Below are positions 1 to 64,000 of a stretch of 64,000 bases of DNA, piece after piece (position 1 is the stretch's first letter; the number at the start of each line of letters is the position of its first letter). Origin of the DNA: Verrucomicrobiota bacterium. GTDB taxonomy: Bacteria > Verrucomicrobiota > Verrucomicrobiia > Limisphaerales > VHCN01. The notes beneath the pieces are model-generated. The model ran no database searches and had not been told where the DNA came from. It saw only the letters and a list, made by a program, of their open reading frames with translations. Where the stretch lies: positions 66,268 through 130,267 of the forward strand of contig VHCN01000001.1 of NCBI GenBank assembly GCA_016871675.1, read 5' to 3'. The position numbers were made by a program, and so were the translations under genes.

Positions 1-928
1 GCATGCCAAGGGCGCGTGGATCGGTCCCAACGGCAAGTTCACGGGATTGATGAAGCAACTCGGCTCGCTCCCGAAAGAGGAGAAGCCCGCCGCAGGCAAG
101 GCCATCAACGCCGCAAAGATCGCACTGGAATCCGCGCTCGCAGCGCGCCGCGAGGCGCTCGAACTCAAGGCCGCGCTGCCGAAGGAGCCGACCGACTTCA
201 CCGCGCCGGGACGCCGCCGCACTGCCGGCAAGCTCCACCCGCTGACACAAACCACCGAGGACATCGTCCGCAGCTTCCGCAAGATCGGCTTCGTCGTCGC
301 CGACGGACCGGAACTCGAGGACGAGCATCACTGTTTCGACGCGCTCAACACGCCTGCCGACCACCCCGCGCGCGACACGCAGGACACCTTTTACGTCGGC
401 GCGGAGTCCAAGTCGAAGCTGCTGTTGCGAACTCACACAAGCTCCGTGCAAATCCGCGTGATGAAATCGCAGCCGCCGCCCGTGCGCATCATCGTGCCCG
501 GCCGCGTTTATCGCCGCGACAACGCCGACGCCACGCACAACCCGACCTTCCAGCAAGTCGAGGGCCTTTACGTGGACCGCGGCGTCACCGCCGCCGACCT
601 CAAGGGCACCGTCGAGTTTGTCTTCAAGGAACTGATGGGCCCGCAGACAAAGATTCGCTTCCGCCCGCACTACTTCAGCTACACCGAGCCGAGCTTCGAA
701 ATTGACTTCAGCAGCCCTCTCGTGAAAAAGCTCGGCAAGGACTGGCTCGAGATCGCCGGCTGCGGGATGGTCCACCCGCAAGTCTTCGAGAACGTCGGCT
801 ACGACCCCGAAGTCTGGACCGGCTGGGCCTTCGGCTTCGGCATCGAACGCATCGCCATGCTCCGCTACGGCATCACCGACATCCGCCTCTTCTACGAGAA
901 CGATGTGCGGTTCCTGCGGCAATTCTGA
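1..928 (+). CDS. pheS: Phenylalanine--tRNA ligase alpha subunit (5' end outside the window)
   Basis: The reading frame is open from the window edge (…KGAWIGPNGKFTGLMKQLGSLPKEEKP…). The class II catalytic core is recognisable (HPARDTQDTFY, RTHTSSVQIR, GWAFGFGIERIAMLRYGI.DIRLF). pheT follows 20 nt downstream. Confidence 0.95.
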   Translation, partial: HAKGAWIGPNGKFTGLMKQLGSLPKEEKPAAGKAINAAKIALESALAARREALELKAALPKEPTDFTAPGRRRTAGKLHPLTQTTEDIVRSFRKIGFVVADGPELEDEHHCFDALNTPADHPARDTQDTFYVGAESKSKLLLRTHTSSVQIRVMKSQPPPVRIIVPGRVYRRDNADATHNPTFQQVEGLYVDRGVTAADLKGTVEFVFKELMGPQTKIRFRPHYFSYTEPSFEIDFSSPLVKKLGKDWLEIAGCGMVHPQVFENVGYDPEVWTGWAFGFGIERIAMLRYGITDIRLFYENDVRFLRQF

Positions 929-948
929 AAACTACATTTCCGTGCGAC

Positions 949-3414
949 ATGAAAGTCACCCTCAACTGGCTCAAGCAATACGTTGATTTCCACTGGTCGC
1001 CCGAGGAACTCGCGGAGCGGCTCACCATGCTCGGCCTCGAAGTCGAGGGCGTGCAGCGGTTCGACGGCGAGTTTGCGGGCGTCGTCGTCGCGCAGGTGCT
1101 CGCCAAGGACAAGGTCGCCGGCTCGGACAAGCTCTCCGTCAACCGAGTCCACGATGGCACCGGCGAGCGCACCATCATCTGCGGGGCACCAAACCACCAG
1201 CCGGGTGACAAGGTCGCGCTCATCCTGCCAAACTTTGCGTTGCCCTTGAAACCGGGCGAAAAGGAGCCGTTCGTCATCAAGGAGCGCAAGGTCTTCGGCG
1301 TCGTCAGTCAGGGCATGATGTGCTCGAAGAAGGAACTCGGCCTCGGTGAAGACGGCGACGGCATCATCATCTTGCCTTCGGATGCGAAGGTCGGTCAGCC
1401 CTTCGCCGAGCACCTCGGTCGCGCGGGCAGCGATGTGGCCTATGACCTCGAAGTCACGCCAAACCGGCCTGACCTGAACAGCGTCATCGGCATCGCGCGG
1501 GAGATTGCGGCGCTGACGGGGAATGCGCTGCGGCTGCCCGAAGTGGCCAGTGGTCAGTATCCATCGTCCAGCGGGAAGGCCGCCGAACAGATCACCGTGC
1601 GGCTTGAGGACGCCGAGCTTTGCCCGCGCTACGTCGCGCGGGTGATTCGCGGCGTAAAGGTGGGCCCGAGCCCGGACTGGCTTCGCGCCACACTCGAAAA
1701 AGTCGGCATCCGCAGCATCAGCAACGTCGTGGACGTGACCAACTACGTGATGCTGGAAACCGGCCAACCGCTGCACGCGTTTGACTGCCACCTCATCGCC
1801 AAGGGCGCGGCCGGCAAGCCCACCATCGTCGTGCGGCGCGCCGCGGCGGAGGAAAAGTTCAAGACGCTCGACAACCAGGAGCGCACGCTGACCCGCGACA
1901 TGCTGCTCATCGCCGACGAGAAGAAGGGCATCGCGCTCGCCGGTATCATGGGTGGCGCGAACACGGAGATTCGCGACGACACGCGCGACGTGCTCATCGA
2001 GAGCGCCTACTTCTCGCCCACGAACATCCGGCGCACGAGCAAGGCGCTTGGCTTGCGCAGCGAGTCCAGCTACCGCTTCGAGCGCGGCTGTGACGTAGGC
2101 ATCGCCGACTATGCGAGCCAGCGCGCGTGCCAGCTCATCCTGCAAACCGCCGGCGGCCAGCCCGCCGAGGGCTGCGTGGATGCGTATCCCGCGCCGGCTT
2201 CTCCGCGTGAAATCACCCTCCGCCACTCCAAGGTCAATGAGTTGCTCGGTCTCGCGCTCAAGCCGGAGGAGATCGAATACTACCTCGGCCAGCTCGGGCT
2301 CAAGTCCGCGCCGCGCAAGGCGCGTCCGATCGACGACCCGCGTCCGCCCGGGCCGCTCACCGTCCGCGTCCCGGCGTTTCGCGTTGATCTCAAGCGCGAG
2401 GCCGACCTCGTCGAGGAAGTCGCGCGGCTCCACGGGGTGGACAAGATTCCCTCCACGCCACCACGCGGCGCGGTCGGCGCGAATGCGTTCGACGCCGTGC
2501 ACGACCAAATCGCCGAGGCGCGGCGAATCCTCTGCGCGCTCGGCCTCGACGAAGCGCAGGGGCAGACGCTCGTCGGAAATGCGGCAAGCGGAGTGCGGAG
2601 CGCGGAGTGCGTCGCCCTCACGAATCCATTGAGTTCTGACATGGACGTTCTGCGGCCGAGTCTGTTGCCGGGCTTGCTTGCAATCCTGCGGCACAATCTC
2701 TCCCGCAAGAACAACGACGTGGCGGTGTTCGAAGCAGGCCGCGTGTTCAAGCGGACGGATGGGAAACCGACGGAAGAACGCCGCGTCGCCATCGCGCTCA
2801 CGGGCGCGCGGGCCGCGGCTTTTTGGAGCGGGGCGGAGCGCGACGCGAAGTTCGACATCCACGATCTCAAAGGCATCGTGGAGGAATTCCTCGATCAGTT
2901 TGGAGTTCGTCCGGTGCTGTTCATGAAGCGCGACGAGCCGACGGACCCGTTCCTCGAATCCGCCACGCTTGCGCTCGGCGACAAGCTGCCGCTCGGCGAA
3001 CTCGGCCAGCTCTCGCCCGCGGTCGCCAGGCACCTCGACCTGCGCGACGCCGTGCTGCTCGCTGAGTTGAATCTCGACCAGTTGCTGGCGCGCCGGAACG
3101 CGGCGAAGTCATTCAAGCCGCTGCCGCTGCATCCGAGCGTCGAGCGCGACGTGGCGATGGTCGTGGCTGACGGCACGACACACGACGCCGTGCTCGCCGC
3201 GGTGCGGCAGGCGAAACCCGCCAACCTCGAGCGCGTCGAGTTGTTCGACGTGTTCCGAGGCAGGAACGTGCCCGACGGTCACAAGAGCGTGGCGTATGCC
3301 TTCACCTACCGTCACGGCGAGCGCACCCTGACTGACGCCGAGGTGAACGCCGCGCACGAGAAGGTTGTCGCGCAACTCAAGCAGTCGCTCGCGGCAACGG
3401 TGCGCGATGCGTAG
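949..3414 (+). CDS. pheT: Phenylalanine--tRNA ligase beta subunit
   Basis: 821-aa ORF with an ATG start. The N-terminus is tRNA-binding-like (MKVTLNWLKQYV). Internal B3/4 and B5-like regions are present, and the C-terminus is FDX-ACB-like (SVAYAFTYRHGERTLTDAEV). This is the canonical pheS-pheT pair. Confidence 0.95.
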   Translation: MKVTLNWLKQYVDFHWSPEELAERLTMLGLEVEGVQRFDGEFAGVVVAQVLAKDKVAGSDKLSVNRVHDGTGERTIICGAPNHQPGDKVALILPNFALPLKPGEKEPFVIKERKVFGVVSQGMMCSKKELGLGEDGDGIIILPSDAKVGQPFAEHLGRAGSDVAYDLEVTPNRPDLNSVIGIAREIAALTGNALRLPEVASGQYPSSSGKAAEQITVRLEDAELCPRYVARVIRGVKVGPSPDWLRATLEKVGIRSISNVVDVTNYVMLETGQPLHAFDCHLIAKGAAGKPTIVVRRAAAEEKFKTLDNQERTLTRDMLLIADEKKGIALAGIMGGANTEIRDDTRDVLIESAYFSPTNIRRTSKALGLRSESSYRFERGCDVGIADYASQRACQLILQTAGGQPAEGCVDAYPAPASPREITLRHSKVNELLGLALKPEEIEYYLGQLGLKSAPRKARPIDDPRPPGPLTVRVPAFRVDLKREADLVEEVARLHGVDKIPSTPPRGAVGANAFDAVHDQIAEARRILCALGLDEAQGQTLVGNAASGVRSAECVALTNPLSSDMDVLRPSLLPGLLAILRHNLSRKNNDVAVFEAGRVFKRTDGKPTEERRVAIALTGARAAAFWSGAERDAKFDIHDLKGIVEEFLDQFGVRPVLFMKRDEPTDPFLESATLALGDKLPLGELGQLSPAVARHLDLRDAVLLAELNLDQLLARRNAAKSFKPLPLHPSVERDVAMVVADGTTHDAVLAAVRQAKPANLERVELFDVFRGRNVPDGHKSVAYAFTYRHGERTLTDAEVNAAHEKVVAQLKQSLAATVRDA

Positions 3415-3420
3415 CGCCGG

Positions 3421-4455
3421 TCAGGGTTCCAGCGGGAAATCCTTCGATTGAACCCCCGGCCACGCGGTTCCGCCGCGGGCAGGCGGAAGGACGAACCGCA
3501 TTGCAAAGCGCGCCCCGAATTTCCGCACCGATTTCTCCGGTCCAAGCACAAACAGCGCGGTCGCCCACGCGTCGCTTTCCGTGCACGTTGGCGCGAGCAC
3601 GGTGCACGAGGCGACACCCTCGACCGGCAGGCCCGTGCGCGGATTGACGATGTGCGAGTAGCGGCGGCCGTCCACCTCGAAGTAATTCTCGTAGTTCCCC
3701 GAGGTGGACAGGGCGCCCGAACGGAGGCGGATGAACGAGCGCTGGCCGTTCTTCGCCGGGTCTTCGATCTGGATTTCCCAATGATCCGCGCCAGGGGGAA
3801 GACCGGTCACTCTCAAATCACCGCCGGCCTTCACCATCGCGTTCGTGACGCCGGAAGCGCGCAGGCGACCGATGGCGCAATCCACGGCAAATCCCTTGGC
3901 GATGCCGCCGAGGTCGAGCGACATGCCCGCCCGGCTGAATCGCACGGCTCGGGAGGCGGGATCGAGTCGGAGGTGCGAGTGGCCGACGAGCGGCAGTGTG
4001 CGCGCGAGTTCGTTCGTCGTCGGAAGCCGGTATTCCTTCCAGATGAATCCCCACAATTGCGTGAGCGGGCGGACGGTGATGTCAAAGGCGCCGCCGGTTT
4101 CGCCGGCGATTTGTTGCGCGGTATTGAGCACGCGGAAGAGCGCGGGAGACACGGTCACGGTGGTTTGCGCAGCCCGCGCGTTGAGTTGCGATAGTTCGCT
4201 GTCCGCACGATGAACGCTCATCAGCGCGTCCACACGCGTGAACTCATCGAACGCTGCCGTGATCGCATCGCCGACCTGCGCGCGGTCTGCGCCAAAGGCC
4301 GTGATGGTGACGAAAGTGCCGAGCAGCGGCTGGCTTCGGCGGATGGGCGTCGTGGGCAGGTGAGGAGGTGGTGAGTCACTGGCGATGGCGGGCGATTGAG
4401 CCGCGCAAGAAAGTAGCGCGAAGACTTCAAAGAGCTGGGCGATGCGGGTGGTCAC
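3421..4455 (-). CDS. apbE: FAD:protein FMN transferase (ApbE family)
   Basis: 344 aa with a lipoprotein-like N-terminus (FALLSCAAQ). It has the GGIAKGFAVD motif and ApbE-like sequence throughout. Its GTG start overlaps the stop of the upstream FMN-binding gene (GTGA), which suggests translational coupling. Confidence 0.85.
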   Translation of the reverse strand: MTTRIAQLFEVFALLSCAAQSPAIASDSPPPHLPTTPIRRSQPLLGTFVTITAFGADRAQVGDAITAAFDEFTRVDALMSVHRADSELSQLNARAAQTTVTVSPALFRVLNTAQQIAGETGGAFDITVRPLTQLWGFIWKEYRLPTTNELARTLPLVGHSHLRLDPASRAVRFSRAGMSLDLGGIAKGFAVDCAIGRLRASGVTNAMVKAGGDLRVTGLPPGADHWEIQIEDPAKNGQRSFIRLRSGALSTSGNYENYFEVDGRRYSHIVNPRTGLPVEGVASCTVLAPTCTESDAWATALFVLGPEKSVRKFGARFAMRFVLPPARGGTAWPGVQSKDFPLEP

Positions 4456-5066
4456 GGCTTCGACGGCGTTTCAGCGCGGGTGCGAGTCCCGGGCTCATTC
4501 AGCTTCGGCTTGAGCACGACCTCGAAAGTCGCCAGCACGCGGCGCACCCCTTCGGTCACGTTTCGGCACGAGATGGTCGCACCGCTGATGTTGTAGATGT
4601 CCTTGTAGAGCCGAAGCTGCGACTCGGCGGACTTGTGCTTGAACTGGCCACGCCACTTTGCGCTGCGGATCTCGCGTCCATGGCTCTCGCGATATTCGAG
4701 CAGTTCGACCTGCAGGACTTTGCCGTCGGGCGCGATGGCGACGGCGTAGTCAATCATCTCGTGCTTGCCGAGAACTTGATCGAGGAAGAGCACGCCGAGC
4801 AAATTGGTTCCGCTTCGAGCCACCAGACAGCGGTTGCCGGCGTTGCGCGGCTTCGCCCCGCACTTCTTCTCGATGGCCGCGGACTCCCCGGGGGTGAAGC
4901 GCACCGTGAGTTCTTCGAAACGGTCAGCGGCCGGGAACGCGAGCTTTCGAGCCTCGTCCACGGTCAGGTAGCGCTCGGCTTGGACACTCGCAGCGCTCAC
5001 AAGGAACATGAACGACGCGGCGAGAAGCCGAACCGTTGGAGTGGTCTTCACGTTGGGCATGATCAC
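4452..5066 (-). CDS. Secreted FMN-binding domain protein (NqrC/RnfG-type FMN_bind)
   Basis: About 200 aa with a signal peptide (LLAASFMFLVSAASVQA). The C-terminal NISGATISC matches the [S/T]GA[T/S] flavinylation motif targeted by ApbE. An alternative ATG start lies at 5060. Confidence 0.75.
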   Translation of the reverse strand: MIMPNVKTTPTVRLLAASFMFLVSAASVQAERYLTVDEARKLAFPAADRFEELTVRFTPGESAAIEKKCGAKPRNAGNRCLVARSGTNLLGVLFLDQVLGKHEMIDYAVAIAPDGKVLQVELLEYRESHGREIRSAKWRGQFKHKSAESQLRLYKDIYNISGATISCRNVTEGVRRVLATFEVVLKPKLNEPGTRTRAETPSKP

Positions 5067-5072
5067 CCGGTA

Positions 5073-6443
5073 TTAGAACGAAAGCCCCGCGCCGATCTGG
5101 AAATAATCCTGCGCGTTGGCATCGGTCTTCGATGCGGTCGAGCCATTGAGGTTGTGGCGCCAGTCGAACTTGAGCACAAAGTTTGAATTCAAGAACCACG
5201 CGACGCCCGTGGTGACGAAGTCCTTGTTCGCGCGGCCGTTGTCCTCCTCGACGCCGGGCGTGGCGAGTCCGGTCTGCGTGACGATCGAGCTGTAGCGGAC
5301 GAAGGGCACGATGTCGGCGTCTTGCAAACGGCCGTTGCGCCACGCTTCGGGCGAGAGGTGATACGCGGCTTCGAGATACCAGCCGAAGATTGCGTCGCCG
5401 ACGTTGTCGGTTGTCGAGGTGTTGTTGTTCACCACGAGATTCTGCGGGCTGCCAATGTGCCAGTAGGCGAAGTCGCCGCGGAGTTCGAGGCCGGTCTTCG
5501 GCACGCGATACACAGCCTCGACGTCGAACAGGGCGAGCGTGGCGTTGGCCGCGGGTCCCTTGACTTGTGTGACGTAAAACGACGTGCTCGCGTCGAGTCC
5601 CGGCGGGCCGTGGTAACTCAGGCGGCCGGCGTAGGCGAGGCTGTTGACGTCCGCCCGGCGCGCGCGCGGCCGCGAATCGCGGACGCCGCCACGACCCGTG
5701 ATGCCGGGCTCTGCAAAGCCCGCGGGGCGCGTCGCCGTCGCGGCCGAACTCGGTGTCGCGATCGAATCCTCAAGCCCCGCCGAGAGCGTGAGTTTGTAAT
5801 CCAGCGAGTCGGTGAGCTTGCCGAACACGCTTACCGCCGGTTCGAACCACGTGCTCGGGATGATCTCGCGATACAGTTCCGGTCGCTCGGTCGAGTAGAA
5901 TGTTGTCGGTTCGTGATGGAGGTTGATGCGACCGACGGGCACGAGGTCGATGCCGAGCGAGCGGATGTTGAAGCGTTCGTGAAGCAGCAGGTCCACGTAG
6001 AACTGCTCGATTTCGAATGCGCCGTCGAAGCGGTTGCGCCCGCCGTTCACGGTTTCGTCCACGCCGCCGTGCTCAAACTCGATCTCGGAGTGAAACGAGA
6101 GCCAGTCATTGATCCGGTAGCTCGGCGCGAGCACATATCGGTGCGCGTCGAATGCGTTCGCACCGGACTCGGGAAACCGATACTTCGACTCGCCGTAGAA
6201 GCCGATCTTAAGCCCGGTGGCAGATGGTTCCCGGTCGCCCGCGTGCCCTCCGGCTTTGTTCGTCGTGCGCGCCGACTTCAGGCGATCAACTTCTTCGCGC
6301 AACGCGGCCACTTGCTTCTGCAACTCGGCGATGATGCTGGCTGTGTCATTCGTCTGCGCCTGCGAACACTGACCGCCGAGGCCATCAAGCATCAGGGCCG
6401 TGCCGAGGGGGCCGAGGAATCGCGAAACAAGGTTCGTGTTCAT
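5073..6443 (-). CDS. Outer-membrane porin-like beta-barrel with N-terminal coiled coil
   Basis: 456 aa. A signal-like N-terminus is followed by a heptad-like segment (IIAELQKQVAALREEVDRLK). Long stretches of alternating hydrophobic/polar residues follow, rich in aromatics and Gly. The protein ends in Phe (…GAGLSF), as many OMPs do. It is the first gene of the ApbE operon. Confidence 0.55.
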   Translation of the reverse strand: MNTNLVSRFLGPLGTALMLDGLGGQCSQAQTNDTASIIAELQKQVAALREEVDRLKSARTTNKAGGHAGDREPSATGLKIGFYGESKYRFPESGANAFDAHRYVLAPSYRINDWLSFHSEIEFEHGGVDETVNGGRNRFDGAFEIEQFYVDLLLHERFNIRSLGIDLVPVGRINLHHEPTTFYSTERPELYREIIPSTWFEPAVSVFGKLTDSLDYKLTLSAGLEDSIATPSSAATATRPAGFAEPGITGRGGVRDSRPRARRADVNSLAYAGRLSYHGPPGLDASTSFYVTQVKGPAANATLALFDVEAVYRVPKTGLELRGDFAYWHIGSPQNLVVNNNTSTTDNVGDAIFGWYLEAAYHLSPEAWRNGRLQDADIVPFVRYSSIVTQTGLATPGVEEDNGRANKDFVTTGVAWFLNSNFVLKFDWRHNLNGSTASKTDANAQDYFQIGAGLSF

Positions 6444-6457
6444 TGTTCGGAAGAATT

Positions 6458-6476
6458 GTTGTTGAGAATCAATCTC
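6458..6476. promoter_or_regulatory. Weak Fur-box-like site upstream of the porin/FMN-bind/ApbE operon
   Basis: gttgttgagaatcaatctc matches GATAATGATAATCATTATC at 13 of 19 positions by manual alignment. It lies in an unusually AT-rich 110-nt spacer, 15 nt upstream of the porin ATG. Confidence 0.2.
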
Positions 6477-6553
6477 AGGCGCGCGTTGAATTAGATGAGA
6501 CTGAGTCTCAGTGCAAGGATAATTTGCAAAACCACTTGCCCGGCGGAATCGGT

Positions 6554-7483
6554 TCAGATTTCGAAGTCCGAACGGCGTGGGGCGGCGGCGCCCTTGGCGC
6601 GCCCCTTTTTGTTGAGGACGCGGACTTTCACTTCTTCGCTCAACACGAGCGAGTGCGGTGGAACGGACGACGTGAGGAACACGTTCGCGGCGATCGTGCT
6701 GCCCTCGCCGACGATGGTGTCACCACCCATGATCGTCGCCCCCGCGTAAATCGTGACATGGTCCTCCAGAGTCGGATGGCGCTTCTGCCCTCGCAGCGCC
6801 TGCCCGCCTGAGAGAGAGCGCGCCACAAGACCGACACCTTGATACATCTTCACATGGTTTCCGATCACGCTGGTTTCGCCCACGACGGTTCCAGTGCAGT
6901 GATCCACAAAGAAGTGAGTTCCGATGCGCGCGCCGGGGTGAAGGTCCATGCCCGTGCGCCCGTGAGCCCACTCGGTCATGATGCGCGGGATGAGCGGGAC
7001 ATGGCTGAGGAACAGTTGGTGGGCGAGCCTTTGCACGGCAATCGCCTCCACGAACGGATACGCCACGATCACCTCGTCCTTGCTCAGGGCCGCGGGGTCA
7101 CCGTTGTATGCGGCTTCTGCGTCTGTCTGAAGGAGTTCACGCAAGGCCGGCAACTTGGCCAGGAACTCCACCGTCAGGCCGCGCGCCTCGGGCCGGAAGT
7201 CTCTTTTCTTCGACCCGGCGGGCGCGGCGTATTCGAGACTCTTGTAAATCTCGTCCTCGAGCCTGCCCAGCACGGAGTCCATCAACGCGGCCGTCTCGAC
7301 TTTCAGCTCGTAACTGTGGAGCGGCTTCTCATCGAAGAATCCCGGGAAAAGCAACCGCACCAAATCCACCGTGATGCCGGTGATGGCCGTCTTGCTCGGC
7401 AAGTTTTTGCCGTCGAGATGGTTGATGCCCCCGATGCGCGCGTAAGACGCGAGCAACTGGTTCGTGAGTTGCGTGACGTTCAC
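6554..7483 (-). CDS. cysE: Serine O-acetyltransferase-like hexapeptide acyltransferase (long form)
   Basis: The C-terminal left-handed beta-helix repeats are clear (GARIGTHFFVDHCTGTVVGETSVIGNHVKMYQGVGL…IYAGATIMGGDTIVGEGSTIAANVFL). The N-terminal helical domain is SAT-like. There is no ATG near the 5' end. I chose GTG at 7483 (VNVTQLTNQLL…), but the ORF stays open to a GTG at 7627. Confidence 0.7.
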   Translation of the reverse strand: MNVTQLTNQLLASYARIGGINHLDGKNLPSKTAITGITVDLVRLLFPGFFDEKPLHSYELKVETAALMDSVLGRLEDEIYKSLEYAAPAGSKKRDFRPEARGLTVEFLAKLPALRELLQTDAEAAYNGDPAALSKDEVIVAYPFVEAIAVQRLAHQLFLSHVPLIPRIMTEWAHGRTGMDLHPGARIGTHFFVDHCTGTVVGETSVIGNHVKMYQGVGLVARSLSGGQALRGQKRHPTLEDHVTIYAGATIMGGDTIVGEGSTIAANVFLTSSVPPHSLVLSEEVKVRVLNKKGRAKGAAAPRRSDFEI

Positions 7484-7639
7484 GGGCGCAGTATCAGGCA
7501 CGGGTGGGTTCAACGCAAGGCACGCCGAGTCGAGTCGGAACAGCCGCGGGTTCGGCCGTCGCACCGCCTGTTTGATTTTGCCGGCACCGACATTCCGCTT
7601 GGCTTCGGTGCTCGCCTCGATTACCACGGACCCAGTTCA

Positions 7640-7830
7640 TTGAATCACGGGCCTCGTGCCCGTTCCCACAGCCGGATGACAGGGAACCCCGTGAGAATCG
7701 GGGACGGTTTCGCCACTGTGAGGGGCTACAGATTCCCAAAGCCACCGCGTCAGCGCGGGAAGGCGGGAGCGAGGTCAAGCCCCGGAGTCAGGATACCGGT
7801 CCGGTCGTGCTCGTCCGTCCCGCTCGCGCG
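7640..7830 (+). promoter_or_regulatory. Cobalamin (B12) riboswitch
   Basis: AGGGAACCCCGTGAGAATCGGGGACGGTTTCGCCACTGTGAGGGG is the conserved core, including GCCACTG. A B12-box-like AAGCCCCGGAGTCAGGATACCGGTCCGG follows. The element sits directly upstream of a TonB-dependent receptor gene. Boundaries are approximate. Confidence 0.8.
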
Positions 7831-8014
7831 GGACACTTCTCCGACAAGAGAAGGATGAGGCCAGCCGGTCCGCGAGTGCGGTCCGGATTCGCAGAGTGAT
7901 TTGCGCACGCCTTCATTCGCCTTTGCCGGGGTCTGGAGGCGTCTTCGTTTTCAGCCCCGCCTGGTCTCGCAACAACCCCCCGTCCGCTTCGCGCGGACTT
8001 TCAGGAGACCAGTC

Positions 8015-9955
8015 ATGAAGAAACTGTATCGCGTTTCGAGTTCAACGTTCAGAGTTCCAGGTTCGGAGTTCGGGGTTCAAGGTCTGGCGCGACATGGCGC
8101 GCGGCTCGCGCTCGCGCTCGCAGCGACAAGTGCCTTCGCGCAAGAGCCCACCAATCCGCCGGCCCGCCTGCAGGAAGTCGTCGTCACCGCCACGCGCACG
8201 GCCGAGCCGGCGGACCGCGTCGCAGCATCGGTCTCCGTCGTGACGCGCGCGGAGGCCGACGCGCGAGGCATCACGACACTCGCGGACGCGCTCGACCTCA
8301 TCAACGGCCTCGCCGTCGTGCGCACAGGCACGCCGGGCCAGACGACGACCGTGTTTTCGCGCGGCACGCAGGGCAAGCACACGTTGCTCACGATCGATGG
8401 CCGCCGCCAGACGCCGAACATCCTCGGCGGCTACGATTGGGCCAGCCTCACCCTCGACAACGTGGACCGCGTCGAAGTGATGCGCTCGCCCGTGTCGTCG
8501 CTTTACGGCGGCGAAGCAATCGGCGGTGTCGTGAATGCGCTCACGCGCAGCGGGCGCGGCCTTCGCGCACCCGAGCACGAAGTCGCGTTCGAGGCCGGAA
8601 GCTTCCGCACGTTCCGCGAAAGCCTCGCGACACGCGGCGCGACGGGGCCATGGGATTATGCGCTCAGCGCGTCGCGACAGGACTCGGATTACGACCGCGC
8701 GAACGATCGCTACCGACTCACCACGTTGCGCGGCTCGACCGGCTGGGAAGCGAACGACGCGGCGTATCTCGATTTGAAAGGCGCATTCCACCAGAGCGAC
8801 GCGGGCAGCCCGGGCTCGACGACCTTCCCCGATCCCGGCGCGTTCCTCCGGCGTGAAGTCGTGAATCTCTCGCCCGGCATCGAGTGGAATCCGTCCGATT
8901 CCATCGAGGCGCGCCTCTACTACGGCTTCGAGCACCAGTATCAACGCTCGGTGTTCACGCTATTCGGCGGCTCCGACGACCAGCAACGAAACGTCTCACA
9001 ACTCGTCGAAGGACAGTTGAACTGGACCGTCACCGACCGGTGGAAGCTCACGTTTGGCGCCGCGCTGCAAGACCTCACGTTCTCGCAAATCAACAACACG
9101 GGCGAGGAGGACATCCATCTCAACACGACGAGCTTCGGCCTTTACGCGCAGAGCCAGTGGAGTCCGCTGCCACGGGTCACGCTCGTGAATTCCGTGCGGC
9201 ACGATCACTACTCCGATTATCCGGGCGCGACCACGTGGCGGCAGGCGATGTCCGCGCGTGTCCCCGGAACCGAGACGCGCGTGTTCGCCGCGGTGGCGCG
9301 CGCGTTCAGCCCGCCGGCGCAGGGCGACCTCTTTTTCCCCGGCGTCTTCGGCTACAACGTCACGTTGCAACCCGAGAGCAGCTTCGGATGGGAGGCGGGA
9401 TTCGAGCAACCGCTCGCCGGCGGCCGACTCAAGCTCGGCGCGACATGGTTCCGGAATGAAATCGACAACCTCATCTCGTTCGACCCGACGCCGCGGCCGG
9501 GCGCGCCGTTCGGCGCGCCCGCGAACGTAGCCGGCGCTCTGACCGAAGGCGTCGAGGCGGGCGCATCGCTCAAGCCGTTCGACGGACTCGAAGCCCGCGC
9601 CAGCTACACGTATCTGACCGCCCGTGACCTCGCGACGACCTTGCGGCTTGTCCGGCGCCCGCGTCACACGGCCACGCTCGACGTGGCGGCTCGACCGATG
9701 AAGACACTCACCTTGAGCGCGGGCGCGCAACTCGTGAGCGGCCGCACCGACTTTTACACCGACCCATTTTTCACGACGACGCGCGAGCACGGGCAGGACT
9801 ACGTCGTGGTTCGCGCCGCGGCGCGATACCAGTTTACGGAACAGGCGCAGCTTTGGATTCGGGCGGAAAACCTCACCGACGTGAAATACGAGCAGGCCGC
9901 GCAGTTCCCCGCTCCGCGACTCGGGATCTTCGGCGGGTTCAAGCTCAGCTTCTAA
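8015..9955 (+). CDS. btuB: TonB-dependent outer-membrane receptor (BtuB-like, riboswitch-controlled)
   Basis: ATG at 8015 is preceded by aggag. It has a signal peptide and a TonB-box-like plug region (LQEVVVTATRTAE). The barrel sequence is typical and ends in Phe (…GGFKLSF). The TTG start at 7901 in the ORF track would overlap the riboswitch expression platform. Confidence 0.85.
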   Translation: MKKLYRVSSSTFRVPGSEFGVQGLARHGARLALALAATSAFAQEPTNPPARLQEVVVTATRTAEPADRVAASVSVVTRAEADARGITTLADALDLINGLAVVRTGTPGQTTTVFSRGTQGKHTLLTIDGRRQTPNILGGYDWASLTLDNVDRVEVMRSPVSSLYGGEAIGGVVNALTRSGRGLRAPEHEVAFEAGSFRTFRESLATRGATGPWDYALSASRQDSDYDRANDRYRLTTLRGSTGWEANDAAYLDLKGAFHQSDAGSPGSTTFPDPGAFLRREVVNLSPGIEWNPSDSIEARLYYGFEHQYQRSVFTLFGGSDDQQRNVSQLVEGQLNWTVTDRWKLTFGAALQDLTFSQINNTGEEDIHLNTTSFGLYAQSQWSPLPRVTLVNSVRHDHYSDYPGATTWRQAMSARVPGTETRVFAAVARAFSPPAQGDLFFPGVFGYNVTLQPESSFGWEAGFEQPLAGGRLKLGATWFRNEIDNLISFDPTPRPGAPFGAPANVAGALTEGVEAGASLKPFDGLEARASYTYLTARDLATTLRLVRRPRHTATLDVAARPMKTLTLSAGAQLVSGRTDFYTDPFFTTTREHGQDYVVVRAAARYQFTEQAQLWIRAENLTDVKYEQAAQFPAPRLGIFGGFKLSF

Positions 9956-9959
9956 ACCA

Positions 9960-10400
9960 GCGCCCCAACACTGCTGCGTCGCCTCGGTGCGGGTCACAGG
10001 CGTGCGAAGCTGGTCGCGCGAGAGGTCCACGCGGAAACGCGTGTCGCCCTCGCGCAGCGCCTTCACGTCAACGCGCCACGTCGCGACTTCTTTGCCCGCG
10101 AGGGACGGCAGCGCTGTCATGCGGATGAACTGGTCCTTCGAAGTCACGGGCGTCGCGCCTTCGCCTGGCATGAAGCCCTGATTCGCGGGCATCGCCGCGC
10201 CATCTGCCGAAGGCGGACGAACGGCGATTCAAGGCCGACAAAACTGCGTGGGAATTCTTCCGACGCCAGCCGCCCGCGCGTCTCCGGTTTCTTTGCGCTC
10301 ACCACGAACCACGTCGCCACGCGCTGGCCGGGTGGCGGCTTGATCGCTTGATCTCCGACGCCCGCGACGGGCGCAGGCTCGGCCCGGCCGGGCGAAGTGA
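9960..10400 (-). pseudogene. Decayed coding remnants (YdeI/OmdA-like C-terminal motif plus a second fragment in another frame)
   Basis: Minus-strand third-position GC is coding-like in two different frames. One frame reads …QRVATWFVVSAKKPETRGRLASEE…, which resembles the YdeI/OmdA motif AKkpETRxxR. The other frame reads MPANQGFMPGEGATPVTSKDQF…VKALREGDTRFRVDL…. Neither frame has a proper start-to-stop ORF confined to the gap. Confidence 0.25.
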
Positions 10401-10418
10401 TCGGGTCAGGTGCGGCCG

Positions 10419-11783
10419 TCAACCCAGCTTCCACCCCTTGCGATACTCTCGTTGGATGAAGCGCTGTGCCTCGGGCGCGTTCTTCGCGCGGAGGTTTGCG
10501 GCGTCCCACTCGATTTTCTTGCCCGCGCGGAAGGCGACGTTGCCGAGGTGGTTCGCCTCGGTGAGCCAGCCGGAATACTCGAAGTTCGCGTGCGGTTGCG
10601 TGCCGTTGCGGATGGCGGTGAGCCAGTCGTCGTAGTGGCTTTTCACGCGCGGGATGGTCGGCTCGGGCGGCTTGAAGCCCGCGAAATCCGCCTCCGGCAG
10701 CAGCAGATACTTGCCGTAATCGGATAGCAGCATTCCCTTGTCGCCGATGAACAGGTGGCCGCTGCCCCATTGCGGAATCTTCTTCTGCGTCCAGAGGTCG
10801 GGCTTGTTTTCGCCCTGATGCCACGTGAGCTTTACGGCGGGCATCTCGCCACGCGGGCCGTATTCGTAGGTGGCGGACATGGACGCCGGTGCGATCTCCA
10901 CGTGCGGCGTCGGGCCGATCGCCTCGATGGTGAGCGGCGCCTTCAACTTGAGCGCCCAAAACGGCAGGTCGTTGAAGTGCGAGCCGAGGTCGCTCATCGT
11001 GCCGTTGCCAAAATCCCACCAGCGATACCACTTCGGCCCGGGAAAATAGACCTCGTGGAACGGCCGCTCGGGCGCGGGGCCGAGCCACAAATCCCAGTCG
11101 AGATGCGCGGGAACGGGCATCGCCTCCTTCGGCCGGTCGGTGACGAACACGATATCCTTGTTGCGGTCCGAGGCTTCCTTGCTCTGCAAACCCCACGCGC
11201 GCGACACCCACACGTGCGCCTCGCGGACCTTCCCGATGACGCCGGCCTGGATGATCTCAACCACGCGCCGGTAGTTCTCGCTCGAATGAATCTGGATTCC
11301 CATCTGCGTCGCCAGCTTCGGGCGCGCGGCGGCGGCCTCGCGGATTTTGCGCGCCTCCCAGATGTTGTAAGTGAGCGGTTTCTCGCAATAGACGTGTTTG
11401 TTCGCCTGCAAGGCCATCATCGCCGCGAAGGCGTGCGTGTGCTCGCACGTGCTGACCGTGACGGCGTCGAAGTCCTTCGCATGGTCGAAGACCTTGCGGA
11501 AGTCGGTGAACGCCGCGGCCTGCGGGTGCTTCATCTTCGCGGCGTCGATCGCGCGCTGGTTCACGTCGCAGACCGCGGCGATGTATTCGGATTTTTCGAC
11601 GCCGCCCATGTTCGCGGCGCCGCGCCCGCCGCACGCGATGATGGCCATGGCGATCTTGCTGTTGGGATTCTGCATCCGCGCGATGGCGGGGAAGCCGAGC
11701 ACCGCGCCGGTCGCGGCGAGCGCGGACTGCGCGAACCTGCGGCGGGAAACGGGACGCAACGGATGAGCGTATCGGGCTTTCAT
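10419..11783 (-). CDS. Gfo/Idh/MocA-family oxidoreductase with Tat signal
   Basis: 454 aa. A twin-arginine signal is present ([23 protein letters not shown]). It is followed by a Rossmann motif ([10 protein letters not shown]) and a typical Gfo/Idh/MocA C-terminal domain. Confidence 0.85.
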
Positions 11784-11840
11784 GCCCGCAGCATGGTCAC
11801 GCGGCGCCGGGCGGTCAATGGCTGAGGACCGTGCGGCCGG

Positions 11841-12590
11841 TCACCAGTATCCGATGATGGTGGTCAGCGGCGCGGGGGGCGTGCCGCTCCACCGCACGTT
11901 GCGCGCGGCCATGACTTCCATCTTGCGCCAATGCGCGGAGCCGTCGGGGAGCGCGACGTTGCCGCCGGCAGTCTTGATCTGCTCGGGCTCGGGCGTGGAC
12001 CCGGTGTTGCTGTTCACCGCACCGGTCGGACCGTGCGACGCTGAGCTGGAAACCGGTGTGGCCGTGCCTCTCTCGATGACATCGGCGGCGAGGACGTGGT
12101 GCTTGCCTTGATCCTGCGTGAACTTCGGGCTGTCCCACGGCGTGGTCGTGGGGCGGGCGTAAGTCGCGTCACGCGCCCGCGTATCGTTCTCGGTCGGATA
12201 ACCCCACAGCACGTAATAGCCGATGCGCATGCCGGTGCCGGCCTGGAAGCGCATCCAGTCGCGCTTGTTCGGGCAAGCCATCGTGTTCGTGTCGAAGCCG
12301 CCGCGCAGGAACGCATTCGTGTAGATCGTCAGGTGCACGAACGTGGCGTGGAACGAATTGTCGTTGCGCGCACCGCTTGGGTAACGGTCGTTGTTGTCCC
12401 CGGCGTAAATATTGATGGCCAGCCCGATCTGCCGGAGGTTGTTGAGGCACGAGGCGCGCTTGGATTTTTCCTTCGCGCCCGCCATGGCGGGCAGCAACAA
12501 GCCAGCAAGGATCGCGATGATGGCGATGACGACGAGCAGTTCGATCAGGGTGAAGCCGGTGCGTGGCTGCGGTGCTGAACGTGTGTTCAT
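11841..12590 (-). CDS. Prepilin-type N-terminal cleavage/methylation domain protein (DUF1559-like pseudopilin)
   Basis: The N-terminus reads [24 protein letters not shown], followed by [19 protein letters not shown]. The C-terminus has …[10 protein letters not shown]. This family is expanded in Planctomycetes and Verrucomicrobia. Confidence 0.85.
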
Positions 12591-12724
12591 TCCAGCGGAT
12601 GTGGGTTCGACGGGAAGCTATCACGGCGCGACACGCGGGCAAGCTGTATTCTGCATTCCGGCGCGCCAATGCGCGGATGGCGGCGCGCTTGATTCCATCC
12701 GCGCGCGTGGCCCAAGCTGCGCGC

Positions 12725-13558
12725 ATGACGATTGATTCCCACCAGCATTTCTGGATTCACCGCGCCGCGGAGTATCCGTGGATGACCGGGCCGCTCGCGG
12801 CATTGCGGCGCGATTATCTGCCCGCCGACCTCGCGCGCGAGCGGGCGCCCGCGGGGGTTGGCGCCTCGGTCGTGGTGCAAGCACGGCAATCTCCCGAGGA
12901 ATCGCGCTGGCTGCTTGAACTCGCAGACCGCGATGCGTCGATCGCGGGAGTCGTGGGCTGGGTGGACTTGCAGGATGATCGCGTCGAAGAGCAACTCGCG
13001 CCGCTCGCGAAACATCCGAAGTTTGTCGGCGTCCGTCACGTGGTGCAGGACGAGCCGGACGACAACTTCATGCTGCGTCCGGCGTTCCTGCGCGGGCTGG
13101 GCAGGCTGCGGCAGTTCGACCTCACCTACGACCTGCTCACATTTCCGGGGCAACTCCCGGCGGCCATCGAAGTCGCGCGGCAATTCCCGGATCAGCCCTT
13201 CGTGCTCGACCATTTGAGCAAGCCGTTCATCAAGCGGGGCGAACTCTCGCCGTGGCGCGAGCAGTTCCGCGAACTGGCGAGATTCCCGAACGTGATGTGC
13301 AAGCTCAGCGGGATGGTCACCGAGGCGGACTGGCGCGCGTGGCAGCCTGCGGACTTCCGCCCGTATCTCGACGTTGCGTGGGAGGCGTTCGGCGGGGACA
13401 GGCTGATGTTCGGCTCCGACTGGCCCGTGTGCACGCTCGCCGGCAGCTACGCGCAGGTCCACGCTCTCGTCGCGGACTTCCTCGCGCCGTTCCCCGTGGC
13501 AACGCGGCGCAAGGTGATGGGTTCGAACGCGGCGGAGTTTTACAAACTCGGGAAGTAA
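12725..13558 (+). CDS. Amidohydrolase-2 family protein (fuconolactonase-like)
   Basis: The start MTIDSHQHFW carries the metal-binding HxH motif. DHLSKP, KLSGM and FGSDWPV motifs are typical of this lactonase/amidohydrolase family. The ORF track's earlier start at 12563 is an Arg-rich extension. Confidence 0.8.
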   Translation: MTIDSHQHFWIHRAAEYPWMTGPLAALRRDYLPADLARERAPAGVGASVVVQARQSPEESRWLLELADRDASIAGVVGWVDLQDDRVEEQLAPLAKHPKFVGVRHVVQDEPDDNFMLRPAFLRGLGRLRQFDLTYDLLTFPGQLPAAIEVARQFPDQPFVLDHLSKPFIKRGELSPWREQFRELARFPNVMCKLSGMVTEADWRAWQPADFRPYLDVAWEAFGGDRLMFGSDWPVCTLAGSYAQVHALVADFLAPFPVATRRKVMGSNAAEFYKLGK

Positions 13559-13722
13559 AGCGGCTGGCGCACGTGGCGCCGGACTGCGCCGGTCACGGTT
13601 CCTCGACGCCAAGCCGGTGCACCTCGGGTCTCAACCGTGGTCACCTTGTAACCGAGCGCCTCGATCGTCGAAGTCAACACACGGCGGGGCGGGGCGTTGT
13701 CTTCGACGACGAGCACATTCAT
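13540..13722 (-). pseudogene. Orphan N-terminal stub of a response-regulator receiver domain
   Basis: MNVLVVEDNAPPRRVLTSTIEALGYKVTTVE is a typical REC beta1-alpha1-beta2 start. The sequence then degenerates into Arg-rich text and ends after 60 aa. It overlaps the 3' end of the convergent amidohydrolase gene. Confidence 0.35.
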
Positions 13723-13866
13723 GGCGTGAGGTGTTGCCCGGCCTGTGCGCGATCGCCAGCCGCAGTCCATCCCCGCCATCGAGCGGCGATTCTCGAAGGC
13801 CACGGCCCGGACGAACCAAACCACGTTGCGTTTGACGCGCTGCCGACACTCCCGCACCCTCGCCGC

Positions 13867-14940
13867 ATGAGCCAGCCGTTGCGTGTCGCGTTCGTCGGCG
13901 TGGACCATCCCCACGGCGCGGGATGGCGCGAGTCCATCGCCCAAGCGCCGCGCGACCTGGAGATCACGGCGCTCGCGACCGAATTCCCGGGGACGGTCGA
14001 AAGCCTCGAGGAGCGTCTCGCGCACCTGCCGCGGTTTGCGTCGCTCGACGAACTCCTCGCGAAGGGCGCGCACCACTTCGACGCCGCCGTGGTCGCGCTG
14101 CCGAACGACCGTGCGCCGGGGGCCATCGCGCGGCTTGCCGCCGCCGGCAAGCACGTCCTGGTCGAGAAACCCGCCGCGGGCTCTGCGTCCGCCGTGCGCG
14201 AGGCGATGCAAGCCGTCGCGCGCGCGGGCGTGGCGTTCCAATCGGGCTACTTGTGGCGCTATGACGACCTCGCCAACCGATTGCGCGCGATGATCGTCGA
14301 CGGGCGCTTTGGCAAGCTCATCAGCATCGAGATGACCTGCGTGACGAGCGACATCGCGCGGCGCGGCGCGGACCACTACCTCTTCGACGCGGAGGTGAGC
14401 GGCGGCGGTTTTTTTAACTGGCTCGGCTGCCATTATCTCGACCTGCTGCCTTACGTGACCGGGCAGGACGTCACGGGAGTGACCGCGCGCGTGGGCGTGT
14501 TCGGCGCGACGCCGACGGCGATGGAGGACGGTGGCACCGCGCTGCTCGACTTGAGCGGCGGCGGGCTGGCGACGTTCACCGGCGGCTACTGGCTTCCGCG
14601 CTGGACGGGCGAATGGGGCTGGACCTTGCGCGGCTCGGAGCGCTGGGTGCGTTGGGAGCCGAACCGTCCCGGCACCGGCGGCGTGCTCGAGATTCACGGT
14701 CCGCAGCCGCAGTTTCACGCGATGGAGGAAGTCTTCGCGCTGCCGCCGAACAAAGTCCCCGGCTACGGCGGCGCCCGAACGGTCGCGCTCCTGCAAGACT
14801 GGGCTGCCGCCGCGCGCGGCGACACGAAAGCCTGCCGCAACACGCCGCGCACCGTGCTCACGACGCTGGAGTTGATCGATGCAGTGTATGCCGCGAGCGC
14901 GCAGGGGAGGCGGCTCGTGTTTCCCCCACCCGCAGCATGA
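13867..14940 (+). CDS. Gfo/Idh/MocA-family oxidoreductase
   Basis: The start MSQPLRVAFVGVDHPHG is followed by HVLVEKP and a dimerisation-domain-like C-terminal half. ATG 13867 is in frame within the longer ORF 13252..14940. Confidence 0.8.
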   Translation: MSQPLRVAFVGVDHPHGAGWRESIAQAPRDLEITALATEFPGTVESLEERLAHLPRFASLDELLAKGAHHFDAAVVALPNDRAPGAIARLAAAGKHVLVEKPAAGSASAVREAMQAVARAGVAFQSGYLWRYDDLANRLRAMIVDGRFGKLISIEMTCVTSDIARRGADHYLFDAEVSGGGFFNWLGCHYLDLLPYVTGQDVTGVTARVGVFGATPTAMEDGGTALLDLSGGGLATFTGGYWLPRWTGEWGWTLRGSERWVRWEPNRPGTGGVLEIHGPQPQFHAMEEVFALPPNKVPGYGGARTVALLQDWAAAARGDTKACRNTPRTVLTTLELIDAVYAASAQGRRLVFPPPAA

Positions 14941-15003
14941 GACCGGCGGACTCATGAGACCCATCGGTCACACGAGTCCCTTCCGTCCCATCGAATTCCC
15001 CCG

Positions 15004-15663
15004 ATGAAACGCCCCGCCATCAACGCTCTCCTCGAAGTCATGCGCCGCCTGCGCGCGCCGGACGGTTGCCCGTGGGATCGCGAGCAGGACCACATGACGC
15101 TGCGCTTTCACGCCGTCGAGGAGGTTTACGAGCTCATGGACGCGATTGAAGCCCACGACGACCACGAGATGGCCGAGGAACTCGGCGACCTGCTGCTGCA
15201 GGTGGTCTTCCACTGCCAGCTCGCGCGCGAGCGGGGCGCGTTCGACTTCGAGGCGGTTGCGCGCCGCATCACCGACAAGCTCATCCGCCGCCACCCGCAC
15301 GTCTTCGGCGATGTAAAGGTCAAGGACGTGAATGAAGTCTGGGCGAACTGGGACAGGATCAAGCGCGCCGAGAAGCACGGCACGCGGCACGCGCGCCCGA
15401 GCGCGCTCGACGGCATCCCGAAGCACCTGCCCGCGCTGCTCCGCGCCGAGAAGCTCGTGAAAAAGTCGCGCAAGGCGAAGCTCGCAACCGTGACCACCGC
15501 CGGCGCGAAGTGGACCAGGGCGCAGATCGCGAAGAGCCTGTTCGACCTCGCTGCATCCGCCCAGGCGAAGGGCTGGTCTGCGGAGGAACTGCTTCGCGCA
15601 GAACTCAGCAAACGCGAGCGAAGCCTTCGCCGGCGCGAGCGCTCGCTGCTGGCCGCCCGATGA
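15004..15663 (+). CDS. mazG: Nucleoside triphosphate pyrophosphohydrolase MazG
   Basis: CPWDREQDH, the EEVYELMDAIE…EELGDLLLQVVFH motif (EExxE…D) and RHPHVFG match the MazG family. Confidence 0.9.
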   Translation: MKRPAINALLEVMRRLRAPDGCPWDREQDHMTLRFHAVEEVYELMDAIEAHDDHEMAEELGDLLLQVVFHCQLARERGAFDFEAVARRITDKLIRRHPHVFGDVKVKDVNEVWANWDRIKRAEKHGTRHARPSALDGIPKHLPALLRAEKLVKKSRKAKLATVTTAGAKWTRAQIAKSLFDLAASAQAKGWSAEELLRAELSKRERSLRRRERSLLAAR

Positions 15664-18377
15664 ACTTCTCTCGTAAACCCAATCGTAATCGTAGTCCTAA
15701 TCTTCCCCGCGCCGCCGGTTCGGCACGAGGATTAGGATTAGGATCAGGAACGAGCGGTCCGGACGCGACGGATCGGCGAGGCCGGAAATTCGCGGCCCAC
15801 GTCTTCCTCATGACGTTGATGCTTTCGACCCTCGCTGCGACGAAGGGGCCGCCGCCCGAGCGCATCGTTATCAACGAAATCCACTTCGAACCGGCGGAGA
15901 AACGCGCGACGGAGTTCGTCGAGCTTCACAACCCCGGCCCGCGCGAGGTCAGCCTCGCGGGATGGACGCTCGACAAGTATAGGTTCACCGGCACGTCCGC
16001 CATTCCGGCGGGCGGCTTCATAGTCGTTGCTGGGGACCCGGCCGCGTTCGGGCGTCAGTTCGGCTTCGCGCCCGCGGGGCCGTTTGGCGCGGCGCTGGGC
16101 AACAACGGCGAGCGCCTCACGTTGCGCGATTCGCAAGGCCGCGTTGCGGACGAGGTGCGCTACAAGACGGGCTTCCCGTGGCCCACGGCCTCGGCGGGCG
16201 CGGGTTCGTCGCTCGAGCGGGTGCATCCGGCGCTCGCGGGAAACCTTCCGAACTCGTGGCGCGCATCGGGTTTTCGCATCGGTGGTGGAAAAGTCGCGCC
16301 GCCCACTCCGGGCAGGACCAATTCCGTGTTCACCGAGTTGCCCCCGCCTGCGGTGGAATCCGTGGCGCACTCACCGCCGCAGCCGCGTTCCGGGCAGGAT
16401 GTCGTGGTCACGTTGAGGCTCACCGAGCCGCGCGCGGTCACGAACGCGGTGCTTCAGGTCCAGGGGGTCGAACCGGGCCGCTACATCCGCAAGACTGACG
16501 CCGAGTTCGCGAAGTCGTGGCGCGAATTCCCGATGCGCGGCGATGGCCGCGGCAATTTCACGGCGACTGTGCCGGGCGAAGTCCAACGCCATCGCCGGCT
16601 GGTGCGCTACCGGATTCGCGTCGAGCAGCCGGAGGCCGCCACGGTGGTTCCGTTCGAGGACGATCCATCGCCCAACTTCGCGTGGTTCTGTTACGACGGC
16701 ATTCCCGCGTGGACCGGCGCGAGCCAGCCGGGCAAGACCGCGCCGTGGACGTTCACGCCGGAGTTTCTCGGCACGTTGCCCGCGTATCACTTGATCGCGA
16801 ATCACAGCGACGTCGAGCGGAGCCAGTGGGACGGCGCCTACAACAAACGGCGGTTGTCCGGCACGTTTGTGAGCGACGGGCGCGTGTTGGATCACGTCCA
16901 ATTCCAGAACCGCGGCCAGGCCAGCACGCACGTCAGCGGCAAGAACAAGTGGGGCATCCACTTCAACGACACACACGAATTCCTCCCGCGCAACCACTGG
17001 AACCAGCCCTACGCGCGGCCGTGGAACCACCTGAATCTGAGCGGATGCTCGAGCCCGTGGGTGCAGATCAACCGCGGCATGGCCGGGCTCGATGAGGCGG
17101 TGTCCTTCCGCGCGTATCACCTCGCGGGCGTGCCAAGCCCCGGGACGCACTGGATTCAGTGGCGCGTCATCTCCCGCGCCGACGAGGCGAATTTGATGAA
17201 CCAGTTCGAAGGCGACTTGTGGGGCCTGTATCTTGTCGTGCAGGACGCCGACGGGGCATGGCTGAAGGAACGCGGATTGCCCGACGGCAGCACTTACAGC
17301 CCCGAGACCGGCCGCAAGCATCTCGGCGGTGGCATGCCCGCGAACGGCGGCGACTTCAACGACTTCATGCACGGCTCGCGCTCGACGACACAGGAGAAGT
17401 GGTGGCGCGACAACCTCGACCTGCCGCGCTACTTCAGCTTTCACGCCATCAATCGCGTCGTGTCCAACGTGGACCTGCGCCACGGCGCGAACCACTTCCT
17501 CTATCACCCGCGCGGCGGCCCGTGGTCGCCCGTGCCGTGGGACCTCGACATGATGTTCATCGCGCGCACGCACTGGCCGGGGATCATTGACCAGGCGCGG
17601 TGCCTCGATCATCCGGCCATCCGGCTGGAATACAAAAACCGCGCGCGCGAAATCCTCGACCTCTTTTGCGCCGACGCCTCGCCCGCGGGCGGGCAGATCG
17701 GGCAACTCGTCGAGGAACTTGCGCGCGTGTTGCGCCCGGCCGGCCAAGAGCGCACGTGGGCCGAACTCGACATGGCCATGTGGAACTGGCACCCGCGCAC
17801 GGGCGACAAGGGCGCCTTCTACCGCAACCCCGCGCGGCAGGGCATGATGGGCGGCGAGTTCGGCCGGACACTCGCAACACCCGACCTTGCGGGCTTCTGC
17901 AAATTCATCAGCGAGTTCTGCACCGACATGCGCCCGCAACGAAACTACGCGCCCAATGACGGCAACGTGCTCGGCTACGGCTGGGGCCACTTGTGGTGGG
18001 AGTCGCGCGACGACGCGATCCCCGCGCGACCGACCGTGCGCGCGCTGCGCGAAGACGTGAAGAAAGGCGACCGCGCGTTCGAGGTGAGCCCGTTCGAGTC
18101 GCCGGTGAAGGCGAGCACGTTCGCCGCCGTGCAGTGGCGCGTCGGCCGGATCAGTTCGCCGGGCATCGAAGGCTTCGCGGCGGGCAAGCCGTGGCGCTAC
18201 GAGATCGAGCCGCATTGGGAGAGCCTGCCGATCACGACGCCGGACCGTCAGATTCGCCCCGGCAAGTCCGCGCTCGCGCCTGGCGGTGTGTATCGCGTCC
18301 GCGCGCGCTACAAGGACACCACGGGCCGCTGGAGCCACTGGTCCGAGCCGGTGCAGTTGGCGGTGGGGAAAAAGTAA
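15660..18377 (+). CDS. Lamin-tail-domain (LTD) plus CotH-family protein
   Basis: IVINEIHFEP…EFVELHNPG…GWTL…NNGERLTLRD is LTD-like. The long following region (KNKWGIHFND…LNLSG…GLYLVVQDADGAWLKERGL…) is CotH-like. The ATG at 15660 overlaps the mazG stop (ATGA). An alternative start is ATG 15810. The first ~40 codons overlap a low-GC repeat element, so the true start is uncertain. Confidence 0.75.
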   Translation: MNFSRKPNRNRSPNLPRAAGSARGLGLGSGTSGPDATDRRGRKFAAHVFLMTLMLSTLAATKGPPPERIVINEIHFEPAEKRATEFVELHNPGPREVSLAGWTLDKYRFTGTSAIPAGGFIVVAGDPAAFGRQFGFAPAGPFGAALGNNGERLTLRDSQGRVADEVRYKTGFPWPTASAGAGSSLERVHPALAGNLPNSWRASGFRIGGGKVAPPTPGRTNSVFTELPPPAVESVAHSPPQPRSGQDVVVTLRLTEPRAVTNAVLQVQGVEPGRYIRKTDAEFAKSWREFPMRGDGRGNFTATVPGEVQRHRRLVRYRIRVEQPEAATVVPFEDDPSPNFAWFCYDGIPAWTGASQPGKTAPWTFTPEFLGTLPAYHLIANHSDVERSQWDGAYNKRRLSGTFVSDGRVLDHVQFQNRGQASTHVSGKNKWGIHFNDTHEFLPRNHWNQPYARPWNHLNLSGCSSPWVQINRGMAGLDEAVSFRAYHLAGVPSPGTHWIQWRVISRADEANLMNQFEGDLWGLYLVVQDADGAWLKERGLPDGSTYSPETGRKHLGGGMPANGGDFNDFMHGSRSTTQEKWWRDNLDLPRYFSFHAINRVVSNVDLRHGANHFLYHPRGGPWSPVPWDLDMMFIARTHWPGIIDQARCLDHPAIRLEYKNRAREILDLFCADASPAGGQIGQLVEELARVLRPAGQERTWAELDMAMWNWHPRTGDKGAFYRNPARQGMMGGEFGRTLATPDLAGFCKFISEFCTDMRPQRNYAPNDGNVLGYGWGHLWWESRDDAIPARPTVRALREDVKKGDRAFEVSPFESPVKASTFAAVQWRVGRISSPGIEGFAAGKPWRYEIEPHWESLPITTPDRQIRPGKSALAPGGVYRVRARYKDTTGRWSHWSEPVQLAVGKK
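15681..15749. repeat. Low-GC inverted array of tandem heptamers
   Basis: The left arm is aatcgtaatcgtagtcctaatc. The right arm is aggattaggattaggatcagga. tcctaatc can pair with either gattagga copy, and a GC-rich 24-nt loop separates the arms. Confidence 0.3.
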
Positions 18378-18427
18378 CGGCAGCCGGCGGCGGGTCGGTG
18401 GGGATGCCGCGACGGTGATGTGCCGGG

Positions 18428-19321
18428 CTACGACGCGGCCGCGGGCGGTGCCGGCGGCTCGGCTGGGGACGCGGGTCCGTCCGGTGGCGCCGCGAATGGG
18501 TTCACGCCTTTCGCCGGCGCCGATTTCACGGTGGAGATCTTCGCAAGGCGGAACGGCGCGCCGCACAGATAGACCGCACCGATGAATCCGTGCGAGACGA
18601 CGGCGAAGGCGAGCCCCGGCAGCGCGAGCGCCTCGAGTCCGTAGAGCAGGATGGCGAGCGACATGACCAGCGAACCGGGAAGCCAGGCCGCGCCGGCGAG
18701 ACGCATGCAACCCGGCCACGTCGCGGCGCGGTCGCCGAAGAATGCGAGCGCCCGCGCCACGGGCGCGACGACCATCGCGAGCAGCCACCACGCGGCGAAC
18801 AGCTTGGCGACCAACGCCGCGCCCGCGAGCGCCACGAACCACGGTTGCCGCGCTCCCCACCACGGCACGGCGTCCGCGCGACCGAGCGAAACGCGCCACC
18901 CGGCGGAATACGGCCACTCGACATAGCCGAGTTCGGACCGGAGCCGCAGGCGCGTCGAGCAGAGTTCGAGTTGCAAGTCGGCGGCGCGGCCGGCCGTGGC
19001 CGCGTCGCCCGGGTCGGCGACGATGGCAAGCCTGGAGCCTTCGGAAAGCAGCACGGGTTGGTCGCCGGGCCATTGAAGCTTCGCGCCGGAGATTGCTGCG
19101 GCTTCGGGCAGTGCGTGCGATGCCTCGCGAATCACCGGCACCCAGGCCAGCGCAAGGAACGCCATGAAGCACCCGGCGGCGACGAGGGAGAAAATGAGCT
19201 GCGCGACAAGGAGCCGCCCGGTCGAGGCGTCTGCGAAAGCAGCCACGCCGCCGAAGCTGAACGGCTGCCAGGCCGGCCGAGGCTCGTCTCGTTCGGCGAC
19301 TTGATCGGGCTCAACACTCAC
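18428..19321 (-). CDS. Hypothetical multi-pass membrane protein
   Basis: The ORF lies downstream of manC and has several hydrophobic segments (LLVAQLIFSLVAAGCFMAFLALAWV; WFVALAGAALVAKLFAAWWLLAMVVAPV; LVMSLAILLYGLEALALPGLAFAVV) and a Pro/Ala-rich tail. I recognise no family. There is no ATG, so the start is GTG 19321 or an upstream GTG near 19372. Confidence 0.5.
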   Translation of the reverse strand: MSVEPDQVAERDEPRPAWQPFSFGGVAAFADASTGRLLVAQLIFSLVAAGCFMAFLALAWVPVIREASHALPEAAAISGAKLQWPGDQPVLLSEGSRLAIVADPGDAATAGRAADLQLELCSTRLRLRSELGYVEWPYSAGWRVSLGRADAVPWWGARQPWFVALAGAALVAKLFAAWWLLAMVVAPVARALAFFGDRAATWPGCMRLAGAAWLPGSLVMSLAILLYGLEALALPGLAFAVVSHGFIGAVYLCGAPFRLAKISTVKSAPAKGVNPFAAPPDGPASPAEPPAPPAAAS

Positions 19322-19395
19322 GCGTGGGGATTCAACGGCAACGCGGCCGTCTTGAAAACGCGAATCCCGCACGCCAAACGAAACCGCCGCGGGCT

Positions 19396-20526
19396 TCAGA
19401 CGAGCTTCTTGTGCTTTGCGTCGTCGGCGAGTTTCTTCACGAGCTCGCGAACTTTCTGCGACTGGCTCTTGTGCGCGAGCAGCACGGCATCGTCGGTCGC
19501 GACGAAAACGGCGTCGCGCAAGCCGACGACGGCGATGGGCGTGCGGTTCGTGGTGCGGGCGTCGTAGATGATGTTGCGCGCGGCGTCGACGTGGATGAAG
19601 TCGCCCACGGCGCAGTTGCCCTCGGGGTCGGCCTTGAGGTGGCGGGCGAGGGCGTTCCACGAACCGAAGTCGTCCCAGTCGAAGCTGCCATCGGCGACGA
19701 CGACATTCTGCGCCTTCTCCATCAGCGCGTAGTCAATGGAGATGCGCTTGATGCCAGGGTATTCCTTCGCGAGCGCCTTGTGGAGCTTGGCAGGCGACTT
19801 CGCCGCCTCGAACCATCGCTGGCACGCCGCAAACATCTCGGGCTGGTGCATCATGAGGCCGTTGGTGACGGTGACAAACGACCACACGAACATGCCGGCG
19901 TTCCAGCGATACTGGCCGCTGTTCACGTAGTCGAGCGCTCTCGCGTAGTCGGGCTTCTCGACGAACTGCTCGGCCTTGAAGAACGTGGTCTTGTATTTCT
20001 TCACGCCCGCGGGCGGCGGCAATTCGATGCCGGTGCGGATGTAGCCGTAGCCCGTCGCCGGCTCGGTGGGCTTGATGCCGATGGTCACGATAGCCTGCCC
20101 GCGACCCGCGAGGTCGAAGGCGTCCGCGAGCACCTGCTGGAACTTCTTTTCCCCCGGGATGACGTGATCCGCGGGCAGCACCGCCATCACGGCTGTCGTG
20201 GCGCGCGCGCCGACGATGGCCGCGCCGAGCGTGACCGCGGCGCACGTGTCGCGCCCGCATGGTTCGGCGATGACGTTTTCCTTCGGCAGCTTGGGCAACT
20301 GCCGCCGCACCTCGGCGGCCTGCGCCTCATTGGTGATCACGAGGATGTTCCTCGCCGGCACGAGCGGCGCGCAGCGGTCCACGGCCTGTTGCAGGAACGA
20401 GCGGTCACCGAGCAGCTTGATGAGCTGCTTGGGGGCCTTCTCCCGGCTCACGGGCCAGAAGCGCTCGCCGCGCCCGCCGGCCATGATGATGACGAACCGG
20501 TCCTTGCTTGCAGTGTTCGCTTTCAT
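19396..20526 (-). CDS. manC: Mannose-1-phosphate guanylyltransferase-like nucleotidyltransferase
   Basis: FVIIMAGGRGERFWPVSR is the NTP-transferase G-loop. …KPTEPATGYGYI… and the rest are typical of ManC/CpsB. ATG 20526 is preferred over ATG 20559. Confidence 0.85.
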   Translation of the reverse strand: MKANTASKDRFVIIMAGGRGERFWPVSREKAPKQLIKLLGDRSFLQQAVDRCAPLVPARNILVITNEAQAAEVRRQLPKLPKENVIAEPCGRDTCAAVTLGAAIVGARATTAVMAVLPADHVIPGEKKFQQVLADAFDLAGRGQAIVTIGIKPTEPATGYGYIRTGIELPPPAGVKKYKTTFFKAEQFVEKPDYARALDYVNSGQYRWNAGMFVWSFVTVTNGLMMHQPEMFAACQRWFEAAKSPAKLHKALAKEYPGIKRISIDYALMEKAQNVVVADGSFDWDDFGSWNALARHLKADPEGNCAVGDFIHVDAARNIIYDARTTNRTPIAVVGLRDAVFVATDDAVLLAHKSQSQKVRELVKKLADDAKHKKLV

Positions 20527-20606
20527 TTGTTCCCGCCAAGGCTTCACCACCGACGCCAACCAATCAAGCCCGGTGACGAAGCCGGGTGAATCCGTGAAAT
20601 CCGCGA

Positions 20607-21407
20607 TCAGTTCGACTTCACCGCGTCGGCGAGCGATTTCACGAACGCCGCGACCCGCGGCACAAGCTCGGGCGATTTCCCTTGCTCGGCGATCTGGTTC
20701 ACGACCGCGCTGCCCACGACGATCGCCTCGGCGTGCGACGCGACGAGGCGCGCCTGTTCAGGGTTCGAAATGCCGAAGCCGACCGCGACGGGCAGCGGCG
20801 TGTGCCTGCGAATCTTGGCCGTCATGTCGCCGAGGGTGGTGGAGACTTGCGCCTGCATGCCCGTCACGCCCTCGCGCGAGATGCAGTAGATGAAGCCCGT
20901 GGCGCGCCGCACGATCTTCTCAATGCGCCCTTCAGGTGTCGTTGGCGCGACGAGCCAGATGGCGCAAAGGCCGGCGGTCTTCATGAGGCGCTCGTAGTCG
21001 TCGGCTTCCTCGGGCGGCAGGTCGAGCACAAGCAAGCCATCCACACCCGCGGCCGCGCAGTCCGCGATGAACGCCCCGGCGCCGCGCCGGTGGAGGATGT
21101 TGAAGTAGACGTAGAGGACGATGGGAATCTCCGACTCGCGCCGGATGGCGGCAATCGTCGCCAGCAACTTCGGTGGCGTGGTGCCGGACTCGAGCCCGCG
21201 CTGTGCGGCGAGCTGGTTCACGAGCCCGTCCGCGAGCGGGTCGCTGAACGGCACGCCCAGTTCGAGCACGTCCACGCCGGCCTTGTCGAAGGCGAGCGCG
21301 AGATTGCGCGTGGCTTCGAGATCTGGGTCGCCGGCGCCGATGTAAATGACGAGACCCTTGCGGCCTCCGGTCTTCAGCCGGGCGAAACGCGCTTCGATGC
21401 GGTTCAT
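20607..21407 (-). CDS. trpA: Tryptophan synthase alpha chain
   Basis: 266 aa with the motifs LVIYIGAGDP, VLELGVPFSDPLADG and GFGISNPEQA. Confidence 0.9.
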   Translation of the reverse strand: MNRIEARFARLKTGGRKGLVIYIGAGDPDLEATRNLALAFDKAGVDVLELGVPFSDPLADGLVNQLAAQRGLESGTTPPKLLATIAAIRRESEIPIVLYVYFNILHRRGAGAFIADCAAAGVDGLLVLDLPPEEADDYERLMKTAGLCAIWLVAPTTPEGRIEKIVRRATGFIYCISREGVTGMQAQVSTTLGDMTAKIRRHTPLPVAVGFGISNPEQARLVASHAEAIVVGSAVVNQIAEQGKSPELVPRVAAFVKSLADAVKSN

Positions 21408-21434
21408 GCGGCGCGGAGTTTCGAGCTTCAGGAT

Positions 21435-22193
21435 TCAGGATTCAAGCGGGTTCCCGGGCCACGCCAGACGCAGTCCTTCGAGCGTCAGCGACGGGTCCAC
21501 CGCCGTGATCTCGCGCAAGCGAGCCGCGATGAGCTTCGCGCAGCCGCCCGTCGCGACCACCGGCAGGCGCGGGCTCTTGAGCTCGCGCTTGAGTTCGCCG
21601 ATGAGTTCGCGCACCAGGCCGCGGTAGCCGCGCACCGCGCCGATGAGCATCGCCTGTTCGGTGTTCTTGCCGACCACGGCGCGTTCCTCGCGAATCTGGA
21701 TTCGCGGCAGCAGGGCGGTCTTCTCATGCAGGTAGTCCGTCATCGCCGCGAGCCCGGGGGCGATGATTCCGCCGACGTAATCGCCGCGGCGGTCCACCAC
21801 GTCGAACGTGACCGCCGTGCCGAAGTCCACCACGACCACCGGCGCGCCGAAGCGCCGAAGCGCGGCAAGCGCGTTGGCGAGGCGGTCCTGCCCGATGGTG
21901 TGCGGTTGCGGATACCTCACGCCAATGCCGCGCACGGTCTCGTGCGTGAGCTGGAACGGCGTGACCCCGAACAATTTCCTCGAGAGCGTTCGGACCGCAG
22001 CGTTCGCCCCTGGCACGACGCTGCAGAAACTCACACCTTCGATCCCGCGCTGCCGGACGAAATGCCACACGCGTCCTGATGCCGAGCCGTCGCGCCAGCC
22101 CACGGTGGGGATGTCTTCCCTCCGCACGACGCGCCGGGCATCCGCGATGCCGAGGTGCGTGTGCGTGTTGCCGATGTCAAGGAGGAGGATCAT
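21435..22193 (-). CDS. coaX: Type III pantothenate kinase
   Basis: The protein starts MILLLDIGNTHTHLG, contains VVDFGTAVTFD and ends with …VVATGGCA…. It sits in the conserved birA-coaX arrangement. Confidence 0.9.
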   Translation of the reverse strand: MILLLDIGNTHTHLGIADARRVVRREDIPTVGWRDGSASGRVWHFVRQRGIEGVSFCSVVPGANAAVRTLSRKLFGVTPFQLTHETVRGIGVRYPQPHTIGQDRLANALAALRRFGAPVVVVDFGTAVTFDVVDRRGDYVGGIIAPGLAAMTDYLHEKTALLPRIQIREERAVVGKNTEQAMLIGAVRGYRGLVRELIGELKRELKSPRLPVVATGGCAKLIAARLREITAVDPSLTLEGLRLAWPGNPLES

Positions 22194-22213
22194 TGGTCAT
22201 GAGAACCCGAGTG

Positions 22214-23194
22214 TCATCGTTCCACGGTCACGTCGCCGCCGATGATTCTTTCCAGCCGGCCGTGCTGCGTGCGGACCAACAGCGCGCCGTCCGCGTCGAG
22301 CGACTCGGCGCGGCCGGTCACCGTGCGGTCACCGATGTGGATGCTCACGTTCCGGCCGAGCGTGGTGCAGCGCTCCTCCCACTCGTCCGCCAGCGTTTCA
22401 AACCCGCCCGCGCGGATGCGCGCGTAGTCCGCGTCGAGTTCGCGAAGGACCGCCACCGCGAGGTCCGCGCGCGGCACGGGCTGTCCGGCTTCGATGCGCA
22501 ACGACGTGGCGAGTTTGCGCAATTCCGGCGGGAAGTCGCTCGCGGTCACGTTCACGTCCACCCCGATGCCAATGATGACGTATCGAATGTGGTCCAGTTC
22601 GGCGCTCAACTCGGTCAGGATGCCCGCCGTCTTGCGGCTGCGAAGGAGGATGTCGTTCGGCCACTTGATTTCGGGCGCGAGTCCGGTCTGCGACCGGATG
22701 GCGCGGGCGAGCGCGGTCGCGGCCGCCACGGTGAGTTGGGTGGCCGCCTGCGGCCGCAAGTCCGGCCGGAGGAGCACGGAAAACCAAAGGCCCTTCTTCG
22801 CGGGAGAAAGCCACTGTCGCCCGAGCCGGCCGCGGCCTTCCGACTGGGATTCCGCGAAAACCACGACGCCTTCCGCCGCGCCGTCGCGCGCGAGCTTCTC
22901 GGCCACGTCGTTCGTCGAGCTGGTTTCATGGAACACGCGGACGTCGCGGCCGACAACGTGCGTCTGGCCGAGTCGCGCAACGAGGTCATCCGCGTGGAGC
23001 ACGTCGGGCGTGCTGACCAGCCGGTAGCCATGATGCGGGCTGGCGGCGATGTCGTAGCCGAGGGCGCGCAATTCCTCGATGTGCGCCCAGATGGCGGCGC
23101 GTGTGATGCCGAGGCGCTGCGAGAGGTCCGCGCCCGACACCGCACCCGCGCCCGCGCCGCGCAGGGCGGTGAGGATTTGAGCGTCCACGGTCAT
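22214..23194 (-). CDS. birA: Bifunctional biotin--[acetyl-CoA-carboxylase] ligase / biotin operon repressor
   Basis: The N-terminal wHTH reads VSGADLSQRLGITRAAIWAHIEELRALGYDI. The catalytic motif is GRGRLGRQW. An SH3-like C-terminus is present. ATG 23194 was chosen; the longer ORF-track start looks spurious. Confidence 0.9.
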   Translation of the reverse strand: MTVDAQILTALRGAGAGAVSGADLSQRLGITRAAIWAHIEELRALGYDIAASPHHGYRLVSTPDVLHADDLVARLGQTHVVGRDVRVFHETSSTNDVAEKLARDGAAEGVVVFAESQSEGRGRLGRQWLSPAKKGLWFSVLLRPDLRPQAATQLTVAAATALARAIRSQTGLAPEIKWPNDILLRSRKTAGILTELSAELDHIRYVIIGIGVDVNVTASDFPPELRKLATSLRIEAGQPVPRADLAVAVLRELDADYARIRAGGFETLADEWEERCTTLGRNVSIHIGDRTVTGRAESLDADGALLVRTQHGRLERIIGGDVTVER

Positions 23195-23297
23195 GCCGGC
23201 GACGAATGAACACGAACCGCCGCGGATTGGAAGAGCGCAGTTGGCGGACCGAACCTGCCGTTGCGAACCCGTCCCGGTGAGTCCATGCTCGCGCCGC

Positions 23298-23852
23298 ATG
23301 AGTTCGAACCCCGGCATCGGCCCGCACAGTGCGATGCGCGACGTGCTCGATGTGTTTCCCGGCGCCCGGCGCGCGCTTTTCCGCAGGCACCACATCGGCG
23401 GCTGCTCAAGCTGCGGATTTCAGCCGACGGAAACGCTCGCCGAAGTCTGCGCGCGCAACGGCGGCTTGAACGTGGACGAAGTGATCGCCCACATCGCGGC
23501 GAGCCACGAGCAGGACCGCCAGCTCGAATTCACGCCGCGCGAAGTCCTCGACCGTCGCGCGCGCGGCGAACCGGTGCGGTTGCTCGACATTCGAACGCGG
23601 GAAGAGTGGGACGCCGTGCGCATTGACGGCGCGGAGTTCGTGAACCAGGAACTGGTGCAGTCGCTCATGGGCAAGTCGCCGCGTGACGCGCTGCTGGTCT
23701 TCTACGACCACGACGGCACGTCGAGCCTTGATGCCGCCGCCTACTTCGCCGGGCACGGCTTCACGAATGCGAAGCATCTGCGCGGCGGCATTGACGCGTG
23801 GGCGCGCGACGTGGATGCGAAGATGCCGCGCTACAAGCTGGAGAACACTTGA
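23298..23852 (+). CDS. DUF1858-like redox-disulfide domain fused to a rhodanese domain
   Basis: The N-terminus (…VLDVFPGARRALFRRHHIGGCSSCGF…TLAEVC) resembles the hybrid-cluster-associated DUF1858 domain. The C-terminal region (RLLDIRTREEWDAVRIDGAEFV…HLRGGIDAW) is rhodanese-like. At the usual active-site loop I read YDHDGTSS, with no obvious Cys. Confidence 0.65.
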   Translation: MSSNPGIGPHSAMRDVLDVFPGARRALFRRHHIGGCSSCGFQPTETLAEVCARNGGLNVDEVIAHIAASHEQDRQLEFTPREVLDRRARGEPVRLLDIRTREEWDAVRIDGAEFVNQELVQSLMGKSPRDALLVFYDHDGTSSLDAAAYFAGHGFTNAKHLRGGIDAWARDVDAKMPRYKLENT

Positions 23853-23878
23853 GCTCAACCCCCAAGGAACAAAGGCGC

Positions 23879-23925
23879 GGAGATTGAGTGATAGAATCTC
23901 CTCCGTGCCTCCGTGGCTCCGTGGT
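23879..23925. repeat. Hairpin followed by tandem ccgtgg octamer-like repeats
   Basis: ggagatt-gagtgatag-aatctcc forms a hairpin with a 7-bp stem. It is followed by ctccgtgcctccgtggctccgtgg, which has a period of 8-9 nt. The element lies between the rhodanese and iscU genes. Confidence 0.3.
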
Positions 23926-23939
23926 AAATTTCGTCAGCT

Positions 23940-24458
23940 ATGTCAGATGATTTTCAAAGGCGCGTCGCCGACGCGATGGCCAACCCGCAGCACATGGGCG
24001 AACTGCCGAATGCCGACTCGGTCGGCACCGTGGGCAACGCCGAGTGCGGCGACATGCTGCGCGTGTGGGTGAAGTTCAAGGACGAGGGAGGCCGCAAGGT
24101 GATTGACCGCGCGAGCTTCCAGTCCTTCGGCTGCGAGACGGCCATCGCCGCCGCGAGCCTCGCGATGGAACTCATCAAGGGGAAGACGCCCGGGGAGGCG
24201 CTCGCGATGCGCGGCGAGGAGTTTGCGAAAGACCTCGGTCCGCTGCCGCCGACGAAGGTGCATTGCACGTCGCTCGTCGAGGGCGCGCTGCGCGAGGCGC
24301 TCGCGCCCGTGGCGGACGCGAAGCCCGCCGGTGCTGCGGAGAAGCCAACCCCGGCAGCTCAACCGCCGCCGAGCCTGATGGACACCTTCAACAAGCCGGA
24401 GCAGAAGAAGGGCGGCGTGAAGGTGGTGTTCCTGCCGCCGGACGAAGCGGCAAAGTGA
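23940..24458 (+). CDS. iscU: IscU/NifU-N-type Fe-S cluster scaffold protein with C-terminal Pro/Ala-rich extension
   Basis: [30 protein letters not shown] and [12 protein letters not shown] carry the three scaffold cysteines. Confidence 0.85.
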
Positions 24459-24477
24459 GCCTGAGTTTGCGCCGGCC

Positions 24478-24660
24478 GGCTGACATCGTCCTCCCAGTCG
24501 GGCAGCTTGAGGTTCACGGAACCGAACGGCAGCAGCAGACCGCGGCCGTGCCGCGCGTATTCGTCGGCGAGGCGGGCGTTGGCTGCGGCGATGTCCTTGT
24601 GCAGCAGGCCGTCGAACGTGCCGGCCCACGCCTGGCAAGCCGCGCCGGGGTTTGGCGATT
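24478..24660 (-). pseudogene. Fragment resembling an amidohydrolase-2 family gene
   Basis: The minus-strand frame reads …[52 protein letters not shown]…. This resembles the region after the first metal site of amidohydrolase-2 enzymes (…RfxPFgxVnP…). It has no start and is flanked by iscU and the cytochrome gene. Confidence 0.25.
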
Positions 24661-24677
24661 GAAGTTGTGCGCGCCGG

Positions 24678-25076
24678 TTACTTCGCGCCCTGGTCAATCC
24701 ACGCGCGGATGAGGCCGACCTCGGCGGCCGTGAGGGGCTTGCCCTTGTCGGCGGGCGGCATGGCGTCGTCTTCGTTGAGACGGGCGACGGCCTTGACCAA
24801 GGAGCTGTCGGCGCTCTTCCCGGGAACGATGCACTTGCCGCTTTCGCCGCCCTTGAGGGCCGCGGCAAGGGTGTCGAGGCGGAGCTTGCCCTTCTGCTTC
24901 TCGGCGCCGTGGCACTTGAAGCACGCGGACTCGAACAGCGGCTTGATGTCCTTGGCGAAGGTGACGCCGGTCTTGGTCGAGGCGGGCGGGAGCTTCTTGT
25001 CGGCCGCCGTCGCGGTGAGCGCGAGCACGGCGCCGGCGGTCAGGACGGATGCGATGGAGATGGTTTTCAGTGACAT
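24678..25076 (-). CDS. Secreted mono-haem c-type cytochrome (Planctomycete cytochrome C, PSCyt1-like domain)
   Basis: It has a signal peptide and a CFKCHG (CxxCH) motif. [20 protein letters not shown] and IRAWIDQGA are typical of the PSCyt1 domain. Confidence 0.8.
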
Positions 25077-25139
25077 ATGGGTTGTGGGTCTTCGGTTTTC
25101 AGTTTGTTGGTTTGCCAGACGTATCGGGCACGGAAAGAT

Positions 25140-26288
25140 TCACTTTACCTGCCTGACCTTGGTCCACTTCCGGGTCTTGCCGGAGTTGAGCACGGCGTCC
25201 ACGACGTAGTCGGTGGCGAGGCCGTCCTTGAAGTCGGGCTTGCAGCCCTTGCCGCTTTCGAGGCCTTGAATGAACTCGACCATCGCATGCACGAAGCTGT
25301 GTTCGTAGCCGAGTTGGAGGCCGGGCACCCACCACTTGCCGCAGTAGGGATGGTCGCCGTCGCTGACGTGGACGCTCTTCCAGCCGCGCTCGGCGCCGGT
25401 GTCCTCGTGGTCGTAAATCTGAAGGCGGTGGAGGTCGTGGAGGTCCCACTTGAGGCTCATGTGCTCGCCGTTGATCTCGAAGGTGTAGAGCGCCTTGTGG
25501 CCGCGGGCGTAGCGGGTGGACTCGAAGAGGCCGAGCGAGCCGTTGTTGAAGTGGCACATGAAGGAGCAGGCATCGTCGATGCCGACCTTCTCGACTTTGC
25601 CGGTGAGGTTGTGCTTGCGCTCCTTGACGAAGGTCTCGGTCATCGCGGTCACGTCCTTGATGCCGCCGTTGAGCCACATGGCAGTGTCGACGCAGTGCGC
25701 GAGCAGGTCACCGGTCACGCCGGAGCCTGCGACCTTCACGTCAAGGCGCCAGAGGCCCATGCCGCCCTGCGGGAGGTCGGGGTTGATGGTCCAGTCCTGG
25801 AGGAAGTTCGCGCGGTAGTGGAACACACGCCCGAGGCGGCCAGCGTCCACGAGATTCTTGGCAAGGACGACGGCGGGGCAGCGGCGGTAGTTATACCAGA
25901 CCATGTTGGGCACGCGGGCTTTCTCGATGGCCTTGACCATCGTCTCGGCCTGCCTGCCGTTGAGGGCGAGCGGCTTCTCGCAGAGGATCATCTTGCCGGC
26001 CTTGGCGGCGGCGATGGCCTGCTCGGCGTGGAGGTTGTTCGGCGTGGCGATGTCGATGACGTCAATGTCCGCGCGCTCGATGAGCTTGCGCCAGTCGGTC
26101 TCGATGGACTTGTAGCCCCACTTGTCGGCGAAAGCCTTTGTGGCTGCGGCGTCGCGGCCGCAGACGGCCTGCGGCACGACCTCGTAGCTGGAGGGGAAGA
26201 AGTGGTTGACCTGATGGAAGGCGTTGCTATGGGCGCGGCCCATGAAGCTGTAGCCGATGAGTCCGATGCGGAGGGGTTTTCTAGCCAT
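25140..26288 (-). CDS. Gfo/Idh/MocA-family oxidoreductase (cytoplasmic type)
   Basis: The start [23 protein letters not shown] is followed by ILCEKPLA and a typical C-terminal domain. ATG 26288 was chosen within the longer ORF. Confidence 0.85.
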
Positions 26289-26320
26289 GATTCGAGGTTC
26301 GATGAATGATGTGTTTGAGA

Positions 26321-27370
26321 TTACGCCGCGCTCCACCCGTGCTTCTCGCGCACGGCGAGCATCGAGGCGAGGATGTTGTTCCACGTGTCCTGCTTCATCA
26401 TCACCTCGTTGGGGAACATGCAGCCGTCCCAGCAGATGTGCATGCAGGCCTTGGTGAGCTTGCGGTCCGCGTCGCGCAGCCAGTAGCCCGCGTGGTGCGG
26501 GATGTCGAGCTTGCCGTTCGGGTCGTTGACCTGGCAGTGCTTGCCGGTCTTGTCGTGCGAGCCGGAGCCCTTCACCGTTGCGTCATTCTGCGCGACGTGG
26601 AAGTCAATCGTCCACGGACGCAGCGCCTTCGTCAGCTTCGCGAGCGCCTTGTCGAGCACGCGTCTGTCCTTCCAATCGTAACCCGGCGGGAGAATGGCGT
26701 CGCTCTCGGCGTTGTAGCCGAGCGTGTAAAGGAGCGTGTGGGCCATGTCCGCCTGGAATCCCACGATCCCCGGCCGGTTGGTCTCCTCGAGCAAGTTCAC
26801 CATGGCGCGCCACGAGTGCATGCCGCCCCAGCAAATCTCTCCTTCTGCCGCGAGCCGTTCGCCGTGGTCGGCCGCGACGGCCGCGCCGTCGCGGAATGTC
26901 TGCGCGATGAGCTTGGTGTTGCCTTTGGGGTCCTTGTCCCAGTCGGCGACGCCCGCGGCGGAATCAATCCGCACGATGCCGTAGGGCCGGATGCCGAGCT
27001 CGCGCAGCTTCCTGCCGATGCGGCAGGCCTTCGTGACCGCAGCAACCCAGCCAGCGCGCTTGGTTTCGTCGCCCATGGCGCTGCCGTCGAACCACACCGG
27101 CGCGACGACTGAGCCGACCACGAAGCCCTTCGCCGCAATCTTGTCGGCGAGCGCCTTGATGGCGTCGTCGGAACTGTCGATGTCCGTGTGGGGGTTGTAG
27201 AGGAAGAGGTCCACGCCGTCGAATTTTGCGCCGTTGACCTCAGCCTTGGCGGTGAGGTCGAGCATCGTGTCCAGGTCGATGAACGGCTCGGCGCCGGGAC
27301 TGCCCTTGCCGACAAGGCCCGGCCACATGGCGTTGTGGAGTTTGGGAAAGAGATTGGCGGAGGCGCTCAT
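26321..27370 (-). CDS. Xylose-isomerase-like TIM-barrel protein (sugar phosphate isomerase/epimerase family)
   Basis: 349 aa. Segments such as [26 protein letters not shown] and FHVAQND fit the AP-endonuclease-2 / xylose isomerase-like fold family. Confidence 0.75.
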
Positions 27371-27462
27371 AATGGTGGGTGCTGTGACGTCGGAAATGCG
27401 CGGCGAGAGTAGCCACGGCACTTTTGGCGAGGCAACTTCAAATTGCCGCACGCGGCGCGCGG

Positions 27463-28062
27463 CTACTTCCGCGGCGCATCAGGAGCGGCACCCGGTGCGG
27501 CGGGCATCGAGGCGGTCCGCGCGGGAGCCGCGGCGGCGATGGGGTCCTTGAACTTCGCCACGAGGTAACCGCCGACGGCGGCGAACACGATGCCCGCGAA
27601 GAACTGCCAGCGCATCGCCTTGAGGCCGCCCTCGGGCGGGTGCAGGACGAGCGCGGTGATGGCGTTCACGATGGGCGCGCCCGCGAAGATGATGGACATG
27701 ACCTCCGGCGGCTTGCCCTTCGCGCCGAACGCGAGCAACACACCGAGCGCGCCGACGGCACCGACGATGCCCGCGATGAGCGACCACCAGAGCCCCTTCG
27801 AGGGGTAGTTCCAGAAGTCGATCGCGCCGCCCTGCGACTTGAGGATCACCAGCGGCGCGAGCACGGCCGTGAGGAAGTAGGCGATGCCGACGAAGAGGAA
27901 CGCCTTCATGCGGAAGTGCGGATCCTTCATCCCCAGCGCCGGGTCCTGCATGCCGACCGTGCCGATGTGGAGGAACACGCCGTAGACGCCCCACGTCAGG
28001 ACGGTCAGCAGCGCGAAGAGCAGCCACGTCTGAGTGGCGGTGGGTGAAGGTGCATCAGGCAT
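27463..28062 (-). CDS. Hypothetical small integral membrane protein
   Basis: 199 aa with about 5 hydrophobic helices ([21 protein letters not shown]; [21 protein letters not shown]; [21 protein letters not shown] …). It is the first gene of the isomerase/oxidoreductase string. I recognise no family. Confidence 0.5.
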
Positions 28063-28267
28063 CGTGCGCGCAGGTTAAGGGCGCGGCGCGGCCGCGCACA
28101 AATCTTTTCGAACGAATGACCGCGGGGCCGTGGCGGCGGGCCAGGGGGGCCTGCCCCTACGACCTGGGCGATCGAGAACATGCCCCGAACCGGGAAAGGT
28201 TTGACCCCTCCCTCCGCACAGGATAAACCATGCGTGTTCGTCCGGGTGTTCGCATGGGATTGTTTCG

Positions 28268-28993
28268 ATGAGCGTTTCCTTCCTCTTTCTCGCCGCCGCG
28301 GCTCCGCCACCGCCGGGCGAACTCACCTACATTTGGACCCACGCCACCATCGAGGCGAAGGTCATCATCGTCATCCTGATTCTCTTCAGCATTTTCGCGT
28401 GGTCGGTGATGGCGAGCAAGGCCATCCAGATGCGGCGCGCGACGCGGCTCAACGGCTACTTCGAGCTGGAGTTTCGTCCGCAGAAGAACGTGATTTCGAT
28501 CCACGACCGCCGTGTGCAGGTGGAGGGTTGCCCGCTCTTCGCCGTCTATCAGTCGGGCTGCGTGGAGCTGGAAACGCGCCTGCGGACATCCGAGGGCCGG
28601 CGCAAGTTCATCTCGTTGAAATCCATCGAGCACATCAAACGCACGATCGAGAGCGAGGTCGCGCGGCAGTCGCTCAAGCTCGAGTCCGGGCTCATCCTGC
28701 TGGCGATCGCGGTGAGCGGCGGGCCGTTCCTCGGGTTGCTCGGGACGGTGTGGGGCGTGATGCAGACCTTCAGCGCCGTGGGCATGAAGGGCCAGGCGGA
28801 CCTGCCGACGATGGCGCCCGGCGTCGCCGCGGCGCTCGTGACGACGGTCGCCGGACTCCTCGTCGCCATCCCGTCGATGTTCGGCTACAACTGGCTCGTG
28901 CACACCCTGCGCGTGCTCACGGTGGAACTGGACAACTTCGCGCAGGACTTGGTGTCGCGGATGGAGACGGAGTATCTGAAGGAAGATGAATGA
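28268..28993 (+). CDS. tolQ: MotA/TolQ/ExbB proton-channel protein
   Basis: GGPFLGLLGTVWGVMQTF and APGVAAALVTTVAGLLVAIPSMFGYNWL are family signatures. It is called tolQ because tolB lies downstream. Confidence 0.85.
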   Translation: MSVSFLFLAAAAPPPPGELTYIWTHATIEAKVIIVILILFSIFAWSVMASKAIQMRRATRLNGYFELEFRPQKNVISIHDRRVQVEGCPLFAVYQSGCVELETRLRTSEGRRKFISLKSIEHIKRTIESEVARQSLKLESGLILLAIAVSGGPFLGLLGTVWGVMQTFSAVGMKGQADLPTMAPGVAAALVTTVAGLLVAIPSMFGYNWLVHTLRVLTVELDNFAQDLVSRMETEYLKEDE

Positions 28994-29071
28994 GCGCGAC
29001 GATCGCAACTTCCGAAACCCGGATGCAAGCCCTGCGCCCGCCCGCGGCGCACGTTGACCGCGCCTGAAATC

Positions 29072-29485
29072 ATGCGCCGCTTCAGCCAACGCAATTCACT
29101 GGTCACGCTGAGTGAGATCAACATCACTCCGCTGCTCGACCTCGCGTTCGTGCTCCTCATCATCTTCGTGATCACCCGCCCGCTGCTGGAGAACAGCATC
29201 CAGCTCAACCTCCCCGAGGGCGGCACCGAGACCGGCAAAGTGGACCCGCGCGACGTGCGGCGCGTCGAAATCTCGACCCGCGGCGACTACCGGCTCGACG
29301 GGCGCGGCGTGTCGCTCGCGCAACTGGAGCAGATGCTCGTGGCGGCATTCCATGCAAACGCGAAGAGCGTCGTCTACATCCGCGCCGACGAGCAGGGCGT
29401 CAACAAACACACCTACGCCGTGTTCGACATCTGCCAGCGGCGCGGCATCACGCGGTTTGCCTTCGCGACGGAGGCGCCGAGGTAA
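29072..29485 (+). CDS. tolR: ExbD/TolR biopolymer transport protein
   Basis: INITPLLDLAFVLLIIFVIT is followed by a typical periplasmic domain (…VVYIRADEQGVNKHTYAVFDICQRRG). ATG 29072 is preferred over TTG 29054. Confidence 0.85.
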   Translation: MRRFSQRNSLVTLSEINITPLLDLAFVLLIIFVITRPLLENSIQLNLPEGGTETGKVDPRDVRRVEISTRGDYRLDGRGVSLAQLEQMLVAAFHANAKSVVYIRADEQGVNKHTYAVFDICQRRGITRFAFATEAPR

Positions 29486-29486
29486 C

Positions 29487-30452
29487 ATGGACCGCACCCA
29501 GCACAAGTGCTTCCTCGCCTCCGCGCTTCTGCACGGCGCGCTGCTCGCCGCGGTGGTCGTCGTGTCCGCGTTCTCCAAGGCGCCGCCCGACCTGCCGAAG
29601 ACCGCGCTCACCTACGTGCCCATCAACGCGAAGGACCTTGCCGGCGCGCCACCTGCCGCGCCGGACCCGACCGACGTCGCGCCCCCGCCCACACCTCCGC
29701 CGCCCACCCCGCCTTCCCCACCGCCACCGGCACCCGCGCCGAAGGTGGAAACCAAGTTGCCGACACCGGTGAAAGACGAAGGGGTCCCGGCCAAGAAACC
29801 CACGCCTCCGAAGGACAAGGGACTTCTCCCGACGAAGGAGAAAAGCAAACCCAAGGACGAGGCCAAGAAACCCGCGCCGCCCAAGGTCGAGAAAGTGGAG
29901 CCCAAGAAAGCCGCGCAGCCGAAGAAGGACGAACCCAAGATCAAGCTCGCCTCCACGGACCATCTCGTCCCTCGGAGCAACCCCATGAAGGAGACTGACT
30001 CGAAGTCCAAGGCCACGGAAAGCGACGCGAAGAAGCGCGCCGACCAATATGCCAAGATGCGCACCGAGTGGGAGAAGAACCTGCAGGGCGCGATCGGCGG
30101 GTTGAAATCGGGGCTCTCCTCGCCCATCACCATCGACACGCCGGGCGCGGGTGCTTCGGCCTTCTTGAGCTACGGCGCGGAGATCGTCAGCCGCTACGAG
30201 CGCAACTGGCTCGTGCCCGCCGACGCCATCGAGGACAACTCCGTGGTGCAAATCGTCGTGACCATCGCGCGGGACGGCCACGTGATCGACGCGCGCGTCG
30301 TCCGCCCGTGCGGCCGCGCGGTGGTGGACAAATCGGTGCGCGAGACGCTCCAGCGCGTGCGCGTGTTCCCGCCGTTCCCCGCGGGCTCGACCGACGAGCA
30401 GCGCACCTTCAACGTGGACTTCAACCTCAAGGCCAAACGCTCCGCCGGATGA
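29487..30452 (+). CDS. tolA: TolA/TonB-like protein (TM anchor, Pro/Lys-rich linker, TonB_C-like domain)
   Basis: The N-terminal anchor is FLASALLHGALLAAVVVV. The linker is long and rich in P, K and E. The C-terminal domain resembles TonB_C (…VQIVVTIARDGHVIDARVVRPCG…VDKSVRETLQRV…FPPFP). Confidence 0.7.
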   Translation: MDRTQHKCFLASALLHGALLAAVVVVSAFSKAPPDLPKTALTYVPINAKDLAGAPPAAPDPTDVAPPPTPPPPTPPSPPPPAPAPKVETKLPTPVKDEGVPAKKPTPPKDKGLLPTKEKSKPKDEAKKPAPPKVEKVEPKKAAQPKKDEPKIKLASTDHLVPRSNPMKETDSKSKATESDAKKRADQYAKMRTEWEKNLQGAIGGLKSGLSSPITIDTPGAGASAFLSYGAEIVSRYERNWLVPADAIEDNSVVQIVVTIARDGHVIDARVVRPCGRAVVDKSVRETLQRVRVFPPFPAGSTDEQRTFNVDFNLKAKRSAG

Positions 30453-31639
30453 AAACCCCCGCTCCCATCGCCGCCGCGCTCGTGTTGCTCTTCACCGTCT
30501 CCGGCCGTTGCGGCACACAGGAGCCGGACCGGTTGATCGTCACCGGCGCCGCGCAGAACAAGCTGATTCCCATCTCGCTCGGCGGGTTCAACGGCGTGGC
30601 TTACGACGTGTTGAAGTTCGACCTCGAGGTTGCGGGTTGCAAGGTCGTGAGCTCGAACAACGCCGCGTATCACGTCTTCGGCAGCAACGACACCACGCTC
30701 AAGGGTTACTTGACGGTGGCGGGCGGAACGAACGCAGCGGCGGCCGGAGCCGCGCCCTTGCTTGCGATGCATGTCACCGGCGCCCCGATGCGGGCGCTTG
30801 CGCATGCGTTCTCCGATGGCGTCGTGGCCAAGTTCGGCCGGCGCGGTGTCGCGCAGACGCGCATCGCGTTCAAGGCCACCTTTCGCGGCTACTCCGAGGC
30901 CTTCATCAGCGACTACGACGGCGCGAACGCGGTGCAAGTCACGCGCTACGGGAAGATCCTCGCCGTGCCGGCTTGGAGCCCTGACCACTCCACGCTTTAT
31001 TACATGTCCCACCTCAAACACGATTTCCCCTTCCTTTACGGGCATCGGCTTGCCACCGGGAATCGCTTCACCATCGCGGAGTATCCCGGCTCCTGCATGT
31101 CTCCCGCCGTGGCGCGCGACGGCCGCGTCGCGATGGTCCTGAGCAAGGGAGGCAGCCCGGAAGTTTACGTCGCCGACGCCACAGGCCGGAGCCCGCGGCA
31201 GATTACGTTCACCCGCGAAGGCGCGTCGGCGCCCTGCTGGTCGCCCGATGGCCAGTGGATTTGCTACGCCTCGCGCGAGGCCGGGCCGGCGCGCCTTTAC
31301 AAAGTTCCTGCCAGCGGCGGCCCGGCCCAGCCCATCGCCACGATCGACGCGCCGAATTCCACCGAGCCCGACTGGTCTCCCGACGGCAAGACCATCGTGT
31401 TCACTTCGCAGAACCGCGGATTCAAGATCTTCACCGTGCCCGCGACGGGAGGTCAGGCCGAGTATCTTTGCGAAGGCGAAGATCCGAGCTGGGCGCCCAA
31501 TTCCCGCACTGTGATGTTCGTGAAGCGCCGCGACTCAGATCAATCCTACTCGCTTGCCCTCATCGACGTGCCGACGAAACAGGTGAAGGACATCCCCGTG
31601 AATCTCGGGAATGCCTCGCAACCCGCTTGGGCACGCTGA
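30449..31639 (+). CDS. tolB: TolB-like periplasmic beta-propeller protein
   Basis: It has a signal peptide and repeated WSPDG blades (PAWSPDHSTLYY, PCWSPDGQWICYAS, PDWSPDGKTIVFTS, PSWAPNSRTVMF). The ATG overlaps the tolA stop (ATGA). Confidence 0.85.
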   Translation: MKTPAPIAAALVLLFTVSGRCGTQEPDRLIVTGAAQNKLIPISLGGFNGVAYDVLKFDLEVAGCKVVSSNNAAYHVFGSNDTTLKGYLTVAGGTNAAAAGAAPLLAMHVTGAPMRALAHAFSDGVVAKFGRRGVAQTRIAFKATFRGYSEAFISDYDGANAVQVTRYGKILAVPAWSPDHSTLYYMSHLKHDFPFLYGHRLATGNRFTIAEYPGSCMSPAVARDGRVAMVLSKGGSPEVYVADATGRSPRQITFTREGASAPCWSPDGQWICYASREAGPARLYKVPASGGPAQPIATIDAPNSTEPDWSPDGKTIVFTSQNRGFKIFTVPATGGQAEYLCEGEDPSWAPNSRTVMFVKRRDSDQSYSLALIDVPTKQVKDIPVNLGNASQPAWAR

Positions 31640-31657
31640 TTCCGACCTGCTCAACTC

Positions 31658-31942
31658 ATGAAAACTGGATCGCTCCGCTTCGTTCTGCTCGCCGGTCTTG
31701 CCGCGACTTCGGTTGCCGGACTGACGGGCTGCGCGTCCTCGCGTCCCAGGCAACCCGGCGGTCCCATCACCATCCTCCGCGGTGGTGGACGTGGCACGGG
31801 TCGATGCCCGTTCCAGGCACTGCACCGCGTCGGGGCGCGCGTTGCCGCCCGCCGCGCCCGCGCCCGCAACGCTGCCGGTCGTGACCGCGCCGGCGCCCAC
31901 GGGCGGCTTGCAGCGGCTTGTCGAATCGCGTCCCGGCGGTGA
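31658..31942 (+). CDS. Putative lipoprotein, probably frameshifted or decayed (in the position where pal is expected)
   Basis: The lipobox is good (LLAGLAATSVAGLTGCASS). The frame then turns Arg-rich. Third-position GC suggests the coding phase moves to another frame near 31780 (…PPAAPAPATLPVVTAPAPTGG…) and back near 31940. No OmpA/Pal motif appears in any frame. Confidence 0.3.
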   Translation: MKTGSLRFVLLAGLAATSVAGLTGCASSRPRQPGGPITILRGGGRGTGRCPFQALHRVGARVAARRARARNAAGRDRAGAHGRLAAACRIASRR

Positions 31943-32061
31943 CCGGGCCACGGCGAGGAATCGTGGTGGCAGAATCGCCGCGGGCAGTTCGTGTTGCTGC
32001 GGCCGGGGAATTGAACGGGGCAGACTATGGCTGGGAACGCCGCCGAGCCGACACCGCCGGC

Positions 32062-33372
32062 TCAGATCACCGTGCCGCTCGGGATGACGCCGTCCTTCGG
32101 GATGATGACAATGCCGTCGCGGATGAAGTAGCGGGGCATGTCCACGTTCTCGGGCTTGCCTTCGGGGGTGATGATGACGTTGTCGCCGATGCGCGCGTTC
32201 TTGTCGATGATGGCGTTCTCGATGCGGCAGTTCTGGCCGATGCCGATGCGGGGCTGGCCGCGCGCCTCGTGCTCGGCGATGCTCGCCGCGCTCTCGTAGT
32301 AGTCGTTGCCGAGGAGGAAGACCCGGTGCAGCCGGCTGCCGGGGCCCACAAGGCTGCGGATTCCAACCACGCAGTGCGACATCTGCGCGCGCGTCAGGAT
32401 GCAGCCGTCGCTGATGAGCGCGTGGTCGATGGCGGCGCCGTTGATCTTCGAGCCCGGGAGGAAACGCGGCCTCGTGTAAACCGGCGCGGACATGTCGAAG
32501 AAGTTGAAGCGCGGCAGCTCCGCGACAAGGTCGAGGTTCGCCTCGAAGAACGCGCGGATGGTGCCGATGTCCTCCCAGTAGCCCTGGAAGACGTGGCTGA
32601 ACACGCGGTGCGTCTCGATGGCGCCGGGGATGATGTGCTTGCCAAAGTCGGTGTGGTTGTTGTCCAGCAGGCTCGCGAGCACGTCGCGGTTGAAGAGGTA
32701 AATGCCCATCGAGGCGAGGAACAGCTCGTCGTTGCCCTGGATGCCGAGGCCGGCGTAGCTCGTGGGGTCGAGCCTGAGCGTGTCCTGCACGGCGGGGTCC
32801 TTCGGCTTTTCCACGAAGCGCACGATGCGCCGCTCCTTGTTGATCTGCATGATGCCGAGCGCCTGCGCGGATTCGCGGAGCACCGGGATGGTCGCGATGC
32901 TCAAGTCCGCCGCCACCTCGACGTGCTGGTGCATGATCTTGCGAAAGTCCATCCGGTAAAGCTGGTCGCCGCTCAGGATCAGCACGTAGTCCCAATCGTG
33001 GTTGAACAGGTGGATGAGATTCTTGCGCACCGCGTCGGCCGTTCCCTGATACCAGGTGGTGTCGGTGGAGGTCTGCTCCGCGGCGAGGATTTCCACGAAG
33101 CCGCCGGAGAAGTGGTCGAACTTGTAGCTCTGCGAGATGTGCCGGTGCAGCGACGCGGAGTTGAACTGCGTGAGCAGGTAAACGCGCTTGATGCCCGAGT
33201 TGATGCAGTTGGAAATCGGGATGTCCACAAGGCGATACTTGCCGCCGAGCGGCACGGCGGGCTTGGACCGGCTCTTGGTGAGCGGGAACAAACGCGTGCC
33301 CTGTCCGCCGCCCATGACCACGGCGAGGATGTTTGCGGGATTGGGAGTTTGTCTGCGGACGAGGGTGGTCAT
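32062..33372 (-). CDS. glgC: Glucose-1-phosphate adenylyltransferase
   Basis: ILAVVMGGGQGTRLFPLTKSRSKPAVPLGGKYRLVDIPISNCINSG is the ADP-Glc pyrophosphorylase N-terminal signature. The C-terminus has hexapeptide repeats. ATG 33372 was chosen. Confidence 0.9.
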   Translation of the reverse strand: MTTLVRRQTPNPANILAVVMGGGQGTRLFPLTKSRSKPAVPLGGKYRLVDIPISNCINSGIKRVYLLTQFNSASLHRHISQSYKFDHFSGGFVEILAAEQTSTDTTWYQGTADAVRKNLIHLFNHDWDYVLILSGDQLYRMDFRKIMHQHVEVAADLSIATIPVLRESAQALGIMQINKERRIVRFVEKPKDPAVQDTLRLDPTSYAGLGIQGNDELFLASMGIYLFNRDVLASLLDNNHTDFGKHIIPGAIETHRVFSHVFQGYWEDIGTIRAFFEANLDLVAELPRFNFFDMSAPVYTRPRFLPGSKINGAAIDHALISDGCILTRAQMSHCVVGIRSLVGPGSRLHRVFLLGNDYYESAASIAEHEARGQPRIGIGQNCRIENAIIDKNARIGDNVIITPEGKPENVDMPRYFIRDGIVIIPKDGVIPSGTVI

Positions 33373-33485
33373 GATCGACTGTGGGCCTGCGAACCGACGC
33401 GCGATTCTTAACCTCACGGGCGCTGGCAGCGCAAGCAGCTTCAGGCCGGCGCGTTTCGATCCCTCGGGTTCTGCAACCTCATCCT

Positions 33486-33642
33486 ATGTGCGCCATCATC
33501 GGCTACATCGGCAAACGGCAGGTGGCGCCCATCATCGTCAAGGGGGTGCGCCGCCTCGAATACCGCGGTTACGACAGCGCCGGCATGGCGCGGCTGCGAC
33601 GTGGACAAGCCGCGCAACCCCGCCAAGAGCGTCACCGTCGAG
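33486..33642 (+). pseudogene. glmS: glmS deletion remnant (first ~35 codons joined out of frame to the last ~17 codons)
   Basis: [35 protein letters not shown] is the Ntn glutaminase N-terminus of GlmS. Shifted by one nucleotide, the +1 frame reads [17 protein letters not shown], the near-universal GlmS C-terminus. The ~550 codons in between are absent. Confidence 0.8.
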
Positions 33643-34609
33643 ACACCTCCGCGCCCCCGACCGGCTTCCAGTGCGCGATCACGTTGGCCGCGAAGATCAG
33701 CCCGCCGCCGGCGAGCAGGTGCGCCGTGAGGGTCTCGTTCGGATACGGAATCCCCGCCCATGCGCCAAGCCATGCCGGCGCGACGCGCGCGAGCGCGCTC
33801 GCGAACACCGGCTCGCAACTGTAGATCAATCCCGCCAGCGTCGCCCCGACATGGCGCTGCCAGTGGTTCATCAGCACGCCGGCGCCGAGCGTGCACACCG
33901 CCACCAGGATCACAAGCATCCCGAGCAGCGGCGCGGTGCGATACGCGGCGAGCCAGTCGTCGCCACGCTGTGTTGTGACGAGCGCGACGGGCAGCCCCAC
34001 GAGCGCCATCACCGCGAACTGCACCGTGGTCGAGTGGTTGATGCGGCACGCGGCGAACCTCGCGCGTTCAAGCCACAGGATTTGCGCCGTGAAGAACAGC
34101 GAGGCGATGAGCGTTTCGAGTTCGCCGCGTCCGAGGCGGAAGCTCCGGAAGTCCACGCGCGCCAGCACCGCCACCCCCGCGGTGACGAGCGCGCACCCGA
34201 GGATGACGTTCCACACGGGCATGCGCCGGTCCCTCCACGCGACCCACAGCGGGATGAGGAAGCAGTAGCACTGCGAGAGAAACGCCGACGTGCTGGCGTC
34301 CGTGTGCGCGAGCCCGTCCATCTGAAGCAGCAGCCCGATGCCGGCGAAGAAGCCGAGCCCGAGTCCATGCTGCCATTCAAGGCGCGTCATCGTGCGGAGG
34401 GTCGGCGCCGTCCACACCGCCAGCACCATCGCCGCGAGGCCGAACCGGTAGACCGTGCAGAGCCCGGCGAAGAAAAACGTGCTCCGACCGGGCAGCAGTC
34501 CCTCCTGCGCAAGCGAGACGGCGCGCATCGTCGGGAAGCTGACCGCCCACAGCACCGTGACGAACACGAGCACCTGCCTGGCCCGGCGTTGAAGCGGATC
34601 GTGCGGCAT
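33632..34609 (-). CDS. EamA/DMT-family transporter
   Basis: 325 aa with about 10 TM helices arranged as two EamA-like halves. Its 3' end overlaps the glmS remnant tail in antisense. Confidence 0.8.
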
Positions 34610-34674
34610 GACGCGGGCGTGTTTAGCCGAACGCGCCGGCGGGACGAAGCGGAATCACAAGGCCGCGCCGGTCC

Positions 34675-35808
34675 TCACATCCGCAGAAAGATCTTGTTCC
34701 GCTCCAGCGCGCGCACGAAGAGCCAGCAGAGGAACAGGAACAACGCAACCGCGCCGAGCACATACCACAGGGGTGCGTCGCGCGGGGCGAAGGGCTTGAG
34801 CGCGCCGGACACGAGGTCGTGCAAAATGTAGCCCGCGAGCGCGTTGGTGCCGAACGTGGTGAACACCGCGAGGCGCCAGCCGCGCACATCGCAAGCCCAC
34901 ACAAATGCGGCGAACACCGTGAGTGAGAAACCCGCGCCAAACACGAGATACGACACGCTTCCCGCGCGCTGGCTCATCGTCCAGATGTTGACCGGGCGCG
35001 TCGGCGGCACGAACGGCGGTTCGACGCACAAGCCGGTCACGGTCTCGCCGGCGGCGAGTTTCGGGCCGAGGTTCACCCCGGCCGGCGGCGCATGCAAATT
35101 CAGGCAGGAGATCGCGTAGCCGAGCAGCATCAAGCCCGCGCCCCAGCGCAACAGCCGCGCGATGGGCTTCGGGCCGGCCGGCGCCTTCATGGCATCGCAC
35201 GCGAGCGTGCCGGCGATCAGCGGCACCGTCCACGTGAGAAACCCCAGCGGACCGCCGTCGATCACCGGGCGGCGCATGGCGAACTCGTAGTAGAACGATT
35301 CCGACAAGACATGAAACAGCACCGCCGAACCGGCCGCGAACGCGATGCGCGCGCCCGCGCCCTTCGCGATCACCGGCAGCACCCAGAGGCTTGTGGCGCC
35401 GATGTGCACGAGCGCCTGGAACAGCGTCCGTTGAAACGCGCTCTTCAAGAACCCGCCGACGCCGAGCGCCTGCAAGTCCGCCCAGGACTTCGCCACAACG
35501 TCGAGGTGGTAGATCACGAAGCCGAGAAGAATGAGGCCGAGGTTGCGCTTGATCGCGCGAAGATACGCGCCGCGCGAGTCGCCGGTGCCGAGGCGTTTGA
35601 GAAACGTCAGCCGATACGCGAAGCCCACGGCAAACAGAAACTGCGGCATGATGGTGTCCGCGTAGCTGCAGTAAGTGTTGTGGTGCTTGAGGATCGCGGG
35701 GACGGCGTGGAACGGGCCGATAAAGTTGACGAGGAACATCCCCGCCACGGTGTAGCCGCGAAACTGGTCCAGCGACGGGATGCGTTCTGTGGCGCTCTCG
35801 GAGGGCAT
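34675..35808 (-). CDS. DUF1624/DUF5009-type membrane acyltransferase (heparan-alpha-glucosaminide N-acetyltransferase-like)
   Basis: The N-terminal ERIPSLDQFRGYTVAGMFLVN matches the RxxSLDxxRG signature. The protein is multi-pass and hydrophobic. ATG 35808 was chosen. Confidence 0.65.
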   Translation of the reverse strand: MPSESATERIPSLDQFRGYTVAGMFLVNFIGPFHAVPAILKHHNTYCSYADTIMPQFLFAVGFAYRLTFLKRLGTGDSRGAYLRAIKRNLGLILLGFVIYHLDVVAKSWADLQALGVGGFLKSAFQRTLFQALVHIGATSLWVLPVIAKGAGARIAFAAGSAVLFHVLSESFYYEFAMRRPVIDGGPLGFLTWTVPLIAGTLACDAMKAPAGPKPIARLLRWGAGLMLLGYAISCLNLHAPPAGVNLGPKLAAGETVTGLCVEPPFVPPTRPVNIWTMSQRAGSVSYLVFGAGFSLTVFAAFVWACDVRGWRLAVFTTFGTNALAGYILHDLVSGALKPFAPRDAPLWYVLGAVALFLFLCWLFVRALERNKIFLRM

Positions 35809-35833
35809 GAGTCGTCCGGTGGTCGTCGGCGGG

Positions 35834-36688
35834 TCAGGATTCAAAATCGAGCGCAAGGTCCACGGCGCGCGCCGAGTGCGTGAGCGCGCCCACGGAGATG
35901 AAATCCACGCCGGTCTGTGCGATGGCGCGAACGGTCCGGAGGTTTGCGCCGCCGCTGGCTTCCGTGCGCGCGCGCCCGGCGACAAACCGCACCGCGGCCC
36001 GGAGCTGCGCGAGCGTCATGTTGTCGAGAAGGATAATGTGGGGGTTCGCTGCGACTGCCTGCCGGACTTGGGCGAGCGTGTCCGCCTCGACCTCGATCAC
36101 CATGCCGGGCCATTTCGCGCGCGCGCGCGCAACCGCCGCGGCGATGGCGTTGGGCTTCGCGTCCCTCAGCGCGGCGAGGTGATTGTCCTTGATGAGCACG
36201 CGATCGTGCAGGCCGAGGCGGTGGTTGCGCCCGCCGCCACACTTCACGGCGTGCTTTTCGAGCCGGCGAAGCCCGGGCGTCGTCTTGCGCGTGTCGAGAA
36301 TGGCCGCGCCCGTTCCGCGGACGGCTTCGACGAATTGCGCGGTGAGCGTGGCGATGCCGCTGAGCCGCTGGACGAAATTCAACGCGACGCGCTCGGCGGT
36401 GAGGATCGCCCGCGTTCGTCCGCGCACGGTCAACAACCGCGCGCCTGCGTTCGCGCGCTCGCCGTCGGAGACATGGCGCTTCAACTCAACGGCCGGCGAG
36501 AGCGCGCGAAAGCACTCCACGGCGCAATCCAGTCCCGCGACGACCAGCGGTTCGCGGGCGACCATGTGAGCAATCGCGGTGGCGCGGGCGGGAACGGTCG
36601 CGAGCGTCGTCGCGTCGCCGGGGCCGATGTCCTCCGCGAGCGCGGCGCGCACGAGCGCGCGCACCTCATGGGCCGGGATCGACTTCAC
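35834..36688 (-). CDS. nadC: Nicotinate-nucleotide pyrophosphorylase (carboxylating)
   Basis: ERVALNFVQRLSGIAT, DTRKTTPGLR, EKHAVKCGGGRNHRLGL and IKDNH match NadC. The start codon is GTG. Confidence 0.9.
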   Translation of the reverse strand: MKSIPAHEVRALVRAALAEDIGPGDATTLATVPARATAIAHMVAREPLVVAGLDCAVECFRALSPAVELKRHVSDGERANAGARLLTVRGRTRAILTAERVALNFVQRLSGIATLTAQFVEAVRGTGAAILDTRKTTPGLRRLEKHAVKCGGGRNHRLGLHDRVLIKDNHLAALRDAKPNAIAAAVARARAKWPGMVIEVEADTLAQVRQAVAANPHIILLDNMTLAQLRAAVRFVAGRARTEASGGANLRTVRAIAQTGVDFISVGALTHSARAVDLALDFES

Positions 36689-36827
36689 GGGTCGAGGATG
36701 AAATCCCGCGCCGCAAAGCGCAACGCGCCTTTTGGCGCGGGACAGTTTTCAGGCCGGCCCGCGGCGGCCTTGACGAGCGCGCAGAAACCCGTCGCGCCCG
36801 CGGCCGGCCTGTGAAAGAGTCCGGCCG

Positions 36828-38084
36828 ATGAAGCCAATGCCCCACGTCGCCACGCTCTCGCTTCGCCTCGTCTTCGCGACGGCCTTGCTCTGCTCGCTGC
36901 TCGCCGCAAGCCGCGCGGCCGCGCCGGCGCCGGCGCGGTTTGAGAAGGACATCCTCGCCTTTGAGGCCGCGGACAAGACAAACCCGCCGCCGAAGGACGC
37001 CGTGCTGTTCGTGGGCGCGTCAAACACGCGCCTGTGGACCTCGATGGCGCTGGACTTCCGCGGCTGGAAAGTCATCAACCGCGGCTTCGGCGGCTCGCAG
37101 CTTGCCGATGCGCTTCACTTCGCGGACCGCATCGTGATTCCCGCGGCGCCCAAGACGATTTACGTGCAGTCGGGCGGGAACGACATCCACGCCGGCCGCA
37201 CGCCGGAACAGGTGCTCGCGGATTTCAAGGCGTTCGTCGCGAAGGTCCGCGCCGCGCTGCCCGAGACGAAGATCCATTTCATCGCGCTGCCGCCGAGTCC
37301 GTTGCGATGGTCGCAGCGCGAGAAACAGCGCGAGGCCAACCGGCTCGTCGAGGAATTCGTGCGCGAGGACGGCGCGCTGAACTTCGTGGACATCTTCCCG
37401 CACATGCTCGGCGACGATGGCCGGCCGCGGCCGGAACTTTACGTGGGCGACAACCTCCACCTGAGCGCGAAGGGCTACGCGCTTTGGACGTCGCTGATCC
37501 GCTGGGACACGGCGCTCAAGAACTTCGCGAAGGAGGCGCGCACCAACCCGCCCCCCGCAGACCCCGTGCTGTTCATCGGCAGCTCAAGCGTCGTCCGGTG
37601 GAAGTCGCTGCGGCAGGATTTCCCCGGGCTGCCCGTGGTGAACCGCGGCTTCGGCGGCTCGCTGCTCGCGGACTCGGCGACCCTCGCGCACCACCTCGTG
37701 CTGCCCCTGCGGCCCGGCCGCATCGTGGTCTACGCGGGCGGCAACGACATCAACGCGGGCCGCACGCCCGAGCACGTGCTGTCTGCGTTCCAGTCGTTCG
37801 TGGAGAAAGTCCACGCAAAGCAGCCGGAGACGCGGATCACGTTCATTTCGATCACGCCCGCGCCGTCCCGGTGGAAGCAGGTCGAGCAAATCAAACAGGC
37901 GAACAAACTCGTGGAGGATTTCTGCCGCAACAACGCGAAGCTGCAGTTCGTGGACGCGTTTGCGAGTTTCCTCGGCGGAGACGGCGAGCCGCGCGCGGAA
38001 TTGTTCGTCGAGGACCGGCTGCATTTGTCCCCGGCCGGCTACGCTCTCTGGCAGCCGCTGGTGGCGAAGGCGCTCGACAAGTAG
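36828..38084 (+). CDS. Secreted protein with two tandem SGNH/GDSL-type hydrolase domains
   Basis: A signal peptide is followed by two ~190-aa repeats. Each repeat carries block I (LFVGASNT / LFIGSSSV), block II (NRGFGGS), block III (SGGNDI / AGGNDI) and block V (DNLHLS / DRLHLS). Confidence 0.8.
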   Translation: MKPMPHVATLSLRLVFATALLCSLLAASRAAAPAPARFEKDILAFEAADKTNPPPKDAVLFVGASNTRLWTSMALDFRGWKVINRGFGGSQLADALHFADRIVIPAAPKTIYVQSGGNDIHAGRTPEQVLADFKAFVAKVRAALPETKIHFIALPPSPLRWSQREKQREANRLVEEFVREDGALNFVDIFPHMLGDDGRPRPELYVGDNLHLSAKGYALWTSLIRWDTALKNFAKEARTNPPPADPVLFIGSSSVVRWKSLRQDFPGLPVVNRGFGGSLLADSATLAHHLVLPLRPGRIVVYAGGNDINAGRTPEHVLSAFQSFVEKVHAKQPETRITFISITPAPSRWKQVEQIKQANKLVEDFCRNNAKLQFVDAFASFLGGDGEPRAELFVEDRLHLSPAGYALWQPLVAKALDK

Positions 38085-38089
38085 CCCCG

Positions 38090-39832
38090 TCAGACTTCCA
38101 CACACGCCGCGCGCCGGAGTCCAAGGCGGAGCGGCAGCACGCCGAGCAGCACCGAGAGTGCTCCGAACCCGCCCCACCCGAGCAGCATCTGGTCCGGAGG
38201 CATCCGCCCCGACGGCAGCCACGGCGAGTTGAACGCAAGCAGCAGCACGGCGGCGACGATGTAGAGGAAGCTCAGCACGAGGCAGAACGTCCCGCCGAAT
38301 CCGCTCACGATTTTGCTGGGGTTGTCTTCCTTGAAATTCGGATACAGCGCGCCCAACCCGATGGCGAGGCCGTTGAGCGTGACGGTCATGATCGTGATCG
38401 CGGCGCCGAAATAGAGCGTGCGCTCCCACGGCATCATGAGCATGGAGCACGAGAGCCAGATGAGCCCGAGCGTGATGGCAAGCGATGCGAACGTGGCCAG
38501 GAGAAACTTCGCCTGCACGATGCGGACCATGCCGAGCGGCGCCATGCCGACGATCCAGAGGCGCTTGCCCTCGAGCGAGAACTGCGGGAACACGAACCGC
38601 GTGGTGAGTGTGGCGAGGTTGAGCGAGCACGCGCCGAGGTTGAGGTAGGCGACAACGTGAATCCAGAAGCTGCTCCCGATCTGCGAGGTGAAGTGGCGGA
38701 GGTTGATCACGTAAACCGTGAGGAGGCCGAACAGCATCAGCGATTGGCCCCACTGCGTCGTGTCGCGCCAGAACATGCGGACGTCCTTGACGAGGATCGC
38801 CCGCACATCAGCGCGCACCCAGAAGAGCAGCGAGAACAACGCCTCGACCGCGCCGCGCCGGTAGTGAAACACGCGCCGCCGCTCGGACCAGTTGCGGAAC
38901 CATTCCCAGTGCCCGAACAGGCTCGCCCGGCTGTGCACCGCGCTCGCCGCGTCGTAGAAGAGGTTGCCCATGCGCGTGAACGCCAGCAGGCCGAAGAACA
39001 TCACGTGGCTCACGAGCACGAGCACGAAGAAGCCCGCGGCGGCGCGCGCGCCCTCGGCCCAGTGTTGCACGCTCGACGAGAGCCAGTAGCTCGGCAGCAG
39101 CGGGAACTGCGCGAACTTGGTCCGCATCAGCAGCCGGTCCAGCACCGCGAGCACGCGGGTCTCGAGCGATTCCTCGTCCACGGGCTCGGGCTTGAGCCAG
39201 AATTTCGCGGCAAGAATCACGCCGAGCGCGATGCCCACGGCGGCGAGCTGGAACGTGCGCCGGTCCATGAAGCGCGCGAGGTTCACCGCGCACCACGAGC
39301 CGCCGACGGCGGGCAGCACGATGAAGACCGCGACGAGCACCGTCGTCACGACGTAGAAGTGCCACGGGACCTTGTGCACGAGCCCGTAGGCCGCGAGGAG
39401 CGGCGCAATCAGAAACACGAACGCCCACGACGCGAGCAGCGAGGACTCGATGAACTTCCAGCGGAAGACCGTCTGCGGGCTCACGGGCATCGTGAGCAGG
39501 AACGCGGTCTCGCGGTTGCGGAACAGGTTGGTGTAGCTGATGACAAGGTTGCTGAACAGCAGGAGCACGAACAGAAACGCGAAGAGCAGGAACAGCAGGC
39601 GCTCGATGAGCAGGTCACCGAGGCCGGGAAAGATGCCGATGAACTTGAGTCCCTTGTAGAAGAGGAGGAACGCGAGGTAGATGTAGCCCGTGATGAAGAC
39701 GGCGATGAGCCCGGTGAGCAGCGGCGACTGCCCGCGCACCGCGAGCAGGCGGCGCCACATCTGAAGCAAGTTGACCCGCAGCAGCACCGCGAGCGGGCCG
39801 CGGTGCGATGCGGCTGCCGGGCGGCCGCTCAT
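38090..39832 (-). CDS. Large ABC exporter permease (putative-ABC-exporter family)
   Basis: 580 aa with more than 10 hydrophobic helices. Its start overlaps the stop of the upstream ABC ATPase by 4 nt. Confidence 0.7.
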   Translation of the reverse strand: MSGRPAAASHRGPLAVLLRVNLLQMWRRLLAVRGQSPLLTGLIAVFITGYIYLAFLLFYKGLKFIGIFPGLGDLLIERLLFLLFAFLFVLLLFSNLVISYTNLFRNRETAFLLTMPVSPQTVFRWKFIESSLLASWAFVFLIAPLLAAYGLVHKVPWHFYVVTTVLVAVFIVLPAVGGSWCAVNLARFMDRRTFQLAAVGIALGVILAAKFWLKPEPVDEESLETRVLAVLDRLLMRTKFAQFPLLPSYWLSSSVQHWAEGARAAAGFFVLVLVSHVMFFGLLAFTRMGNLFYDAASAVHSRASLFGHWEWFRNWSERRRVFHYRRGAVEALFSLLFWVRADVRAILVKDVRMFWRDTTQWGQSLMLFGLLTVYVINLRHFTSQIGSSFWIHVVAYLNLGACSLNLATLTTRFVFPQFSLEGKRLWIVGMAPLGMVRIVQAKFLLATFASLAITLGLIWLSCSMLMMPWERTLYFGAAITIMTVTLNGLAIGLGALYPNFKEDNPSKIVSGFGGTFCLVLSFLYIVAAVLLLAFNSPWLPSGRMPPDQMLLGWGGFGALSVLLGVLPLRLGLRRAACVEV

Positions 39833-40584
39833 TGGACCGCCGCCTTTTCCTCGTTGTGATTCGCCTCCTGCGCGGTGAGCGCGAGAAAGGAGTTTTCGAG
39901 CGCGCCGTCGGAGCCGCTCTGCCGGCGCAACTCTTCCTTCGTCCCGACCGCGACAAACCGGCCCTGATGAATGATGCCGATGCGGTCAGCCATTTCCTCG
40001 GCGACGCTCAGTTGATGCGTCGAGAAAAACACGGTCATCCCGGCGCCGGACCGTTCCTTCAAGATGTCCTTCACCACGCGCGAGTGGTGCGGGTCGAGGC
40101 CGACCATGGGCTCGTCGATCACGAAAACCTCAGGCGCATGCAACAGCGCGCTGGCGATGGCGACGCGCTGCTTGGTGCCATGCGAGAGGCCCTCGATGGG
40201 CTTGCGCAGATAGTCCTCGAGGTTGAAGCGCGCGATCAGTTCCTTCGCGTCGCGCATCACGCGCTCCTCCTCCATTCGGAAAAGCTGGCCGGTGAAGCGC
40301 ATGAACTCCCATGGCGTGAGTTTGTCGTAGAGGAACGGAAAGTCCGGCACGTAGGCGAGCCGCTGGCGGACTTCGAGCGGTTGCGTCTGCACGTCGAACC
40401 CCGCCACGCGCGCCGCGCCGCCCGTGGGCTTGATGAGGCCCGTGAGCATTTTGATGGTCGTCGTCTTGCCGGCGGCGTTCGGGCCGAGCACGGCGAAGAA
40501 CTCGCCGCGCGGGATCGTCAGCGAGACGTTGTTCACGGCGACGAGGTCGCCGAATGTCTTGGTGAGGTTGACGAGCTCGATCAT
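39829..40584 (-). CDS. ABC transporter ATP-binding protein
   Basis: It has Walker A (GPNAAGKTT), the signature LSHGTKQR and Walker B (VFVIDEP). ATG 40584 is preferred over TTG 40599. Confidence 0.9.
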   Translation of the reverse strand: MIELVNLTKTFGDLVAVNNVSLTIPRGEFFAVLGPNAAGKTTTIKMLTGLIKPTGGAARVAGFDVQTQPLEVRQRLAYVPDFPFLYDKLTPWEFMRFTGQLFRMEEERVMRDAKELIARFNLEDYLRKPIEGLSHGTKQRVAIASALLHAPEVFVIDEPMVGLDPHHSRVVKDILKERSGAGMTVFFSTHQLSVAEEMADRIGIIHQGRFVAVGTKEELRRQSGSDGALENSFLALTAQEANHNEEKAAVQ

Positions 40585-40612
40585 GCGGGGGCGGTTCAAC
40601 CTCGCGGCTGCT

Positions 40613-41440
40613 TCACAGCACGAGGCGCTTGTTGACCATGACCACGTCGTCCGGCAGCTCGATCTTGAGAATCTCCCCGACGCGGCTCACGTGGACGATG
40701 ATCTGGTGTTTGTCGAACAGCCTCGCGCGCAGGCGGAAGACGCGCAGCCGCGAGTGGCCGATCTTCATCCAGTCGTTGCGGGCCTCCCACGGCAGGTTCG
40801 CGCCGACCTGCCGGATGTGCTGCAAGCCAAGGCTGCCCAGCAGGCTGCTCGTGAGCATGGCGACCGGAAGCGAGCTGCCGCCACTCAGTTCGCCGACGAC
40901 GGGCGAGGGATCCTTGAGCTGGTCGAAGTTCCACGCGCGCGTGAAGCTGCCCTCGCCCGAGTTGACCGAGATCGAAAGCGAGTTCGAGAGCGCCGAGGCG
41001 CGCAGGTCGAGGCTGTTCGGGCGTTGCATGATGCTGATCGAGAAGTCGCGCCACGTGTGGTTCGTTGTGAACGTCGTGCTTGCGTTGAAGCGAAGCGCCC
41101 GCTGGCCGCGGCCGATATCGAGAAAGCCGTCCGTGATGTCAATCGAGTAACCGGTGAGTTGCTTCACCATGCCCTCCAGGTCCGGTTCCTCGGTTGCCGT
41201 GCGACCTGTCGCGATGTTTTCCTGGATGTTGGCGCCCCAGCGGAACGAGCCGAGCCGCTTCTTTTTGTGGAAGATCTCGAGATCCGAATCGTCCGGCGCT
41301 CGCAGCATTTTCTGCCACACCATCGCCAGGGGAACGGGGGACCCGCCCTCGCCCTCGGCGCGGAATTCCGAGCGCCACAGCAGCACGTTCATCGTCACCC
41401 AAAACACCGTGACGCCGGTCAAAACGAGTCGCTGGGGCAT
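40613..41440 (-). CDS. Hypothetical membrane-anchored protein (no family recognised)
   Basis: About 275 aa. The N-terminal TM segment is LVLTGVTVFWVTMNVLLW, followed by a Ser/Thr-rich soluble region. Third-position GC is high. It lies between the TPR-LysM gene and the ABC ATPase on the same strand. Confidence 0.55.
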   Translation of the reverse strand: MPQRLVLTGVTVFWVTMNVLLWRSEFRAEGEGGSPVPLAMVWQKMLRAPDDSDLEIFHKKKRLGSFRWGANIQENIATGRTATEEPDLEGMVKQLTGYSIDITDGFLDIGRGQRALRFNASTTFTTNHTWRDFSISIMQRPNSLDLRASALSNSLSISVNSGEGSFTRAWNFDQLKDPSPVVGELSGGSSLPVAMLTSSLLGSLGLQHIRQVGANLPWEARNDWMKIGHSRLRVFRLRARLFDKHQIIVHVSRVGEILKIELPDDVVMVNKRLVL

Positions 41441-41472
41441 GGGCTTGTCCGCGGCAGGCGCCGCGCAAGGCG

Positions 41473-42261
41473 TCAAGGCGCCGGGATGATGAGCGTCTGC
41501 CCGATCTTGAGCCGTTTCGGGTCGATGCCAGGATTGGCTGCGAGCAACGTGTCGAGCTTCAGCTTGTATTGCTTCGCGATCGTCGCCGGGTATTCACCCT
41601 GCCGGATCGTGTGCGTCCGCGCAGAAGAGGTGTGGGTAGCACCCTTTGTCTCGTGCGGTTCCGCGGCGGGCGCGGCGGCCTTCGGTGGGGGCGACGCGGC
41701 GGCCACGGTGTCCGCGCGGGTCGGCGAGACCGGCGTGGGCCCGGTCTTGGACGCCGGCGGCGGCGTGGGCTGTCCGGATTGCTCGAGACGCGATCGAAGC
41801 TGCGCATTCTCGGCCGCGAGCCGTTCGATCTCGGCCTTGTAGCGGTCGAAGTGCTGCTGCTGCGCGGGTGTCGCGTGGACGAGATTCTCGGAGCGGGCGA
41901 GTTCCACTTTGCCGTCGCGGATGTGCTGCTTGACGATGTCCGCGTGCGGGGAGTTGGGCCGGAGCCGCAGGAACCGCTCGAAGTGGTAAATCGCGGCCGC
42001 GGCGTCGCCGCCCTTTTTCTCGTCGCGATACAGAATGCCCAGCTCGAAGTGCGCGGAGGCCGAGCGCGGGTTCGTCTCGAGTGCGCGTTCAAACGACTCA
42101 ATGGCGCCTTTGGGATCGAGCTGGCGCGCCAGTTCCTGACCGCGCAGGAAGTGCGGGTCCTTGATCTCATTCGCGCCCGCCTCCCGGGTTGGCGAACACG
42201 CCGCGCCTGCCATGACAGCCGCTGCCATCATCAGGTGACCCGCCGCCTTCCAAAATCTCAT
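41473..42261 (-). CDS. Lipoprotein with TPR repeats, coiled coil and C-terminal LysM domain
   Basis: The lipobox is VMAGAACS. The TPR-like region reads AIESFERALETNPRSASAHFELGILY…. The coiled-coil segment is YKAEIERLAAENAQLRSRLE. The C-terminal LysM reads HTIRQGEYPATIAKQYKLKLDTLLAANPGIDPKRLKIGQTLIIP. Confidence 0.75.
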   Translation of the reverse strand: MRFWKAAGHLMMAAAVMAGAACSPTREAGANEIKDPHFLRGQELARQLDPKGAIESFERALETNPRSASAHFELGILYRDEKKGGDAAAAIYHFERFLRLRPNSPHADIVKQHIRDGKVELARSENLVHATPAQQQHFDRYKAEIERLAAENAQLRSRLEQSGQPTPPPASKTGPTPVSPTRADTVAAASPPPKAAAPAAEPHETKGATHTSSARTHTIRQGEYPATIAKQYKLKLDTLLAANPGIDPKRLKIGQTLIIPAP

Positions 42262-42303
42262 GACGCGAAGTTAGTCGAACGATTCGCGGCGTGCAATCCC
42301 TCG

Positions 42304-43125
42304 TTGACACCTTGCGAAAAAATCCGGCGCCTGACTCATCACATCCGGCAAACGGAGTTGCATCCGCTCGACGCCTATCCCGTGCTGCCCGGGCACGCCG
42401 CGACGAACCCGGCGCCGGACAAGGAGAATCTGTTTCGTTTCAAGTGGAGCGGCCTTTTCCATCTCACGCCGAACAAGGAAGCCTGCCGGGCGCGGCGGCG
42501 GATTCCCGGCGGGCAGTTCACGACAAAGCAGATGCTGCGGCTGGCGGAACTCGCGGACAGTTACGGTTCCGGCGCGGTGCGGCTCACGGTCTGGCAGAAC
42601 CTGATCATCCCGACCGTGCCGGACGGCTTCGTCGAGCCATTGAAAGAGGCGCTGGCGAAGATGGGCCTCGGCTGGCAGCCGTCGAACCTGCGCAGCGGCT
42701 TCGTGGCCTGCACGGGCAACAGTTGTTGCAAGTCCGCCGGCTCGGACACGAAGGGCCACGCGCTGGAGCTGATGGATTCCCTCGACAAGAAGTTCCCGCT
42801 CGACCAGCCCATCACCGTCCGCCGGACCGGCTGCCCGAACTCCTGCGCGCAGCATTACATGGGCGACACCGGCCTGCCGGGTGCGACGGTGAAGGTGGCG
42901 GGCGAGTCCGTGGAGGGCTACCACGTCTTCGTCGTCGGTTTCGGGAAGAATCAGGCCGTGGGCCGGCAAGTGTTCACGGGCGTGTCGTTCGAGAGCCTCA
43001 AGCCGACGCTCGAACCGATGCTCGCGGGCTACCTGCGTCACCGCGCTCCGGGCGAGGCCTTCCAGTCCTTCGCGAACCGCCACGGCCGGAATGCGCTCCA
43101 GCGGGTGTTCAGCAATGAAGAGTAG
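42304..43125 (+). CDS. Half-size nitrite/sulfite-reductase-like hemoprotein (one NIR_SIR_ferr plus one 4Fe-4S/siroheme domain)
   Basis: RRRIPGGQFTTKQMLRLAELADSYGSGAVRLTVWQNLII is the ferredoxin-like half domain. ACTGNSCC and RRTGCPNSCAQ provide the Cx5C…Cx3C cluster ligands. No ATG is available; candidate starts are TTG 42304, TTG 42358 and GTG 42382. The N-terminal half found in full-length enzymes is absent. Confidence 0.55.
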   Translation: MTPCEKIRRLTHHIRQTELHPLDAYPVLPGHAATNPAPDKENLFRFKWSGLFHLTPNKEACRARRRIPGGQFTTKQMLRLAELADSYGSGAVRLTVWQNLIIPTVPDGFVEPLKEALAKMGLGWQPSNLRSGFVACTGNSCCKSAGSDTKGHALELMDSLDKKFPLDQPITVRRTGCPNSCAQHYMGDTGLPGATVKVAGESVEGYHVFVVGFGKNQAVGRQVFTGVSFESLKPTLEPMLAGYLRHRAPGEAFQSFANRHGRNALQRVFSNEE

Positions 43126-43134
43126 GCGCCGCCG

Positions 43135-45753
43135 CTACGGCGAGCGCAGCCGGTAGAACCGCTGCGGCTGCGTCGCGTCGTCATTGAACCGGCGCGTGAT
43201 CACGGAACCGTTCGTCACCTGCGTCACGCCAGCGGAGACGTCCACCCACACGACATTCGAGGAGGCCAGCGCGGCCGCGGCTTCGAGCGCGAAATTCACG
43301 ACCGAAAACGGCCACGACACCTGTGCCTGCTGCGCGCTGAACAACTGAATCGAGAGCGTCCGCTGCGCCACGGTGATGACCGGGATGAGCACGGTGTTGA
43401 AGTTGTTGAACGTGTTCGGGTCGGACTCCGCGAGCGTGAGGTTCATCTGGTTGTTCACGAAGCCGTCGGTGGCGGGCAGCACCAGCAGCGTGATCGTGGC
43501 GGCCGAGCCGTTTGTGATCACGCCGAGGTTCGCGGTGAACACGCTGTTCGCGAACGAGTGCGAGCCTTGCGACGTGAACGCGGACACGAAGCCGACGCCC
43601 GCCGGCAGCGTGTCGGTGAACACCACGCCCGTGGCGATGGACGGACCCGCGTTGCTCACGGTGATGTTGAACTGGATGTTCTGCCCGAGCTGCACGATGG
43701 ACAGCGCATTGGTGTAGGAGAGCACGAGGTCGGCCGTGGTCGTGACGGTGAAGGTCGTCGCGTTCGCGCTCGAGCCCGACGGCGTGACGACGGTAATCGG
43801 TCCGGACGACGAACCCGCGGGCACCGTGGCCGTGATGTTCGTCGCGGAATGCACGGTGAACGACGCATTCACTCCGTTGAACCGCACCGCGGTCGCGCCC
43901 GTGAACGTGCGGCCGAGAATGCTCACGCTCGTGGTCGCGGGCCCGAGCGTGGGTGTGAAGCTGTCCACGCGCGGGGTCACCGCCACGGTTCCCGGCGTCA
44001 GGAAAACACCCGCGGGCGTGACGAGCCGGAGCTGGCCCGTCGTGGCATTCGTCGGCACCGTGAGCGTGATCTGCGAATTCGAGTTCACCGTGAAGGGCGC
44101 GGCGGCGCCATTGATCTCGACCGCGGTCGCGCCGGTGAAGTTCGCGCCCGTGAGCACGATCGTGCCGCCGACATTCGTGCCGAATGGCGCGACGGCCGCG
44201 AGTTGCGGCGGGACAAAGAACGTCGCCGGGTTCGTGTGCGAGCCGAGCGGCGTCGTCACGCTGATCGGTCCCGTCAGCGCGCCGGGCGGGACGTCTGCGC
44301 TGATCTGCGACGCGGCGGATGAGAAGAAGTTCGTCGAGGCCACGCCGCCGAATCGCACCGCCGTGGCGCCGGTGAAGTTCGCGCCCGTGAGCAGCACCGT
44401 CGAGCCGCGCGGACCGTTGGTGGTGGAGTAGCCCGTGATGAAGGGCCCGGTGCCGGTGACGGTGAAGTTCGCCGGGTTCGTGTGTGTCCCCGCGGAAGTG
44501 GTGATCGAGATTGGGCCGGTGGTCGCGCCCACGGGCACGGTGGCCTGGATCTGCGTCGCAGCCGTCGCGCTGAACGATGCGGCGACGCCGTTGAACCGCA
44601 CGGCGCTCGTGCCGGTGAAGTTGATGCCGTTGATCGTCACGATCGTGTCTGGCGCGCCGATGGCAGGCGTGAAGTCTGTTGCGAACGGCGCGGTGCCGGT
44701 GATGAAGTTCGTCGCGGTAGCACCCGTGCCGCCCGCGGTGGTGACGGTGATGGGGCCTGTCGTGGCCGTCGCAGGCACGACGGCTTGGACGCGATTCGCG
44801 GTGACGGAAGTGATCGCGCTCGCGGCGACGCCGTTGAATCTCACGGAGGTCGTGCCGAGAAAATTGAAGCCATCGAGGGTCACGGTCGCGCCGGGTGAGC
44901 CGACGGGCGTGCCGGTCGCGGAGTTGAAGACGTTGGTGATGAGCGGCTGTGTGCCAGTGAGGAACACGGTTGCGTTCGTGGTCGAGCCGCTTGAGGTCGT
45001 GACGCTGACGGGGCCATTGGTCGCGCCCGCGGGCACGATGGCGCGGAGTTGCGTCGGCGCGGTGACGGTGACGGAGCCGGATGCGACGCCGTTGAACCGG
45101 ATGGCCGTGGCGCCGGCGATGAAGTTCGCGCCGTTCATCAGCACCTCGGTGCCCGCGGGGCCGATGAGGGGCGTGATGTCCGTGATGAGCGGCTCGGCGC
45201 TCACGACGAAGTGGGCCGCATGGGTCGCGCTGCCGGCGGCGTTGACGATGACGATGGGCCCGGTGGTCGCACCCGCGGGAACTTGCACGGAGATTTGCGT
45301 CGGCGCGGTGACGGCGCCGCTTGTGGCCGCGACGCCGTTGAATGTGACCGCAGTCGCGCCGTTCACGAAGTTCGCGCCGTCGATCACGATGGTCGCGCCC
45401 ACGACGCCGCGCAACGGCGTGATGTTGGTGATGGCCGGCGGCGGGAGGAAGTCGGCGGCGCCCGGCAATCCGCCGGAGCTTGAGATCACGGTGATTTTGC
45501 CGAGCGTGGCCCCGTTGGGGACGGTCGCGACGATTTGGTTCGCGTTGGCAACGAGGAAGTCCGCGAGCCCGGTGCCGAACTGCACGCGCGTGGCGTTGCC
45601 GAAGTTGGCGCCGGTGATGGCGACCTGCGTGCCGGGCGCGCCGAGCGCGGGCGTGAAGCTTGAAACCGACGGAGTCTGGCCCATCGCGACACCGCCCGCG
45701 CAGGCGAGCAGGACGGAGAGCCAGTGGAAGCTGAGGTTCGGCCGGCGGGCCAT
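43135..45753 (-). CDS. Large secreted protein: eight IPT/TIG repeats, a DUF11-like domain and a C-terminal domain ending …RFYRLRSP
   Basis: A signal peptide is followed by eight ~80-aa units of the form P.I….P..G..G..V.I.G.NF.GATAV.FNGV…VP.GATTGPI.V.T. The next segment (DLVLSYTN…NITVSNAGPSIATGVVFTDTLPAGVGFVS) is DUF11-like. ATG 45753 was chosen. Confidence 0.8.
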   Translation of the reverse strand: MARRPNLSFHWLSVLLACAGGVAMGQTPSVSSFTPALGAPGTQVAITGANFGNATRVQFGTGLADFLVANANQIVATVPNGATLGKITVISSSGGLPGAADFLPPPAITNITPLRGVVGATIVIDGANFVNGATAVTFNGVAATSGAVTAPTQISVQVPAGATTGPIVIVNAAGSATHAAHFVVSAEPLITDITPLIGPAGTEVLMNGANFIAGATAIRFNGVASGSVTVTAPTQLRAIVPAGATNGPVSVTTSSGSTTNATVFLTGTQPLITNVFNSATGTPVGSPGATVTLDGFNFLGTTSVRFNGVAASAITSVTANRVQAVVPATATTGPITVTTAGGTGATATNFITGTAPFATDFTPAIGAPDTIVTINGINFTGTSAVRFNGVAASFSATAATQIQATVPVGATTGPISITTSAGTHTNPANFTVTGTGPFITGYSTTNGPRGSTVLLTGANFTGATAVRFGGVASTNFFSSAASQISADVPPGALTGPISVTTPLGSHTNPATFFVPPQLAAVAPFGTNVGGTIVLTGANFTGATAVEINGAAAPFTVNSNSQITLTVPTNATTGQLRLVTPAGVFLTPGTVAVTPRVDSFTPTLGPATTSVSILGRTFTGATAVRFNGVNASFTVHSATNITATVPAGSSSGPITVVTPSGSSANATTFTVTTTADLVLSYTNALSIVQLGQNIQFNITVSNAGPSIATGVVFTDTLPAGVGFVSAFTSQGSHSFANSVFTANLGVITNGSAATITLLVLPATDGFVNNQMNLTLAESDPNTFNNFNTVLIPVITVAQRTLSIQLFSAQQAQVSWPFSVVNFALEAAAALASSNVVWVDVSAGVTQVTNGSVITRRFNDDATQPQRFYRLRSP

Positions 45754-45840
45754 TCTCACGGCAGCACTGAAACAGACATTCCCGCGCGCGCCAATACGGG
45801 AAAACCCCACTTTTGACCGGCTTGGGGATGGGGAGGCGTG

Positions 45841-45882
45841 GTGCGTGAAGCGCCGACGTCGCGATCAGGCATCTTCACGCAC
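45841..45882. repeat. Perfect 10-bp inverted repeat (stem-loop) between the esterase and IPT/TIG genes
   Basis: gtgcgtgaag (45841-45850) pairs perfectly with cttcacgcac (45873-45882). The 22-nt loop contains the palindrome cgacgtcg. No U-tract follows on either strand, so this is not a canonical intrinsic terminator. Confidence 0.4.
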
Positions 45883-45900
45883 CCCGCGCCACGAACGCAC

Positions 45901-46530
45901 TCACTTCCCCGGCTCAAGCTGCTTCACCACAAACTCCCTGATCACCGCGAGTTCCGTCTCGCCCATGATCGTGTGCGCCTTCGGGAACTGATGCCATTCG
46001 ATGTGCAAGCCCTCGGCCTTCAACTCGTTCACCTGCTCGCGGACGAGCGCGAACGGGATGAGCGGGTCCGAAAGCCCGTGCGTGATGAGCAGCCGCTGGT
46101 CGCGCGCGACCGCGGACATTTCCGCCAGCAGCGCCGCGGGTTCGTGCACGTAGCCGCTGATGCCAACGAGCCCGGCGAAGCGGTGCGGATAACGAAGCCC
46201 GACCTCGACCGTCATCAAGCTGCCTTGCGAGAAGCCGAAGAGCATCGTGTGCTCCGTCGGAAAACCGCGCGCGCGCCGGGCGTCGAGCAACTCGAACAGC
46301 ATCGCCGTGCTGCGCTCGATGCCCGCGCTCGCGTCGCCGGGGAATTCATACCACGCGAACCCGCCGAAGTAGTCGTCCGGCGCGTTCACGAGCAGGTAGT
46401 TCAGCCATGGGAGGTTCAGCTCGTGCGGCAGCCAGCGATAGCCCTCCATGCTGTCGCCGAGCCCGTGCAGCACCACCATGAGCCGGCGTGAATTCCCGTC
46501 GCGCGCGGGGATCAACTCGGTCGTCAGCAC
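45901..46530 (-). CDS. Alpha/beta hydrolase, phospholipase/carboxylesterase family
   Basis: 209 aa with LMVVLHGLGDS, the nucleophile elbow GFSQGS and downstream D and H residues. The start codon is GTG. Confidence 0.8.
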   Translation of the reverse strand: MLTTELIPARDGNSRRLMVVLHGLGDSMEGYRWLPHELNLPWLNYLLVNAPDDYFGGFAWYEFPGDASAGIERSTAMLFELLDARRARGFPTEHTMLFGFSQGSLMTVEVGLRYPHRFAGLVGISGYVHEPAALLAEMSAVARDQRLLITHGLSDPLIPFALVREQVNELKAEGLHIEWHQFPKAHTIMGETELAVIREFVVKQLEPGK

Positions 46531-46635
46531 GCGCGGATGTTATCCGCGATGTTGATGCGGTGAAACGGCGATTTCCACTGCCAACGGTTTGTCACTGGCC
46601 ACCGCCCTGGTCCGCTCGTATCTTCCCGTGTTGCC

Positions 46636-48786
46636 ATGGCTGACAACGCCGCCGAATTCCCGCCCGCGCACTTCCTCAACCGCGAGTTGAGCTGGCTCGA
46701 ATTCAACCAGCGCGTCCTCGACGAGGCGCTCGATGACACGGTGCCGCTGCTCGAGCGCGTGAAGTTCTTCTGCATCGCCAGCTCGAACCTCGACGAGTTT
46801 TTCGAGGTGCGCGTCGCCGGGCTCAAGCAGCAGATCGAGAGCGAGGCCGTCGGGCGCAGCGTGGACGGTTTGACCGCGAGCGAGACGTTCCGTGCCGTGA
46901 ACCGCCGCGTGCGCCGGATGGTCGCGCGCCAGTTCAACTGCTGGCGCGATGAACTGCGCCCCGCGCTTGCGGAAAAGGGCATCCGTTTCCTCACCTTCGA
47001 GGAACTCGGCAAGGCCGACCTCGGGTGGATCGAGGAGCATTACCGCACGCAGGTGCGGCCCGTGCTCACGCCGCTGGGCATTGACCCGGCGCATCCGTTC
47101 CCGCAACTCCTCAACAAGTCGCTCAACCTGATCGTTCGCGTCGAGATCGAGCTGCCCGACAGGCGCGAGACACGCCTCGCCGTGGTGCAGGTGCCGCGAT
47201 CGCTGCCTCGACTGGTGAAGCTCCCCCATCCGGGCGGGCGCATGAACTTTGTCTTCCTCAGCCACATCATCGGTCGCAATCTGCCCGACCTCTTCCCCGG
47301 CACACGCGTGCTTGGGCACTGGCAGTTCCGCGTCACGCGCAACAGCGAGCTCTACATTGACGAGGGCGATTCGCCGAACCTGCTCAAGGCCGTCGAAACC
47401 GAGCTGCACAACCGCCGGAAGGGCGAAGCCGTCCGCCTCGAAGTCGAGCTCGATTGTCCGCCGGACATTCGCGCGAAGCTGCTCGAATACCTGCGCCTCG
47501 CCGAGGACGACCTGCACGTGATTGACGGGCCGGTAAATCCGACGCGGCTCGTTGCGGTGTGCGAGGGCGATCACTCGCCGGAGCTGCGGGACCCGCCGTT
47601 CGTTGCGCCGGTCACGCCCGCGCTGCGCGAGCCCGGCTCAATGTTCGCCGCCGTGCGCGAGCGCGATGTGCTGCTGCATCATCCCTACGACAACTTCGAC
47701 AGCGTGGTGACGTTCCTCGAGCAGGCCGCGGCGGATCCGCGCGTGCTCGCGATCAAGCAGACGCTTTACCGCACCGGCGGTGACCCACGCATCATCGGCG
47801 CGCTCAAGGAGGCGGTCCATAACGGCAAGCAGGTCACGGCCGTCGTCGAGTTGAAGGCGCGCTTCGACGAGGCCAACAACATCGCGTGGAGCTGCCGGCT
47901 TGAGGAAGCCGGCGTCCACGTCGTCTATGGACTCGTCGGCTGCAAGATCCACGCGAAGATGACGCTCGTGGTGCGCCGTGACGACGACGCCATCCGCCGC
48001 TATGTCCATCTCGGCACCGGCAATTACAACCCGACGACGGCGCGCTTCTACACGGATCTCGGGCTGCTGACGTGCCGGCCGGACTTCGGCGAGGACGCGA
48101 CCAACCTGTTCAACCTGCTCACGGGCGTCTGCCAGTTCCAGGGGATGCGCAAGTTCATCGTCGCGCCGTTCAACCTGCGCGACCGGTTGGCCGGGCTGAT
48201 TCGGCGCGAGGCGCAGCACGCCGCCCGGGGCCTGCCCGCCCGCATCATCGCCAAGATGAACGCGCTCGTGGATCCTGAGATCATCCGCGAGTTGTATCGC
48301 GCGTCGCAGACGGGCGTGAAGATGGACTTGATTGTCCGCGGCACCTGCTGCCTGCGCCCGGGCGTGAAGGGCGTGAGTGACAACATCACCGTGCGCAGCA
48401 TCGTGGACCGGTTCCTTGAGCACAGCCGTGTGTTCTGGTTTGAGAACGCCTGCCAGCCCGAGGCGTTCATCGCCAGCGCGGACTGGATGCCGCGCAACCT
48501 GAACCGCCGCATCGAAGTGATGTTCCCGGTCGAGGATGGCAACCTGCGCGAGCGGGTGAAGAGCGTCCTGCTCGATACCGCGCTTGCGGACAACGTGAAG
48601 GCGCGCTTGCTGCAACCCGACGGCTCATGGCGGAAGCCGGCGCTGAAGCGCGGCACAGCGGCCCGGCGCAGCCAGGCGGCGTTTATCCAGATAGCGGTCG
48701 CGGAAGCTTCCAAGCCATCCGGTTCCCCGCGTGGGGCCCCGGCCCGGCTTCGCCCGCGCCCGCGCCCCGGGCCCCGGGCGGGCTGA
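46636..48786 (+). CDS. ppk: Polyphosphate kinase 1
   Basis: 716 aa. FLNRELSWLEFNQRVLDEA and FFCIASSNLDEFFEVRV are the PPK1 N-terminal signature. Two PLD-like C-terminal domains are present (…HAKM…). Confidence 0.95.
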   Translation: MADNAAEFPPAHFLNRELSWLEFNQRVLDEALDDTVPLLERVKFFCIASSNLDEFFEVRVAGLKQQIESEAVGRSVDGLTASETFRAVNRRVRRMVARQFNCWRDELRPALAEKGIRFLTFEELGKADLGWIEEHYRTQVRPVLTPLGIDPAHPFPQLLNKSLNLIVRVEIELPDRRETRLAVVQVPRSLPRLVKLPHPGGRMNFVFLSHIIGRNLPDLFPGTRVLGHWQFRVTRNSELYIDEGDSPNLLKAVETELHNRRKGEAVRLEVELDCPPDIRAKLLEYLRLAEDDLHVIDGPVNPTRLVAVCEGDHSPELRDPPFVAPVTPALREPGSMFAAVRERDVLLHHPYDNFDSVVTFLEQAAADPRVLAIKQTLYRTGGDPRIIGALKEAVHNGKQVTAVVELKARFDEANNIAWSCRLEEAGVHVVYGLVGCKIHAKMTLVVRRDDDAIRRYVHLGTGNYNPTTARFYTDLGLLTCRPDFGEDATNLFNLLTGVCQFQGMRKFIVAPFNLRDRLAGLIRREAQHAARGLPARIIAKMNALVDPEIIRELYRASQTGVKMDLIVRGTCCLRPGVKGVSDNITVRSIVDRFLEHSRVFWFENACQPEAFIASADWMPRNLNRRIEVMFPVEDGNLRERVKSVLLDTALADNVKARLLQPDGSWRKPALKRGTAARRSQAAFIQIAVAEASKPSGSPRGAPARLRPRPRPGPRAG

Positions 48787-48817
48787 ATCGGGTGCCGCCG
48801 CGAAGGGAATATCACGC

Positions 48818-48847
48818 CTTGACTCCTCGTGGTGATCCCACCATATT
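48818..48847 (+). promoter_or_regulatory. Candidate sigma70-type promoter upstream of rpoD
   Basis: TTGACT (48818-48823) is followed after 18 nt by CATATT (48842-48847), about 45 nt upstream of the rpoD ATG. This is a pattern match only. Confidence 0.3.
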
Positions 48848-48892
48848 TCGCGGCTCTTTTTGCCGGGAAGCCGGCGTTTCAGAACGAATGCT

Positions 48893-50764
<1,872 letters not shown>

Positions 50765-50871
50765 ATCCGGGATCAGGCTTCCGGCTCCGCACACCCATTC
50801 GTCTCATCCGGCCCGCCGGGCCGCCTGAACTCGCTCGACCCGTTCCCGGCCTCGTGCAAGACTCCCTCCCC

Positions 50872-51375
50872 ATGGCCACCAAGCCAAAGCCGCTCGTCGG
50901 CATCATCATGGGCAGCCAGTCCGACTGGGACACGATGCAGCACGCCGCCGCTCAACTCGACGCGTTTGGTGTGCCCTACGAGGCGCGGGTCGTCTCCGCG
51001 CACCGCACGCCGGATGCGATGTTCAGCTACGCCACCCGGGCCGCAGCGCGCGGGCTGGAAGTCATTATCGCCGGCGCAGGTGGCGCGGCGCATCTGCCCG
51101 GCATGACGGCGTCGAAGTCGTCCCTGCCCGTGCTGGGCGTGCCCGTCGAGTCCAAGGCGCTCAAAGGCCTCGACTCGCTTCTCTCCATCGCGCAGATGCC
51201 CGGGGGCGTGCCCGTCGGCACGCTTGCGATCGGCAAGGCCGGCGCGATCAATGCCGCGTTGCTCGCCACGGCGATCCTTGGCAACAAGCGCGCAAAGTTT
51301 CGGCGCGCCTACGCAGCCTTCCGCGCCAGGCAGACCGCCACCGTGCTCGCGAACGCCACGGTGAAGCGCGGCTGA
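50872..51375 (+). CDS. purE: N5-carboxyaminoimidazole ribonucleotide mutase
   Basis: [20 protein letters not shown] and [10 protein letters not shown] match PurE. ATG 50872 was chosen. Confidence 0.9.
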
Positions 51376-51388
51376 ACCCGCGCCGATC

Positions 51389-51793
51389 ATGCCCGGCTAC
51401 TCCGGCACGCCGCTGGTTCAGAAACTTGGCCTCAAGGAAGACTTCCGAATCCGGCTTGTCAACGCCCCCGACGACCTGCCCGCGGGACTCGGCCCGGTTC
51501 CCGCTGACATTGTGCGGGCAAGGGACGGACGCGCGCCGGTTGATGTGGTCCTGTTCTTTGCGCCGTCGCGGGTGGCGCTCGAAGAACCCTTCGGCAAGCT
51601 CGCGGCGCCACTGAAGCCCGCGGGCATGTTGTGGATCGGATGGCCCAAGAAAAGTTCCGGCGTCGTCACAGACATCACCGAGTCGCTCGTCCGCGAAACG
51701 GGGCTGATGGCCGGCCTGGTGGACGTGAAAGTCTGTGCCATCACAAACGTCTGGTCCGGCCTCCAGTGTGTCCGCCGCGTCAAGGACCGCTAA
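51389..51793 (+). CDS. DUF3052-like protein
   Basis: 134 aa. The N-terminal GYSGTPLVQKLGLKE and the later LWIGWPKK match my recollection of DUF3052 family proteins. Confidence 0.55.
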   Translation: MPGYSGTPLVQKLGLKEDFRIRLVNAPDDLPAGLGPVPADIVRARDGRAPVDVVLFFAPSRVALEEPFGKLAAPLKPAGMLWIGWPKKSSGVVTDITESLVRETGLMAGLVDVKVCAITNVWSGLQCVRRVKDR

Positions 51794-51926
51794 CGCGCCC
51801 GGGCTCGCGCCTTCACCCACCAGCCCCGGCGGACAGTAGCACCCGGGCAACCGGCTGTCACGACAGTCCACCAAAGTTCGGTGGCGCCGCACCGCGCCGT
51901 CCTGATAGCATCCGCCCAACGACCCG

Positions 51927-52727
51927 ATGAACGCCGAGACCCGATTCGACCTCGGCCTCAACTACGGCCAGCTCCTGGGCGGCGCGCTGTTGTGGACGCT
52001 TGGCGGGCTCGTCGTCGCCGTGCTCGCAGCCGTGCTCTGCCACTGGGCCGGGCACAAGCTTGGCTGGTTCCGCCTCAAGCGCGTCGATGAGCCGCGCAAA
52101 GTGCTCTGGTCCGTCGCCATCCTCGGCGCGCTGCTGTGCGCGGTCATTGGCGGCTGGACCGGCTTCAAGCTCGGCATCGTGCGTGCCGCGGTGTCCGCGG
52201 TGACCACTGCCGGGCCGAGACTGCTGCACGCGGGCATCGAAGAGGGATTGCGCGCTGCCGGGCTGACCAACGCCGCGGGCGTCGAGGTAAAGAAACTTCA
52301 CGAACTGCTCGACCAAGCCGGGAAACTGGAACTCGTCCCGCCCAACCTCCCCGAGGCCGAAAAGTGGCGGCCTTACATCGAGACGTATCGCCCGCAGATC
52401 GAAAAGATTCGCCAAGAGCTCCTTGCTGGTGCGCGCGGAATCCTCGACCGCCACGTCAAGGGCGACACCTTCACCGTGCCCGACTTGGTGAATGCGCTGA
52501 TGCCGATGCTCACGGGCGAGTTGGTGAAATGGACGCGCGGCTTCACGCAGTGGGAGATTTTCACGGGTTTCCTTTGGATTGCGGGAATTGAGGGATTCCT
52601 CGCGCTGATGTGTTTCATCGTGCGCTGTTTCAGCGCGAAGCCTGCACCGGGCGCTCCGTCCAATCCGCTGAAACCGGTCCCGCCCGAGGGGCCACCTCGC
52701 GTCCCGCCCGCGCTGCCCGCTGTGTGA
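51927..52727 (+). CDS. Hypothetical membrane protein with Pro-rich tail
   Basis: 266 aa with 2 N-terminal and 1 C-terminal hydrophobic helices. The middle is a soluble helical region. I recognise no family. Confidence 0.5.
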   Translation: MNAETRFDLGLNYGQLLGGALLWTLGGLVVAVLAAVLCHWAGHKLGWFRLKRVDEPRKVLWSVAILGALLCAVIGGWTGFKLGIVRAAVSAVTTAGPRLLHAGIEEGLRAAGLTNAAGVEVKKLHELLDQAGKLELVPPNLPEAEKWRPYIETYRPQIEKIRQELLAGARGILDRHVKGDTFTVPDLVNALMPMLTGELVKWTRGFTQWEIFTGFLWIAGIEGFLALMCFIVRCFSAKPAPGAPSNPLKPVPPEGPPRVPPALPAV

Positions 52728-52795
52728 AGAGCGGGGTCTGGATCAGCGGCGAGCACGCACCGCGCGCCCAACCGGCCGCGCAATCCGCCTTTCAA

Positions 52796-54286
52796 TCAAT
52801 GATGTGTGGCGCCGGCGAGCGCAGCGGCGATCGGATCGAGCAGCAGGTCCGGCGCGCAGCCGAGCAGCACCACGCCGGCTGCGATCAGGCCCAATGCGAT
52901 CGTTGAGGCGGGCGGGACGGCGATCGGCGGCGCGTCTTCCGGGGCTTCCTCGACGAACGCCTGCTTGAGCACGAGCAGGTAGTAATAGAGCGACACCGCG
53001 CTCATCGCGATGGCGGCGATGACGAGCCAGAGCAAGCCGAGGTTTTTCGCCGCGCCCGCCGCGGCGACGAACACGTAAAACTTGCCGAAGAACCCCGCGA
53101 GCGGCGGGATGCCCGCGAGTGAAAGCAGGAAGATCATCATGCACACCGCGAGCATCGGCGAGCGGCGGCGCAGACCGGCGAAGTCCGCGAGGGTGGCGTC
53201 GCCGCCGCGCTCCATCACGCCCACCACGCCGAGCGCGCCGACCACCGTCAATCCGTAGGTCGCCACGTAGTAGAGCAGCGCGGAGACGCCGCGGTCGCCG
53301 TCGCCGAGGATGCCCAGCAGCGCGTAGCCCGCGTGCGCGACGGCGGACCACGCGAGCAGGCGCTTGACGCTCGTCTGCGCGATGGCGGCGAGGTTGCCAA
53401 GGATCATCGAGAGCAGCGCCACGGTGCAGAGCAATGGCGTCCAGCCCGCGGCCGCGTTGCGCCATGCGCCGCTGCCTTCCGCGCCCGCGAAGCCGGCCGT
53501 CAGGACCTTCGCCAGGAGCAGAAAGCTCGCGACCTTCGACCCGCCCGCGATGAGCGCGGCGGCGGGCGTGGGCGCGCCTTGATACGCGTCCGGCGCCCAC
53601 AGGTGGAACGGCACCGCGGCGATCTTGAACCCGAAGCCCATGAGAGTGAGCACGAGCGCGACGGCGAGCATCGGGTCGAACGCGCGCGCGTGCATCGCCC
53701 GCGCGATTTGCACGAGGTCGATCGAACCCGTGAGCCCGTAGAGGAGGCTGAGGCCGAAGAGCATGAAGGCCGCAGCCATGCCGCCGAAGAGGAAATACTT
53801 GAGGGCGGCCTCGGCTGAGCGGGGGTTGCGTTTGTTGAAGGCGGCGAGCGTGTAGAGCGACAGGCTCGCGAGTTCGAGCGACACGAAGATCATCAGCAGG
53901 TTCTCCGTGCTCACCATGAACATCATCCCCACGGTCGCGAGCAGCACGAGCGCGACGAACTCGCCCGCGTGATCCGTGAAGTCCGCGTCCACCGCCAGCA
54001 GCAGGGTGAACGCCGCGAGCGCGAGCAGCACGAACTTGGTCACGCGCCCGAGCGGCTCGACCACAAGCATGCCTTCCGCAACGCGCCCGTGCGCGCCCGA
54101 CTCGGCCATGAAGAACCCCGCCGCGAAGAAGCCGAGGAACGCGAAGAGGCCGGCGACGAGCATTCGGTTGCGGACCGGTTCTCCGCGCATGACGGTGAGG
54201 TCGATCGCCAGCACGGCCAGCGCGGCGAGCACCACGAGCGTCTCGGGCGCGGCGAGCTTGAGCAGGGCGAGGTAGTCCGCACTCAT
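52796..54286 (-). CDS. nuoN: NADH-quinone oxidoreductase subunit N
   Basis: 496 aa. FKIAAVPFHLWAPDAYQGAP and LSLAGIPPLAGFFGKFYVF are NuoN/ND2 signatures. The start overlaps the upstream stop (ATGA). Confidence 0.9.
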   Translation of the reverse strand: MSADYLALLKLAAPETLVVLAALAVLAIDLTVMRGEPVRNRMLVAGLFAFLGFFAAGFFMAESGAHGRVAEGMLVVEPLGRVTKFVLLALAAFTLLLAVDADFTDHAGEFVALVLLATVGMMFMVSTENLLMIFVSLELASLSLYTLAAFNKRNPRSAEAALKYFLFGGMAAAFMLFGLSLLYGLTGSIDLVQIARAMHARAFDPMLAVALVLTLMGFGFKIAAVPFHLWAPDAYQGAPTPAAALIAGGSKVASFLLLAKVLTAGFAGAEGSGAWRNAAAGWTPLLCTVALLSMILGNLAAIAQTSVKRLLAWSAVAHAGYALLGILGDGDRGVSALLYYVATYGLTVVGALGVVGVMERGGDATLADFAGLRRRSPMLAVCMMIFLLSLAGIPPLAGFFGKFYVFVAAAGAAKNLGLLWLVIAAIAMSAVSLYYYLLVLKQAFVEEAPEDAPPIAVPPASTIALGLIAAGVVLLGCAPDLLLDPIAAALAGATHH

Positions 54287-55776
54287 TGCAGGCCTCCCTT
54301 CCGCAACGCGTCGAAGAGCGGCGAGGCGAAGCTCGGCACGATCAAGTCGAGCAGCAGCCGGGGGTGCAGGCCGATGAGCACGGTCGTGCCCAGCAGCAGC
54401 GCGGCTCCAAGCCGCTCGGGGATGGTGATGGGTTCGAACGGGTGGCTGTGGCCGTCCTCTTGGTTGGGCGTGGTGCCCGCTTCATCCGAAAAGAACGCCC
54501 TTTGCAAGGCGCGCAGCGTGTAGGCGACACCGATCACGATGCCCACGCCCGATGCAACCGCGAAGCCCGGCAGCGACTGCCACGCGCCGATGAGCACTTG
54601 CAGTTCGGCGATGAATCCGCTGAATCCCGGCAGGCCCATGCTCGCCACCGCGGCGACGGCGAACGTGACCGCGGCAAATGGCAGCGCCTTGAGCAGGCCC
54701 ATGCCTTCGAGCACGGTCAGTTCGCGCGTGTGCGTGCGGTCATAGACCATCCGGCCCACGACGCCGAACAGCAGCCCCGCGATGATGCCGTGCGAGAACA
54801 TCTGCAGCACCGCGCCCGACAGGCCGATGGTGTTGAGCGTCACCAACCCGAGCAGCACGAAGCCCATGTGGCTCACGCTCGAGTAGCCGATGACGAATTT
54901 GAAATCCTTCTGTGTGAGCGCGACCATCGCCCCGCCCACGATGCCGATGACGGCGAGCAGCGCGAGTTCGTGCTGCCACGCCTTCAGGCCGAGCGGGAAA
55001 AGCGTCATCGCCACGCGCAGGCAGCCGTAGGCGCCAAGCTTCATCACCACGCCCGCCAGCAGCATCGAGGCGGCGGTCGGCGCGGCCACGTGGCCCGTGG
55101 GCGCCCACGTGTGAAATGGCCACAGGCCCGCGAGAATGGCGAACCCCACGAACACAAGCGGGAACGCCCACACTTGGAATGACTCGGGGAACGGAAACTT
55201 CGCCATCTCGACCAGGTCAAACGTCTTCGCGCCGGACACGATGAACGCCGCGACGAGCCCGACGAGCACCATCGCGCTGCCCACGAACGAGTAGAGCGCG
55301 AGCTTCATCGCGCCGTATTCCTTGCGCGTCGAGCCCCACACGGCGATGAGGAAGTATTTCGGGATGATCGCCAGCTCGTAGAACACAAACAGCGTGAACA
55401 GGTCGAAGCTCAGGAACACGCCATACACGCCGCCAATCAGCGCGAGGAAGAACGCGAAGAACTCCTTCGCGCGATGCTCAACGTTCCATGAGAAGAGGAT
55501 GCCCGACACCGCCGCGAGGCCCGTGAGCAGCACGAGCACGAGGCTGATGCCATCGGCGGCGAGGTGATACCCGATGCCGAGCGACCTCACCCACGGGACC
55601 TTCGTGATGGTGACGATGCCCTCCGGCGCGCCGACCACTCCCGCGAGCGCGCACAAGAGCCCGCCAATCGCCGACATGAGCGCGACCGCCCGCGCCGCGC
55701 GCGCGTCACCCGCCGGCAGGAGCATCAGCACCAGCACGCCGAGGAAGGAGAGGTAGATGGTCCAGGCGAGAATCAT
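54283..55776 (-). CDS. nuoM: NADH-quinone oxidoreductase subunit M, paralog A (divergent)
   Basis: 497 aa with FVFYELAIIPKYFLI (TM5 Glu), PFHTWAPTGHVAAPTAASMLLAGVVMKLGAYG and GLPGFSGFIAEL. It is M/ND4-type, but Leu replaces the conserved Lys 7 residues before the HxW motif. Confidence 0.85.
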   Translation of the reverse strand: MILAWTIYLSFLGVLVLMLLPAGDARAARAVALMSAIGGLLCALAGVVGAPEGIVTITKVPWVRSLGIGYHLAADGISLVLVLLTGLAAVSGILFSWNVEHRAKEFFAFFLALIGGVYGVFLSFDLFTLFVFYELAIIPKYFLIAVWGSTRKEYGAMKLALYSFVGSAMVLVGLVAAFIVSGAKTFDLVEMAKFPFPESFQVWAFPLVFVGFAILAGLWPFHTWAPTGHVAAPTAASMLLAGVVMKLGAYGCLRVAMTLFPLGLKAWQHELALLAVIGIVGGAMVALTQKDFKFVIGYSSVSHMGFVLLGLVTLNTIGLSGAVLQMFSHGIIAGLLFGVVGRMVYDRTHTRELTVLEGMGLLKALPFAAVTFAVAAVASMGLPGFSGFIAELQVLIGAWQSLPGFAVASGVGIVIGVAYTLRALQRAFFSDEAGTTPNQEDGHSHPFEPITIPERLGAALLLGTTVLIGLHPRLLLDLIVPSFASPLFDALRKGGLQ

Positions 55777-55781
55777 CGGCG

Positions 55782-57326
55782 CTAGAACTTCAAGTGCTCC
55801 ACCAGTCGCGTCACGGTCGCGCTCGTCAGCGCGGTGATGAATTGCGGGTAAACACCGAGCGCGAACATCAGCAGCACGGCGGGCACGACCACCAGGCGTT
55901 CCGCGGCCGTGAGGTCGGGAAGCGATTTCCAGCGCTCATTGAGCGGGCCATTGAAGACGCGCTGCAACACCGTCAGCAAGAAGATGGCGGTGACGAGCAG
56001 CCCGACCATCGAGACCGCGGCCGACCAGCCCGACAGCGCAAACGCACCTTTGAAAATGAGGAACTCGCCGACAAATCCGCTCAAGCCCGGCAATCCGAGC
56101 GACGCGAAGAGCGAGATGCCCATCAGCCCGCAAAAGACCGGCACCACCTGGCGCAACCCGCCGAAGTCGTCCAGCCCGCGCAGGCCGCCGCTGCGTTCCT
56201 CGAGGAACGCCACGAAGCAGAACAGCGCCGCCGCGGCAAGCCCGTGGCTGAACATTTGCAGCAGCACGCCGCTGAGCGCCGCGGCTTGTTCGACCGCCGC
56301 GCCGCCGGACTTCACCACCACGAAGCACCCGAGCAGGCAGTAGCCGAGGTGGTTGATGGACGAGTAGGCAAGCACGCGCTTGAGGTCGCGCTGCGCGAAC
56401 GCCGCGAACGCGCTGAACACGATGGTCGCGACGGCGAGCCACAGCAGCGGCGTCAGCACGGAGCGCATTGGCTCGGGAAAAATCGGCAGCAGGATGCGCA
56501 GCAGGCCATACACGCCCATCTTCGACATCACGCCCGTGAGCAGCATCGTGACGCTCGACGGCGCCTCGGCATACGCCGCAGGCAGCCACGTGTGGAATGG
56601 CATCAACGGCACCTTCACCGCGAAGCCGAGCAGCGCGCCGACGAAGAGCAGCAGTGCGAGCTGTTGCCCGGTCAGCCCGCCCCACGCGAGCGTCTCGCCG
56701 AGGAGGGGGACGAGCTTGCCCGTGCGCGCGAGCGCGGCGAGTTCGAGGAAGTCGAACGTGCGCGCGGCCTGGAACAGCGCCAGGAACGCCAGCAGCAGCG
56801 CCACGCTGCCGACCATCGTGTAGATGAAGAACTGCGTCGCCGCCGCGCCTCGTTGCGGTCCGCCCCAGAGCTTCACGAGGAAAAACGCCGGCACCAGCGC
56901 CAGTTCGTAGAACAGGAACCAGTGGAAGAAGTTCATCGCCGTGAACGTGCCCATCAGGCCCGCCTCAAGGAGCAGCACGAGCGCGAAGAACAGCGGCACG
57001 CGCTCCTGGATGCCACGCGATGCGAGGATGGCCATCGGCGTGACGAGCGCGGTGAGCGCGACCATGAGCAGGCTCAAACCGTCCATGCCGAGCTTGTATT
57101 CGATGCCGAGCGTGGGAATCCACGTGTGCTTCTCGATGAACTGCAGTCCCGCCGCGGCGTTGTCGAAGGCGAACCACAGCGCGAGCGTGAGCGCGAGCGT
57201 GAGCAGCGAGACGGTGATCGCGAGGCCGCGGGCGAGCCGCTGTTGCGGGCGTTCAAGCCCGAGCAGCACCGCGCCGCCGAGCAAGGGCAGGAGCGTGAGA
57301 AGGGTGAGGATGGGAAGGCTCTTCAT
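55782..57326 (-). CDS. nuoM: NADH-quinone oxidoreductase subunit M, paralog B (canonical)
   Basis: 514 aa with FLFYELALVPAFFLV, FAVKVPLMPFHTWLPAAYAEAP, MSKMGVYG and GLPGLSGFVGEF. ATG 57326 overlaps the nuoL stop. Confidence 0.9.
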   Translation of the reverse strand: MKSLPILTLLTLLPLLGGAVLLGLERPQQRLARGLAITVSLLTLALTLALWFAFDNAAAGLQFIEKHTWIPTLGIEYKLGMDGLSLLMVALTALVTPMAILASRGIQERVPLFFALVLLLEAGLMGTFTAMNFFHWFLFYELALVPAFFLVKLWGGPQRGAAATQFFIYTMVGSVALLLAFLALFQAARTFDFLELAALARTGKLVPLLGETLAWGGLTGQQLALLLFVGALLGFAVKVPLMPFHTWLPAAYAEAPSSVTMLLTGVMSKMGVYGLLRILLPIFPEPMRSVLTPLLWLAVATIVFSAFAAFAQRDLKRVLAYSSINHLGYCLLGCFVVVKSGGAAVEQAAALSGVLLQMFSHGLAAAALFCFVAFLEERSGGLRGLDDFGGLRQVVPVFCGLMGISLFASLGLPGLSGFVGEFLIFKGAFALSGWSAAVSMVGLLVTAIFLLTVLQRVFNGPLNERWKSLPDLTAAERLVVVPAVLLMFALGVYPQFITALTSATVTRLVEHLKF

Positions 57327-59353
57327 TTCCCCAACCCCCAAGTCACGAGCAGCACGAGTGCGGCGAGCGCGAGTCCGAGCACGCGAAGGTAGTTCTGCAC
57401 CTTGCCGTCCTGCGTGCGCGACGCGGCATCCGAGCCGGCGCGCACGCCGCGGCAGCCTTCGTCGAAGCCGAAGTTGATCACGTATTCGTCGAAGAACCGC
57501 CCGATCCACGACACGCCAAGCGTGAGCAGCGAAACAAACATCACCACGCCGCCCCACACGAAGCGGTCGAACACATCACTCGCCGCCGACGCGAGCGCGT
57601 TCCAGCGGATGACCGTGGCCTCGTAAAGTTCATCCACGCGGAACTTGTCGCGAAGCAGCGCGAACAGGGCGGGCTGCTTCGTTTCGAGCGGGTCGGGGTC
57701 ATCCGCGGACGCGGCGGGCTTGCGGCCGTAGATCATCCAGCCTGCGGTGATTCCAGCGAGCGCGACAAGGGTTGAGACGACCATCAGCGGCACCGCGCCA
57801 GAGGCCGGTGAGCCGTCGTGCCCCGCGCCGAGGTATTGCTGGAAGGCCGGCCACCACGGCGTGCCGACGAAGCCGAGCAACGCCGCAAACACGGCGAGAA
57901 TCACGAGCGGCACGGTCATCACGGTGGGTGACTCGTGCGGTTCGCCGTGCGGGTGCGCGTGGTGCTTGCCGAAGAACACGTAAGTGACCTGCCGCGTCAT
58001 GTAGAACGCCGTGAGCAGCGCGCCGAACAGGCCGAGATAGAAGGGGCCGGACGAAACCCAACCGTGAGCCGAGTGGAGGATCTCGTCCTTGCTCCAGAAT
58101 CCCGCGAGCGGGAACACGCCCGCCAGCGCCATCATGCCGACGGCGTAGGTCGCGAACGTCACCGGCATGTATTTCTTCACGCCGCCCATGCGACGGATGT
58201 CCTGCTCCTCGTGGCAGCCGTGGATCACCGAGCCGGCGCCGAGGAAGAGCAGCGCCTTGAAGAACGCGTGCGTGATGAGATGGAACATCCCGGCCGCCAC
58301 GCCGCCGACACCGAGGCCCATCATCATGAAGCCGAGTTGGGAAACGGTGGAGTAGGCGAGGATGCGCTTGATGTCCGTCTGCGCGACCGCGATGAGCGAC
58401 GCGAAGACGGCCGTAAGCGCGCCGACCCAGGTGACGACTTGAAGCGCCGTCGTCCCGCCGACTGGCGCAAGCCCGGTGCTCATGAGTGGAAAGACGCGCG
58501 CCACGAGGAACACGCCCGCCGCCACCATCGTCGCCGCGTGGATGAGCGCGCTCACGGGCGTGGGGCCTTCCATCGCGTCCGGCAGCCAGACGTGCAACGG
58601 AAGCTGGCCGGACTTGCCGGCGGCGCCGCAGAAGATAAGCAGCGCGATGACGGTGCTCACGGCCATGCCACCCGCGAGGCTTGCGCCGACGAGTTTCGCC
58701 AGCGCGGACTGTTCCATGCACCCGAGGCCGTTGTCGTAGAAGAGCAGCGTGCCGGTTTCCTTGTAGAGCCACACGAGGCCGAGGAAGAAGCCGATGTCGC
58801 CGATGCGCGTGGTGATGAAGGCCTTCTTCGCCGCCGCCGCCGCGCTGGGCTTGTGGAACCAGAAGCCGATGAGCAGATACGACGCGAGGCCCACCAGCTC
58901 CCAGCAGATGAACAGCAGCAGCAGGCTGTTCGCGATGACCACGCCGAGCATCGCCGCGGCGAACAGCGAAAGGAACGTGAAGAAGCGCGTGAAGTTCTCG
59001 TCGCGCGCCATGTAGCCGACGCTGTAGATGAAGATGAGCAGGCCGACGAAGCTCACCATCACGAGCATCACCGCCGCGAGCGGGTCGAGAACGAAGCCGA
59101 GCCGCACGAGGTCGCCCGGGGAGTCGCCGAATTGAAACCACGCAAAGTTGCTTTCTTCGCGGAACACGCCCTCGCCCGTGTGCTGGAGCGTGGCCGCGAA
59201 CGCAATGAGCGAGAGCGCGAGCGAGCCGGCCATCGAGCCGATGGCGAGCGCGGCCGAGAGCGTCCGTTGCGGACGCTTGCATAGCGCGCTCAATCCCGCC
59301 GCCACGAGCGGCAGCAGCGGGATAAGCCAGACGTAGTTGGGGATCCAGGTCAT
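57323..59353 (-). CDS. nuoL: NADH-quinone oxidoreductase subunit L (elongated, 676 aa)
   Basis: WELVGLASYLLIGFW, AAGKSGQLPLHVWLPDAMEGPTPVSALIHAATMV and a C-terminal lateral-helix region (…VDELYEATVIRW…NYLRVLGLALAALVLLV) match NuoL. ATG 59353 was chosen. Confidence 0.9.
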   Translation of the reverse strand: MTWIPNYVWLIPLLPLVAAGLSALCKRPQRTLSAALAIGSMAGSLALSLIAFAATLQHTGEGVFREESNFAWFQFGDSPGDLVRLGFVLDPLAAVMLVMVSFVGLLIFIYSVGYMARDENFTRFFTFLSLFAAAMLGVVIANSLLLLFICWELVGLASYLLIGFWFHKPSAAAAAKKAFITTRIGDIGFFLGLVWLYKETGTLLFYDNGLGCMEQSALAKLVGASLAGGMAVSTVIALLIFCGAAGKSGQLPLHVWLPDAMEGPTPVSALIHAATMVAAGVFLVARVFPLMSTGLAPVGGTTALQVVTWVGALTAVFASLIAVAQTDIKRILAYSTVSQLGFMMMGLGVGGVAAGMFHLITHAFFKALLFLGAGSVIHGCHEEQDIRRMGGVKKYMPVTFATYAVGMMALAGVFPLAGFWSKDEILHSAHGWVSSGPFYLGLFGALLTAFYMTRQVTYVFFGKHHAHPHGEPHESPTVMTVPLVILAVFAALLGFVGTPWWPAFQQYLGAGHDGSPASGAVPLMVVSTLVALAGITAGWMIYGRKPAASADDPDPLETKQPALFALLRDKFRVDELYEATVIRWNALASAASDVFDRFVWGGVVMFVSLLTLGVSWIGRFFDEYVINFGFDEGCRGVRAGSDAASRTQDGKVQNYLRVLGLALAALVLLVTWGLGK

Positions 59354-59362
59354 CTTGGTTTC

Positions 59363-59432
59363 GAAACCACGAAGGCACGAAGGACACAAAGCGGCGCTTC
59401 CGCGTTCGTGACCTTCGCGGCTTCGTGGTTCA
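59363..59432. repeat. Imperfect ~25-bp-arm hairpin built from ccacgaagg octamers in the nuoK-nuoL spacer
   Basis: The left arm is gaaaccacgaaggcacgaaggacac. The right arm is cgtgaccttcgcggcttcgtggttc. aaccacgaag pairs perfectly with cttcgtggtt, and further partial pairing follows. The element lies inside the operon transcript. Confidence 0.45.
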
Positions 59433-59441
59433 AGTCGGTGT

Positions 59442-59753
59442 TCATCCCTTCATCGAGTCAATCTTCCCGAGGTCGGTCGTCTTGAAGTGCCGGTAAATCG
59501 CGAGGATGAGCGCGAGGCCGACGGCGGCTTCGGCGGCGGCGATGGCGATGCTGAAGATGGCGAACATCACGCCGGTGGCTGCCTCGGGGTTCGGGCTGAA
59601 GCGCCAGAAGGCGATGAAGTTCAGGTTCGCCGCGTTGAGCATCAGCTCAATGCCGATGAGCACGAGGATGGCGTTGCGCCGTGTGAGCGCGCCCGCAAGC
59701 CCGATGCTGAAGAGCAGGGCGGAGACGATGAGGTAGGCGGGAAGAGGAGTCAT
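59442..59753 (-). CDS. nuoK: NADH-quinone oxidoreductase subunit K
   Basis: 103 aa. LFSIGLAGALTRRNAILVLIGIELMLNAANLNF is typical of NuoK/ND4L. Confidence 0.9.
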   Translation of the reverse strand: MTPLPAYLIVSALLFSIGLAGALTRRNAILVLIGIELMLNAANLNFIAFWRFSPNPEAATGVMFAIFSIAIAAAEAAVGLALILAIYRHFKTTDLGKIDSMKG

Positions 59754-59858
59754 GGCGTTGAGCAGGGGGGCGGGGGTGAAAAGGGTCGGGGGAGATTTCT
59801 CGCATGCTCCCTTTCGCCCGCTCTCCGCTGCGTTGAGTCTTGTGCGCCCATCATCGGA

Positions 59859-60383
59859 TTACTTCGTTGCCGCGCCACTGGCCTTCTCGTGCATCGCGAT
59901 GATCACCGCGCCGATCAAGGCGGCGGTGAGCAGCAGGGCGATGACTTCGAGCGGCAGCACGTAGTCGTTCATGAGCTTCGCGCCGATGTGCTTCACGGCC
60001 ACAGCTTGTCTCGCAACGGCGTCGGACTTGGGCGCCCACGATCGTTCCGAGGTCCACGACAGGAGGGCCGTCGAGAGCGTCACGAACACGACCACGGCGA
60101 CCAGCGGCCCGAACAGCCACGCGCGCGAGGGCGCGCCTTGTGCCGCCGGGTCGTCGCCGCGCGTGAGCAGGATGGCGAACACAATGAGGATGGCCACCGC
60201 GCCGATGTAAACGAGGACCTGCGTGAAGCCGACGAACTCGGCGTCGAGCGTGAGGAACAGCCCGGCGAGGCCCGCGAGCGTGACGGCGAGGCAAAGCGCG
60301 CAGTGCACGAGGTTGCGCAGGCTCATCGCGGCGACGGCCGAGACGAGCGTGACGAGCGCGAGGATGAGGAAGGCGGGGGTCAC
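59859..60383 (-). CDS. nuoJ: NADH-quinone oxidoreductase subunit J
   Basis: 174 aa. …AEFVGFTQVLVYIGAVAILIVFAILL is the NuoJ/ND6 signature. The start codon is GTG. Confidence 0.85.
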   Translation of the reverse strand: MTPAFLILALVTLVSAVAAMSLRNLVHCALCLAVTLAGLAGLFLTLDAEFVGFTQVLVYIGAVAILIVFAILLTRGDDPAAQGAPSRAWLFGPLVAVVVFVTLSTALLSWTSERSWAPKSDAVARQAVAVKHIGAKLMNDYVLPLEVIALLLTAALIGAVIIAMHEKASGAATK

Positions 60384-60390
60384 GGGGAAT

Positions 60391-60425
60391 GGCCGGTGGC
60401 CGATGGCTGATGGCCGATGGTCGGA
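60391..60425. repeat. Five tandem heptamers in the nuoJ-nuoH spacer
   Basis: The array reads ggccggt ggccgat ggctgat ggccgat ggtcgga. It fills most of the 49-nt gap between the nuoH stop and the nuoJ start. Confidence 0.4.
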
Positions 60426-60432
60426 GTGTTGA

Positions 60433-61629
60433 TCATTCCGCGAAGGTGTATTTGCGCCTGATCAGGTGGCCGGATTCTGTCAGCGCGCGGCCGAGCATCA
60501 CGTAGGGGATGGCGAGCATCGCGGCGCAGAGCAGCCAGCGGGCGGGGCCGGGCGTCATGAAGCGCCACGCGCCCGCGACAAGGATGTTCAGCAGCGCAAG
60601 CGGCAGCATGAACTTCCACGCCAGCCCCATGAGCTGGTCAGCCCGCAGCCTCGGCACGGTGCCGCGAATCCAGATGAACAACACGATGAGCGCGCCGAGC
60701 TTCGCGAAGAACCACGCCCACGACGGCACGAATTCCAGCCCCGCACAGGGCGCGTGCCAGCCGCCGAGAAACAGCGTGATGCCCAGCCCGCTCATCGCGA
60801 ACAGGCCGAGGTATTCGCCGAGGAAGAAGAGCGCGAACTTGAACCCGCTGTATTCGGTGAAATAGCCCGCGATGAGCTCGGACTCCGCCTCGGGCATGTC
60901 GAACGGCGAGCGGTTCGCCTCCGCGGTCGCCGCCGTGAGGAAAAGCAGGAAGCCCGCGAAGCCCCAGGGTGTGAAGAGAAACCAGTTCGCCAGTCCCCAC
61001 GACGTGAAGCCCGCCTGCGCCTCGACTATGCGCGTGGGCGTGAGCGAACCGGCGATCATCACGGCGGTGAGGGTCGAGAGCAGCAGCGGCACTTCATAGC
61101 TGACCATTTGCGCGATCGCCCGGATCGCTCCGAGCAGCGAGTATTTGTTGCGGCTCGACCAGCCCGCCATGAACACGCACAGCTCCGTGCTCGCGCCGAC
61201 CGCGAAGAAGAACAGCAGCCCGCACTCGAGGTCCAGCGGCGCCATGTTGCGGCCGTAGGGAATCACGGCGAAGGCGAGCAGCGCGGGGATCATGATGACC
61301 ACGGGCGCGAGGAAGTGAACGACGCGGTCGGCGGCGCGCGGGACGATGTCCTCCTTGGCGATCATCTTCATCCCGTCGGCGATGAACTGGCCGAAGCCGA
61401 ACAGCCGGATGTCGGTGAACGGGATGCCCACGCGGTTCGGCCCGTAGCGGTTCTGGATGCGGCCGAGTCCCTTGCGCTCGATGACCGTCGTGAGGCCGAA
61501 CAGCAGCGGGAACACCGCGAGAATGGCCGTGATGGAGACGAGGATGGAGACGAGCGCCTGCTGTTCCGCCGGGAACAGCGCGACAATCAGTTGCTTGATC
61601 GCGATGGGGAGGGATTCGAGGGAGTCCAT
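60433..61629 (-). CDS. nuoH: NADH-quinone oxidoreductase subunit H
   Basis: ERKGLGRIQNRYGPNRVG, ADGMKMIAKEDIVP and GWSSRNKYSLLGAIRAIAQMVSYEVP match NuoH/ND1. ATG 61629 was chosen. The Pro/Arg-rich N-terminal extension in the ORF track was rejected. Confidence 0.9.
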   Translation of the reverse strand: MDSLESLPIAIKQLIVALFPAEQQALVSILVSITAILAVFPLLFGLTTVIERKGLGRIQNRYGPNRVGIPFTDIRLFGFGQFIADGMKMIAKEDIVPRAADRVVHFLAPVVIMIPALLAFAVIPYGRNMAPLDLECGLLFFFAVGASTELCVFMAGWSSRNKYSLLGAIRAIAQMVSYEVPLLLSTLTAVMIAGSLTPTRIVEAQAGFTSWGLANWFLFTPWGFAGFLLFLTAATAEANRSPFDMPEAESELIAGYFTEYSGFKFALFFLGEYLGLFAMSGLGITLFLGGWHAPCAGLEFVPSWAWFFAKLGALIVLFIWIRGTVPRLRADQLMGLAWKFMLPLALLNILVAGAWRFMTPGPARWLLCAAMLAIPYVMLGRALTESGHLIRRKYTFAE

Positions 61630-61804
61630 CAGGCGGAATGCGGGGTGCAGAGTGCGGAAAGCCGCATCGCCAACGGAAGCGCGCGGCGACAACGGAAGTT
61701 CCCCATCGTAATCCTTCGGCGGCGGAGGGGGAGACTCGGATTGCGTGGGGGCAACGCACGCAGGGCAACCCGCGTGCTTCGGGGATGCGTTTCGACCGGA
61801 CTGC

Positions 61805-62491
61805 TCATGGCTTGGCGGCCTCCTTTGTTGGAGCCGCGGCGGGCGTTGCGGGGGCAGCAGGCTGCGCCACGGTGGAACCAACGGGAGCTGTTGCCGATGC
61901 GGGCGCTGCGGCTTTCGCCGCGGCTGCAGCGGCGGCGGCTTTCGCCTTCGCCTCAGCGTCGGCCTTTGCCTTTGCGACTTCGGCGACGCGCTTGGCGTCG
62001 ATCTCCGAGGCGTCCGTCGGATGCAGATGCTGGAAGTGCGAGTTGGGCTTGGCGAGCTTCTCCTTGTCCAGCAGCAGGCCGCCGAAGCGGTCGGTGGTCG
62101 AGAGCTCAAATTCCTGGTCCATCTTGATCGCCTCGAACGGGCAGACTTCGACGCAAATCTGGCAGCTCATGCACACGGAGATGTCGATGTCGAAGACTGC
62201 CGGGTAAAGCTGCGGCTTGCCGACATGGTCGGGTTTCTTGTCCTTCGACTTCTCGATGTAGATGCACTGCGGCGGGCATTCCTTCTCACAAATCTGGCAC
62301 GCGACGCAGCGCAAACCCTTCTGCCAGTCGTCGCCGTCATAGACGAGGAACGGAAACTGCCGCGTGTTTTCCTTCGGCGTGTCGCGCTCCTCGGGATATT
62401 GCAACGTGGTAAGCCGCTCGTCGGACACGTAGCTGCCGGCGAAGTTCCTCGCCGTTTCGACCATGCCTTTGATGAGTCCGGTGCCGAGCAT
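61805..62491 (-). CDS. nuoI: NADH-quinone oxidoreductase subunit I with Ala/Lys-rich C-terminal tail
   Basis: Two ferredoxin motifs are present (CVACQICEKECP and CMSCQICVEVCP). The protein is 228 aa, and the last ~60 aa are low complexity (AKAKADAEAKAKAAAAAAAAKAAAPA…). Confidence 0.9.
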   Translation of the reverse strand: MLGTGLIKGMVETARNFAGSYVSDERLTTLQYPEERDTPKENTRQFPFLVYDGDDWQKGLRCVACQICEKECPPQCIYIEKSKDKKPDHVGKPQLYPAVFDIDISVCMSCQICVEVCPFEAIKMDQEFELSTTDRFGGLLLDKEKLAKPNSHFQHLHPTDASEIDAKRVAEVAKAKADAEAKAKAAAAAAAAKAAAPASATAPVGSTVAQPAAPATPAAAPTKEAAKP

Positions 62492-62499
62492 GGGTGTGG

Positions 62500-62937
62500 T
62501 CAGTTTTGACGCGGCGGCGCAAGGGCGCAAAGGTTCGGGGAACTCTGGGTCTCGTCGAAGAACGTGTGCCACCAGTTGCAACTGCCGGCGAGCGCGCTCA
62601 CGAGACGGCCGCGCACGGCGGTCACACGCACGGGCGAGAGATGCACCGCGGGGTCGGGCGCCGGATGGAATTCGCACACGGTCACGTCGCCGAGCGTGCG
62701 CTGCCACGCGGGCTTGTGCGCGGCGAGAAGCTTGTCGAGCGGGTCGCCCTGCCGGAACGCGCCGGATTCGAACTCGCGCCACACGGGATGACACTCCTTC
62801 GCGAGCAGGCGGAGCGTTTCGGAGCGCGCCGAGGAGCGCAAGGCGGCAGTGACAGCCCAGAGGGCGCATGCGACCAACAGGGCGCTTGCGCCGGCGCGGG
62901 CGAGCTTTCGTGCGACGTTGGTGCGGGTGAAGTTCAT
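62500..62937 (-). CDS. Hypothetical 145-aa membrane-anchored protein inserted between nuoD and nuoI
   Basis: The ATG lies 14 nt after the nuoD stop, and the stop lies 8 nt before the nuoI ATG. The N-terminal anchor is GASALLVACALWAVTAAL. Third-position GC is high (~85% by hand count). There are five Cys residues. I recognise no family. Confidence 0.6.
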   Translation of the reverse strand: MNFTRTNVARKLARAGASALLVACALWAVTAALRSSARSETLRLLAKECHPVWREFESGAFRQGDPLDKLLAAHKPAWQRTLGDVTVCEFHPAPDPAVHLSPVRVTAVRGRLVSALAGSCNWWHTFFDETQSSPNLCALAPPRQN

Positions 62938-62951
62938 TCGCGCGCGTGATG

Positions 62952-64000
62952 CTAGCGGTCCACTTCCCCGAGGACAATATCCACGCTGCCGAGAATGATC
63001 ACCACGTCGGCGACGGTCTGGCCGAGGCACATGTCCTCGAGCACGGTGAGATTCACGAAGCTCGGCGGCCGCACGCGGTAGCGATACGGATTCGGCGAGC
63101 CGTCGCTGATGAGATAGAAGCCCAGCTCGCCCTTCGGCCCCTCGATGCGGCCGTAAGCCTCGCCCGCCTTCGGGCGGAAGCCGCGCAGCTTCGCCTTCGG
63201 GTCCACGATGGGGCCGGCGGGAATGTCCGCGAGCGCCCTGCGGAGAATCTTCAGTGACTCGCGCATTTCAAGCAGCCGGATCATGTAGCGGTCAAACACG
63301 TCGCCGTGCGCGCCGAGCGGCACTTTGAACTCGAAGCGGTCGTAAATGCCGTAACGGTCCACCTTGCGAATATCGTAGTTCACGCCGCTCGCGCGCAGCA
63401 TCGGGCCCGTGATGCCGGCGCTCACGGCGAGTTCCTTCGGCAGCACGCCCACGCCCTGCGTGCGCGCGATGAGGATTTCATTCTCCGACAGCAGCGCCTC
63501 GAACTCGTCGAGGAATCCCGGATGCCCCTCGACGACGGCCTTCGCCTGCTCGATCCAGCCCGCGGGCAGGTCGCACCGGCAGCCGCCGAAGCGCATGTAG
63601 TTGCACATCATCCGCGCGCCGGTGAGCGACTCGATAAGGTCGAGCGCCTTTTCGCGCTCGCGGAATGCATACATCAGCGGCGTGCCGAGCGCGCCCATGT
63701 CCTGCAGGAGAAAGCCGATGAGGCAGGTGTGATTGACGAGGCGCGTGAGTTCGGCGGTGATGACCCGGATGTATTCCGCGCGCTCGGGCACGGCGAGGCC
63801 GGCGAGCTTTTCGACCGCGAGCGCGTAGGCCCAGTTGTTCGTGAGCGAGCAGAAGTAATCGAGCCGGTCCGTGTAGGGCATCGAGCCGAGGTAGCTCGTG
63901 TTCTCGGCTATCTTCTCGTGGTTGCGGTGGAGGTAGCCGAAGACAGGCTTGAGCTTCACCACGCGCTCGCCGTCGAGCACCACGTCCATGCGGAACACGC
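62952..64000 (-). CDS. nuoD: NADH-quinone oxidoreductase subunit D (5' end outside the window)
   Basis: [19 protein letters not shown] and the C-terminus …[41 protein letters not shown] match NuoD/49 kDa. The frame is still open at the window edge. Confidence 0.95.

Follow-up and report, generated by a model that had tools for sequence, protein, structure and literature searches.

Introduction

Cyanobacterial and chloroplast NDH-1 is a complex I homologue without NuoEFG, and its electron donor is ferredoxin. It has three antiporter-like subunits per complex, oxygenic-specific subunits NdhL-S and the gene order H-I-J-K. The '2M' class of complex I possesses four pump modules versus three and has no NADH-binding head; it goes back to Chadwick et al., 2018 (ISME J 12:2668), cited for it in later papers (PMC9040806, PMC6606698, PMC7117926, PMC8004040, PMC11636273, PMC7419157). 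In the 2M enzymes of Chloroflexus, Anaerolinea and Acidobacterium capsulatum a second nuoM lies between L and N, NuoL carries an insertion of ~26 aa in its lateral helix, and the 12 genes include no nuoEFG and have nuoI linked to nuoD (PMC9040806, PMC7117926, PMC8004040, PMC11636273). Transcription of homologous 2M operons has been reported for A. capsulatum and C. aggregans. The Nitrospira 2M cluster (clade 3) also encodes four antiporter-like subunits and a longer NuoL, without NuoE/F, in an organism with a periplasmic nitrite/nitrate oxidoreductase (NXR; PMC6606698); it is reported to be without nuoH too, and the NXR is encoded elsewhere. Finally, 'Ca. Manganitrophus' Complex_I_3 and the rhizobial 'green' complex I have extra pump modules and helix-HL insertions as well (PMC9040806), but two MrpD-like subunits in place of NuoL.

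2M enzymes represent a natural test of how one redox reaction couples to several distant pumps. No structure of such an enzyme was present in the 2026 PDB copy, and literature searches found none either; biochemistry is likewise not known for any member, in line with a previous model-made annotation of the DNA described here (the sequence-only reading). Here we describe a 2M operon from a lake-dwelling Verrucomicrobium. The locus adds no new class; what is new is the age of the two NuoM lineages together with a leucine in the second one, a gene of 145 aa (gene X), and an NXR-type cluster within the operon.

Results and discussion

Gene content and order of the locus

The operon lies on the minus strand of a 64-kb stretch of DNA (the window) in the order nuoD, gene X, nuoI, H, J, K, L, M1, M2 and N (Table 1), with coordinates and ORF lengths as previously annotated. 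Genes overlap by 4 nt at L/M1 and at M2/N, and gaps of 5 nt separate M1 from M2, 14 nt nuoD from gene X and 8 nt gene X from nuoI; the remaining junctions measure 49-175 nt. Scans of the locus for promoters and terminators gave counts at chance level. The ORF downstream of nuoN is convergent, so that nuoN closes the operon. Because nuoD is truncated by the window end, the upstream part of the operon falls outside the window; it is present in locus L097, which carries nuoA, B and C and the full-length nuoD (17421-18599). All subunits were assigned using Pfam and NCBIfam models. The operon encodes twelve core subunits, NuoA, B, C, D, H, I, J, K, L, M1, M2 and N, which complete the core quinone-module and membrane set. 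The quinone-site residues His43 and Tyr92 of NuoD, the N2 cysteines of NuoB and the key residues of NuoN (E138, K163, K221, K251, K402) are conserved.

Table 1. Features of the operon in the 64-kb window
Feature	Position	Strand	Description
nuoD, 3' part	62952..64000	-	residues 45-392 of 392 aa; PF00346 and NuoD NCBIfam; runs off window end
gene X	62500..62937	-	145 aa; no Pfam or NCBIfam match
nuoI	61805..62491	-	228 aa; NuoI NCBIfam and Fer4 Pfam; two 4Fe-4S motifs
nuoH	60433..61629	-	398 aa; PF00146, 363 bits
nuoJ	59859..60383	-	174 aa; GTG start; PF00499
nuoK	59442..59753	-	103 aa; PF00420
nuoL	57323..59353	-	676 aa; NF005141, 641 bits
NuoL lateral-helix insertion	57470..57547	-	residues 603-628, VVMFVSLLTLGVSWIGRFFDEYVINF
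nuoM1	55782..57326	-	514 aa; TIGR01972, 475 bits
nuoM2	54283..55776	-	497 aa; TIGR01972, 423 bits
nuoN	52796..54286	-	496 aa; TIGR01770, 385 bits

The order A-B-C-D-I-H-J-K-L-M1-M2-N is common to ~45 loci from Verrucomicrobiota, Acidobacteriaceae and Chloroflexota, and the locus is therefore a new example of a known 2M kind within a clade that proves large and uniform. The sequence-only reading had placed nuoI ahead of nuoH, the reverse of the canonical order. This is correct, and with D-I-H in 29 2M loci and H-I in none it characterises the clade as a whole and is no local rearrangement. The same reading had counted four antiporter-like subunits and filed the operon under the 2M class, and both points are borne out: L, M1, M2 and N are all encoded, and two NuoM-type genes accompany an insertion in the lateral helix of NuoL. 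Compared with the canonical 14-subunit enzyme (E. coli Nuo, T. thermophilus Nqo), the core is homologous and all key residues are shared in NuoB, D, L, N and one M subunit, but the N-module is missing, one more M is present, helix HL is longer by 26 residues and I precedes H.

A longer NuoL and two old NuoM lineages

NuoL was examined in a MAFFT alignment of 16 2M-type and 11 1M-type sequences, and helix HL boundaries were taken from PMC3274701. The alignment revealed a single insertion of 26 residues (603-628), which follows E. coli NuoL residue 567 and lies within HL. The spacing between two anchor motifs is 73-75 aa in 16/16 2M-type sequences, whereas it is 44-49 aa in 11/11 1M-type sequences. 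The distance from D574 to the C terminus is 103 residues here and 72 in E. coli. The earlier annotation, which had also located the extra length in the transverse helix, had arrived at similar values (~104 and ~75). AlphaFold2 predicted, at moderate confidence, one continuous helix over residues 570-634 followed by TM16 at 651-673, with a pLDDT of 69.8 and values of 40-54 across residues 621-650. At 1.5 A per residue of helix, 26 residues would span roughly 39 A, by our estimate about the width of one extra module. Apart from the insertion NuoL is normal, in contrast to the Manganitrophus and rhizobial variants, and all its channel residues are kept (D186, K247, H272, H358, H362, K366, K422, D423). 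Among the structures of the 2026 PDB copy, NuoL (T. elongatus NdhF1, 452 bits) and M2 both matched canonical enzymes best.

Both M proteins scored best with the NuoM model TIGR01972 (NDH_I_M; MrpD ~164, HyfB ~140 and NuoN 132-142 bits) and fell within the NuoM clade of a NuoN-rooted tree. These scores and the tree rule out an Mrp or Hyf origin of either protein, a clustering which the sequence-only reading had named as fatal to its assignment, and the locus holds no mrp or hyf genes. That reading had described 'tandem NuoM paralogs'. Two NuoM genes do stand side by side, but the label is misleading: M1 and M2 are only 35% identical (each is 34% identical to E. coli NuoM), and they fall into separate clades which each also hold single-M enzymes. 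A recent tandem duplication is thus ruled out, and the tree identifies M1 and M2 as two old, separate NuoM lineages. M1 belongs to the E. coli-like lineage and keeps E141, K238, H245, K269, H326, H361 and E421.

Proposed electron exchange in the absence of NuoEFG

We propose, with a probability of roughly 0.8, that the operon specifies a 2M complex I homologue working without NuoEFG, of which the region supplies the membrane arm and part of the quinone module. The pump subunits would be arranged in the physical order N-M2-M1-L. We infer from the gene set that both M subunits may reside in one complex, which would raise H+/2e- to ~5, so that about five rather than four protons would be moved per two electrons, or as many consumed in reverse. 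Because there is no N-module, the partner for electron exchange at the NuoI/NuoB/NuoD face would be a low-potential carrier, for example ferredoxin. The gene order shared by the Verrucomicrobiota/Acidobacteriaceae/Chloroflexota clade would be ancestral. Two later insertions, gene X between D and I and more recently the NXR-type cluster between C and D, would then have broken up the operon without damage.

The strongest competitor, though an unlikely one, holds that a canonical nuo operon at another place in the genome lends its NuoE, F and G, so that the complex would be an ordinary NADH:quinone oxidoreductase. There is precedent for such a second operon, as a 2M operon coexists with a complete one of 14 genes in both A. 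capsulatum and Chloroflexus aggregans (PMC11636273, PMC8004040), and 14-gene operons with EFG occur in Verrucomicrobiota (L062, L064, L071, L079). At the present locus no ORF of the 64-kb window matched E. coli NuoE, F or G, including the interval between D and H where their absence had been noted before, and the same queries found none in ~17 kb upstream of the window end; nuoEFG upstream of nuoABCD, an arrangement that would have overturned the earlier annotation, is not there. L-M1-M2 is found in 49 loci, and E/F/G accompany it in 0/49, which argues against this alternative. Moreover, NuoI carries a charged, Ala/Lys/Pro-rich C-terminal tail that is conserved across, and specific to, the clade and therefore suggests a different docking surface. 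We found no report of two complexes sharing an N-module in the literature on the class.

An NXR-type cluster within the operon

Upstream of the window, a complete periplasmic NXR-type cluster of six genes separates nuoABC from nuoD. It lies on the nuo strand, 81 nt from nuoC and 90 nt from nuoD. The upstream DNA was located through the exact alpha-subunit protein (an exact-pattern scan of metagenome contigs with the upstream flank gave no match), and the architecture was read in JGI 3300020197, JGI 3300020200 and ENA ERZ27247963. The consecutive accessions MBM3875193-207 of the NCBI MAG give the identical gene order, and together with the three independent assemblies they rule out a misassembled junction.

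Kuenenia stuttgartiensis NxrABC (PDB 7B04) is the best solved homologue of the cluster: alpha matched 7b04_B over residues 6-1143, its full length (1731 bits), beta matched 7b04_A (581 bits) and the C-terminal half of gamma matched 7b04_C (115 bits). Differing from the Kuenenia enzyme, gamma includes a fused dihaem cytochrome c domain, matched best by 6h5l_B, and the cluster also encodes a 185-aa protein and a conserved 302-aa protein with HExxH and CxxC motifs. The TAT motif TIGR01409 (in alpha) and an EB_dh domain were found, and the cluster combines an NxrA-like Mo-bisPGD subunit carrying a TAT signal with NxrB and an NxrC-like haem b subunit, the composition of a periplasmic NXR; the NCBIfam models of the type II DMSO-reductase family that matched all scored under their cut-offs.

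We considered whether the NXR-type cluster works together with the 2M complex I as a single functional unit. Such a unit would operate either by nitrite oxidation with pmf-driven reverse electron flow through a five-proton complex I to reduced ferredoxin, a ferredoxin-linked reverse mode having been proposed for Nitrospira (PMC6606698), or by a ferredoxin-fed complex I that supplies quinol for periplasmic nitrate reduction. Since the cluster shares the strand of the nuo genes it is probably co-transcribed with them, and the short gaps held no terminator-like site in a scan at chance level. The Kuenenia NXR matches of all three subunits, the pairing of NXR with 2M complex I in Nitrospira (PMC6606698), and the Crp/FNR-type regulators, NnrS and PFOR near the NXR-like clusters of relatives also point this way. 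From such sequence features we infer at most a possible coupling of complex I to the NXR. Against it, the closest relative (L118) has the order B-C-D-X-I-H-J-K, with C adjoining D and without NXR, and five other verrucomicrobial NXR-like clusters stand apart from nuo genes. The insertion is therefore not a conserved trait, as L103 and L104 also show. Sister lineages hold unrelated insertions at the same junctions, where C|D is occupied by a DUF6036 pair, D|I by a protein of 1955 aa and K|L by a PIN module, and the placement of the NXR genes may therefore be incidental. No direct link between a periplasmic NXR and quinone is known. Taken together, a functional unit appears improbable. The host also differs from Nitrospira in being a Verrucomicrobium, and autotrophy genes were absent from the 64-kb window and from ~17 kb upstream. 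The embedded cluster bears on whether a high-stoichiometry complex I is tied to nitrite/nitrate redox chemistry outside Nitrospira, and the locus illustrates that large insertions between genes are tolerated in this operon.

The TM7 position of M2

M2 keeps E134, H222, K246, H303, H329 and E391, but Leu215 replaces the conserved TM7 lysine (E. coli K234), as checked against the Paracoccus and E. coli NuoM of solved structures. A TM7 lysine pairing with the TM5 glutamate is present in every solved antiporter-like subunit compared, and because M2 lacks it, its competence to pump is not assured. Instead of acting as a fourth pump, M2 might thus serve as a spacer in the structure or have a regulatory function, leaving the stoichiometry at four, and the leucine recurs in 58/62 M2-type sequences. 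However, several one-M operons have the same leucine in their single NuoM, a subunit that must work there (L050, L056-58, L061-64, L073, L078-79). M2 also retains the glutamates of TM5 and TM12, the TM8 lysine and the connecting His residues, and a TM6 lysine (K158) is conserved in the lineage (58/62). We consider a spacer or regulatory role quite improbable. In the favoured 2M enzyme, a fourth module, here without the TM7 lysine, is combined with a helix that is longer by about one module width, which makes the operon relevant to the coupling problem.

A bolder proposal takes in both peculiarities: the placement of the anammox/Nitrospira-type NXR would be adaptive, the enzyme being co-expressed with complex I as one respiratory module, and, separately, NuoM subunits of the M2 type would function with no lysine in TM7. 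We regard this proposal as improbable, a shade more so than the functional unit taken by itself. If true, the module might oxidise nitrite while electrons flow in reverse to ferredoxin, which would place nitrite oxidation as a way of life beyond the lineages known for it, or, alternatively, the locus would support ferredoxin-driven, high-yield nitrate respiration in a Verrucomicrobium; M2 would represent a naturally occurring variation on the Glu-Lys gating pair, which is regarded as essential if pump modules are to be coupled.

Gene X and the integrity of the operon

That the operon is decaying, with the nuo genes as relics broken by two insertions, of which gene X evolves fast, is very improbable, as no reading frame is disrupted, residues of the catalytic sites and channels are conserved and the same arrangement recurs in at least four assemblies. 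Between strains, nuoD, I, J and K differ at synonymous sites only and nuoH does not differ at all, which indicates that the nuo genes are under purifying selection.

Gene X itself is a real gene. Its GC3 is 0.84, but of the differences between strains 5 are non-synonymous and 3 synonymous. An exhaustive search retrieved 133 representative homologues at E<=1e-3, a family that rules out a chance ORF or orphan; a local tblastn for homologues returned nothing. The product has an N-terminal membrane anchor and a ~90-aa domain with ECHPVW ... SCTW..FFD motifs. Gene X is missing between D and I in ~40 related loci and present in the closest relative (69% identity). We rejected a role as accessory subunit of complex I, as 16 metagenome loci of the family, many on short contigs, have no nuo neighbours. 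On this distribution the family appears small and not otherwise tied to nuo genes, and its product is not a known complex I subunit. Compared with the 2M operons of Chloroflexus, Anaerolinea and A. capsulatum, the present one differs by its split at C|D by the NXR-type cluster and at D|I by gene X.

A complex I operon of the 2M class without nuoEFG

Ten tightly packed ORFs run along the minus strand from position 52796 to the window end, and their lengths match those given in the sequence-only reading. The rest of the window carries housekeeping genes. Pfam and NCBIfam identified the ORFs as NuoD (partial), X (none assigned), NuoI, H, J, K, L, two NuoM (M1 and M2) and NuoN. M1 and M2 reached 475 and 423 bits with the NCBIfam NuoM model TIGR01972 and lower scores with other models (MrpD ~164, HyfB ~140, NuoN 132-142 bits). 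Both are NuoM, as the sequence-only reading held, and these scores rule out an Mrp or Hyf identity for either. The lack of the NADH-oxidising module NuoEFG also held up, since none of the ORFs in the 64 kb shows similarity to NuoE, F or G of E. coli and no such gene was found upstream of nuoABC in the upstream DNA read. Every core nuo gene is intact and evolves under purifying selection, with quinone-site and N2 residues kept. Our data support the earlier assignment of the enzyme to the known 2M class of complex I, which combines two NuoM with a NuoL whose lateral helix is lengthened, as a further member. The longest intergenic gap of the operon (175 nt) separates nuoI from nuoH; it could host an internal promoter or regulatory element, and consensus scans of this spacer detected nothing.

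Using this NuoL as query, we searched GTDB species, each represented by a single genome, which gave 80 loci, and built a synteny table from ORFs and BLASTP. L-M1-M2 was present in 49 loci, followed by N in 45 of them, in Acidobacteriaceae, several verrucomicrobial orders and Chloroflexota. No E, F or G was found in the 49 loci in this table. Among them the order D-I-H occurred in 29 and H-I in none, indicating that nuoI before nuoH is a trait of the clade; the order noted earlier is real and is not peculiar to this locus. In loci from Chthoniobacterales, ABCDI and HJKLM1M2N form divergent units. All one-M operons that the same scan hit, several of them with EFG, had nuoH before nuoI, as is canonical, and their NuoL was short. 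A 12-gene 2M operon alongside a canonical 14-gene operon has been reported transcribed in Acidobacterium capsulatum (PMC11636273) and in Chloroflexus aggregans (PMC8004040), and a reverse mode linked to ferredoxin was proposed for the 2M complex I of Nitrospira (PMC6606698). The scan loci and this literature show that class and clade are already known.

Neither the 2026 PDB copy nor the searchable literature contained a structure of a 2M enzyme. M1 and M2 would both assemble in one complex, five protons would move per cycle, and the electron partner would be ferredoxin, not NADH. The features that stand out most are a nitrite oxidoreductase (NXR) cluster set within the operon, the lysine-less M2 lineage and a conserved charged NuoI tail. 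This tail (residues ~160-228) consists of a segment rich in Ala and Lys ('AEAKAKA') and, after it, a stretch rich in Pro and Ala. A charged tail of variable length is present in essentially all related 2M loci and might serve for docking or tethering at the face where electrons enter.

The lateral helix of NuoL carries a 26-residue insertion

We aligned 16 NuoL from two-M operons with 11 from one-M operons, E. coli included. The two groups differ by a single clean indel of 26 residues (603-628 of the window NuoL), placed after E. coli residue 567. Two conserved anchor motifs lie 73-75 residues apart in all 2M NuoL and 44-49 in all 1M NuoL. In E. coli, the insertion point falls within the amphipathic helix joining TM15 and TM16, where K551 is mid-helix, P564-N566 contact NuoM and TM16 starts at ~Y590 (PMC3274701). 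The extra length therefore sits in the lateral helix, as the sequence-only reading had proposed. AlphaFold2, run on a 59-sequence alignment, predicted an unbroken helix 570-634 followed by TM16 at 651-673, with moderate confidence (mean pLDDT 69.8; 40-54 over 621-650). A helix of 26 residues spans ~39 Å, which we estimate to be roughly the width of a single antiporter-like subunit. A "26-amino-acid insertion" is given for 2M complex I in papers citing Chadwick et al. 2018 (PMC9040806), and the insertion found here is the same. NuoL insertions of this sort have also been reported in other complex I versions of 'Ca. Manganitrophaceae' (PMC9040806). Three loci from Anaerolineae and Zixiibacteriota encode NuoL of 2M-like length (691-727 aa) with only one adjacent M gene seen; their M2 may lie elsewhere in the genome, or the long helix may exist without a fourth module.

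M2 belongs to an old NuoM lineage lacking the TM7 lysine

The two M proteins share 35% identity with each other and ~34% with E. coli NuoM. A neighbour-joining tree rooted on NuoN resolved two old lineages, with M1 placed among E. coli-type NuoM and M2 beside the NuoM of several one-M operons of 11 or 14 genes from Verrucomicrobiia, Firmicutes and a deltaproteobacterium. The genes had been described as tandem paralogs; their NuoM identity stands, and a recent tandem duplication is ruled out by the low identity and the separate lineages. In both M subtrees, Chloroflexota 2M sequences lie beside those of Verrucomicrobiota and Acidobacteriaceae, which fits a single origin of this 2M clade.

All key residues are kept in NuoL, M1 and NuoN. 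M2 retains the TM5 Glu, TM8 Lys, TM12 Glu and the histidines, and Leu215 replaces the TM7 lysine (E. coli K234), a position upheld by alignment to the Paracoccus and E. coli NuoM of solved structures, both of which have the lysine. The leucine is found in 58 of 62 M2-lineage sequences, in which the TM6 lysine K158 is conserved instead. As these include the sole NuoM of several one-M operons, Leu215 is a trait of the lineage and not decay. One of the four modules thus lacks the canonical Glu-Lys pair.

An NXR-type cluster lies between nuoC and nuoD

Exact-sequence look-ups matched the window to a Verrucomicrobia MAG (NCBI MBM3875193-207, 185.6-kb contig) and to JGI and ENA assemblies. Directly upstream of window position 64000, six genes on the nuo strand separate nuoD from nuoC, and nuoC, nuoB and nuoA are found only upstream of them, followed by a divergent lptF/G gene and sensor kinases. 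The best solved homologue of alpha, beta and gamma is Kuenenia stuttgartiensis nitrite oxidoreductase 7B04 (1731 bits over full length, 581 and 115 bits, respectively), suggesting a periplasmic NXR type of the type II DMSO reductase family. As gamma has no membrane anchor, the enzyme is probably a soluble periplasmic one, trading electrons with c-type cytochromes. Gamma is an NxrC-like haem b subunit that carries, as an N-terminal fusion, a dihaem cytochrome c domain, whose best solved relative is 6h5l chain B ('Conserved hypothetical cytochrome protein'). Pfam gave nothing for the 302-aa protein, which may be a maturation factor. In verrucomicrobial NXR-like clusters it is conserved in last position, at 300-323 aa in three other loci (L096, L100, L102).

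Coordinates of features in the window, in L097 (a sequence covering DNA beyond the window end) and in loci of relatives
Feature	Sequence	Coordinates	Strand	Description
M2 Leu215	window	55132-55134	minus	codon at the TM7 lysine position
nuoI-nuoH spacer	window	61630-61804		
NuoI tail	window	61808-62014	minus	
Six-gene cluster	L097	8442-17330	nuo strand	NXR type
gamma	L097	8442-10004	nuo strand	520 aa, periplasmic; two cytochrome c domains, EB_dh haem b domain
alpha	L097		nuo strand	1154 aa, TAT signal, molybdopterin subunit
185-aa protein	L097		nuo strand	third of six genes
beta	L097		nuo strand	423 aa, four-cluster iron-sulfur subunit
chaperone	L097		nuo strand	NarJ/TorD-type
302-aa protein	L097	16422-17330	nuo strand	HExxH (HEFTH) and C-terminal CxxC...CxxC motifs
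Inserted gene pairs	L104	3581-4410 and 9258-9883		
Inserted gene	L103	1223-7090		PD40-like
Stand-alone NXR-like cluster	L094	1-7984		
Stand-alone NXR-like cluster	L096	1707-8196		
Stand-alone NXR-like cluster	L100	10199-14891		
Long NuoL	L072	10001-12160		
Long NuoL	L074	10001-12022		
Long NuoL	L077	10001-11947		

The evidence points to an operon tolerant of insertion, rather than a designed unit of NXR and complex I. In the closest relative found (L118; NuoD 96%, NuoI 92% identical; order B-C-D-X-I-H-J-K), nuoC adjoins nuoD and the NXR cluster is absent. Unrelated insertions occur in other relatives: L104 (NuoL 82% identical, same upstream synteny) carries a 93-aa plus DUF6036 pair between nuoC and nuoD and, on the opposite strand, a PIN plus 81-aa pair between nuoK and nuoL, and L103 (79% identical) has a gene for a 1955-aa PD40-like protein between nuoD and nuoI. 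Junctions of this operon behave as insertion hot spots. Furthermore, alpha homologues 80-87% identical in other Verrucomicrobia belong to stand-alone clusters of the same internal order that are not near nuo genes. Their neighbours are Crp/FNR-type regulators, NnrS, Moco genes or PFOR, a context more suggestive of anaerobic nitrate respiration than of autotrophy by nitrite oxidation. One of the three stand-alone clusters listed in the table is accompanied by PFOR and acetyl-CoA synthetase.

Gaps of 81 nt to nuoC and 90 nt to nuoD flank the cluster, and consensus promoter and terminator scans gave counts at chance level. Since this gene geometry makes co-transcription of the cluster with the nuo genes likely, a physiological link between NXR and 2M complex I is conceivable, and we judge it improbable. 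Misassembly is out, as three independent assemblies show the same arrangement, in agreement with the order of the NCBI accessions.

Gene X

Neither Pfam nor NCBIfam matched X, the 145-aa gene between nuoD and nuoI, and ~40 related loci gave no homologue between D and I. An exhaustive HMMER search returned 133 representatives, whose common features are a membrane anchor at the N terminus and a domain of ~90 residues bearing the motifs ECHPVW and SCTW..FFD; 16 members lay on metagenome contigs, many of them short, with no nuo neighbours. X is 69% identical to the L118 copy, against 92-96% for the flanking genes. Within the species, X differs at 5 non-synonymous and 3 synonymous sites; only synonymous differences were found in nuoD, I, J and K, and none at all in nuoH. 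X is a genuine gene, a passenger that evolves fast, and not an established complex I subunit.
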